Below are positions 1-40,030 of a stretch of DNA of 40,030 bases, piece by piece. Under the pieces are notes generated by a model. That model did not search any database and was not told where the DNA came from. It saw only the letters and a program-made list of their open reading frames with translations. The position numbers and the translations under genes are program-made. The DNA is from Candidatus Giovannonibacteria bacterium RIFCSPLOWO2_12_FULL_44_15 (lineage in GTDB: Bacteria > Patescibacteriota > Minisyncoccia > JACPKW01 > UBA11713), in NCBI GenBank assembly GCA_001778905.1, contig MFIQ01000002.1, positions 1 through 40,030 of the forward strand. Direction: 5' to 3'. Position 1 is the stretch's first letter. The number at the start of each line of letters is the position of its first letter.

Positions 1-269
1 ATACCCGCAACGTCTTTTAGTAACTCTACGTCGGCCTCCAGCTTTTGTATGCGCCGTCTATGATCAACAAAAATTGCGCTATCCATGCGGGCTACGCGCT
101 TTTCAATTTTATCCAAACGCTCATTCGCTTCATTTAAGTGCTTATCTACTATATTAAATTGTTCATCAACCTCCTTAAACCCAGCTGCCATATCCTTCTT
201 AGAAGCTGTTTCATCGAAGCCTTTTTTCATCATCCGCGCCAAGTCATCTAATGTAGTTTTTTTAGCCAT
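1..269 (-). CDS. Small coiled-coil hypothetical protein (3' end runs off the window)
   Basis: Not in the ORF track. Read manually from ATG at 269: MAKKTTLDDLARMMKKGFDETASKKDMAAGFKEVDEQFNIVDKHLNEANERLDKIEKRVARMDSAIFVDHRRRIQKLEADVELLKDVAG..., open to position 1. Heptad pattern; TTGACA-N16-TAGACT promoter-like sequence just upstream. Confidence 0.8.
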   Translation of the reverse strand, partial: MAKKTTLDDLARMMKKGFDETASKKDMAAGFKEVDEQFNIVDKHLNEANERLDKIEKRVARMDSAIFVDHRRRIQKLEADVELLKDVAG

Positions 270-320
270 ATAACTCAAGTCTATATCTAAAAATTTTAGT
301 GTCAATGTATTTCATCTATA

Positions 321-340
321 CCCAAATTATGCCACAGAAA
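321..340. repeat. 20-bp module-boundary repeat, copy 1 (CCCAAATTATGCCACAGAAA)
   Basis: Exact copies at 321-340, 3829-3848 and 6055-6074, all intergenic and in the same orientation. Confidence 0.9.
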
Positions 341-368
341 TCCCTTGAGGATAAGGGATAAATTTTCA

Positions 369-1148
369 TTACCCAGCTAACTGATCCCAGAAAAGCCTCA
401 ATTTTGGATCATATTGATTTTTCGTCGAAACAGGGATAACGAAATCGTTATCCCATTTTTGATATTCACCAAAGAAAATTTTTCCAAACAAATCTTCATA
501 GTGCTTCATTTTATCCTCAAGAGAGTTGCCCTTAGAATATGCATCAAAAATCGAGAGAAATCCCGGATCATTTTCCTCTAAATATTTTACTGCCGCTTTT
601 TCTCCGCGCCACGAAATATCCCTGAAAGAAAAATAAGCGCTAATAAGTTCACTGACGCTATAAAGCAATCGCATTTCGAGAGCTTTTTTGTATAGATCAT
701 CCCCCGAGTAATATCGGAGGTTGGCAATATAATTATAATTAACCTTAACCCAAAAATCTTTTTTTTCTGAATCGGGAACTTTTTGGATTGGTGAATTTTT
801 GCTAAGTTTGTCCTTAAGCGCTGACAATAAATTTTCTGGGTCATATTCTATTTTCCCCTTAACCAACCATTCTAAAAACATTCCATCGAAATTGTTGCAA
901 AATACTTCCTGTTTATTTTTTACATGGTTCAGGAAATCAATATCAAAGAAAAAAATATCGGAAAAACGCTTTTCAATTGTCGTGTATACTAATTTAATTC
1001 CTTCGTTATTTTTATCTATAACAACAACTAAATCTATATCGCTTGATTGAGTAAGTCTTGAGGCGGTTGTGCCAGTTGTAAAAATTCCCTTCACCCGCGG
1101 CGAGGATTTCATTTTCTCGATTAAATCTGTTAGCGAAGAGTATTTCAT
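369..1148 (-). CDS. Pol-beta superfamily nucleotidyltransferase-domain protein
   Basis: GTTASRLTQSSDIDLVVV matches the hG[S/T]x9-13DhD NTase signature. Helical C-terminal domain. Substrate unknown. Confidence 0.75.
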   Translation of the reverse strand: MKYSSLTDLIEKMKSSPRVKGIFTTGTTASRLTQSSDIDLVVVIDKNNEGIKLVYTTIEKRFSDIFFFDIDFLNHVKNKQEVFCNNFDGMFLEWLVKGKIEYDPENLLSALKDKLSKNSPIQKVPDSEKKDFWVKVNYNYIANLRYYSGDDLYKKALEMRLLYSVSELISAYFSFRDISWRGEKAAVKYLEENDPGFLSIFDAYSKGNSLEDKMKHYEDLFGKIFFGEYQKWDNDFVIPVSTKNQYDPKLRLFWDQLAG

Positions 1149-1197
1149 AAAGAATCCGACACTTACAGGTTATCAATTATTTGGTCTATACTCAATA

Positions 1198-1227
1198 GAA
1201 ACCCCCGCGCTCCGAAGAACGCAGGGG
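1198..1227 (-). terminator. Probable intrinsic terminator after MTAP
   Basis: Minus strand CCCCTGCGTTC-TTCG-GAGCGCGGGG followed by GTTTC (short U tract). Confidence 0.55.
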
Positions 1228-1241
1228 CCGATTCACAGACT

Positions 1242-2111
1242 TTAACCATTCGCCAGTTTGTAATACTCTGCGAGTCTGTCCGTTGCGCAGTTACATTTCG
1301 TAATCTCTTCTGCAGCCACAGAAAGTTTTTCGAGTAACGTTACGGTTGCCGAAGTATTGCGGCGGAATATAGCAAGCACAATTTCTATAGATTCAGCTTG
1401 CATTGAGATCGCACTAGGAATGCCGACATCATAATCAGTTACCGTAGCAACTGCTCCGTAACAAAGTCCTAGCTCGTGCGCGAAGTAGCATTCAGGATAT
1501 TGCGTCATATTCACAACATCCCCGCCCCAAAGCGCGAACATCTTGCTCTCGGCAATGGTTGAGAACCTAGGTCCCTGGATAACAATCACAGTACCAGTGG
1601 CTCTGTACGATACACCCATGGTCTTAAGTTCACGATTCACGATGCCCTGCATCTGCTCGCAGTAGGGCTGCGCCATCGGCAAATGAACAAGTTGGTGATC
1701 AACCTCAAATGTGTCGTCGCGACCCCACGTGAAATTGATGAACTGATTGGGAACTACAAACGTTCCCGGTTCAATCTCTTTTCGGAGACTACTTACTACA
1801 CACGTCCCAATCACATGCCGCACACCAAGCGACTTCATCGCCGCGAGATTTGCCTTGTACGGAACTTTGTGCGGAGGAATCGCATGTTTAGAGCCGTGTC
1901 TTGGCAGAAAAGCAATACGCTCCCCGCAAAGTTCGCCAACGCTGATCGGTCCAGACGGTTTCCCGTAGAGGGTTTCCGTTTCAACAATTTCAGAGATTGT
2001 CAGTCCCGGCAGTACATAGAGGCCCGATCCGCCGATAACTCCAATAAGTGATCTGTCCTTGGCGGAGGGATTTTGCTTGTTCTTCAGGTAAGAGATTCCA
2101 GATGAGCTCAT
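1242..2111 (-). CDS. mtnP: S-methyl-5'-thioadenosine phosphorylase (MTAP, PNP family 2)
   Basis: Motifs IGVIGGSGLY, FLPRHG..H.IPPHKVPYKAN, IQGPRFSTIAES, VVNMTQYPE, VTDYD. AAGGAG SD upstream of ATG 2111. Confidence 0.9.
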   Translation of the reverse strand: MSSSGISYLKNKQNPSAKDRSLIGVIGGSGLYVLPGLTISEIVETETLYGKPSGPISVGELCGERIAFLPRHGSKHAIPPHKVPYKANLAAMKSLGVRHVIGTCVVSSLRKEIEPGTFVVPNQFINFTWGRDDTFEVDHQLVHLPMAQPYCEQMQGIVNRELKTMGVSYRATGTVIVIQGPRFSTIAESKMFALWGGDVVNMTQYPECYFAHELGLCYGAVATVTDYDVGIPSAISMQAESIEIVLAIFRRNTSATVTLLEKLSVAAEEITKCNCATDRLAEYYKLANG

Positions 2112-3450
2112 ACATTATCTCCTTTGTGAATATGGCGTTATTTGCGTCTCGCGCAATGGCATCACCGCAAAGTTCCGAAGAACTCCACGCGCAACCTCCA
2201 CCATCGAGTACACAGTTATTGTCATCCGCCATGACTGAATCGTTAAATAAAGGCAGACGATATCTCCACTTTTTCACCGTTTCTGTTTGTCCAATCCTGA
2301 ACGTGCTAGGCAACTCTCTGACATCCCCCTGATCAAAACGAAGAAATGGGCAGTTGCTCACTTGACCGTCTGCTTGGATAACCAGTTGGTTGCCGTAGCA
2401 AGTGCAATCAACTGAAAACGGTAGGCCGTTTCGGAGAGCAATTAGTTTTTTTTCAAGTTGGTACTCATAACACGGCTCGTTTTCAGCCATACTAGTCAAT
2501 CCAGACAGAACACCGTGAGCGGCTACTCGGCAATAATCTTCTGCGCTCTTCCCCGCAAGTTCGCGAATGAGAGCTTCGCCCTTCATCAAGTTGAAGCCAA
2601 ACTTGGCCACACCCAATTTCCACAGGAAGTCTGGGTATTCTGCTAATCTATAGACGTTCGCCGGAGTGATAGTTACAGAAGCCATAACGCGCACGCCATT
2701 ATCAGCAAGCTGTTTGATAGCACGCTCGATGACAGCAAAAGTTGTATCGCCATTACTTGTGATGCGAAAACGATCGTTATGTTCTTCCGGGCCATCCACG
2801 CCAATTGCAACCGTTACTCCGTAGTAAGCAAATAACTTTGACAAACGCTCATCTACTAAGAAGCCGTTAGTGCAGAGCATAAGTTCAAGCTTTTCAGGGA
2901 GTCGCCCCGCACTTTTCTCCCCATCAACATACGGCAAAAGCTGTTCAAAGATTTCCCTATTCAATAGAGGCTCTCCTCCATAGAAAATCAAGAAGTACGG
3001 ATTGTTGTCTTGCGAGCACTCCTCGATATGCTTTTGCCAAAGGGCGATGCCGGCAACAGCATCCTCGAATGACATTAGACGTTCGCCGTATCGTCTGGCG
3101 AGTGCGGGGATCGGACAGTATGTGCACTTAAAATTGCAGCCTTGCGCCATCATTAGATACAAAATGGTCGGCCGGTTGAATATCTGTAAAATTTGCCTGC
3201 GTGAAGATTCAAGTGCCTTACAGTCGATATCGGAATTATCAATCAGCAATCTTCTGTCCATAAGTTCTCGAACAATGCCGTTATTCAATCTCGTTCGCGC
3301 GCTTATTTCAGAGACAGTATCACACCAACTCTTGCTAGATAAATATATGGGTTCCGGATGTAATTGATGAATAACGGCAACCAGATCATCTCTCTCGAGT
3401 ATGCGCAAGAAACGAGATATAAACACCGGGTTTATAGCAGAATTTTCCAC
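1990..3450 (-). CDS. Radical SAM protein with degenerate SPASM/twitch domain, putative peptide maturase
   Basis: CNFKCTYC motif, FYGGEPLLN, TNG and VDGPEEHNDRFR. C-terminal CTC..QLVIQADGQVSNCPF and GGGC. Start re-assigned to GTG 3450 behind AAGGAGGAG; the track start at 3573 crosses a terminator. Confidence 0.9.
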   Translation of the reverse strand: MENSAINPVFISRFLRILERDDLVAVIHQLHPEPIYLSSKSWCDTVSEISARTRLNNGIVRELMDRRLLIDNSDIDCKALESSRRQILQIFNRPTILYLMMAQGCNFKCTYCPIPALARRYGERLMSFEDAVAGIALWQKHIEECSQDNNPYFLIFYGGEPLLNREIFEQLLPYVDGEKSAGRLPEKLELMLCTNGFLVDERLSKLFAYYGVTVAIGVDGPEEHNDRFRITSNGDTTFAVIERAIKQLADNGVRVMASVTITPANVYRLAEYPDFLWKLGVAKFGFNLMKGEALIRELAGKSAEDYCRVAAHGVLSGLTSMAENEPCYEYQLEKKLIALRNGLPFSVDCTCYGNQLVIQADGQVSNCPFLRFDQGDVRELPSTFRIGQTETVKKWRYRLPLFNDSVMADDNNCVLDGGGCAWSSSELCGDAIARDANNAIFTKEIMYELIWNLLPEEQAKSLRQGQITYWSYRRIGPLCTAGTDNL

Positions 3451-3467
3451 TATCTCCTCCTTTTCTG

Positions 3468-3504
3468 AAAAAAGCCCCTGCGTCTCCGTTGGAGGGCAGG
3501 GGCT
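3468..3504 (-). terminator. Intrinsic terminator/attenuator between the small Cys peptide gene and the radical SAM gene
   Basis: Minus strand AGCCCCTGC-CCTCCAACGGAGAC-GCAGGGGCT followed by a T run. Confidence 0.75.
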
Positions 3505-3533
3505 AATGTGCTGATCCTTTGCGGAGTGTTTGG

Positions 3534-3716
3534 TTACGCTTCCAAATTGACTTTGGTAAGCGCCTCCCGCCACTGCTCTTTGGTTAGTGTTACTTTGCCG
3601 CCGTCGTCATCGGTTATTACAATTTTGTCGTGATGAATTTCCACGACAGGGCAACATCCCTGGCCACCACAGAGCTGGACGCGCGTAATTGCTCCGCCTT
3701 GATCGATCTTGGTCAT
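3534..3716 (-). CDS. 60-aa Cys-motif small protein, candidate RiPP precursor or substrate
   Basis: MTKIDQGGAITRVQLCGGQGCCPVVEIHHDKIVITDDDGGKVTLTKEQWREALTKVNLEA. Strong SD (AAGGAGGTG) before ATG 3716. First gene of the radical SAM operon. Confidence 0.75.
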   Translation of the reverse strand: MTKIDQGGAITRVQLCGGQGCCPVVEIHHDKIVITDDDGGKVTLTKEQWREALTKVNLEA

Positions 3717-3828
3717 CTTTCTCACCTCCTTTCTTTTTTAAACTTCAATAGAATACTATCATACATAATACATAAACTTACCCAATACTATATTAAAAAA
3801 TGTATATAAAATATTGTCAAATTTACCA

Positions 3829-3848
3829 CCCAAATTATGCCACAGAAA
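3829..3848. repeat. 20-bp module-boundary repeat, copy 2
   Basis: Exact match to 321-340 and 6055-6074. Confidence 0.9.
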
Positions 3849-3860
3849 CCGAGAAAAATT

Positions 3861-3886
3861 AAAGAGGAGCTCATGGGCTCCTCTTT
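3861..3886. terminator. Hairpin terminator after the phospholipase C-like gene
   Basis: AAAGAGGAGC-TCATGG-GCTCCTCTTT inverted repeat 20 nt past the stop. Confidence 0.65.
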
Positions 3887-3905
3887 ATGGTTTGGTTTTT
3901 GTAAA

Positions 3906-5519
3906 TTATTCTGGTACCTCCTTTGGGAAAATCTCCATTGAAACAGCGTCTAATTCCAAGACAAACAATATTGGACTCGGAATAACATTAAATAAACTCA
4001 CAAAAATCAGCTCCAATTCCTCAATTGTAATGTCCGAACAGCTGGGAACAAAATCTTTGATGCTATCTAGTCTCATTTCAACGCTTCTCTGCGACTCGAT
4101 AATTGAATAGCCATGGATTCCGTTTACGGGCGCGGTCAAAATTGCGTCCTGTTGCGTTCCTACTCCGCATTCCGGCCTCCCCCTTATCCCCCACCCAGTC
4201 GTAATATTCCACCCGTCAACTAAAGTTGAATCTGTTCTTGGGTATACATTCAAGGCAAGGCCATTTTTCACGCCAGCAAGAGATATGGGCTTCGCAAAAT
4301 AAAAATCACCAAATTCTTCAGGGGGCGTAGATATTATAATGTTATCCCCGGGATTTTTCGGATCGCCTTGGATGAAACATAAATAAATCAGCGCACCTAC
4401 TTGAGGAATTTCACAATCAGAAGCATTAACCTCCATCCAGAACAGGCGATACAATCCCGCGACGGCTTTGATAGCATGCGGGACTAGCGCTTCGGCAGCT
4501 TTATTAAGACCGATTTTGTTATCCTTACCGTTCAACGACTCTATTTGTCGCGGTTGGCTTACAATATTTTCGGCTGCTACCTCACCTTCCCAAAGATTAG
4601 GAACAAAAATACTTTGCGTCCCGTCTTTCCGCGCATATAAGCCGTTATCGCCGCTTCCCATCTCTGGATCGAAAATATCCCCATCGCTTGCGAAATACTG
4701 AGTCTTTTGAGCCACATAGTAGAAAAGCTTGCCAATCGGGGTTACCTCTTTAAGCACCACCGACCAGTCAAAATCTGGAGGAATATTTGGAAGGAAGTCT
4801 GGATTGTATTCTTTGCTTCCCAATTCTTTTCCCTTTCCTAGAATATACTTCGAGATGTTTTTCCGTTTCCCCATGAACTGCTCAAAAGCATCATCTTCAG
4901 CCGAAGGTCCTTTCCCGGAACAGTGTTTAATAATGAAACTTCTTAGCAACCCTGTGTGGATGTCATTATGAACATGCGCCGGAACTGCCAAGTCTGTCAG
5001 TAAATGGGCCACCTTGCCAAGAACATAATAACTCTGTTCAAAATCAGTCAGCGCGTAAAGAAATTTGGCAGTATCGTACAATTCTTTAGCCCTTTCGAAA
5101 GCGCCTCCATACGACAGGCAACTGCCAAAAGAAACGAGACTGCTGCGAAAGGTAGCGCCGACATCAAGCTCAAAATGTTCGTCAAACAAATCTGGATTCC
5201 AGAAATGCTCGGAAACAGACAGAGTTTCGATGTTGTTTTTTCGATCTGTTATTTTCGTCGCGTCTTCTTCGGCACTCCCCACAATAATGTCGTCCCCTTC
5301 ATCATAATCAGCGCACGAATTTTTAAAAATACACTTCGCAGATACATTTTCGTAACGACCTATGTTCTCTTTTGAAGCATAATCCTTCAGCTCTTGCGGG
5401 ACATCTTCCCAAACATCAATCGCCTCGCGCGCGATATGCTGATGGGTCACAATCTCGTGACCATAGGCAGTTGAATATGATAAGATGAGAATCAGAACAC
5501 TCAATCCAAATCCAAACAT
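3906..5519 (-). CDS. Secreted Zn-dependent phospholipase C / P1 nuclease-like protein with additional C-terminal domain
   Basis: Signal peptide, then HEIVTHQHIAREA, EHFWNPD, LGKVAHLLTDLAVPAHVHND and DDAFEQF (Zn-ligand pattern of the PLC/P1 fold). AGGAGG SD. Confidence 0.7.
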   Translation of the reverse strand: MFGFGLSVLILILSYSTAYGHEIVTHQHIAREAIDVWEDVPQELKDYASKENIGRYENVSAKCIFKNSCADYDEGDDIIVGSAEEDATKITDRKNNIETLSVSEHFWNPDLFDEHFELDVGATFRSSLVSFGSCLSYGGAFERAKELYDTAKFLYALTDFEQSYYVLGKVAHLLTDLAVPAHVHNDIHTGLLRSFIIKHCSGKGPSAEDDAFEQFMGKRKNISKYILGKGKELGSKEYNPDFLPNIPPDFDWSVVLKEVTPIGKLFYYVAQKTQYFASDGDIFDPEMGSGDNGLYARKDGTQSIFVPNLWEGEVAAENIVSQPRQIESLNGKDNKIGLNKAAEALVPHAIKAVAGLYRLFWMEVNASDCEIPQVGALIYLCFIQGDPKNPGDNIIISTPPEEFGDFYFAKPISLAGVKNGLALNVYPRTDSTLVDGWNITTGWGIRGRPECGVGTQQDAILTAPVNGIHGYSIIESQRSVEMRLDSIKDFVPSCSDITIEELELIFVSLFNVIPSPILFVLELDAVSMEIFPKEVPE

Positions 5520-5752
5520 AAATCCTCCTTATGAAAAGACGAATTGTTTCACTATTGGCTGCAATCATCATTGCATTAGGCTTGTTTTATCTTCTCCTTG
5601 ATTTAGCTCTTAAGTCTGGCGGTAATCCTTAATTAGTTTTTGAAGCAACTTATTTCCCCTAAAAATAATATATTTCTCACAAATTGTCCACAAAAACAAA
5701 CCGCCTCGGCTTCGATAGCGCGAGGCAGTGGTGGCATAAAATTAAGTCTACT

Positions 5753-6007
5753 TTAAATTTCGACTCCGAGCTTATCGCGGATGATTTTCTTTATACGATT
5801 GTGCTCGGCCTTCAGGGTTACGAATTCGAAAGTCTTTTCTAGTAGGGCTGGAAATTCATCCCGCGTCGGCACATTCTTCATCCGCTCTCCCAATCCGTCA
5901 ACTTTTTTTTCAATCCTAACAACATCGCCAGCTAAATCGTTTAAATCCTTCGCCTTAGCAATACCATTGAGTGCTTCTTTCAGATCTCGTTTTGTAATCG
6001 GATTCAT
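5753..6007 (-). CDS. Small coiled-coil hypothetical protein
   Basis: 84-aa ORF, heptad-rich, similar in character to the 1-269 protein (ends ...RIKKIIRDKLGVEI). Confidence 0.75.
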   Translation of the reverse strand: MNPITKRDLKEALNGIAKAKDLNDLAGDVVRIEKKVDGLGERMKNVPTRDEFPALLEKTFEFVTLKAEHNRIKKIIRDKLGVEI

Positions 6008-6054
6008 GTATTATATTTTACTGCGAGAGTAAAATCATCGCAATCCCCCACATC

Positions 6055-6074
6055 CCCAAATTATGCCACAGAAA
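6055..6074. repeat. 20-bp module-boundary repeat, copy 3
   Basis: Exact match to copies 1 and 2. ATAAGGG lies 10 nt further on, as in copy 1. Confidence 0.9.
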
Positions 6075-6119
6075 TAGGAGAAAAATAAGGGGAAAATAAA
6101 AAACACAGGGCGAACAAAG

Positions 6120-6725
6120 TTATTGCAAATCCTGAATTTTTTTCTTCAAGATCTCCGTTCCTGCTTCCCTGCTCGCGGCATCAAGATTAAAAACTTTTCC
6201 GAATGTTACCCTGATATATCCCCGTCTGGTTTTAATGTGAATGGGTAGGATGAGGACTTTCGCCTCGAGGGCAAGGGCCGAAGTCCCGTGATAGAAATAT
6301 CCAAGCTCGTCTCCGCGGATCAAAAATCCTTCCGGAAACATCAAAACTGTCCCTCCTTTTTCTAATATCCTCGTCGGAAATTTAATCGCTTTCTCTATCC
6401 CCTGCCCGCGCCCCGAAGGAAACCCTCCGGTCAATAAATAAAATAATTTTAAAATCCTTAATCTGGCGATTAGTCTCAGTACCTTCGACCGGAAATCAAA
6501 TTCCTCCGTGATATACCGCCCGGGCAAAATCGGCGAGAGCCACGGCATGGAAATAACAATAAGAAAACCGTCCAGTAGCGTTTTATGGTTTGAAACTATT
6601 ATCAGGGGTGCCCTGACACCCGTTAAATTCTCCCTGCCGCGCACTTCGATCTTATAGAAAATCCGTAAAATAATCCCGGCAATTGGCCAGATTAAAAAAT
6701 ACTGAATAAACCAATAAAAAATCAC
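6120..6725 (-). CDS. plsC: 1-acyl-sn-glycerol-3-phosphate acyltransferase (PlsC family)
   Basis: NHKTLLD (HX4D) and MFPEG motifs. Confidence 0.8.
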   Translation of the reverse strand: MIFYWFIQYFLIWPIAGIILRIFYKIEVRGRENLTGVRAPLIIVSNHKTLLDGFLIVISMPWLSPILPGRYITEEFDFRSKVLRLIARLRILKLFYLLTGGFPSGRGQGIEKAIKFPTRILEKGGTVLMFPEGFLIRGDELGYFYHGTSALALEAKVLILPIHIKTRRGYIRVTFGKVFNLDAASREAGTEILKKKIQDLQ

Positions 6726-6739
6726 CAGTTTATTATAGC

Positions 6740-6774
6740 AAAAAAGGCGTCGTCCTGTGAGACAACGCCTTTTT
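6740..6774. terminator. Bidirectional intrinsic terminator
   Basis: AAAAAAGGCGTCGTC-CTGTGA-GACAACGCCTTTTT. Confidence 0.75.
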
Positions 6775-6787
6775 GGTCATGATTTTA

Positions 6788-6880
6788 CTAACTTCTCTAC
6801 CCTTCGGACTATGCCTCAGGAATAGACTAATGATTCTTGGCATACCCGTCGGACAACGCCTCGGGGGTATGCAAAGTTAG
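6788..6880. other. Structured intergenic element, candidate ncRNA or cis-regulatory RNA
   Basis: Closing stem CTAACTT/AAGTTAG. Internal helices GCATACCC/GGGTATGC and TATGCC/GGCATA are mutually exclusive. No known family recognised. Confidence 0.35.
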
Positions 6881-6895
6881 CGCAAACGAACTATT

Positions 6896-7987
6896 TTATA
6901 GAGCTCGCAACGCCATCTCCGCGATCTTGTCGCCATGGAGATGCATATGTTTGAGATGACGCTTTCGGTGGTCCTCTTTGTCCATTACCGTAATGTCCAT
7001 TTCGCCACAAGCACATTCCCAGACATGCCGCAAAGTAAAGACTCGCTTGACAACATCCGGGGCATTGCCGATAGAAACCTCCTCCGTCGCGCCGGGCTTG
7101 TTTTTTGCAAGCTCCGCCTTAAATCGCTCGATACCTTTTTTCGAAGCCGCATCGTGCGACTCGAGCTGAGCACGTAGCATGGTGTTTTCTCGGAGCAAAA
7201 CAGTTATTCTCGGATGCTCAACTGTGCGATAAGCCCAAGAGATAGCCCAGAAAATAGTACACGCCACTATCGCGAGACCAAAGAGATAACCTTCGCTGCC
7301 TTCCAACCACGGATATGGCAACTCCGTTTGATAGTCAAGCGGGCGCGCTGCAGCGAGGACTCTATTCCAGATTTCGGCGTTACTTTTAACAGTGTCGCTA
7401 TATACCGCGACTACGCCGTTAACCACATCCCCGAATTCAGATGCGCGGCGCAACGCTTCATCTCTGACGCCCTTCAGACTGCTTATTGTCGCGGCCTGCT
7501 TCTCGAGCTTTGTCGAAGCGTTTTTTAACTTTGCCTGCAACACCCCGTTCTGCGTTTTGAACTCCGCTATTTGCTGGTCTCTGGCCAAAATTTCCTGATC
7601 TTTGGCCTGGACCGCGGCAACGACTTTTGCCTCGTTAGCCGCCACGATCTGCGCAACTGTCAAGTACGGAAAGAATACTGGCTCGCCCACCTGAATTTTC
7701 TTGGTCGCTTCCATGGCCGCGTCACCGGTCAATCCGGTGTGATTTTCGGCGACCATTTTTGTGCACTGCATATGGTCTTTGACTTTCTCAAACGGCAAAT
7801 TCCCGTCGATCTCAATCTGCTTGCAAGTCCCCCAGATGGTATTCCCGCGTTCCATGACGATCATAACGCCCGGGAGCACTCTGTCTTTGTAGGACTCGGG
7901 TTGAATGACTTCCTCCTCGGCTCGGGCGAACCCGAGCGTGATTAAGAAAAAAGCAACCGAAATAATCGAAATTGATGTTTTCTTCAC
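6896..7987 (-). CDS. Hypothetical membrane protein (signal peptide, coiled coil, TM helix, C-terminal Cys/His motif)
   Basis: N-terminal signal; coiled coil around aa 115-185; TM YLFGLAIVACTIFWAISWAY; WECACG...HRKRHLKHMH. Confidence 0.75.
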   Translation of the reverse strand: MKKTSISIISVAFFLITLGFARAEEEVIQPESYKDRVLPGVMIVMERGNTIWGTCKQIEIDGNLPFEKVKDHMQCTKMVAENHTGLTGDAAMEATKKIQVGEPVFFPYLTVAQIVAANEAKVVAAVQAKDQEILARDQQIAEFKTQNGVLQAKLKNASTKLEKQAATISSLKGVRDEALRRASEFGDVVNGVVAVYSDTVKSNAEIWNRVLAAARPLDYQTELPYPWLEGSEGYLFGLAIVACTIFWAISWAYRTVEHPRITVLLRENTMLRAQLESHDAASKKGIERFKAELAKNKPGATEEVSIGNAPDVVKRVFTLRHVWECACGEMDITVMDKEDHRKRHLKHMHLHGDKIAEMALRAL

Positions 7988-8120
7988 GTTTATTTCCCCT
8001 TTCTTCCCTAGTTTTCAAGGGTCAATATCTACCTTTATTTCCTTAATTAATTAGCATATTTAGCCATTTTTGGCAATAGGCCTTTATTTTTAGCCCAAAA
8101 TATAATAATGTAAAAGCTAA

Positions 8121-8193
8121 CCGCCCATAGCTCAGCTGGTAGAGCAGCTCCCTTTTAAGGAGAAGGTCGTAGGTTCGATCCCTACTGGGCGGA
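8121..8193 (+). tRNA. tRNA-Lys(TTT)
   Basis: Acceptor stem CCGCCCA/TGGGCGG, D arm GCTC/GAGC, anticodon loop CTTTTAA, T loop GGTTCGATCC. CCA not encoded. Confidence 0.95.
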
Positions 8194-8446
8194 CATTTTA
8201 GAAAAGCGCAAGCCAGAGGAAGCCGCCTCGCTTCGCTCGGCGGCCATTTCGTATTGGATTTTGGGGGCAAAAACGAATTGGCGGTTTCGTAAAATATGAT
8301 TCGCGCCGATGTTTTCCTCCGGGTTCTTTTACGGTTTTTATCGGTGTGGCTCCGCCGCTTTTCGGATTTTTTGCGGGGGGCTTTCATCGCCCCGAACTTG
8401 TCGAGGGGCAAAAACGGTTCGCACTATTTCAAGAATACTGGACATT
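8182..8446 (-). pseudogene. Possible scar of an element integrated at tRNA-Lys (recombinase C-terminal remnant)
   Basis: GGACATT direct repeat at 8191-8197 and 8440-8446. Startless frame IGANHILRNRQFVFAPKIQYEMAAERSEAASSGLRFSKMSAQ* runs antisense into the tRNA. The resemblance to serine recombinase tails is from recall only. Confidence 0.35.
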
Positions 8447-9496
8447 CTAGATCCCTTCCTTTTTGAGTTCTTCAATTATTTCTTTTGCTTTTTTGGAAAG
8501 ATGTTTCGGAGTTTTGACTGATATGCGGATTATAAGGTCTCCCCTTCTCGCGCCTTCGGCTCCCGGAACTCCGCGACCGCGGATTCGCAAGGATTCTCCG
8601 GAATCTATCCCTGCCGGAATTTTAACTTTAAGTATTCCGTCTAGCGCGTTTATCGTCCGCTCGCTTCCCAAAATAGCCTCTGTAATCGGGATTGCCAAAT
8701 CCATCACGAGATCTTCACCCTCGCGCGTAAACAGTGCGTGTTTCGATACATTAATACGGATATAAAGATCTCCGGCAACTCCCCCAGAAACAACTTCTCC
8801 CGATCCGGATATCTTAATTATCTCTCCGTCTCGTATGCCGGGGGGAACATTTACAACAATTTCTTCTCTTTTATGGACAACTCCCCCTCCTTTGCAAACT
8901 CCGCAAATCTCATCCGGAATTTTTCCGCGCCCGATGCATTTCCTGCATTCAACCACGCGCATGAAAGAACCCAAAAATGATTTCCCGGATTCGCGGACCG
9001 TGCCGGATCCATTACAAGACGTACACGTTTTGGTTTTTGAACCGGGCGCCACCCCGGAACCTTGGCAATTTGAACAATACGCTGCTTTAGTCAAAAGCAC
9101 TTTTCTTTGGACCCCGAAAATTGATTCTTCGAAATTTACGTCAACTTCAATTGAGATATCGCGCCCGCGCTTAACCCTAGTCCCTCGCCCGCCCATATTA
9201 AACAAGTCTTCAAAAATATCCCCGAAATCAAACCCGGACATATCGCCAAAATCAAAACCGGTCGCCCCATGTCCACCTCCGGCCTGATCCGAAAAAACCC
9301 TGCCATAGTGGTCGTATTCTGCGCGCTTTTTTTCGTCAGACAAAACTTGATAAGCTTCGTTGATTTCTTTAAAATCGTTTTCTTTGCCGCCTTTATCGGG
9401 GTGGTGCTTATGCGCCAATTTCCTAAACGCTTTTTTTATCTCGTCCTTGGACGCGTTTCTTTGGACTCCTAAAATCTCGTAATAATCTTTTGGCAT
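8447..9496 (-). CDS. dnaJ: Chaperone DnaJ
   Basis: J domain with HPD, G/F region, four CxxCxGxG repeats. Confidence 0.97.
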
Positions 9497-9499
9497 AAA

Positions 9500-10429
9500 T
9501 TAGTTGAACTCAACATATTCCTGCGGCATTGTTCGAGTAAAAATCTTAACAACCCCCGCGTATAGAAGTATTTTAAACGCAATCCAGCTAATTGCAACAC
9601 TTATCCAACCAAGCATGATAAAAAGCGTTCGGAAGGCTGCAAATACCGCCAACGCGAAAATTGCTGGCAAGTACTTTTTGTACGCTCCGAATCGAGCTTC
9701 GATAATGCCGATGCTCCCTTGATATAAAACATCTCCAATCCGCAAATTGCCTTCAATTTTTTCCGCTCCTAGATTTTTTGCGAGCTCTGCCCTGGCCTGC
9801 GCCAAAATTCCGCTTTTCTCCGCTTGGGACAATTTATCAAAAATGAAGGCATTTTCGCTTCGAATAACGGTGATTAACGCTTCGTCGACGGTTTTTGCCG
9901 GATCCGGAATATCAAATGGTAGGATTTTGCCTGCAAGCGGTATTTTGCCTGCTGCAGTAAGAACTTTCTCAAAAGCAGATTTTGGAATAATATCCTCAAA
10001 CTTTCGGATTCCATCCTCAGGATAGAAAAATCCTGCGAGAGAAAGTGCCATGATAGTTAGAAATGTCGGCAGCCCCTTACGCAATAGCTCGTCTACGGAA
10101 AAAGTCATTCGGGATTTAATTTCTTTTTTTATTCTCCCAGCCGGAATGAAACTTAGTATGGAGGATCCGAACATTATGCCTAACGCCAGATATTTATTTT
10201 CAAGAAAAAGAAGCGTCGGGGCAGCGCTTAAAAATATTGATAGGGCAGAGATGTTGTTGCCGAGAAGAATGAATGAGAGGCCTGTTATTCCAAAAAAGAA
10301 AACCAAGACTGCCGCGGAAAAAGGAGAGATCAACCCGAAAATCGGGTTCGTACCTCCCACGAGATACCAGAAATATCCTCCGCTCGCGATAATTAATCCC
10401 GAGAGTATTATTTTGGGCAAGAGTCTCAT
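9500..10429 (-). CDS. Hypothetical multi-pass membrane protein
   Basis: About 7 hydrophobic segments. Start overlaps the dnaK stop (TAATG). Confidence 0.8.
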   Translation of the reverse strand: MRLLPKIILSGLIIASGGYFWYLVGGTNPIFGLISPFSAAVLVFFFGITGLSFILLGNNISALSIFLSAAPTLLFLENKYLALGIMFGSSILSFIPAGRIKKEIKSRMTFSVDELLRKGLPTFLTIMALSLAGFFYPEDGIRKFEDIIPKSAFEKVLTAAGKIPLAGKILPFDIPDPAKTVDEALITVIRSENAFIFDKLSQAEKSGILAQARAELAKNLGAEKIEGNLRIGDVLYQGSIGIIEARFGAYKKYLPAIFALAVFAAFRTLFIMLGWISVAISWIAFKILLYAGVVKIFTRTMPQEYVEFN

Positions 10430-12348
10430 TAACTCTTATTATCGTCTTTTTTTTCTTCTTTGTTAACGTCTTCGTATTCGGCCTCGCGCTCCTTTTCTGC
10501 GCTGCCCGTAGGATTTGGCCCTTCCTGCGGATTATTTTTGTACAATGCCTCGCCTATTTTGGAGATGGATTTCGAAAGCTCCTCGGTTTTATTCTTTATA
10601 TCCTCCGTATTCTCGCCGTCCTTTACGCCCTTAAGCTCAGCAATCTTCTCCTCAATTTCGCTTTTCGTTTCAGCTGGGACTTTGTCTCCGGCGTCTTTCA
10701 AAGCTTTCTCCGCAGTATACACCAAAGCGTCCGCTTGGTTCTTGATTTCAACCGATTCTCTTCGCTTATGGTCCTCAGTCTTGTGCGCCTCTGCATCCTG
10801 TTTCATTTTTTCGATATCCTCTTTGGAAAGCCCGGTTGAGGCCTCAATTCGAACAGATTGCTCCTTATTTGTCGCTTTGTCCCGCGCCTTCACGTTCAAA
10901 ATCCCGTTGGCGTCGATATCGAAAGAAACTTCAACTTGGGGCATTCCTCTGGACGAAGGCGCTATTCCATCCAGTATGAATCTGCCTAGAGTTTTATTGT
11001 ATTGCGCGATCTCGCGCTCTCCCTGCAAAACATGCACCTCAACCGAAGTTTGGTTATCCGCGGCGGTTGAAAATACCTGGCTTTTGGAAATCGGAATTGT
11101 CATATTCTTTTCGATTATTTTCGTAAAGACCCCTCCCAGGGTTTCGATTCCCAAAGAAAGCGGCGTTACGTCGAGAAGCAAGACATCTTTAATGTCTCCC
11201 TGTAATATTCCGGCCTGCGCTGCCGCTCCGAGCGCAACAACTTCGTCCGGGTTAATAGTGCGGTTCGGTTCCTTTCCGAATAATTTTTTAACCTCTTCCT
11301 GTATCGCGGGCATTCTCGTCTGCCCGCCGACCAAGATAATTTCGTCGATTTCACTCAATTTGAATCCGGCCCCTTTCGGCGAAGCTAAGGTTACGGTGTC
11401 CTTAGTAATATTTATTGATTTAACAATAAGGTCGCGGACAAGGTTTTCTAATTTCGCGCGGGCGAGCTTGATCAGAAAATGCTTGGGCCCAGACGCGTCC
11501 GCGGTGATAAACGGGATATTGATTTCCGTCTCCACCGTTGTCGACAATTCGTGCTTCGCTTTCTCGGCGGCTTCCTTTAAGCGCTGGAGGGCAAGGGCGT
11601 CTTTCGAAAGGTCAATGCCGTCGGATTTCTTGAATTCGCCTGCGAGATAGTTGATTAATATCTGGTCCAGGTCGTCTCCTCCGAGATGGGTATCCCCGCC
11701 AATTGCGCGAACTTCGACAGTATCCGAACTTACCTCCAAAACCGAAACGTCGAAAGTCCCACCCCCAAAATCGTACACAACAATTTTTTCGTCCTTCTTT
11801 TTATTCAATCCGTATGCAAGCGCTGCCGCCGTCGGCTCTGGCAAAATCCTTTTCACTTCGAATCCGGCGATCTCTCCGGCCGCCTTTGTCGCCGCTCTCT
11901 GCGAATCGTCGAAATACGCGGGCACCGTAATTACAGCCGCGTCTATTTTCTCACCTAATTTCGCCTCTGCGTCTCTTTTTAACTTCTGCAGGATCATTGC
12001 GGAGATTTCTTCCGGACGGAGCCATTTATCTCCCATTTTTGCTTCAACTCCTCCGTTTGCGGACGCCTGAATTTTATATGAAAGCCATTTTTTATCCCGC
12101 TCGACTTCCGGATCGGTAAATTTTCTCCCGATGAGCCGCTTTACCGAAAAAACTGTATTCTCGGGGTTTGTAACGGCTTGGCGCTTAGCCAGAAGCCCAG
12201 TTACCCTGTCTCCGGCTTTAGATATCGCGACCATAGACGGCGTTGTCCGAACACCCTCTTCGTTTTCTAGAATCTTCGGCTCCCCGCCCTCAATCACCGC
12301 CATCGCGGAGTTAGTTGTTCCTAAATCTATTCCTAATATTTTTGGCAT
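10429..12348 (-). CDS. dnaK: Chaperone DnaK (Hsp70)
   Basis: [42 protein letters not shown]. Confidence 0.99.
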
Positions 12349-12361
12349 AATTTTATAGCTT

Positions 12362-12877
12362 TTAGCTTTTAATTTTTAATACTCCTACTTTCACTTTGGC
12401 CGGTCTTAGTACTTTCTCGAAGAGAAGCCAGCCTCTCTGCAAATCTTCGACCACTACATTATCTTTTTTCTCGTCATCGACTTCCTCTTTTTCTATCGCT
12501 TCGTGCATTGCCGGATCGAATTTTTTCCCCTCCGCTTCGATTTGCGTCACTACGTGCTGTTTTAAAATATCTTTCGCCTGCGAGTAAATTTGCTTGATCC
12601 CGCCGTCTCCATGCTTCATCGCCATCTCCAAAGAATCAGTTATCTTAAGAAATTCCAGGAGTACCGATGCTTGGGCGAATTTCACGAAAGTTTCCCTCGA
12701 CTTCTCTTCTTCCTTTCTGGCGTTTATAAAATCTGCCTTTGCTCTCTGCCACCCCGCTAAATGCTCGTCTTTCTCTTTTCTACAAGCTTTCAGGTCCTCC
12801 CGCATTTTTTTCAGCTTATCCTTTAGACCCTCCTCCTCGATAACTTCTTCCTCCAATTCTATTTCTTCGTCTGGCAT
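12362..12877 (-). CDS. grpE: Nucleotide exchange factor GrpE
   Basis: [29 protein letters not shown]. Confidence 0.96.
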
Positions 12878-12878
12878 A

Positions 12879-13601
12879 TTATCCGTTCATATCTTTAATA
12901 ATAAAATTCAGGAGAGAGGAGACCTTTTCATAATTCATCCGCTTGGGGCCGAGCGAGAAAACTACGCATTCTCCAAATTCGCCGTCCGAAAACTTCATCG
13001 AAACGGAGCCAAACTCTTTGGCATCTTTTAACGAACTCTCCCCACCGATAAAAACCGACGGCCTATCCTCAAAAGATTCCGCCAAAAATTTTTCGGCGAC
13101 GCCTTCAATGTTATCGATCAAACGGGAAAACTCAACTGTGAGGTTCCTGTCGTCAAATTCCGGTTCGGAAAAAACTTTTTCAAGCCCATAGGCTTCAATT
13201 CTGGGCTCGCCTCTGAAACTGGCGATTCCGGTAAAAAGGCCAACTTCGTCCGCAAGCGTTTTTACAAAATTCTCGAATAACATTTCGTGCCTGCTTCTAA
13301 CCTCTTGGACAAGTTCGTCCAGAACCATCCTTTCGTTTCGCGTTGGGTCTTTATGCGACATTAAATTATCAACAAAATACCGATACGCCTTATCGGTTGG
13401 AATCCTGCCCGAAGAAGTATACGGCTGCTCCAAATAGCCCTCCTTGTCCAGCTCGAGCATCGCGTTTCTGATCGTCGCAGGGCTCAATCTAAAAGTCTTA
13501 GATTCAAAAATTCTCCCCGAGGAAACAGAAGAAGCGCTCCGGACATAGTCTCGGATTATAAAATTAAGGATATTTTCCTCCCTAGCCCCCAATCTATTCA
13601 T
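12879..13601 (-). CDS. hrcA: Heat-inducible transcription repressor HrcA (short form)
   Basis: LSPATIRNAMLEL..EGYLEQPYTSSGRIPTDKAYRYFVD and LGPKRMNYEK. Confidence 0.95.
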   Translation of the reverse strand: MNRLGAREENILNFIIRDYVRSASSVSSGRIFESKTFRLSPATIRNAMLELDKEGYLEQPYTSSGRIPTDKAYRYFVDNLMSHKDPTRNERMVLDELVQEVRSRHEMLFENFVKTLADEVGLFTGIASFRGEPRIEAYGLEKVFSEPEFDDRNLTVEFSRLIDNIEGVAEKFLAESFEDRPSVFIGGESSLKDAKEFGSVSMKFSDGEFGECVVFSLGPKRMNYEKVSSLLNFIIKDMNG

Positions 13602-13607
13602 GACCTG

Positions 13608-13646
13608 ATTTTATTCGAATTAGCACTCCCTGTCAAGGACTGCTAA
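13608..13646 (-). promoter_or_regulatory. CIRCE operator overlapping the sigma70 promoter of the hrcA-grpE-dnaK operon
   Basis: TTAGCACTC-N9-GACTGCTAA at 13620-13646 (one mismatch to consensus). On the minus strand TTGACA-N17-TAAAAT, with the -35 inside the CIRCE spacer, ends 6 nt before the hrcA ATG. Confidence 0.9.
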
Positions 13647-13659
13647 TCAGTGGCCAAAA

Positions 13660-13719
13660 CTAGCGTTTCGCCCACTGCGGGGCTTTGCGGGCTTTCTTAA
13701 GGCCGAATTTGCGTCGTTC
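13660..13719 (-). repeat. Displaced duplicate of the rpsI 3' end (att-like)
   Basis: Encodes ERRKFGLKKARKAPQWAKR*, identical in amino acids to rpsI 14328-14387, with 15 of 60 nt synonymous differences. Confidence 0.92.
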
Positions 13720-13931
13720 TAAGTTGAAGCTGAGAGCAATTGCCACTCTCCCTTTCTTTTTACTGCCCGAAAAACATTATTTTTCTTCATTTCGGACGTA
13801 TCCTCATCCAGTATTATTTTTGAATTCCTGGGTAACGCATCCAAAATATCGGGGTGCTTTAAAATATATTCCTGAAATTCCACAGAAAGCTTTAAGTTTT
13901 TTTCCATTTTTTTTAATTCAGATTCAGACAT
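13719..13931 (-). CDS. Small protein, DUF5647-like putative antitoxin
   Basis: KNLKLSVEFQEYILKHPDILDALPRNSKIIL pattern (family recalled, not searched). Directly downstream of an RYDTAH protein. Confidence 0.55.
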   Translation of the reverse strand: MSESELKKMEKNLKLSVEFQEYILKHPDILDALPRNSKIILDEDTSEMKKNNVFRAVKRKGEWQLLSAST

Positions 13932-13942
13932 GATTTAATAGT

Positions 13943-14275
13943 TTAGTTATTAAAAAATCTACTTTTTATTTGTTTGAAATTGCTTCTTAGATCTTTAAGT
14001 GAATAAGTTAACGCTAAATTGTAATCCTTTATTTTAAATTGTGTTATGACTTCTTTGCCGTTCTTATAATATGTGTGCTTATGCGGAAACCTCCATTTTA
14101 TTTTTCCAGTATAGTCGTGAGCTGTATCGTACCTAATTACAGGTTTCCATTCTTTCTTAAGACGGGCTTCAAAATTGACTGAAAACCCTAAAACTACCTT
14201 TTTCTCTCTAGAAAACTTTACATGAATACGGCTTCTTCTCGATAGCTCTATGGTGTAACCTTTTTCTATTTTCAC
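13943..14275 (-). CDS. RYDxAH-motif small protein (DUF7718/TumE-like putative toxin)
   Basis: WKPVIRYDTAH...FPHKHTY; basic 110-aa protein. Family assignment from recall. Confidence 0.55.
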   Translation of the reverse strand: MKIEKGYTIELSRRSRIHVKFSREKKVVLGFSVNFEARLKKEWKPVIRYDTAHDYTGKIKWRFPHKHTYYKNGKEVITQFKIKDYNLALTYSLKDLRSNFKQIKSRFFNN

Positions 14276-14327
14276 TATACTCTATTTTGTTATATATGTG
14301 AATAAGGACGGGAATAGAATGGAAATA

Positions 14328-14828
14328 TTACCTCTTCGCCCACTGAGGAGCCTTCCTTGCCTTCTTTAAGCCGAATTTGCGGCGCTCTTTCATGCGCGGA
14401 TCGCGTTTTAGATATCCAAACGGTTTTAAAACTTTACGGAGTCCGGGCTCGATTTTCTCGAGCGCGCGAGAGATTCCGTGACGGACCGCTTCCGCCTGCG
14501 AGTGTATCCCTCCCCCGTTAACCATGACGCTTATCGAAAACTTTTGGGGGAGATTTGTTTTTTCCAAAGGCAGGTCGATTATATTTTTCAATTCAAATGT
14601 CGGGAAATACGAATCGTATGCTTTCTCGTTTATTGAAATCGAAAACGGGGTATTTTGAAAAATTCTGACGCGCGCGATAGAGGTTTTTCTTCTTCCAACC
14701 GCCTCTATATATTTTCCGCTGACCTCGGGCATGTGCGGACGCGGAACTTCCACCTTCTTTGATTCAGGTTTTTTTACAACTTTCTTTGCAGCTGGTTTTT
14801 TTGCAGCAATTTTCTTCTTTGGCGGCAT
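14328..14828 (-). CDS. rpsI: 30S ribosomal protein S9 with Lys/Ala-rich N-terminal extension
   Basis: AVGRRKTSIARV, GGGIHSQAEAVRHGISRAL, RDPRMKERRKFGLKKARKAPQWAKR. ATG at 14828. Confidence 0.98.
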   Translation of the reverse strand: MPPKKKIAAKKPAAKKVVKKPESKKVEVPRPHMPEVSGKYIEAVGRRKTSIARVRIFQNTPFSISINEKAYDSYFPTFELKNIIDLPLEKTNLPQKFSISVMVNGGGIHSQAEAVRHGISRALEKIEPGLRKVLKPFGYLKRDPRMKERRKFGLKKARKAPQWAKR

Positions 14829-14829
14829 T

Positions 14830-15171
14830 TTATTCAAATTTCAAATTCCTGATAATGTGCTTTCTCGATCGGTTTTTGGGAAGCATCCCCCAGACTGCGC
14901 GCTTGAAAACTTCTCTTGGGCTTTTTGCCCAAAGCTCTTTTAGCCCTATATGCTTCAACCCGCCCGGGTATCCGGAATAGTCGGCGTATACTTTCGTCCT
15001 GAGTTTCGTCGGATGAATATTCAATTCTTTGACGTTTTTAATCGTCAATGTGTGAGACGGCCTGATTCGGGGTTCAAAAGATGGCAAATTTTTTCCGCGA
15101 AGCATAAGTGCGGCCGCCGATGCGGCCCGCCCAAGAGATTTTCCTTTTACGTCTAAAACTGCGTTCTCCAT
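14830..15171 (-). CDS. rplM: 50S ribosomal protein L13 (short form)
   Basis: LGRAAS..A..LRGK, YSGYPGGLK, AVWGMLPKN. Confidence 0.96.
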   Translation of the reverse strand: MENAVLDVKGKSLGRAASAAALMLRGKNLPSFEPRIRPSHTLTIKNVKELNIHPTKLRTKVYADYSGYPGGLKHIGLKELWAKSPREVFKRAVWGMLPKNRSRKHIIRNLKFE

Positions 15172-15176
15172 AAAAT

Positions 15177-15527
15177 TTATACGAATTCGATTAATGCCAT
15201 GGGAGCGCGGTCCGAAGGACGGGTCCCAAGCTTGATTATTCTAGTATATCCTCCTTTGCGGTCAAGATATTTTGGTGCCAAGACGGTCTGCAGTTTTTTG
15301 GCCGAGATATTATCCGGCAATATTGCGAGTATGTCTCTACGCGCGGCAAGTCCGCTATTTTTGGCTTTAGTGACAAGTCGTTCAACTTTCGGCCTGATTT
15401 CTTTCGCCTTCGCCTCGGTCGTTTTTATTTTTTCCTTCAAAATGAGCGCCCTCAATAAAGAGCGCATCAAAGCAACGCGAACTTTCCTGACTCTGCCGAA
15501 TTTTCTTCCTTTCTTCCTGTGCCTCAT
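15177..15527 (-). CDS. rplQ: 50S ribosomal protein L17
   Basis: MRHRKKGRKFGR, IKTTEAKAKE, RKGGYTRIIK. Confidence 0.98.
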   Translation of the reverse strand: MRHRKKGRKFGRVRKVRVALMRSLLRALILKEKIKTTEAKAKEIRPKVERLVTKAKNSGLAARRDILAILPDNISAKKLQTVLAPKYLDRKGGYTRIIKLGTRPSDRAPMALIEFV

Positions 15528-15528
15528 T

Positions 15529-16506
15529 TTATTCTTTAAGCGATTGCCCTATTTTGGAAAGTGCTTCCTCAATTTCTTCGACTGCTTTAGAGCCTATTCC
15601 CTGGAGCGAAAGCAAATCTTCTTTTGATTTTTTAACCAACCCTCCAACCGTCCTGATGCCAGCCCCCGATAAGGCGTTCTGGGTACGGGAAGAAAATTCA
15701 AGATCTTCTATCCGGACTTTAAGCGGATCTTCGTCGTCAAGCGCTTTCCCCGCTTCGGCAGAAGCAATCTCTTCTTGAGAAAGCTCCGCAACTTCGGGAA
15801 CTTCGCTTTTAACCTTCTCTTCGTCAAAAACCAGCGCTTCAAGCTGCTTTACTAAAATCCTGACGGCCTCCTCGATAGCGTGCTTCGGATTAATGGTCCC
15901 GTCGGTTTCGATCAAAATCCTAAGCCGGTTGTAATCTGTCCGATCGCCCACACGCATATTTTCAACCTCATAGTTTACTTTCTTTATCGGCGTAAAAATG
16001 GCGTCTAGGGTCAGCATGCCGACTTCAGCTTTTTCCTTCTCGAGAACTTCCCTCGGGATATATCCCAAGCCGCGCTCGACAGTGGCTTCAATTTCGAACT
16101 TCGCTTCCTTGGAAGTTAAAGTCGCAATGGTTAAATCCTTATTCATGACTTCCACTTGCGTCGGGGTTTCAAAGTCGCCAGCGGTCACTTTTTTAACTCC
16201 TTTGGCGGATATCTTTATAACCTGCGGCTCATCAACATGCATCAATAACCTAACCTGTTTTAAATTGAGGATTAAGGATATTATGTCCTCTTTAACGTCC
16301 GGAATCGTCGAGAATTCATGGGATACCCCGTGAATTTTGACGCGGGTAATAGCAGCCCCCGGCAGAGACGACAGAAGAACGCGACGCAAGCTATTCCCTA
16401 TAGTATGCCCGTAGCCCGGGTGCAGGGAATCAATCTCGTAAACTCCTTTATTTTCTTCCTCGGATACGGTGCGTATGCGGGAAGGTATTGAAATGGTGTA
16501 GCTCAT
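15529..16506 (-). CDS. rpoA: RNA polymerase alpha subunit
   Basis: GYGHTIGNSLRRVLLSSLPGAA, HEFSTI, and an alpha-CTD (IEDLEFSSRTQNAL). Confidence 0.98.
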   Translation of the reverse strand: MSYTISIPSRIRTVSEEENKGVYEIDSLHPGYGHTIGNSLRRVLLSSLPGAAITRVKIHGVSHEFSTIPDVKEDIISLILNLKQVRLLMHVDEPQVIKISAKGVKKVTAGDFETPTQVEVMNKDLTIATLTSKEAKFEIEATVERGLGYIPREVLEKEKAEVGMLTLDAIFTPIKKVNYEVENMRVGDRTDYNRLRILIETDGTINPKHAIEEAVRILVKQLEALVFDEEKVKSEVPEVAELSQEEIASAEAGKALDDEDPLKVRIEDLEFSSRTQNALSGAGIRTVGGLVKKSKEDLLSLQGIGSKAVEEIEEALSKIGQSLKE

Positions 16507-16537
16507 AACTCAATCGTTAAACCATTAATTAATAATT

Positions 16538-17152
16538 TTATCTCGAGTAAAACTCAATGATCGCCTTTAAATTAATATTTGAACCCAAGAGTAAATCGTC
16601 TTCCGTCGCGGGAGAACTTAATACAACGCCTTCTTTTTTCTCTTTATCAAAAGAAAGCCAGGCTGGCGGGACATATTTTTTGAGGTAGGTATCCAAATCC
16701 CTAAAAATTCCACCGGAAAGGCTTTGCTGCTTGATTGTAATTTTGTCGTCTTTCTTGACCCTGAATGACGGGATATTCACCCTCCTGCCGTTCACCATAA
16801 AATGCCCGTGCGTGACGCCCTGCCTTGCCTGCGTTCGAGTCTGTGCAAACCCCAGGCGGTAAACCGCGTTATCGAGCCTCGACTCCAAAAATTTCATAAG
16901 ATTTTCCCCAGAGTCTCCAGTCCTTTTCTCCGCTTCCCTTATATAATTCCTGAACTGGCGTTCTCGAAGGTTATACAAAAATTTAAGTTTCTGTTTTTCT
17001 TTAAGCTGTGCCCCGAATTCGGACGAAGCACGCGAAAACTTGCGCGTTTTCCCATGCTCGCCGGGGGCATACGGCTTTCTTTTAAACGCGCATTTCTCGC
17101 GTCCGCAAATCGACATCCCCAACCGCCTGCAAATTTTGCATGAAATCCTCAT
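16538..17152 (-). CDS. rpsD: 30S ribosomal protein S4 (Zn-type, CxxC...C..C)
   Basis: [46 protein letters not shown]. Confidence 0.98.
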
Positions 17153-17156
17153 ATTT

Positions 17157-17588
17157 TTATACTCGTCTTGGTTTAGGCGGCTTCGGGCCGTTATGCGGCA
17201 CTGGCGTTAAGTCCCTGATAAATTGTATTTCAAAACCCTTTGACGCGAATGTCCTGATTGCGGATTCCCTGCCCGAGCCGATTCCTTTGACTTTGATCCC
17301 GACTTCTTTCAATCCCATTAATTTGGCTTGTTCGGCGATAAATTCCGAAACCTTAGACGCAGCGTATGGAGTTCCTTTCCTTGCTCCTTTGAATCCCATG
17401 GCTCCGCAGGAAGAAGATAGTATGACATTCCCTCCCCGGTCAGTCAGTGTGGCAATCGTATTATTATAAGTTGAAAGAATATTCAAAACCCCAAAGTCTA
17501 TTTTCCGCTTCGGAAGTTTTGACTGGGACTGGCTTTTGGCTCCTCCCGAAGCCCCGTCTGCTTTTTGGATTACTCTTTTCTTGCCCAT
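17157..17588 (-). CDS. rpsK: 30S ribosomal protein S11
   Basis: [26 protein letters not shown]. Confidence 0.98.
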
Positions 17589-17614
17589 ATTTTATTTATA
17601 GTGAGTTTATCGAA

Positions 17615-17998
17615 CTATTTTTTCTCAAGCTTGCGCTTTCCCGAACCCATCGTCTTCCTGACATTGCCCCTTCGAGTTCTCGAATTGGTCTTGGTCCTCT
17701 GCCCACGGGACGGAAGGCCTCTCGAGTGGCGCATCCCGCGATAGGATCCGATATCCCTGAGCCGTTTTATATTGAATAAAATTTCTCTCCGCAATTCGCC
17801 TTCAACCTTGTAATTCTTTTCTAGTTCCTCGCGCAGCCTGTTTATCTCGTCCCCCTTTAAATCCTTAGGGTGCTTCCCTTCCGGTATCCCCGCTTTTTCT
17901 AAAATTTTTAACGCCGAATTGCGCCCGATCCCGTAAATATAAGTAAGAGCTATCTCAAGCCTTTTACTGTCCGGTATATTTATGCCTGCAATCCTCAT
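17615..17998 (-). CDS. rpsM: 30S ribosomal protein S13
   Basis: [37 protein letters not shown]. Confidence 0.98.
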
Positions 17999-18007
17999 AA
18001 ATAATTT

Positions 18008-18121
18008 TTAGCCTTGGCGCTGTTTATGCTTCGGGTTTTTGCAAATTACATGCAAACGTCCGCGTCGGCGGACTACTTTGCACGAACTACAAATTTTCTT
18101 AACTGAAGCTCGAACCTTCAT
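18008..18121 (-). CDS. rpmJ: 50S ribosomal protein L36
   Basis: Below the track cutoff. Manual translation [37 protein letters not shown]. Confidence 0.97.
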
Positions 18122-18133
18122 TCAATTTAAACT

Positions 18134-18352
18134 TTATAATCTTTGTATTATTCGCCCCTTTTTTTCATCGTAAGGCGTCATCTCGACTTTAACCTTATCG
18201 CCAACAAGCACTTTTATGTAAAAAAGACGCATCTTTCCTGCGAGATGCGCGAGGATTTCCCTCTTGTCCTCCAATATAACCTTGAAGGTAGCGTTGGGCA
18301 AAGCCTCTATTACCTGTCCTTGGATGATTGTTTTGTCCTTATTTTCTAACAT
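18134..18352 (-). CDS. infA: Translation initiation factor IF-1
   Basis: [36 protein letters not shown]. Confidence 0.98.
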
Positions 18353-18392
18353 TCTAATCCGCCAGCAGGCGAATAGTCCTTATATCTTAATC

Positions 18393-19739
18393 TTAAAGGT
18401 TTTGATAGTCAAGCTTTATTTTATTCGGGTCGGAAGGGAAAAATCTCAGCCAAGAAGGGCTAAAAGTTATCTCCGCCCTGTCAATTCCTGGGTATCTCTT
18501 AAAAACATCCTGCCGCATAGAGCGCGAGGCTTGGGATAAATCTTTTTTAAGCGCCTCTTCGTCGAAAAGCCAAGTAAATCTGGCTTGCCCCGCTATTTTG
18601 AAGGTAATCTTTTTTTCGTTTATATTTTTGCTCAAAATCTTGAAATCGAGATCATTCAAATTATTAACCATAACCTTCTCCTCGCCATTCAAGTCCAAAT
18701 ATTTGCTCGCGAGTTCCCTTGTTATCTCATCTGCCTTGAATATTGAGACTTGAGCCGATACCTTCGCTTTTATCTGAACCTCATCGGCAACTGTATTAAC
18801 TTTCGGATCCGCATCGAGAAGAGTTATTTTCACATCTATCGCGCTCGCTGGAATATAGGCGCTTTCTAACAAACTTTTCTGGACTTTGTTTTTAATCTCC
18901 TGCCTGAAATTCTCCTGGGCCTGTATCAATAGATTGTTTATCGCTTCTTGTGTGACAATCTTTGCTCCGCCGGAAGATCCTCCGGCCATTTCCGTCTTAG
19001 ACCTTGCGTAAATCTTTTCGAATTTAGGCGTTCCCTTGAATCCAGGTATAGTGAAATCCGCTAGACCGATATTATATTCCGCTCCCGCCTTGTCCGCGTA
19101 TACGGTCACTTCGAGCTGTCCCGGGGTAAGCTTTCCTCCCTCCATTTTTCCTCCCGGAAGCGTGATGCTATTTTTAATGCGGTAAATCTTTCCTCCTGGC
19201 GCTTCGAGTCGCGTTGTTGCCACGAGAGCCTGTTCTGCAGTCGAGTAAGCGTTGAAAATTATTATCTGCCCCGATGCCTTTTCTGTTCCAGATGATGTTT
19301 TTTCTATAGAGCCGCCAAGCTCTACAGTATCTTCTACGCTGATAATTTCTAAAGAAACTGCGGATGCCGCATTGGAAGAAGCTTCGATGTTGGCGTCTAC
19401 ATCCATGGAAACCTGCCGTGGCGCGACAGATACCCGAACCTCCGCAAGTGATATGGCAAAAATGCCGATCGCCGCCAGAATTATGACTGCTCCCAATAAA
19501 ATTAGCGTACTTTTTAACTTGGGCAAGCCGAATTTCCTCCCCTCTTTCTTGATTTCCGGGAGTTTGCCTAATGGAATTTCTTTTGCGGCCGCTTTTTTCT
19601 TTACGGGGATTGCCGCCATTTTGGCTGTCCTTTCTTCCACAACTCTCGGGGGAAGCCTGGAGGGCTTGGAAGCTATATCCCTCATCAAAGGCCGCCCTGA
19701 AGCGGGGTTACGCTCTATTGGATTATTTCTGCTCGCCAT
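18393..19739 (-). CDS. Single-pass membrane protein with large beta-rich ectodomain (CPR-type, baseplate-J-like region)
   Basis: Basic cytoplasmic N-terminus, one TM, then ASGQIIIFN...LVATTRL...VYADKAGAEYNI...FTIPG. Overlaps the FtsA-like gene. Confidence 0.7.
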   Translation of the reverse strand: MASRNNPIERNPASGRPLMRDIASKPSRLPPRVVEERTAKMAAIPVKKKAAAKEIPLGKLPEIKKEGRKFGLPKLKSTLILLGAVIILAAIGIFAISLAEVRVSVAPRQVSMDVDANIEASSNAASAVSLEIISVEDTVELGGSIEKTSSGTEKASGQIIIFNAYSTAEQALVATTRLEAPGGKIYRIKNSITLPGGKMEGGKLTPGQLEVTVYADKAGAEYNIGLADFTIPGFKGTPKFEKIYARSKTEMAGGSSGGAKIVTQEAINNLLIQAQENFRQEIKNKVQKSLLESAYIPASAIDVKITLLDADPKVNTVADEVQIKAKVSAQVSIFKADEITRELASKYLDLNGEEKVMVNNLNDLDFKILSKNINEKKITFKIAGQARFTWLFDEEALKKDLSQASRSMRQDVFKRYPGIDRAEITFSPSWLRFFPSDPNKIKLDYQNL

Positions 19740-20907
19740 ATTTCACCGCGCTTAGCGCTAATAGTAATGGTAGCGTCATTTTGGAATCTTTGCGATCCAC
19801 GCCGGATGTTAATATTTTCTCGCTAAAATTCTCCGGATTGAAATTTACGACATCAAACGGTTTCCCTAAAATCGTAAAGGAAGCGAATTCCGGAGAATCA
19901 AGGCATTGTTTTAATATGTCGCTTCCGGCAACCCCGCCAAGAATAACGAGAGTCTGCGGCAGCGGCTGCACACTACCAAGCTCGGAAAGCGATTTGGCAA
20001 GAAAACTCTGCCATTCCGAACAAACTCCTAATGCGGCCGACGAAAGTTTTTCATCAGTGGCATGTTTCATATCTCCCCCGCTTCGCGCCGAAAAAAATGA
20101 AAGCGCGTCGCCCAGGCCCATATTAAGCGAGGAGGCAACCCTCCTGATAACAAGATTTGCGCCCCAAATAAAACTTTTTGTATCTTCTAAAACTCCATCC
20201 CGAATCAGGTAAATCTCGGTGACCTCCCCGCCGACATCAACCACCAAATACCCGTCTTTTGGATTAACCATTTCGGACAAAACTCGGAAGAGAGAAAATG
20301 GTTCGGAAATAAACTTTATTTGCGCCCGCCAAAAAAAATGCTTCAGGATATCGTCAATATTCCTTACAAAGCTTTTTCTTGCGGCACTCAGGTAAATGAA
20401 AAGCTCAAGCTTATTCGTATCTTTCCCGTAGGGATTTACAATCGGGTAGCCGTTAACGATAAACTTCATCTTTTCCTGTTCTAAAATTTCTATGCCTTCC
20501 GGGTCATCTAACTTCTCTTTGCCTTTGCGGCTAAAAAGTTCAAGCTCATCTTCCATTATTTTGTCGACGAGATCCTCTGTTACCCTAAACGTGTCGCGCC
20601 TATCTATTTTCACATGCTTTGTATTGGAAAAATACCATGGGACAGACAATACCAAGTAGATTACGTCGGGCAGCTTTTTACCGTTCGACTTGATGAGATT
20701 TTCAGAAATTTCCTTAATCGCCTTCTTCGCGTGCCTCTCAATATGGTTAAAGTCCGGGTTTTCCAGAAGCGGCAGCCTTAAATGAGAGAAAGACAAAAAA
20801 GCAGGAATTTCATCCTCTTTTTTTGACAGCAATGAAGCGCCCACCGAGGAACTCCCGATATCAAAGACTAGAATTTTTTTCTCTTTTTTCAGCCTCGAAA
20901 AAAACAT
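19723..20907 (-). CDS. FtsA-like actin-fold ATPase
   Basis: VFDIGSSSVGA, VVDVGGEVTEI, VILGG. Confidence 0.75.
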   Translation of the reverse strand: MFFSRLKKEKKILVFDIGSSSVGASLLSKKEDEIPAFLSFSHLRLPLLENPDFNHIERHAKKAIKEISENLIKSNGKKLPDVIYLVLSVPWYFSNTKHVKIDRRDTFRVTEDLVDKIMEDELELFSRKGKEKLDDPEGIEILEQEKMKFIVNGYPIVNPYGKDTNKLELFIYLSAARKSFVRNIDDILKHFFWRAQIKFISEPFSLFRVLSEMVNPKDGYLVVDVGGEVTEIYLIRDGVLEDTKSFIWGANLVIRRVASSLNMGLGDALSFFSARSGGDMKHATDEKLSSAALGVCSEWQSFLAKSLSELGSVQPLPQTLVILGGVAGSDILKQCLDSPEFASFTILGKPFDVVNFNPENFSEKILTSGVDRKDSKMTLPLLLALSAVKYGEQK

Positions 20908-22607
20908 CAAGGTATAATTTTCCCCCTAATTCTCCTGACGCCGGAGGCGGAGGCCTCTTCTTTAATTATAACAAATTTGCCGATATCTTGCGTGTTCTTG
21001 ACGTGCGGCCCGCCGCATAATTCTTTTGAAAAATCGCCTGCGCTATATACCTTCACGTGCGCGGGATACTTTTCCTTAAAAAAATAAAGCGCCCCAGATC
21101 TTTTGGCTTCTTCTATATCCATCTCTTCCATCTTAACTTTGAGCTTTCTAGATATCGCTTCGTTAATAAGATCTTCCACTTTTTTAATCTCGTCTATGGT
21201 AAGTTTTCTCGGAAAACTGAAATCAAACCGCGTTCTTTCTACGGTAATGTCTGAACCCATTTGCCGAACATTTTCTCCTAAAATCTTTCTAAGCGCCGCT
21301 TGCAAGAGATGCGTCGCCGTATGAAGGCGGGTAACTTTCTTCAGCTCTTCCTCATCTTTAGCCTTAAGCTCACCGGTATTTAAAAGAAGGCCATGCCCTC
21401 CGAATTTACCCGCCGCCCCGGCTCTGGATTTTTCCTGATGCTTGCCAAATTCTTTATCAAAACTCTCGCGAGTCAGACTGCTCGATTTCGCCCCGGAGAA
21501 TTCTTTTATTATTTCGTAAGGCAAGCCGAAAGTTTCGTACAGGCTAAATGCCTTCTCGCTCGTAATATTTTCGTTTTTTTCCAATTCCTTAATCCCGCGC
21601 GAGAGCGTTTTGGAAAATTTCTCGCGCTCCGCCCAGTATGCATTTATTATGTCGTCCCGCCTATGCTTCAATTCGGGATAAAAATTTCCATAAATTTTTA
21701 TCGCCTCGATTATCGCCGATTCGAAAATCTGCGGGTTGAGAAAGTTTATGTACTCATATACCAAAGCTCTCCTCAAAAGACGCCTCAATATATAACCGGC
21801 TTCTTTATTCGAGGGTGAAACTCCGTCGGAAAGCAAAAATGCCGACGCTCTAAGATGGTCCGAAATAATTCTTCTCTGCCTCTCCGATATCGTCCCTGGG
21901 AGAATATCCAAAATTGGCAAAAATAGGTCTGTTTCGAAAATATTTCTCTTCCCCTGTGAAACCATTGCCAAGCGCTCCAGTCCCATCCCCGTATCAACCC
22001 CAGGCGTTTTTAACTTTTCCAAAGTCCCGTCCTTTAGTTGATAAAATTCATTAAAAACTATATTCCAAACCTCAACGCCGTTTATATAAATTTCCGTCGT
22101 AGGCCCGCAAGGTCCTTCAGCCCCCGTTGGACCCCAGAAATTATCCTCCCTCCCGCATTTCCGTATATCCCTTATCCCAAGGTTTTCCCAAAAATTAAAC
22201 GATTCTTCATCGAACGGGACATTTTTATCTCCCGCGAAAACCGTAACATATTCGATTTCAAGGCCAATGGAATCGAAAAAATCTTTTCCGTATGAGATGG
22301 CTTCTTTTTTGAAATACCCTCCGAATGAAAAGTTGCCTAGCATTTCGAAAAATGTATTGTGGCGTTCGTCTCCGACCTCGTCGATATCTGATGTCCTAAA
22401 GCATTTCTGGATGGAAGCCGTGTTCTTGTACTTAAAATCGCGCATCGGATCCGCCTCGCCGGTGTAATATTTTTTAAATTGCTGCATGCCTGCGGTTGTC
22501 AAAAGCACGGACGGGTCATCCGGCAGAAGCGAGCTTGAAAGCACAATTGCATGCCCTCTTGATTTGAAAAATTCGAGAAATTTTTTGCGTAACTCGTTCG
22601 CCGACAT
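20907..22607 (-). CDS. alaS: Alanine--tRNA ligase (compact, lacks C-Ala domain)
   Basis: LLTTAGMQQFK, HNTFFEMLGNFSFG.YFK, DTGMGLER, HTATHLL, ELCGGPHV. Confidence 0.97.
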   Translation of the reverse strand: MSANELRKKFLEFFKSRGHAIVLSSSLLPDDPSVLLTTAGMQQFKKYYTGEADPMRDFKYKNTASIQKCFRTSDIDEVGDERHNTFFEMLGNFSFGGYFKKEAISYGKDFFDSIGLEIEYVTVFAGDKNVPFDEESFNFWENLGIRDIRKCGREDNFWGPTGAEGPCGPTTEIYINGVEVWNIVFNEFYQLKDGTLEKLKTPGVDTGMGLERLAMVSQGKRNIFETDLFLPILDILPGTISERQRRIISDHLRASAFLLSDGVSPSNKEAGYILRRLLRRALVYEYINFLNPQIFESAIIEAIKIYGNFYPELKHRRDDIINAYWAEREKFSKTLSRGIKELEKNENITSEKAFSLYETFGLPYEIIKEFSGAKSSSLTRESFDKEFGKHQEKSRAGAAGKFGGHGLLLNTGELKAKDEEELKKVTRLHTATHLLQAALRKILGENVRQMGSDITVERTRFDFSFPRKLTIDEIKKVEDLINEAISRKLKVKMEEMDIEEAKRSGALYFFKEKYPAHVKVYSAGDFSKELCGGPHVKNTQDIGKFVIIKEEASASGVRRIRGKIIP

Positions 22608-22635
22608 GAAAGCATTTTAGCATAAAATTCAGCCA

Positions 22636-22677
22636 AAAAAAATGCGGCGGGATGCTCTATAAGAACATCTCGCCGCA
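22636..22677 (-). terminator. Intrinsic terminator
   Basis: TGCGGCGGGATG/CATCTCGCCGCA stem with an A run on its left. Confidence 0.65.
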
Positions 22678-22702
22678 CAGATTTGCCACACCAAAGATCA
22701 AG

Positions 22703-23098
22703 TCAGAAACGCAGACGCCTACGCCGCCGCTTATCTTCGGGCTCTTTGGCTACGGCGGCTATTTTAGCATCCCTCCATGCAAATAACCCCTTTCTGACGT
22801 AAGCTGGATCTAATCCGAGGATTTCACAAACACTAACGAAAGAAAAAAGACCTCCATCGCTTTCGTCCATGAACCATGCTTCCGCGTCGTCAAATAATGA
22901 AATCTCTTTCGGGTATTTCGCGCAAATATATTTTTGGAAGCAATGAACCGCTTCTTCCAAAACAGCAAGCATGACTCGCTTTTCCGGCTCCATCTCTCTT
23001 GGCTTAAAGGTCTTTAGATACTCCTCATGGGCCAGAGTGTCCGGCTGAAAAAGCTCTTTAATGGCCGGGTCCAGTGTTCCGCTATACTGAGACCTCAT
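22703..23098 (-). CDS. Hypothetical protein
   Basis: 131-aa ORF with GGAGG SD and its own terminator. PEKRVMLAVLEEAV...FSFVSVCEILGLDP pattern; Arg-rich tail. Confidence 0.8.
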   Translation of the reverse strand: MRSQYSGTLDPAIKELFQPDTLAHEEYLKTFKPREMEPEKRVMLAVLEEAVHCFQKYICAKYPKEISLFDDAEAWFMDESDGGLFSFVSVCEILGLDPAYVRKGLFAWRDAKIAAVAKEPEDKRRRRRLRF

Positions 23099-23170
23099 AT
23101 TTTGTCCCCTCCCTGTGTACTAAATTTTGATTTGAATTTTAATACAAAAAGGGATTTTTGGCAACAGGAT

Positions 23171-24232
23171 TTACTTCTCGATTATTCCTCCACCCAGAAG
23201 GCGTTCGCCAGAGTAAAAAACGACGGACTGCCCAGGAGCGACCGCGCGCTGGGAGGAATCGAAAACAATTTTCAATTTTGAATTTTCAATTTTTAAAATG
23301 CTGCACGCCTGCAACGTCTGCCTGTATCGAATCCGCGTGGAAATTTTTTCCGGAATATCGTCCGGCAAATTCGCGCCAGATATGAAAATTTCTTTTTTAT
23401 ATAAAACTGGATCCGAAGCGCCTTCGGCGACGATAATCGTATTTTTTTCTTTATTTGTCTCGGCAACGTAGAGTGGCTCCGAATGCCCGCCCAATTTTAT
23501 TCCGTGCCTTTGCCCCGGAGTGAAAAAATATGCGCCGTCGTGAGTTCCTAAAACTTTCCCTCCAGAATTAACCACACTTCCCGCGTTTTTCGGCAAATAT
23601 TCGCGCAGAAAATCCTGAAAATCCACCTTGCCTACGAAACAGAGACCCTGCGAATCTTTTTTATCCGCGGTAATTAAACCGGCTTTCTTTGCAATTTCCC
23701 GTACTTCGCTTTTCAGATAATCACCGATGGGGAAAAGCGCGCGGGACAATTGGTCTTGCGTAAGCCGCCATAAAAAATAAGTCTGGTCTTTGTTTCTATC
23801 TTTCGCTTCGTGAATCCAAAATCTTGAATCTTCATTCTTTACTCTGGCATAATGCCCCGTCGCGATAAAATCCGCTCCCATTGAAATTGCCTTTTCCAAA
23901 AAAATACCGAATTTAATTTCGGAATTACAAATGACATCCGGGTTAGGCGTTCTCCCAGAAGCGTATTCGCGGATCATGTAATTAAAAACTCCTTCCTTAT
24001 ATTCTTCTTTAAAATCAAAAACATGAAACGGGATCCCGAGCTTGGCCGCAACTCGCATCGCATCTCTTCTATCTTCGTTCGAATCGCACCCCTCCCAGCA
24101 AGTCATATGCGCGCCCGTAACATCGTATCCTTGTTCCTTGAGCAAAAAAGCGGCGACGCTTGAATCAACGCCTCCGGACATAGCTACAAAAACCCTTCGA
24201 CTTCGCTCAGGGCTAGCTTTCTTTGTATCCAT
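23171..24232 (-). CDS. mnmA: tRNA-specific 2-thiouridylase MnmA
   Basis: AMSGGVDSSVAA, TPNPDVICNSEIKF, ATGHYAR, KDQTYFL, KKDSQGLCF, APGQSVVFY. Confidence 0.98.
   Translation of the reverse strand: MDTKKASPERSRRVFVAMSGGVDSSVAAFLLKEQGYDVTGAHMTCWEGCDSNEDRRDAMRVAAKLGIPFHVFDFKEEYKEGVFNYMIREYASGRTPNPDVICNSEIKFGIFLEKAISMGADFIATGHYARVKNEDSRFWIHEAKDRNKDQTYFLWRLTQDQLSRALFPIGDYLKSEVREIAKKAGLITADKKDSQGLCFVGKVDFQDFLREYLPKNAGSVVNSGGKVLGTHDGAYFFTPGQRHGIKLGGHSEPLYVAETNKEKNTIIVAEGASDPVLYKKEIFISGANLPDDIPEKISTRIRYRQTLQACSILKIENSKLKIVFDSSQRAVAPGQSVVFYSGERLLGGGIIEK
24193..24212. repeat. Short REP-like palindrome CCCTTCGACTTCGCTCAGGG inside the mnmA 5' end
   Basis: Encodes (S)PERSRR ahead of the conserved VFVAMSGG. 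Related element GCCCCGAACTTGTCGAGGGGC at 8389-8409. Confidence 0.6.
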
Positions 24233-24267
24233 AACGCTTAAAATATAATCTAAATTTGGAAATTTTT

Positions 24268-24303
24268 AAAGGGGGTGAGAGCGGTAGCGCACTCACCCCC
24301 TTT
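24268..24303. terminator. Bidirectional intrinsic terminator
   Basis: AAAGGGGGTGAG...CTCACCCCCTTT. Confidence 0.7.
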
Positions 24304-24334
24304 GATTGTCGTCTCTGGTGTACCTGCTTATTTG

Positions 24335-24697
24335 CTATTCTCCACTGGCAACTTTTTTCCCATAGAGCAGGTCTCGTTGTTTCTCGATAACATTATTTAA
24401 ATCTTCGATCTGCCTTCTGTGATTTTCCTCAATTCTAGAAACCCTGCTTTCGGCCAACTTCAATCGTCCCCTAATCTCAATTACCTGCCGCTGTTTATTT
24501 CGTAACTTTTTCAGCAGACGAATAACTCTTCCGCGAGCTTTTTTTAATTCCGGGCTTAAGGATCTTGGAAACCCGAAATCCATTTGATCTACGTTTATCT
24601 TTAGCTCGCTTTCCTCGTTTTGACCATCCCCGCTAATCGGGTGATACGCGTCTTCACTCGCTCCTTTTTTATCTTCTCCAAGAGCTGTGATTGTCAT
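24335..24697 (-). CDS. Hypothetical coiled-coil protein
   Basis: ATG 24697 behind GGGAGG SD; C-terminal heptads. Confidence 0.65.
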   Translation of the reverse strand: MTITALGEDKKGASEDAYHPISGDGQNEESELKINVDQMDFGFPRSLSPELKKARGRVIRLLKKLRNKQRQVIEIRGRLKLAESRVSRIEENHRRQIEDLNNVIEKQRDLLYGKKVASGE

Positions 24698-24711
24698 GAT
24701 ACACCTCCCTT

Positions 24712-25119
24712 TCATGAATAGTTGTATAAATACCATCCCCCATTCCGGAACACGAACTCAAACTGCCAGAATGAGAGCCATTTCCTGCCTTCGAGATCGA
24801 CGCGTATGATCCATGCCTGGACCTTAGTAACATCTCCTCTCACGGTTGTCCTGGTAGACCAGATGCCCAGTCCTCCGCAACCGCAAACATAGGGCACGTT
24901 AGGCAAGGCTACAGAGTCGGCGCCTTTGGGGCCGAGCAGATCCCGCGAAATTTTTGCAAGCGATAACGACCACTCCCTCTCCGAAGCTTGCCTCTCGAAT
25001 AGTGACTGGATTTTTTTAAACGCTTCGCGAAGTTTCTTCTCCGGGTTTTCGTTTGCAAAAGTTAGATCCGCGTAGAAAAAAACGCCCACAGCGAGGGCGA
25101 TCAATTTGTTAAACATCAT
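24712..25119 (-). CDS. Hypothetical secreted protein
   Basis: Signal peptide, AGGAGG SD, VCGCGG motif; ends ...FVFRNGGWYL (NTF2-like terminal strand pattern). Confidence 0.7.
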   Translation of the reverse strand: MMFNKLIALAVGVFFYADLTFANENPEKKLREAFKKIQSLFERQASEREWSLSLAKISRDLLGPKGADSVALPNVPYVCGCGGLGIWSTRTTVRGDVTKVQAWIIRVDLEGRKWLSFWQFEFVFRNGGWYLYNYS

Positions 25120-25134
25120 TTTCTTGCTCCTCCT

Positions 25135-25875
25135 TTAGCGCAAGTATTTTGTCCTATTCAGTTTATGCTCTTCGAAAGTCTTCGCATAGTGGATAACGCC
25201 CTTCGAATCCGAAAGATAATAGAGATACGCCGAGATAGTTGGATTAATCGCGGCTTCGATCGCGCCAATTCCGGGGTTCGAGATGGGCCCAACCGGAAGC
25301 CCTTTATATTTATAAGTGTTATACGGGTCGTCCAAAACCAAATCCGCATCTGTAAGTTTATGCGAAGATCTTCCAGTTGCATAAGTCAGCGCAGCGTCCA
25401 CTTGAAGCGGCATCCCGAGCGAAATCCGCCTCCATAAAATCCCGGAAATAATTTTTCTATCTTTCTCCGAGGCCGCTTCCTCTTCAAGCAAAGAAGCCAT
25501 AATTACGATATCGCGCATTTCTTTTTTCTGTCTCGCGATCTCGCTCTCAAAAATAGCGGTCTTCTCTTCGAAATTTCTCTTAATTTTCGCGGCAATAACT
25601 TTCGGCTTGGAATCTTTGAAAAATTCATAAGTATCGGGAAATAAAAATCCTTCTTCCGAAACCGCTTCTTTCAAAAATTCATCCCGTCCAACAATCCCTG
25701 CGCTTTCCAGCGCCGTCGCAATTTGATAGACGTTAAACCCCTCCGGAATCGTTACGGAAATAGTTTCTGCCGGTGCCGGAGCTGGCTCCTTTGAGGAATA
25801 CCAATAAAGCAAAAATATGAGAAAAATAAGGATTGTCCCGAGAGCGGCAATTTTAAGCTCTTTCCAGATCGGCAT
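25135..25875 (-). CDS. mltG: Endolytic transglycosylase MltG (YceG family)
   Basis: VTIPEG, EGFLFPDTYEF, MASLLEEE, MPLQVDA, PYNTYKYKGLPVGPISNPG. Confidence 0.95.
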   Translation of the reverse strand: MPIWKELKIAALGTILIFLIFLLYWYSSKEPAPAPAETISVTIPEGFNVYQIATALESAGIVGRDEFLKEAVSEEGFLFPDTYEFFKDSKPKVIAAKIKRNFEEKTAIFESEIARQKKEMRDIVIMASLLEEEAASEKDRKIISGILWRRISLGMPLQVDAALTYATGRSSHKLTDADLVLDDPYNTYKYKGLPVGPISNPGIGAIEAAINPTISAYLYYLSDSKGVIHYAKTFEEHKLNRTKYLR

Positions 25876-25894
25876 ATAAAAATAAGTTTAGCAT

Positions 25895-25936
25895 AAAAAG
25901 AGCCCGCCTCGCACAAATTGCGTGCGCGGCGGGCTC
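25895..25936 (-). terminator. Intrinsic terminator after purQ
   Basis: GAGCCCGCC...GGCGGGCTC stem with an A run on its left. Confidence 0.7.
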
Positions 25937-25958
25937 GGTTCTGGGCAGAGAAAAATCG

Positions 25959-26732
25959 TCATAGCTCGACCGCAAAGTTTACAGCGTTTTCAAACATCTG
26001 CAAACCGTGTGGCTTATCTATAGATTCTCTTCGCCAGTTATCGAATTGGGAGAATTCAACGAAGCGTTCCGGATGCGGCATGAGCCCAAAGATCCGGCCG
26101 AATGGATCGCATACTCCCGCGATGGAATAGAGCGACCCGTTCGGATTCGCCGGATAAAAATCAGCCGGCTGGCCACCCTCGGAATAGCGCAATGCTACGC
26201 AATTTTTATTCTCACCGATCTCCGGCCATTTCGTATCCACAAAGAAGCTTCCCTCGCCATGGGCAACTGGAAGCATGATCTCGTTATCGTACCCGCGGGT
26301 AAAAATGCACGGACTTCCCTTTTCTGTGATGAGCTTTATCCACCGGCACTCGAATTTTCCGGAATCGTTAGTCTCGAGTGTTGCGTACCGAATGCCTATA
26401 GTATTTAACGGCAAGAGTCCGGATTGAACGAGCACCTGGAACCCGTTGCATATTCCGATGACAAGTTTCCCTGCATCAACGAATTCTTGAAGCTCGTCGT
26501 GCAGAAATGAAATAAGCTCAACCGCCAGAATCTTTCCCGATGCCACATCATCTCCGTAAGAAAACCCACCGGGAATTGCCAGTATCTTGTAGCTCCGGAG
26601 GCGGAGTGCGCCGCTCCGGAGCTGGTTTACGTGCACGAACTCAGGATTGCCTCCCGCTTTTCTAAAAGCGTAGGAGGTTTCTTCATCGCAGTTCGTGCCG
26701 TCCGTTCTCAAAATGCAGACTTTGGGTCTCAA
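25959..26732 (-). CDS. purQ: FGAM synthase glutaminase subunit PurQ
   Basis: GTNCDEET, PGGFSYGD, GICNGFQ, PVAHGEG, GLMPHPER. Confidence 0.97.
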   Translation of the reverse strand: MRPKVCILRTDGTNCDEETSYAFRKAGGNPEFVHVNQLRSGALRLRSYKILAIPGGFSYGDDVASGKILAVELISFLHDELQEFVDAGKLVIGICNGFQVLVQSGLLPLNTIGIRYATLETNDSGKFECRWIKLITEKGSPCIFTRGYDNEIMLPVAHGEGSFFVDTKWPEIGENKNCVALRYSEGGQPADFYPANPNGSLYSIAGVCDPFGRIFGLMPHPERFVEFSQFDNWRRESIDKPHGLQMFENAVNFAVEL

Positions 26733-29557
26733 TGGAACACCTCCTTCATAGGTTTCTGCCAGAACTCTTTCAATTCATCAAGGTCAGCTCGGAAAACATG
26801 GCCGCGGTTATGAACGCTGATAACTTCGCTTGCAATCGTGCGTCCAATTTCCTCCGCATGCATTCCCAAAGATTGAACCTCGTAAACATCCATATCCCTC
26901 ACCTCAATGAGAAAGCAACCGGCAGTCTCGTTAAATAGCCGAAAATCTATTCTCTCTTTTTCTTCGCGCGCGTACCCGAGTTCCAGAGATGCGCCCATCC
27001 CACCGCCGAAGCACATCTCCGCGAGAGTCGTGAAAAGTCCTCCATCGCTTATGTCGTGGCAGGAAAGAATAATTCCTCTGGCAATAAGCCGGTGAAGTTT
27101 CTGAAACGTCCTCACCGCTTCTTTGAGATTAACCCTCGGCAGATTATTGCCAACTATGCCATGCAGATCGTAGTAAACTGAGCCTGCCATCTCCAGCTTT
27201 CGCAATCCCACTTGCATGATTGCGGATCCTTCCTCTTTGAAATCCGCAGAGATCGTTTTTCTCACATCCCGAATTTTTCCGAAGACCGAGATGCAAAGCA
27301 CCGGAGGAATTTTGATAACTGTGCCGTCTTTCCCGCGATACGTGCTCGACAAGCTATCCTTGCCGGAAATGTACGGAATCCCGAACGCCTCCGCGATGTC
27401 TACACACGCATCAACCGAGCGGTCTAGCGCGCCCAATTCCTGTTCGTCGGGATACGGCCAGATAAAGTTATCGATAAGCCGCGCTTCTCTCGGATCCCCG
27501 CCCACAGCGACAAAGTTTGCTAATGCTTCAGTCGCCGCCCAGACACTCCCCCAATACGGATCAATGCGATTCAATATCGGGTTCAGTCCGTGGCTGATAA
27601 TAACTCCATAGCGTTCCCCCAAAATCGGCGTCAAAACTACGGCGTCGTTCGGCCCGTCGTGATTGACGCCCGAAAACGGCGCGAGGGCATTCATGCCCTG
27701 CACGCTATGATCATACATCCGCACAATGGATTCCTTTGAGCAAACATTTGGATGGCTCAAAATTCGGCGGCAGGTTTCTCTCCAGTCGCTCGGCACAGGT
27801 ATCTCCGGTTCCTCAAATTCCGGGCGCACCCAATTTGCATTCAGCACTCGCTGCGGCAAGCCGTGATGAAGAAAATCCATACTGAGATCGCAGAGCGTTT
27901 CGTTTTCGTACATCACCACAAGCCGTCCGGTATTGGCGAAAACTCCAAGCCACGTTGCTTCGACATTCAAAGCCTCACAGATTTCGAAGAAGCGAACTAT
28001 ATTTTCCGGGGCAATAGCAACCACCATTCGTTCCTGCGATTCCGAAATCCAGATTTCCCACGGCGACATTCCCGGATATTTGGTCGGCGCCCGCTCAAGA
28101 GCTACATGAATGCCGGTTTCGCTTCCCATCTCTCCGATAGCCGACGAAAAACCTCCCGCTCCGCAATCGGTTATGGCGCGAATCAAACCTTCATCGCGAC
28201 ATCTAAGAACTGCGTCGCCCACTTTTTTTTCCTCGATCGCATTTCCTATCTGGACTGCGCTGGCATTAACCTGTACGGTCTGGTCGGTCATTTCACCCGA
28301 AGAAAACGTTGCGCCATGGATTCCATCCCGCCCGGTTCTTCCGCCAATTACAATAATCCTGTCTCCCGGCTGCGGCTTGCCTTTTAGACACTTGCCCACG
28401 GGAATTATTCCGTACGCGCCGACAATAACCGTAGGTTTTGCACGAAAATCTTCGTGGAAGTGTATGGAGCCATTATTGGTCGGGACGCCCATGCGATTCC
28501 CATAGTCCCTAACTCCATCAACCACGCGTCGTAATAAATAACGAGGACTCAAGCAACCGGCAGGAAGTTTCTCTGGGTCAAAGTCTGGAGGAGCAAAACA
28601 AAAAATATCAGTCGATGCAATTGGCTTTGCGCCCTCGCCGTCCCCGAAAATATCCCTTAATACCCCGCCGGTTCCCGTCATCGCTCCGCCGTAAGGCTCG
28701 AGCGCACAAGGACTATTATGAGTTTCTACCTTTCCGCACAAACCTTGCCCGCCGAAAAAATCTATAACGCCGGCGTTGTCATCGAAGACCGAGAGCAAGC
28801 CGTCCGCGAATTTTTCCGCCGTTCCCTTAATTCGGGCGATCAATGGTTTTTTCCCCACGCCGTTCACAATAAGGCGCGCTCGAAAAGTTTTGTGGCTGCA
28901 GTGCTCGCTCCAAGTTTGAGCATATGTTTCACATTCCCCATCAGTCAGATCGCGCCCTATTTCACAAGCGTGCGCCTGGAGAACTCGCATCTCTTCGAGA
29001 TCAAGATGCCATTCATGATTCTTGGATAGTTCCACTAGTTCCTCGCCGCTCATTCGACAAATGGGGATGATCGTGATCGCTCCGCGTTCGCCCGAGATAA
29101 TAAGCGTAATAGGCGGCTCGATGACAACGCGCTCGACAGTTTTGTTGACTAGCAGCCGGTCGCAGATAAATTGAACGTCCTCATCCGACGGCGTTCCAAA
29201 GAACCCATACTCAGTGCTGGAATCCGCCGCGACAAGATTTATGCCCAGATCGCCTACCGCTTTCATGATCGACGCCGCCTCCGGATTCATTACTCCGGGT
29301 TTGTAAGCGACTTCGATTAAGCGGGCCGCAAATTGGATCAGCGGTGAATTCAAAGTGAATACCTGCGTCAATTGGTCTGTGAAAAGTTTTTCCGCGAGAT
29401 AGGATGCATCCTCGGGTTCAATTCCCTCGAGACGATAGACGCGCGCCGTCTTAACACCAACGATGCTCCTGATACCCAAATTGCGTATTTCGGTAAAACA
29501 GCTTTGACCTCGAACATCAGTTCCGATTTTGGTTCCTACTCTTACCACTTGTATCAT
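26729..29557 (-). CDS. purL: FGAM synthase PurL with N-terminal PurS-like domains
   Basis: QTWSEHCSHKTF, KVETHNSP, GRDGIHGATFSS, DCGAGG, SESQERM, SGKDS, HDISDGG. N-terminal ~150 aa includes EVAYKPGVMNPEA. Confidence 0.96.
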   Translation of the reverse strand: MIQVVRVGTKIGTDVRGQSCFTEIRNLGIRSIVGVKTARVYRLEGIEPEDASYLAEKLFTDQLTQVFTLNSPLIQFAARLIEVAYKPGVMNPEAASIMKAVGDLGINLVAADSSTEYGFFGTPSDEDVQFICDRLLVNKTVERVVIEPPITLIISGERGAITIIPICRMSGEELVELSKNHEWHLDLEEMRVLQAHACEIGRDLTDGECETYAQTWSEHCSHKTFRARLIVNGVGKKPLIARIKGTAEKFADGLLSVFDDNAGVIDFFGGQGLCGKVETHNSPCALEPYGGAMTGTGGVLRDIFGDGEGAKPIASTDIFCFAPPDFDPEKLPAGCLSPRYLLRRVVDGVRDYGNRMGVPTNNGSIHFHEDFRAKPTVIVGAYGIIPVGKCLKGKPQPGDRIIVIGGRTGRDGIHGATFSSGEMTDQTVQVNASAVQIGNAIEEKKVGDAVLRCRDEGLIRAITDCGAGGFSSAIGEMGSETGIHVALERAPTKYPGMSPWEIWISESQERMVVAIAPENIVRFFEICEALNVEATWLGVFANTGRLVVMYENETLCDLSMDFLHHGLPQRVLNANWVRPEFEEPEIPVPSDWRETCRRILSHPNVCSKESIVRMYDHSVQGMNALAPFSGVNHDGPNDAVVLTPILGERYGVIISHGLNPILNRIDPYWGSVWAATEALANFVAVGGDPREARLIDNFIWPYPDEQELGALDRSVDACVDIAEAFGIPYISGKDSLSSTYRGKDGTVIKIPPVLCISVFGKIRDVRKTISADFKEEGSAIMQVGLRKLEMAGSVYYDLHGIVGNNLPRVNLKEAVRTFQKLHRLIARGIILSCHDISDGGLFTTLAEMCFGGGMGASLELGYAREEKERIDFRLFNETAGCFLIEVRDMDVYEVQSLGMHAEEIGRTIASEVISVHNRGHVFRADLDELKEFWQKPMKEVFH

Positions 29558-29602
29558 TGATTTCTCCCTTCATATTCATTTGGAAACGATCAGTTTATTT
29601 GT

Positions 29603-29636
29603 TCAAAAAGTAGCAAAATCCAGAGAAATAAGCAAA
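29603..29636 (-). promoter_or_regulatory. Shared promoter, copy 1 (purL)
   Basis: Minus strand TTGCTT-N17-TACTTT with an extended -10 TG. Near-identical copies at 30261-30294 and 33759-33792. Confidence 0.75.
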
Positions 29637-29639
29637 GTG

Positions 29640-29675
29640 AAAAATGCCCCATCCGATCGCGTCGGATGAGGCATT
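29640..29675 (-). terminator. Intrinsic terminator after yjjX
   Basis: AATGCCCCATCCGA/TCGGATGAGGCATT stem. Confidence 0.65.
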
Positions 29676-29684
29676 GAAAACAAA

Positions 29685-30230
29685 CTAGCTTTTTTTATGC
29701 AGGAGCGCGGCGAGAGCCATTTGAACCGCCATCGCCTCTTCGTCTAATCGAGAAATGGCGTTTCGCGTCATAAGGCCGATGTGGCCGTATTCGTAGCGTG
29801 CGTTCGGTATGCCCGATGTTTTTTCAATCGCTTCGCCAAGCTGATATCCCTGCCTTATTAAAGAAACGATATTCGCAGGAACAAAAACGCTCGGACCCGC
29901 TCCGCTTCCTTCATCTCCCTTATCGTTTATCACCACGCTCCATGTGCGAAGATAGCAAATGCCACTGACCATCTCCAATGTACCCTCGATACCCACTCCA
30001 AATTCCGCATCACTGACTTCATTCAGCGCAGTCCTAGCCCGATTTCTGGCTCCTAATATCCCTTCGCAATCGGACACCGGTTGCTTCCTGATACCGGAAG
30101 AAACTGGCGTCGATATAAATTTCCACTCAGCCGAATTCGCATTAGCCTCATTCGGCATCATTCGACAAAAAGCCAACTCTGCCGCTTGTCGTTTTGTCGC
30201 TTGATTGGATCCTACAGCCACTATAGGCAT
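29685..30230 (-). CDS. yjjX: Inosine/xanthosine triphosphatase (YjjX/DUF84 family)
   Basis: VAVGSN..K, VSSGIRKQP, GARNRA, FGVGIEG, GHIGLMT...SR. Confidence 0.85.
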   Translation of the reverse strand: MPIVAVGSNQATKRQAAELAFCRMMPNEANANSAEWKFISTPVSSGIRKQPVSDCEGILGARNRARTALNEVSDAEFGVGIEGTLEMVSGICYLRTWSVVINDKGDEGSGAGPSVFVPANIVSLIRQGYQLGEAIEKTSGIPNARYEYGHIGLMTRNAISRLDEEAMAVQMALAALLHKKS

Positions 30231-30236
30231 AAAACA

Positions 30237-30296
30237 CCTCCAGTCAAAGATTCTATTCCCTCAAAAAGTAGCAAAATTCGAGGAAATAAGCAAAAT
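30237..30296 (-). promoter_or_regulatory. Shared promoter plus leader/SD, copy 2 (yjjX)
   Basis: CCTCCAGTCAAAGATTCT.TTCCCTCAAAAAGTAGCAAAAT......GAAATAAGCAAAAT is near-identical to 33736-33794. Confidence 0.8.
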
Positions 30297-30301
30297 AAAT
30301 T

Positions 30302-30349
30302 TTTGAATAGTAAGTATTCTCGCGATCGCGAATATACTTACTATTCAAA
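30302..30349. repeat. 48-bp near-perfect palindrome, copy 1
   Basis: TTTGAATAGTAAGTATTCTCGCGA|TCGCGAATATACTTACTATTCAAA; second copy at 34274-34321. Confidence 0.9.
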
Positions 30350-30358
30350 TAAAAAACC

Positions 30359-32503
30359 TCAAAAAGGCAATATGTCGTAGCAATAGCGATCAATTTCTCC
30401 GCCGCAACCCCTTGAATCGTCCCCGTCAAATCCTGCAGTACTGGACCATGCTCCGCTCCCTTTCGCGCCGCAGCCTTTGTCGGTTTTAGAATTGCAATCT
30501 TTGTCGTTAGCAAGCCCGACACTGTCCCTACTCTCCAAACTCGCCCCGAGATGATACGAGTCGCGGGAATTTTTCAGGGTATGGTAAGTATAGTAGTATT
30601 GCGCTTTTGTTGTCGGATCGGTTGGCAATGTCTGCGAATATTTCGGGCTGACGTCGCTCAATTTCGCTGGGTACCCGTTTTTTTCATCGTAATAAAGCTC
30701 AAATGCAAGACGCAACTGGCTTAAATCCGCCATACGGCGTGCATCCCGGGCCTTCATTCGCGCGATGCTTAAGGCACCTCCGGATATTTCGTCGGATATT
30801 TCGTAGAAAGTTTTGGAATCTTTCGGCGCATCGATTTTCACTTCTTTGTTGATATCCGAAATTACCACCTTAAAAACTATATTTATCTGCTTATCTTTGA
30901 GTGTTGTTGCCGAGTCGGATGGCACCGCGCGGATGGTATAGGTAATGATCGCGGGATACCCATTCGCGTCAGCCCAAAGGGTAAGCTTGGCATTTTTATC
31001 ATAGTAATCGAACGCTTCATTGAATTCCGGGCTTTTCAAATATTCGAGATATCCGCGATCGGCGATCAGAGAATAATCCGTAGTAAGACTCTTTTTATCC
31101 GCTTCTTTTATTAGGCGCTCGTAAAACAAGGCGACTGCTTCCTTGCGGATTTTGAGATCGTAGCGGTAAAGCGACCTCCCCTCCACATTTTCGGAACGCG
31201 GGGCGTTTTCAAAAGCGAACAGTTTCTCCTCGTCCGCGATCGTCGCCGCCTTTTGAATTAACTCCAGGAGCTCCCTGCGGTTCTCCTTATATTTTTTCTC
31301 GGCATCTGGGACTTCGTTTGTAAAATAGGAAAAATCGCCGTATGATGCGTCTTCCGAAGACGTAGCCGCATTTGGATCGATTTTGATCCACTGGCCTTTT
31401 ATGTTTCCAATAAAACCTAAAAATATGCTCGGGATATTATTGACCCGTAAATAATATATTCCATCTTTCTTGAGGGCATCCGCGTTTAATTTATAGGTCA
31501 GGTCCCCGAGGTCTCCAGTGGCATCGCCGTTGAATTTCCAATCGGCTGTTTCTTTTTCCCAATCCGTCTGTGCGGAGGCAGAGAAGCTTACATTCATCTC
31601 TGGGGGCGCGTAGTTAACCATCTCTTGAAGCGAGACCAAAAAGGGCTTAGGCGGCTCGGAAGATATATACAGGTAACTCGAGCTGTCTTTTGTAAACGTT
31701 ACTCTCTTTCCTTCGATGCGAGTCGCCTCGGGCTTAAAATTATAAATTTTTTTCAACTGAACTATGGCATTATCCGTTTCGAAGTTAATTGTGAGTTCAA
31801 AATTTTTGCCGTCACCCGATCGCCTATACCCGTATTCCTCTTCCGTCTTGGGATCAGTTATGGACAATTTGCTCGTATAATAATATTTCTGCTTTCCGGC
31901 GTCGACAAGCAATTGCTTCGCGGTCGCGGGATATGGATTGGTTTTTTGGGAATATCCTAAAGTCTGCAAATACTGCAGTATCGCTCCCGCATTCTGCGCT
32001 CGCGCCGAATCATTTTTATACATCTCACGCGCCGCGTTGCCTAAAGTAAGCTTAGAGGAAAACGGCTCGGCATCGGCATCGCGCTTGCCAACGGATACCG
32101 AGGCAGAAATTGAATAAGAAGAAGTATCGATTTTGGAAGCCGCGAGGAGAATTCCGGACATTAAATTATCCTCGGCATATGGTGCGTGCGCGAAGGGACC
32201 AAGCTTCATGAAATATGCGTACGCCCCACCTCCAAGCAAAGCTACGACGACAATCCCAGCGGATATAGATATAATCAGTTTTTTGTAAGAGCGAGGCTGT
32301 TGTTGAAACTGGCCTGGTTGTTGGAATTGAGCTGGTTGAGGTTGGACAGGCGCAGTGCTAGTTTTCTCAATCTCCGAAAACCCTGCGGCGATATCTGCAT
32401 CCTGCCACCCCGTGTCTTTTAAAGCTTTAATTACTTCGTCTTTTGATTTCCCCGCGCTAAGCGATTGCTGAATAAATTTAAGGAGCTCTGTGTTTGGATT
32501 CAT
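30359..32503 (-). CDS. Membrane-anchored protein with pilin/GspG-like globular domains
   Basis: Start re-assigned to ATG 32503. N-terminal helical domain (L...GWQDADI), Q/P linker, TM, C-terminal ARMKARDARRMADLSQLRLAFELYYDEKNGYP..LPTDP. Confidence 0.75.
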   Translation of the reverse strand: MNPNTELLKFIQQSLSAGKSKDEVIKALKDTGWQDADIAAGFSEIEKTSTAPVQPQPAQFQQPGQFQQQPRSYKKLIISISAGIVVVALLGGGAYAYFMKLGPFAHAPYAEDNLMSGILLAASKIDTSSYSISASVSVGKRDADAEPFSSKLTLGNAAREMYKNDSARAQNAGAILQYLQTLGYSQKTNPYPATAKQLLVDAGKQKYYYTSKLSITDPKTEEEYGYRRSGDGKNFELTINFETDNAIVQLKKIYNFKPEATRIEGKRVTFTKDSSSYLYISSEPPKPFLVSLQEMVNYAPPEMNVSFSASAQTDWEKETADWKFNGDATGDLGDLTYKLNADALKKDGIYYLRVNNIPSIFLGFIGNIKGQWIKIDPNAATSSEDASYGDFSYFTNEVPDAEKKYKENRRELLELIQKAATIADEEKLFAFENAPRSENVEGRSLYRYDLKIRKEAVALFYERLIKEADKKSLTTDYSLIADRGYLEYLKSPEFNEAFDYYDKNAKLTLWADANGYPAIITYTIRAVPSDSATTLKDKQINIVFKVVISDINKEVKIDAPKDSKTFYEISDEISGGALSIARMKARDARRMADLSQLRLAFELYYDEKNGYPAKLSDVSPKYSQTLPTDPTTKAQYYYTYHTLKNSRDSYHLGASLESRDSVGLANDKDCNSKTDKGCGAKGSGAWSSTAGFDGDDSRGCGGEIDRYCYDILPF

Positions 32504-32556
32504 GTAATTAATTATACCGCTTCCGGCGGTTTTCATTTGTGAGTATCTGTAAAAAT

Positions 32557-32594
32557 AAAAAGGGCGTGTGCGAGACAATTCCCGCACACGCCCC
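32557..32594 (-). terminator. Intrinsic terminator after purM
   Basis: GGGCGTGTGCG/CGCACACGCCC stem with an A run. Confidence 0.7.
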
Positions 32595-32610
32595 TAAACT
32601 TCAAACTTGC

Positions 32611-33729
32611 CTAACGAACACCAAGAGTTGACCCCCGAAACTCCAGATTCTTCGGCTTGATGATGACTTTCTTCTCGTCGCTCCGCTCGATATGGCCGGC
32701 GTGCACTGCGCTGAGGCCTTCCGGAAACTTTTGCCTCTCGACAATGGCCAGAACTTTCCGCGCGTGAGTTTCCGGTACATACAGCGCGAAACCTGCGCCC
32801 ATATTCAAGTTTCCATACGCCTCCATGTCATCCACCGGGCCATACTTCTGAATGAAGTCAAAGATCGGAAGTTGCCTCGGTAGCAGCGAGATGCTGTAGG
32901 TAAAGTCGCCCTGCGCTCTCATGAGCTTCCGCCAGCCGTGTCCTGTGATATTCACGGCGTAATGGATGTAAACGCCAGCATCTAGGCAATCCTCGACAAA
33001 CGGAACATAGATCGGTGTCGGGTCGAGAAGTGTATCGCCGTATGTTCGCCCGTCGCTGAGCCGTGTGAGATAGCCATCAGGTAATTTCTTAGCGATCTTC
33101 CGAGCCATCGTGAGCCCATTCGCGTGGATACCGGAACTTCCGATGAGAATGATTGCGTCTCCGTGCTGGATATTTGGATAAATTACTTTCGATTTTGGCT
33201 CTACTATTCCAACGGACGATCCAGCGATAACAGACGCTTCTTCCCCGATGATATCTTTGAGAGTTGGAGTTTCTCCACCTCCCCAAACACAACCCGCGAG
33301 GTCGCAAGCGTATGCCCAGCCAGCTATCAGCTCCTCCATACGTGTTTTATTTTTAAACCACTCGGAGGCGCCAGTTGCCAAATGTTGGGATGCCCCCAAT
33401 GGCCTTACCCCAAGCGTTATCATGTCATTGAAAATCATTGCGGCCGCGTCTATCGCGACTTTAAAATAATATGAGCAGCCAGTAAGCTTTTCCATGGCAT
33501 CGGCAACCAAATTTTTTGTACCGAGGCCCTCCTCAACAATCCCGAGAATAAAATCATGGTGAAGAGATTCCATCATATACACGCTTTCTCCGCGGCTCCA
33601 TTCGAGCTCGCGAAAACCTCTCTTCAGTAGATTCTTTGCAGTCTTTCGCGCGGCGAGCTGTGCCATGCGCTTAAACGGATCCATCGCGTCGTAATCCACG
33701 CCGACATTCTTATATGTCATGTTGCTCAT
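32611..33729 (-). CDS. purM: Phosphoribosylformylglycinamidine cyclo-ligase (AIR synthase)
   Basis: TYKNVGVDY, EGLGTK, GGETPTL, SSGIHANG, NITGHG, NMGAGF. ATG 33729 behind GGAGG. Confidence 0.92.
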   Translation of the reverse strand: MSNMTYKNVGVDYDAMDPFKRMAQLAARKTAKNLLKRGFRELEWSRGESVYMMESLHHDFILGIVEEGLGTKNLVADAMEKLTGCSYYFKVAIDAAAMIFNDMITLGVRPLGASQHLATGASEWFKNKTRMEELIAGWAYACDLAGCVWGGGETPTLKDIIGEEASVIAGSSVGIVEPKSKVIYPNIQHGDAIILIGSSGIHANGLTMARKIAKKLPDGYLTRLSDGRTYGDTLLDPTPIYVPFVEDCLDAGVYIHYAVNITGHGWRKLMRAQGDFTYSISLLPRQLPIFDFIQKYGPVDDMEAYGNLNMGAGFALYVPETHARKVLAIVERQKFPEGLSAVHAGHIERSDEKKVIIKPKNLEFRGSTLGVR

Positions 33730-33735
33730 AATTTT

Positions 33736-33794
33736 CCTCCAGTCAAAGATTCTTTCCCTCAAAAAGTAGCAAAATCCAAGGAAATAAGCAAAAT
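33736..33794 (-). promoter_or_regulatory. Shared promoter plus leader/SD, copy 3 (purM)
   Basis: Near-identical to 30237-30296. Confidence 0.8.
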
Positions 33795-33866
33795 TAAATT
33801 AGGAAGTTGATTTAATATTCAGACTGCGCTAGTTTAGGGCAAACGCTGTTTTGAAAGGAGTGCTCT

Positions 33867-34262
33867 ATGCAACTTCTGCGATTCTGCGGCGCAGGGGTGC
33901 CTGGCGTACTCCTGTATTACATTGTCTATGTTTCTTTAACTCGATTGACCGATCAGTGGTACGTCGCAGCAACAGTTGTCGCTTCCATTGCGAGCTGGGG
34001 CCTAACTTTTCTTCTACAGAAGTATTGGGCATTTAGGAATAAAGAATCCGAATGGCTTATGCGGCAGATTATAAACTACGCCGGGAAAGTCCTCTTCTTT
34101 ATTTTTATCCTTGGGCCAGGCCTTATTTATCTGCTTGTTGAACACGCCGAGCTTCCTGATCTGTGGGCGCAGGCTATCTTGACGCTTGTCGTGTCGTCCA
34201 TAAGCTACCTTATCGACAAACGCATCTTCGCCAACAAAAAAACCGCCGCGTCATCCCCATGA
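33867..34262 (+). CDS. GtrA-family membrane protein
   Basis: QLLRFCGAG, FLLQKYWAF, four TM segments, KRIF at the C-terminus. AAGGAG SD. Confidence 0.85.
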   Translation: MQLLRFCGAGVPGVLLYYIVYVSLTRLTDQWYVAATVVASIASWGLTFLLQKYWAFRNKESEWLMRQIINYAGKVLFFIFILGPGLIYLLVEHAELPDLWAQAILTLVVSSISYLIDKRIFANKKTAASSP

Positions 34263-34273
34263 CCTAGGCGGTT

Positions 34274-34321
34274 TTTGAATCGCAAGTATTCTCGCGATCG
34301 CGAATATACTTACGATTCAAA
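34274..34321. repeat. 48-bp near-perfect palindrome, copy 2
   Basis: TTTGAATCGCAAGTATTCTCGCGATCGCGAATATACTTACGATTCAAA; 3 differences from copy 1. Confidence 0.9.
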
Positions 34322-34369
34322 TAAAAAAAGGCGTGGCGAGATCTCTCTCGCGCACGCCCGTGGCACTTC

Positions 34370-34717
34370 CTATCGGAAATATTTCCGATACTCTCGGTCG
34401 ATTTCCAGAGCCTTAACGATCATACGTATAAAGGAAACGAATTTAAGGACGTTAAATCCCCTTCTAAGAAGCTTATAGCGCTTCCCTTGCACCCAGTACC
34501 TCTGGAAAGAATTCTCGACGGCTTGGCGCGCGCTTTGCGGAAAGTTTTTTACGTTAAGATCGTTAACCCTGCTAAGCCGCTCCGGATTGGAAAATTTATA
34601 CATTTCGCCGCCCGCGAGCAATAGACCCTTAAGCAAAACTAGGCGCTTTCCCGGCGAGAGCTTCCGCCACCCATACAAAATCTCCGCGTCTTGAATATGT
34701 CGTCTTGGCCACCGCAT
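34370..34717 (-). CDS. Hypothetical basic protein
   Basis: 115-aa ORF with GAGGAGGGG SD and a downstream hairpin (34329-34358). Confidence 0.6.
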   Translation of the reverse strand: MRWPRRHIQDAEILYGWRKLSPGKRLVLLKGLLLAGGEMYKFSNPERLSRVNDLNVKNFPQSARQAVENSFQRYWVQGKRYKLLRRGFNVLKFVSFIRMIVKALEIDREYRKYFR

Positions 34718-34811
34718 AATCCCCTCCTCTCAAAATCAAGGAAATTTTATTTCTTGCAGTATAGCAGAACGCTTTATTTAATCATAAAAAGTGGTATATT
34801 ATGTAAAATCT

Positions 34812-34882
34812 GGGGGTGTGGTTCAATGGTAGAATATCGGTCTCCAAAACCGACGATCAAGGTTCGATTCCTTGCACCCCCG
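34812..34882 (+). tRNA. tRNA-Trp(CCA)
   Basis: Acceptor stem GGGGGTG/CACCCCC, anticodon arm TCGGT-CTCCAAA-ACCGA, T loop GGTTCGATTCC. Confidence 0.95.
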
Positions 34883-34933
34883 CTAATTTTAGTATCGAGA
34901 GACCGAGAGGGCTAAAAATGTTAAAATTGTATT

Positions 34934-35950
34934 ATGCAAATTGAAGATCTAGGCATCATTCTTTCGCCTACAGAAAACGAGTTTGAAAAGCGGGCTGTCC
35001 TAAATCCTGCGTGCATTGCCGAGGGTGATATAGTCCACATGTTTTATCGCGCCATCAATCAAAATAATATTTCTACAATTGGATATTGCCAGATTAAAGA
35101 TAATAAGGTTATCCGCAGAGATAATAAGCCTTTAATTTTCCCTGAACATAATTTCGAACGTAGCGGCGTCGAGGATCCCAGGATAGTTTATTTGGATGGA
35201 ATGTATTATCTGTTTTACACAACATACGATGGATATGATGCATCCGCTGCTTATGCTATTTCCTCTGATTTGCGTAATTTTAAAAAACAGGGGCCAATTT
35301 TTCCTGCAATCCTTTATAAGGACGCTAGTAAGATTTTTAAACATGCGGGCCTTCCGGAAAAATATGAATGGTATGCAAAACACTATGAAGAAGAAAGAGG
35401 CCAAGGAGTCTCTCTTTGGCAAAAGGATGTTTTTCTTCTGCCAGAGAAAATCGAAGGAAATTTTTTTCTGATTCATAGGATAATGCCAGGAATCCAAGCC
35501 ATAAGTTTTAGGAATTTTTCTGATTTGACTGAGGAATTATGGAGAAAATACCTACTCCATATGGCCGAATTTATAATTCTTGATCCAAAATATAAATTTG
35601 AAAACAAACGCATCGGCGGAGGTTGCCCGCCTATCAAAACAAGGCATGGCTGGCTGCTAATTTTTCATGCTATAGAACAAACGAACCACGGAAAAATTTA
35701 TCATGCTGCAGCTGCACTGCTGGATCTAAAAAATCCGCTTCACGTCAAAGCAAGGCTGCCATTTCCACTGTTCTCGCCGGAAGGACAAGACGAAAGAGAG
35801 GGCGTAACAAATGATGTCGTATTTCCCACTGGCTCAATACTGAAAAAAGATGATTTATTTATCTATTACGGCGCCGCTGATTCCAAGATAAAAGCGAAAA
35901 AAATCAGCGTAATTGAATTAATTAATGAATTGCTAAAACATAAGACATGA
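34934..35950 (+). CDS. GH130-like beta-propeller glycosidase/phosphorylase
   Basis: VLNPA, MFYRA, GVEDPRI, KIGGGCPP-like RIGGGCPPIKT, VVFPTG, YYGAAD. Confidence 0.85.
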   Translation: MQIEDLGIILSPTENEFEKRAVLNPACIAEGDIVHMFYRAINQNNISTIGYCQIKDNKVIRRDNKPLIFPEHNFERSGVEDPRIVYLDGMYYLFYTTYDGYDASAAYAISSDLRNFKKQGPIFPAILYKDASKIFKHAGLPEKYEWYAKHYEEERGQGVSLWQKDVFLLPEKIEGNFFLIHRIMPGIQAISFRNFSDLTEELWRKYLLHMAEFIILDPKYKFENKRIGGGCPPIKTRHGWLLIFHAIEQTNHGKIYHAAAALLDLKNPLHVKARLPFPLFSPEGQDEREGVTNDVVFPTGSILKKDDLFIYYGAADSKIKAKKISVIELINELLKHKT

Positions 35951-36372
35951 AACGACCTAATAAACCATTTCAGGAGAAAATCATAAAACCTTGGGGCAGG
36001 GAAATTATTTTTACCCCTAAAGAATTAGGAAGGACGGGGAAAATTTTATCAATCCGTTCAAAAAAAAGACTTTCCTTTCAGTATCACGACAATAAAGAAG
36101 AAACTTTATGCTTATTTTCAGGCAGTGTCCTACTTTGGATAGAAAACGATGACGGCAAGCTACAAAAAATAAATATGGAACCACAAAAGGGGTATACTAT
36201 TCTGCCTAAACAAAAACACCGGCTGGAAGCCTTAGAAGATTCAATTGTACTGGAAATTTCTTCACAAGAAAAAGGCAATACTATCCGACTGAAAGACGAT
36301 TATAATCGCGGGACTGAAACTGAAGATGAAAGAAATAAGCCCAATAGAAATTGGCATGGCGAGACCAACTAA
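35947..36372 (+). CDS. Cupin protein (type II mannose-6-phosphate isomerase C-terminal-like)
   Basis: KPWG, RLSFQYH..KEET, HRL, EIS, IRLKDDYNR. Confidence 0.8.
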   Translation: MKRPNKPFQEKIIKPWGREIIFTPKELGRTGKILSIRSKKRLSFQYHDNKEETLCLFSGSVLLWIENDDGKLQKINMEPQKGYTILPKQKHRLEALEDSIVLEISSQEKGNTIRLKDDYNRGTETEDERNKPNRNWHGETN

Positions 36373-38563
36373 AGTTTTGTTTTTAGGGACATACCCTCCC
36401 CGGCGTTGTGGTATAGCCACTTTTACTTACGACCTGGCTCAAGCGTTTTATAATACATTCGCACCAGCAATAAAGACAACAGTCGCGGCAATGAATTACA
36501 GCGCCCTAAAAAACCCCAAATACTCTTCACGAGTTGTTTTGGAAATTGATCAGGATAAAACTGAAGATTATAAAATAGCGGCTAAAAAAATAAACGCAGA
36601 CCCAAATATCAAATTGGTTTGCATCCAGCATGAGTTTGGAATCTTCGGAGGAGAATTCGGCTCCAACCTCAAATATTTTCTTGCTGAACTTAAGAAGCCA
36701 ACAGTAATGACTCTGCATACCGTACTTCCCAACCCGAAACCTGCCATGGAAGCATCTATAAGGCCTCTGTTGGACCGTGTTTCATACCTGGTAGTAATGA
36801 GCACAAATTCTAAGAATATCTTGATTTCTAGGTACGGTATAAATCCCAGAAAAATTTTTATAATAGATCACGGCATACACCCAGTTGAATTTGAAACGAG
36901 CGAAAAATTTAAAAAGGCGCTCCACATACAAAATAGGCAGGTCATGAGCACTTTTGGGCTTCTTAATCCAGGAAAGGGGATTGAGTATGTATTGGATGTA
37001 ATTCCGGAATTAATTCGCAAGTTTCCAAACCTGCTTTATCTCGTTATGGGAGTAACGCACCCGCTTGTCCTAAAAAATGAAGGCGAAGAATATCGCAATT
37101 TTCTGATGGAGAAGGCAAATCAATTAAAAATTCAAAAATATGTTCGCTTTTATAACCTCTATTTGGAAGTTGGTCGTTTGTTGAAATTTTTACAAGCCAC
37201 CGACATTTATATTGCGTCATCCACTAATGTTGACCAAGCGGTAAGTGGAACGTTTTCATATGCCATGGGAACTGGGCGACCCATAATATCAGCCCCATTT
37301 GCACAGGCCAGAGAAGACATAGGAGAAGCAGGCCTTCTCGTCAATTTTCGAGACAAGAGTTCGTTAAAAAAAACTATAGAACAGCTACTTGTAAATCCCA
37401 AATTGAGGGAAGTTATGGGAAAGAAAGCATATTTTAACACCAGACACATGACTTGGTCCAATGTGGCACTTTCCTACCTTAAGGTTTTTATGAAATGCGC
37501 GCCTGACCTTTCTGTTGACAACAGGCATCTACCAAAATTAAATCTTAAACATTTAAATAAACTTACGGATCGTTTTGGAATTTTTCAATTCGCCGATTTG
37601 AGCCATAGAAATCCTGATTTTGGTTACACATTGGATGACAACGCGCGAGCTTTAGTGATCGCCGCAAGATATTATTCAGCGGGCATTAGAAAAAAAACTA
37701 CTTTGCGCTTATTGAATATATATTTGTCTTTTATTGCAAATGCTTTGGGATCGGATGGATTTTTAAATTATTTTAATAAAAATTATAAGCCTGATGATGC
37801 CGCCAACGCCAAAGACAACTTGGAAGACGCCGACGCCAGAGCTTTATGGGCTCTTATGCAATTATCTGTTATTCACGCCATTCCAGTTGAATTAAAAAGA
37901 AAAGCTCAAAAAATCTACAAGCGCAGGTTAAAAATTGGCGTGCACTTCCAACACATTCGCCCCAAAGCTTTTTACATAAAAGGCTTATTTGCCTTATATC
38001 AAAGCCATTCCTCACAGAATCTACGTGAAAAAATCAGAATACTTGCAGACGAGCTAATGAAAAATTATGTGGCTCACAGTGATTCCGGTTGGCACTGGTT
38101 CGATAGCATCATAACTTATTCCAACTCTGTATTATGTGAAAGTTTGTTGTCCGCTTTTCAGGCTACAGGAAAAGAAGAATATTTCTATGTCGGCAAAAAA
38201 ACTCTGGACTTTTTGATTTCTCATTCTTTCGTAAATGGAATTTATATGCCTGTCGGACAGAGCGGGTGGTTCGAAAAAGGCGGAAAAAGAAAATTCTTCG
38301 ACCAACAGCCAGAAGACGTTGTAGCTATGGTCGAAGCTCTTAAAAAAATATATATAATCACGCGGGAAGAAAAGTACAAAATGTTAATGACCAAAGCTTT
38401 TTATTGGTATCTGGGAGAAAATTATTTAGAGCAGTATCTCTACGACCAAATAAGTGGCGGGTGTTATGACGGATTAGGGAAAAGAAGCGTTAATCTGAAT
38501 CAAGGGGCGGAATCCACAGTTTCCTATTTAGCCGCTAGGATAGCCGTGAATGATTCTAGTTAA
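36356..38563 (+). CDS. GT4-family glycosyltransferase fused to a six-hairpin glycosidase-like domain
   Basis: GTYPPRRCGIATFT, IQHEFGIFGG, FGLLNPGKGIE, QAVSGT; C-terminal GYTLDDNARAL, FDQQP, NQGAEST. Confidence 0.88.
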   Translation: MARPTKVLFLGTYPPRRCGIATFTYDLAQAFYNTFAPAIKTTVAAMNYSALKNPKYSSRVVLEIDQDKTEDYKIAAKKINADPNIKLVCIQHEFGIFGGEFGSNLKYFLAELKKPTVMTLHTVLPNPKPAMEASIRPLLDRVSYLVVMSTNSKNILISRYGINPRKIFIIDHGIHPVEFETSEKFKKALHIQNRQVMSTFGLLNPGKGIEYVLDVIPELIRKFPNLLYLVMGVTHPLVLKNEGEEYRNFLMEKANQLKIQKYVRFYNLYLEVGRLLKFLQATDIYIASSTNVDQAVSGTFSYAMGTGRPIISAPFAQAREDIGEAGLLVNFRDKSSLKKTIEQLLVNPKLREVMGKKAYFNTRHMTWSNVALSYLKVFMKCAPDLSVDNRHLPKLNLKHLNKLTDRFGIFQFADLSHRNPDFGYTLDDNARALVIAARYYSAGIRKKTTLRLLNIYLSFIANALGSDGFLNYFNKNYKPDDAANAKDNLEDADARALWALMQLSVIHAIPVELKRKAQKIYKRRLKIGVHFQHIRPKAFYIKGLFALYQSHSSQNLREKIRILADELMKNYVAHSDSGWHWFDSIITYSNSVLCESLLSAFQATGKEEYFYVGKKTLDFLISHSFVNGIYMPVGQSGWFEKGGKRKFFDQQPEDVVAMVEALKKIYIITREEKYKMLMTKAFYWYLGENYLEQYLYDQISGGCYDGLGKRSVNLNQGAESTVSYLAARIAVNDSS

Positions 38564-38611
38564 CTGGGCTGGTTCATGACCGATGACGCCCGCAAAGGTG
38601 CTGGGCGATTC

Positions 38612-38631
38612 CTTGCCTACCGGCAGGCAAG
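38612..38631. repeat. Short palindrome CTTGCCTACCGGCAGGCAAG inside attR
   Basis: Inverted repeat CTTGCCT/AGGCAAG. Confidence 0.8.
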
Positions 38632-38650
38632 CTTGCACCCCCGCAAATTT

Positions 38651-39382
38651 TTATACCTTCAATCTCTCATCCCACAAAATTTTCAAATGCGCCGAGTGGA
38701 AGAGAACGGAAATCCATGCCATAACGATAGAGGATATTATTAAAGTCTCGCCGAGAGTCCTAAAATTCTCCGAAAGCGGAGTTAAGATCAAGGCGAGGAT
38801 GCCCGCGATATATATAAAAAGGCGCATCCGGTCGAGGACGAATTTATAATCTTCGTCGAGCGAAAATTTTCCGGATGCGAACTTAAATTCGAGATTCCTA
38901 ATCAAGCCCAAGAAAATATACCCGACCAAAAACCAGAAAAATAAATTGGCGGCTAAAAATTGGTACGAGATGAGGTAGAAGCTCAAAACGAGCACCAGTA
39001 TAAAATCCCTCGTGATGTCCAAAACGACCCCTGTCTTCGTCACTCTTTTCGCGTTCCTGGCGAGCGAGCCGTCGAGCATATCAGTGAAGCCGGCGAGAAG
39101 CGTTACCGCAAATATGACAAGATAATCGGATTTGACACTAAAAAGATATGCGAGAAGTCCGACCAGAGCAAAGCCAATTAGGCTGACGACATTCGGGCTT
39201 ATAAAGTGGAGGTGCTCGTCCAGAAAATCCGTCAGCGGGCGCAAAAGATAATCTCGCCACTCCGCCTCTGAATCCGTCGTTCTTGAAAGATAGGCTTGAA
39301 TAATAACCTTGGAAAGAAAAAGAGGCAATATGAAATAGCCAGCGATCGCAGCCAATCCGAAAACTCCTATGCTTGAGAACAT
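38651..39382 (-). CDS. CDP-alcohol phosphatidyltransferase family protein
   Basis: SPNVVS and DMLDGSLAR...TKTGVVLDITRD (DxxDGxxAR...GxxxDxxxD). Confidence 0.9.
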   Translation of the reverse strand: MFSSIGVFGLAAIAGYFILPLFLSKVIIQAYLSRTTDSEAEWRDYLLRPLTDFLDEHLHFISPNVVSLIGFALVGLLAYLFSVKSDYLVIFAVTLLAGFTDMLDGSLARNAKRVTKTGVVLDITRDFILVLVLSFYLISYQFLAANLFFWFLVGYIFLGLIRNLEFKFASGKFSLDEDYKFVLDRMRLFIYIAGILALILTPLSENFRTLGETLIISSIVMAWISVLFHSAHLKILWDERLKV

Positions 39383-39385
39383 AAA

Positions 39386-39544
39386 TTAAGCTTTCGCTTC
39401 TTTATGCGCGGTTCTTTTTTTGCACCACCTGCAGAACTTGCTGAATTCCAATTTCCGCTCAACCTTCTTTTTATTTTTGGTCGAATAGTAGTTGAACCGC
39501 TTGCACTTGGTACACTGAAATTTTATTAAGTTTACCTGTGACAT
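39386..39544 (-). CDS. rpmG: 50S ribosomal protein L33 (Zn-ribbon type)
   Basis: Manual translation MSQVNLIKFQCTKCKRFNYYSTKNKKKVERKLEFSKFCRWCKKRTAHKEAKA. Confidence 0.96.
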   Translation of the reverse strand: MSQVNLIKFQCTKCKRFNYYSTKNKKKVERKLEFSKFCRWCKKRTAHKEAKA

Positions 39545-39560
39545 ATATTCATATTACCAG

Positions 39561-39633
39561 AGCCGAGACCGGGAATCGAACCCGGGACCTCATCCTTACC
39601 ATGGATGCGCTCTGCCGTCTGAGCTATCTCGGC
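39561..39633 (-). tRNA. tRNA-Thr(GGT)
   Basis: Minus strand GCCGAGATAGCTCAG...CATCC-ATGGTAA-GGATG...GGTTCGATTCCCGGTCTCGGCT. Confidence 0.95.
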
Positions 39634-39977
39634 AGTCTTTCAAAAACCTTATGTATCTTAGCGCGAATCCCTTTCTTTTTCAAAAAAGACTCCAATATCT
39701 TCCCTGATCTCGCGAGCTCCTTTTTCTGGTCGTACGCCCTTCCTCCGTACGCCCCGCATTTCTCATGGACCATAAGATAGATCTCCTTGGGATGGTGCAG
39801 CCTAAAAGATTTCTCGATTTGAGAAAGCAGATACGGATGCTTTATATCTTTTGCCCCTCCCGCGACTTTAATTATATCCGGCATCTTCAATTTCTTTTTT
39901 TTAATCAGTGAATCGAGCGCTACAGAAAAGCGCGCATCGAAACACCAAAGCATTACAGCGTCCGCGTGATAAGCCAT
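39624..39977 (-). CDS. Minimal beta-carbonic-anhydrase-like protein
   Basis: CxDxR (WCFDARF), VAGG and HxxC (HEKCGAY) Zn motifs. The stop overlaps the first 10 nt of tRNA-Thr. Confidence 0.75.
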   Translation of the reverse strand: MAYHADAVMLWCFDARFSVALDSLIKKKKLKMPDIIKVAGGAKDIKHPYLLSQIEKSFRLHHPKEIYLMVHEKCGAYGGRAYDQKKELARSGKILESFLKKKGIRAKIHKVFERLPR

Positions 39978-40030
39978 ATTAATCCGCGAGAACGCTTAAA
40001 TTATTTCTGTCGTCCATCTCCAAGAAGCCG

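Follow-up and report, generated by a model that had tools for sequence, protein, structure and literature searches.

A repeated promoter-like unit delimits variable gene cassettes at one chromosomal slot in Candidatus Giovannonibacteria

An array of accessory gene cassettes delimited by a conserved unit of ~48 bp is present in a 40,030-nucleotide stretch of a Candidatus Giovannonibacteria genome (hereafter the window; genome G000). With somewhat more confidence than doubt, we read the unit as a portable terminator/promoter that would express each cassette and also offer homology for RecA-dependent cassette shuffling. A preliminary description of this DNA had proposed a cassette-like array bounded by an exact repeat with no integrase nearby, which was borne out. 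Its two readings of the repeat, as the boundary of an accretion array and as a promoter, are halves of one answer.

The exact 20-mer CCCAAATTATGCCACAGAAA was found in the window at 321-340, 3829-3848 and 6055-6074. A search confirmed that all three copies are intergenic and co-oriented, on the plus strand throughout. Three copies are observed against none expected, dinucleotide shuffles yielded no match (0/100), and allowing up to three mismatches returned the same three sites only. At that tolerance the other 31 contigs of the 745-kb genome are without a match, and 11-mers of the 20-mer are restricted to the three sites, bar one additional match at C2:12343. A genome-wide count showed no scatter of the motif across core genes. 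The array genes are on the minus strand, and the motif is therefore to be read as TTTCTGTGGCATAATTTGGG. Read in this way, it is the core of the ~48-bp unit, TTTCCCCTTATTTTTCTCCGA followed by TTTCTGTGGCATAATTTGGG and TATAG(ATG). The weak similarity noticed earlier to the right of the repeat (ATAAGGG, GAGAAAAAT) is real and represents the upstream half of the unit. In an alignment of 16 copies from five genomes (A1), the invariant columns are TG, one free base, NATAAT and TT. Copies in other genera have changed flanking bases and have kept TGnNATAAT. The window's array and its upstream anchor contain the following features:

3..305, minus strand: coiled-coil protein cassette; probable ATG at 269; reaches the contig end
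314..363, minus strand: unit 1, made up of a variant left half TATCCCTTATCCTCAAGGGA, the core 20-mer and TATAGATG (profile match, E=1.1e-13; A1)
369..3725, minus strand: cassette of peptide, radical SAM, phosphorylase and NTase (Pfam)
369-1148, minus strand: nucleotidyltransferase (NTase; Pfam)
1242-2111, minus strand: PNP_UDP_1 phosphorylase (Pfam)
1990-3573, minus strand: radical SAM enzyme (Pfam); true start probably lower
3534-3716/3725, minus strand: 60-aa Cys-rich peptide, in cassette 369..3725
3827..3868, minus strand: unit 2, with a diverged left half and the core 20-mer (profile match, E=6.3e-11; A1)
3860..3887, minus strand: terminator-like hairpin downstream of the 537-aa gene, stem 11-12 bp, with a T-run that continues into unit 2
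3906..5519, minus strand: 537-aa protein cassette, no Pfam family
5678..5696, minus strand: decayed unit, with the 84-aa gene on one side and the 537-aa gene on the other
5698..5712, minus strand: terminator-like hairpin and T-run after the 84-aa gene, adjoining the decayed unit
5753..6007, minus strand: 84-aa protein cassette with its own -35/-10-like pair (6043..6015), which ends 7 nt before the ATG
6051..6097, minus strand: unit 3, with the canonical left half TTTCCCCTTATTTTTCTCCTA and the core 20-mer (profile match, E=7.9e-15; A1)
6120..6725, minus strand: PlsC-like acyltransferase (Pfam), the conserved upstream anchor of the variable slot

Unit 3 is the first of the array and directly follows the PlsC-like gene. 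Unit 2 comes after the terminator of the 537-aa gene and ahead of the peptide/radical-SAM module. Unit 1, the left half of which (TATCCCTTATCCTCAAGGGA) forms a small hairpin at 340-359, lies between the NTase gene before it and the coiled-coil gene after it, and a fourth intact unit is located 49 nt beyond window position 1, after the coiled-coil cassette. What had been called a degenerate copy at 5678-5696 proved to be a decayed unit after the hairpin at 5712..5698. In the related metagenome contig M14 an intact unit holds the equivalent position (M14:1336), behind a homologue of the 84-aa gene; the profile search at E<=0.1 did not detect the decayed unit. A partial inverted copy had also been reported at 5731-5743; the stretch exists but shares only a 9-mer with the unit. 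This 9-mer has five matches genome-wide, M14 does not retain the stretch at the corresponding place, and the resemblance is probably due to chance. TTGACA boxes said to follow two of the copies are present too, on the minus strand downstream of units, and lie inside cassette leaders.

Co-oriented unit arrays occupy one syntenic slot in four of the seven genera of a small Candidatus Giovannonibacteria order. The slot lies between the PlsC-like gene, orthologues of which flank it in G002, G004, G005, G006, G007 and G009, and an operon in which a histidine-kinase (HK) gene comes after one variable gene. The last unit is always ahead of this operon. Each genome has one array locus with co-oriented units, as do all 10 metagenome segments with at least two units. 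Seven units were counted in G002, four in G001, three in G000 (plus one beyond the contig end and one decayed), three in G009, one or two in G004 and one in G008. The slot is empty in G007, and a single related promoter is found at its position in G007 and G006. A TrpRS2 module shared with the G001 type (82.6% protein identity) is present in G006 without a detectable unit, so the slot can change without units. Two of the seven units in G002 face genes of the minus strand (DUF5698, Nudix), and what follows each of these units is no more than a short relic ORF. Toxin-antitoxin cassettes in the arrays include Gp49/RelE-like with XRE and DUF4258-like with DUF2283.

The accretion array was supported by comparison with relatives and metagenome contigs. 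Between the same units, cassettes differ among species or are reordered, homology ends at unit edges, and modules vary precisely at the repeat. For instance, M14 has the order coiled-coil, unit, toxin-antitoxin, unit, 84-aa gene, unit, prephenate dehydrogenase, unit, radical SAM, and each piece matches a different genome. The window's 84-aa cassette has 80% nucleotide identity to M14, where it follows the toxin-antitoxin cassette instead of PlsC; its coiled-coil cassette has 90% nucleotide identity to a G002 cassette; and G009 has the NTase, the unit after it and the leader that follows unit 2, at 73-80% nucleotide identity. A homologue of the 537-aa protein stands at the head of a different cassette order in metagenome segment M06. 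M21 matches G002 at 97% identity as far as ...TTTGGGTA; beyond it the two are unrelated, one continuing into an aminotransferase and the other into an SDH-like gene. In G002 as in M14, a rare CTCCAA variant of the unit's left half goes together with the toxin-antitoxin cassette upstream of it. One edge of some shared segments lies away from any unit; the segment with a 231-aa gene and a unit common to G001 and G002 has a unit-free upstream edge. Breaks between cassette-linked sequences fall within the core or just right of it, and right-hand junctions vary, coming after ATAATTT, GGG, GGGTA or TATAG, or 20-30 nt further on, where relics of an aminotransferase N-terminus are found. The assembled contigs showed neither an excised circle nor a simple deletion allele.

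Cassettes have been exchanged recently. Third-codon-position identity at identical residues between G000 and G009 is 131/198 in the NTase vs 254/544 in core genes (p=3e-6). Between G000 and G002 it is 63/78 in the coiled-coil gene vs 190/343 in core genes (p=3e-5), and the synonymous-site identity of the coiled-coil gene is 0.81 vs 0.55-0.56 in core genes. Cassettes common across genera have unsaturated synonymous sites and are more alike at these sites than core genes. The units are near-identical, although core synonymous identity between the same species is only ~0.55.

The proposal of an extended -10 promoter was right for the core, the invariant columns being exactly TG-n-NATAAT. The genome has many leaderless extended -10 promoters: a -10-like box ends 6 nt before the start codon in 59 of 710 long ORFs, with TG in 20 of the 59. 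Ordinary promoters of the genome have only TATAAT and a partial TG in common with one another, and the 48 conserved bases of the unit are thus exceptional. Its ATG lies 10 nt after CATAAT vs the 6 nt typical of this genome's leaderless genes; a box at 10 nt is present in only 6 of the 710 ORFs. At least 10 of 26 non-redundant units, counted by eye, adjoin a strong hairpin with a T-tract. Both the promoter activity and the transcription start of the unit are predictions from sequence.

In the reading we favor, the T-rich block TTTCCCCTTATTTTTCTCCGA would often also provide the U-tract for the terminator hairpin of the gene upstream, TGTGGCATAAT in the middle would be the extended -10 promoter, and the last part (TTTGGG TATAG), often with an ATG directly after it, would be a short start region. 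The unit may have originated as the promoter of the operon ending in the 7TM histidine kinase and later been copied in front of every accessory cassette of the family-wide slot from the PlsC-like gene to the HK operon. There it would transcribe anything downstream, leaving new modules expressed and insulated from their neighbors. As the sole sequence common to otherwise unrelated cassettes, it would also supply the homology for their RecA-dependent insertion, deletion and reordering, which could involve DNA acquired from relatives or two copies within one chromosome. We infer homologous recombination as the mechanism, and a dedicated integrase would not be needed. RecA, ComEC and DprA are present. 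At 48 bp, of which ~20 are perfectly identical, the unit is short for RecA-dependent exchange, and its extra conservation could instead mark the binding site of some regulator.

It is unlikely that the unit is a true att-like site at which a recombinase in trans inserts and excises cassettes, with a promoter-like core that is incidental or co-opted. The very precise conservation of the 20-bp core, with identical copies in three species, sharp unit edges and breaks in or just right of the core point in that direction, and the strictly uniform orientation of the copies at one locus agrees with serial integration. The enzyme would be the single housekeeping Xer-type tyrosine recombinase, present in 9 of 10 family genomes, or one of an unrecognised family. 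However, recombinase counts do not follow the arrays. PF00589 has zero or one match per genome across the 10 family genomes, sited elsewhere in the genome; G007 has one and no array, and G009 has a three-unit array and no match. No serine recombinase was found in G000, a scan of 54 proteins from the slots and their flanks gave no recombinase or transposase family, and no array contains a recombinase. The unit itself lacks dyad symmetry and hairpin potential or an attC-like fold (fold z-scores -0.40 to +0.83), and the variable right-hand junctions and co-orientation of all copies also speak against the integron- or pdif-type mechanism first suggested. The unit has no second inverted arm, and nothing is conserved right of TTTGGG(TATAG). 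Within the reach of the contig, GC skew keeps its sign around the array, and no true dif site was identified for comparison with the unit.

A purely regulatory unit also appears improbable. Here a promoter and operator with a dedicated regulator would co-regulate the slot and the histidine-kinase operon, the arrays would stem from ordinary duplication and illegitimate insertion, and conservation would reflect protein binding with no role in recombination. Consistent with this are the ~25 bp conserved upstream of the -10, including three TTTC-type direct repeats, the constant place of the last unit before the kinase operon, the homologous single promoters in G006 and G007, and a slot that varies in G006 without a repeated unit. 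Yet the six response-regulator matches in G000 all lie away from the locus, in frames of 126-151 aa that leave no room for a DNA-binding output domain. Regulation alone also leaves unexplained why, in several cassette combinations that are independent of one another, homology between genomes changes precisely at unit edges, and why cassettes and units are younger than the core genome. Remnants of old tandem duplications of a promoter and aminotransferase 5' end, with gene content replaced and no ongoing mobility, would account for the N-terminal relics (MKKYDYFK-like) after units G002 9880, G002 13656, M06 2019 and G000 unit 1, but are very improbable given cassette orders that differ between closely related populations, unsaturated synonymous sites in cassettes shared across genera, and near-identical units.

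By analogy, the closest counterpart of the unit would be the promoter-early stem-loop (PeSL) regulatory cassettes of T4-type phages, promoter/stem-loop repeats that mediate gene shuffling and for which promoter activity, terminator activity and mini-circles have been demonstrated (Arbiol et al., 2010, PMC2839356; Comeau et al., 2014, PMC4122927). Like the unit as we read it, PeSLs combine a terminator stem-loop with a strong promoter, are intergenic before non-essential variable ORFs in hyperplastic regions, and bound indels and replacements between relatives. Homologous recombination between repeats, through a circle of cassette and one repeat, is proposed there, and each moved gene carries its own promoter and terminator, as is predicted for the unit. 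PeSLs differ in belonging to phages rather than a cellular (CPR bacterial) chromosome, in numbering about 50 dispersed copies vs 1-7 at one locus per genome, in forming a looser ~100-bp motif family of five sub-classes vs one tightly conserved ~48-bp sequence, and in having -35/-10 and Shine-Dalgarno elements vs an extended -10 with a short or no leader. The unit, for its part, is conserved across genera.

Integrons and CALINs (attC clusters without integrase) resemble the array in their co-oriented cassettes of single genes or small operons with unrelated functions at one chromosomal site, in content that varies between close relatives, in toxin-antitoxin cassettes and in highly similar repeats. 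The array, however, is without IntI, and its repeat is without an attC-like bottom-strand hairpin. Each unit carries promoter features, whereas the cassettes of integrons generally lack promoters and are transcribed from Pc. Xer-dependent elements (IMEX at dif; pdif modules of Acinetobacter plasmids) likewise have no recombinase of their own, a short conserved bounding site and a single housekeeping tyrosine recombinase available. The unit, in contrast, has one arm-like stretch with no inverted partner, at a locus without a terminus-like skew switch. Bounding sites of pdif modules alternate in orientation, whereas all unit copies are co-oriented. In Neisseria minimal mobile elements and in "replacement" flexible genomic islands, transformation and homologous recombination exchange alternative cassettes between conserved flanking genes, with no dedicated mobility genes involved, an arrangement that the slot would share. 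Their homology lies in the flanking core genes, whereas the slot contains a dedicated short regulatory repeat that splits it into independently exchangeable cassettes. The array looks like an integron-like gene-shuffling platform working without an integrase, set at one chromosomal hot spot for unrelated accessory modules in a tiny-genome groundwater bacterium.

The exact 20-mer CCCAAATTATGCCACAGAAA occurs in the window at 321, 3829 and 6055 (+); the three copies of the preliminary description are thus borne out, and allowing up to three mismatches adds no site. No match was obtained in any of 100 shuffles of the sequence. The genome-wide count proposed in that description showed the motif to be specific to the array, with no other 20-mer site in the genome (745,416 bases, 32 contigs, 44% G+C; the window is C2:1-40030); the one qualification is a single extra match elsewhere to its 11-mers. 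The 20-mer is real, local and far beyond chance. Its absence from the rest of the genome means that it is neither a genome-wide promoter consensus nor an uptake sequence. The minus strand carries all substantial ORFs of positions 1-9500. On this gene strand the 20-mer reads TTTCTGTGGCATAATTTGGG, and each copy is placed between the stop codon and terminator-like hairpin of the preceding gene and the start of the next one.

Genes of the array and its near flank (window positions)
3-305, minus strand: coiled-coil protein gene, cut by the contig end
369-1148, minus strand: nucleotidyltransferase (NTase)
1242-2111, minus strand: PNP_UDP_1 phosphorylase
1990-3573, minus strand: radical SAM enzyme
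3534-3725, minus strand: 60-aa Cys-rich peptide
3906-5519, minus strand: 537-aa protein without Pfam family
5753-6007, minus strand: 84-aa protein
6120-6725, minus strand: PlsC-like acyltransferase
8447-9496, minus strand: DnaJ, further upstream

When the copies are stacked, a sharp-edged unit of about 48 bp is seen, composed in succession of TTTCCCCTTATTTTTCTCCGA, TTTCTGTGGCATAATTTGGG and TATAG(ATG). The upstream CCCCTTATTTTT block is part of this unit and lies 5' of the TG and the -10 box. In an alignment of 16 copies from five genomes, the invariant columns are one T in CCCTT, two T's, TG, one free base, NATAAT and TT. Copies from other genera (...CTATGCCATAATTTGGG in genome G009, ...TTGTGGGATAATTTGGG in G004) change neighbouring bases and retain TGnNATAAT. 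The preliminary description had offered a duplicated extended -10 promoter as its alternative, and the sequence agrees: TG stands one base before a -10 hexamer with A2 and T6, co-oriented with and upstream of genes. The unit core carries the signature of a sigma-70 extended -10 promoter, with predicted activity. The inverted 13-mer GTGGCATAAAATT at 5731-5743 (+), in the 3' region of the 84-aa cassette, had been taken for a partial inverted copy; it is probably a chance match, having only a 9-mer in common with the unit and not being kept in the metagenome segment M14.

Of the 710 long ORFs in the genome, 59 have a -10-like box whose end lies exactly 6 nt upstream of the start codon (20 of the 59 with TG), from which leaderless transcription from extended -10 promoters appears, judging by sequence, to be the norm in this organism. 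A Shine-Dalgarno-like word precedes the longest-ORF start in only 101 of these ORFs. Ordinary promoters of the genome have in common only TATAAT, a partial TG and a faint T-rich -35, so the 48 conserved bases of the unit need further explanation. In roughly half of 26 non-redundant units (counted by eye), an ATG follows 2-8 nt past TTTGGG, and in several it opens a long ORF, such as those of the SDH-like gene, LD-carboxypeptidase, DUF4258-like toxin and methyltransferase. A caveat for the promoter reading is the spacing from CATAAT to ATG, which is 10 nt against the canonical 6. At least 10 of the 26 units (again by eye) lie directly against a strong hairpin, its T-tract continuing into their T-rich 5' end, and the element is thus predicted to be a composite terminator/promoter. 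A generic consensus promoter scan of positions 1-7000, which demands a -35, found no enrichment (14 found, 13.4 expected) and did not list the unit core. No known RNA family other than tRNAs reached its gathering score in the window or in L011 and L012, the locus stretches of the congeneric genomes G001 and G002.

The order comprises only ten genomes, from G000, that of the window, to G009. In the congeneric genomes, units form clustered, co-oriented arrays at one locus each, with four copies in about 9 kb in G001 and seven in about 7.4 kb in G002. A profile of the unit (R1) recovered further co-oriented, single-locus copies in G009 (three), G004 (two at E<=0.1) and G008 (one), and at E<=0.001 it found no unit in G003, G005, G006 or G007. 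In a scan of all species representatives, the window's own genome excluded, the unit was found only in two records titled Candidatus Giovannonibacteria. A search of viral contigs with two patterns gave no unit match. Weaker 20-mer matches in five stretches from other families of the class (L006-L010) are attributed to chance, as they have neither an extended unit nor a consistent context; a reversed-pattern control for the 20-mer gave two matches in 41 genomes.

The arrays occupy one slot, with GrpE, DnaK, DnaJ and the PlsC-like gene on one side and one variable gene plus a 7TM histidine-kinase gene, then AspRS and ScpA/B, on the other; the genes on both sides are co-oriented. In G007 (100% complete, 5 contigs) the slot is empty, and PlsC is followed by the SDH-like gene and the kinase. 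Both G006 and G007 have a single related promoter at the slot position, TTTTCCGC TATAAT TAAARG ATG. The repeated unit is most readily explained as a putative derivative of the kinase operon's promoter that has proliferated. G003, which belongs to the same genus and has no unit, was rejected as an empty site: its PlsC and kinase orthologues are both absent, the locus being missing from a 91%-complete assembly. Just past dnaJ lies a tRNA-Lys(ttt), at 8121-8194 (+) in the window and at 782-855 (+) in L012, which is co-oriented with dnaJ in G002 and on the opposite strand in G000; this suggests a local inversion. The 122-aa ORF at 8043-8411 (-) overlaps this tRNA and is doubtful, probably not a gene.

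Extending C2 to the left, another proposal of the preliminary description, was achieved with contigs from four runs. A fourth unit lies 49 nt past position 1, and next to it in gene direction comes ATGAAAAAACACGATTATTTTAAAAAA (MKKHDYFKK), with which an aminotransferase begins. The locus is contained in 20 runs, all of them available as assembled contigs; no circular or deletion joint was seen in the contigs examined, which carries no weight either way. Another contig of the genome, C24, starts inside the aminotransferase gene and continues into the kinase. Together these give the order of the G000 array: PlsC, unit, 84-aa gene, decayed unit, 537-aa gene, unit, peptide-radical SAM-PNP-NTase, unit, coiled-coil gene, unit, aminotransferase-kinase. 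The assembly broke at the repeat, where the contig ends, and the unit is a practical hazard for assembly.

That the array is co-oriented and holds cassettes of variable, unrelated content, as first described, was confirmed in congeners and metagenome contigs. The three congeners (G000-G002) have almost entirely different genes between their units.

Cassettes of the congeneric genomes
Gp49/RelE-like and XRE toxin-antitoxin pair
DUF4258-like and DUF2283 pair
Two radical SAM enzymes, with a mutual identity of only 26%
LD-carboxypeptidase, NDK, Nudix, PPDK-like enzyme and LMW phosphatase
Second TrpRS, chorismate mutase-methyltransferase and TrpBA

The cassette at 369-3725 (-) of the window resembles a small peptide-modification module: a 60-aa Cys-rich peptide, a hairpin, a radical SAM enzyme, a PNP_UDP_1 phosphorylase and a nucleotidyltransferase. 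The phosphorylase could clear the by-product 5'-deoxyadenosine. Compared with G009, the first three genes of this cassette are inserted between a common leader and a common NTase.

A unit scan of metagenomes gave 32 loci on 20 contigs, which were merged into 22 segments. Eight of these (M05, M08, M09, M11, M18, M19, M20 and M22) match the search pattern without the CCCC...CCGA block and TTTGGG; they are probable unrelated promoters and were dropped before cassettes were compared. All units of the remaining 14 segments are co-oriented. M14 carries, in order, the coiled-coil gene, a toxin-antitoxin pair, the 84-aa gene, prephenate dehydrogenase and a radical SAM gene, with a unit at each boundary, and its pieces match different genomes (the pair 90% to G002, the 84-aa gene 80% to G000, the radical SAM gene 84% to G001). 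In M06, a homologue of the G000 537-aa gene is linked via two other cassettes to the SDH-like gene. After Nudix and a unit, M21 has an aminotransferase and G002 the SDH-like gene; the two are 97% identical as far as ...TTTGGGTA and unrelated beyond. Insertions, deletions and replacements among relatives are thus bounded by the repeats, the pattern by which the PeSLs of phages are recognised. A rare CTCCAA variant of the unit's left half is found alongside the upstream toxin-antitoxin cassette in G002 and again in M14. As this variant travels with the cassette upstream of it, leader, gene(s), terminator and unit together seem to make up one cassette, and exchange seems to take place within the core or immediately behind it.

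G000 and G009 are members of different genera, and the NTase with its following unit and 143-nt leader has 73-80% nucleotide identity between them. Among identical residues, third-codon agreement between these genomes is 131/198 for the NTase against 254/544 for three core genes (p=3e-6); between G000 and G002 it is 63/78 for the coiled-coil gene against 190/343 for the core (p=3e-5). These values indicate that the cassettes are younger than the genomes, having probably been exchanged between species and genera after their divergence. Between G001 and G002, synonymous-site likeness is 0.82 in the N-terminal part of the kinase gene and 0.62 in the adjacent SDH-like gene, which hints at recombination tracts reaching into the anchor operon.

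The unit resembles the PeSL, a composite of promoter and terminator stem-loop that is intergenic and lies upstream of ORFs, the unit's own features being read from sequence alone. PeSLs reside in the hyperplastic regions of T4-type phages, whereas the unit does not: its slot is flanked by DnaK, DnaJ and PlsC on one side and by the histidine kinase, AspRS and ScpAB on the other. By its sequence the unit would work like a PeSL but does not belong to the phage family. Circles of one cassette plus repeat have been proposed as a recombination product of PeSLs (PMC2839356; PMC4122927), and phage PeSLs are the closest documented system. On balance, and with moderate confidence, we think that the unit serves as promoter and terminator of each cassette and as portable homology for RecA-dependent shuffling. 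Each cassette would be transcribed from, and ended by, its units, and the units would provide the homology for RecA-dependent insertion, deletion and re-ordering of cassettes; recombination between them would release cassette-plus-unit circles as proposed for PeSLs. RecA, ComEC and DprA are all present, and cassettes could thus be exchanged either after uptake of DNA or between copies on the same chromosome. The match to ComEC (Competence family) at G000:C1:10286-11044 falls within a frame of 738 aa that is interrupted by one TGA; two separate genes, an error of sequencing or a disrupted gene could each account for this, which matters for the transformation route. Several findings count against RecA-dependent shuffling of promoter-borne cassettes: two of the seven units in G002 face genes of the minus strand, the stretch of homology is short, the CATAAT-ATG spacing is 10 nt, one shared segment has a unit-free edge, and G006 and the G001 type share a TrpRS2 module without a detectable unit in G006.

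The integron- or pdif-like reading of the preliminary description fared less well. An integron integrase is absent beside the array, the sole PF00589 match of G000 being on contig C12, outside the window; a CALIN, by definition, needs no integron integrase. Across the ten genomes, tyrosine recombinases number 0-1 per genome, are never at the locus and are uncorrelated with arrays. No serine recombinase was found in G000, and no recombinase or transposase family among the 54 slot and flanking proteins scanned. The unit was rejected as an attC-like site: six single-stranded DNA folds (five unit copies on the coding strand and unit 3 on the opposite strand, with 200 shuffles each) gave z-scores of -0.40 to +0.83, and 61-167 of the 200 shuffles folded at least as well. 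The unit is conserved in sequence, not in structure. Xer/dif-type sites are roughly 28 bp long, a spacer of 6-8 bp separating two inverted arms of 11 bp each. Of these, the unit conserves only a left 'arm' (CTGTGGCATAA), the columns right of TTTGGG being variable. The alternating orientation of pdif sites is not seen, as all units are co-oriented. Nor was a terminus location, as in IMEX elements, found: GC skew has one sign over the 40-kb window, a partial test with the G000 array at a contig end. A simple palindrome scan for dif gave one perfect 11-6-11 palindrome, at C12:25344, which was rejected, since it is not conserved in five relatives at <=3 mismatches; the scan thus yielded no credible dif site. 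As far as testable, the unit is not a Xer/dif-type site.

The right-hand junction of the unit varies, falling after ATAATTT, GGG, GGGTA or TATAG, or 20-30 nt later, where relics of the aminotransferase N-terminus are contained. This argues against a single cleavage site and would fit cassettes formed de novo by illegitimate events and then shuffled through homology. A site-specific recombinase acting on the unit in trans is rather unlikely, given that the junction is not at one fixed base. It is equally doubtful that the unit is a purely regulatory operator-promoter, passive in recombination, and the idea of a response-regulator operator has been weakened. Quite unlikely as well, the promoter might double as the attachment site of a hitherto unrecognised, integrase-gene-free cassette capture, site-specific at or next to the transcription start, by the lone housekeeping Xer-type recombinase or another, novel enzyme. 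If so, each captured gene would be set at +1 of a ready-made promoter, a 'promoter integron', and minimal-genome CPR symbionts would sample a communal pool of metabolic add-ons. That the units are relics of old duplications is very improbable.

A divergently oriented module of the second TrpRS and chorismate mutase-methyltransferase is shared across genera, at 2653-4828 in G006 (reverse complement of its locus stretch L049) and 6491-8716 in G001. Its TrpRS has 82.6% protein identity between G006 and the G001 type, compared with about 50% in the kinase next to it. The TrpRS2 module, TrpBA, prephenate dehydrogenase and the SDH-like gene together lend the slot an aromatic amino-acid theme. A T-box leader-like element lies between PlsC and trpB in G002 (L012 4335-4521), matching the full model length with E=4.7e-11 and 53.8 bits, below the Rfam gathering score of 93. 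A stretch 79% identical to it is found in G001 (3336-3485 in the reverse complement of L011), after a unit and ahead of the PPDK-like gene, and G006 has a structured-looking leader at the equivalent place.

Literature searches turned up no account of an element of this kind in CPR or Giovannonibacteria. The locus combines the apparent behaviour of an integron-like cassette array with a PeSL-like regulatory repeat that would produce it, at one conserved chromosomal slot of a minimal cellular genome. Such logic had previously been documented only for T4-type phages, and a case in a cellular chromosome would broaden the idea of regulatory repeats as cassette platforms free of mobile elements. The 48-bp unit would also be a defined sequence handle for fishing the flexible gene pool of these uncultured bacteria from metagenomes. 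Little is known of the ways in which CPR/Patescibacteria, whose genomes are very small, acquire and shed accessory functions. The locus suggests a simple, enzyme-free route: one terminator/promoter unit would mark the slot and ensure expression of the genes behind it, which include aromatic amino-acid genes, nucleotide-metabolism genes, radical-SAM/peptide modules and toxin-antitoxin pairs, and the same unit may supply the homology by which cassettes are swapped among species and even genera.
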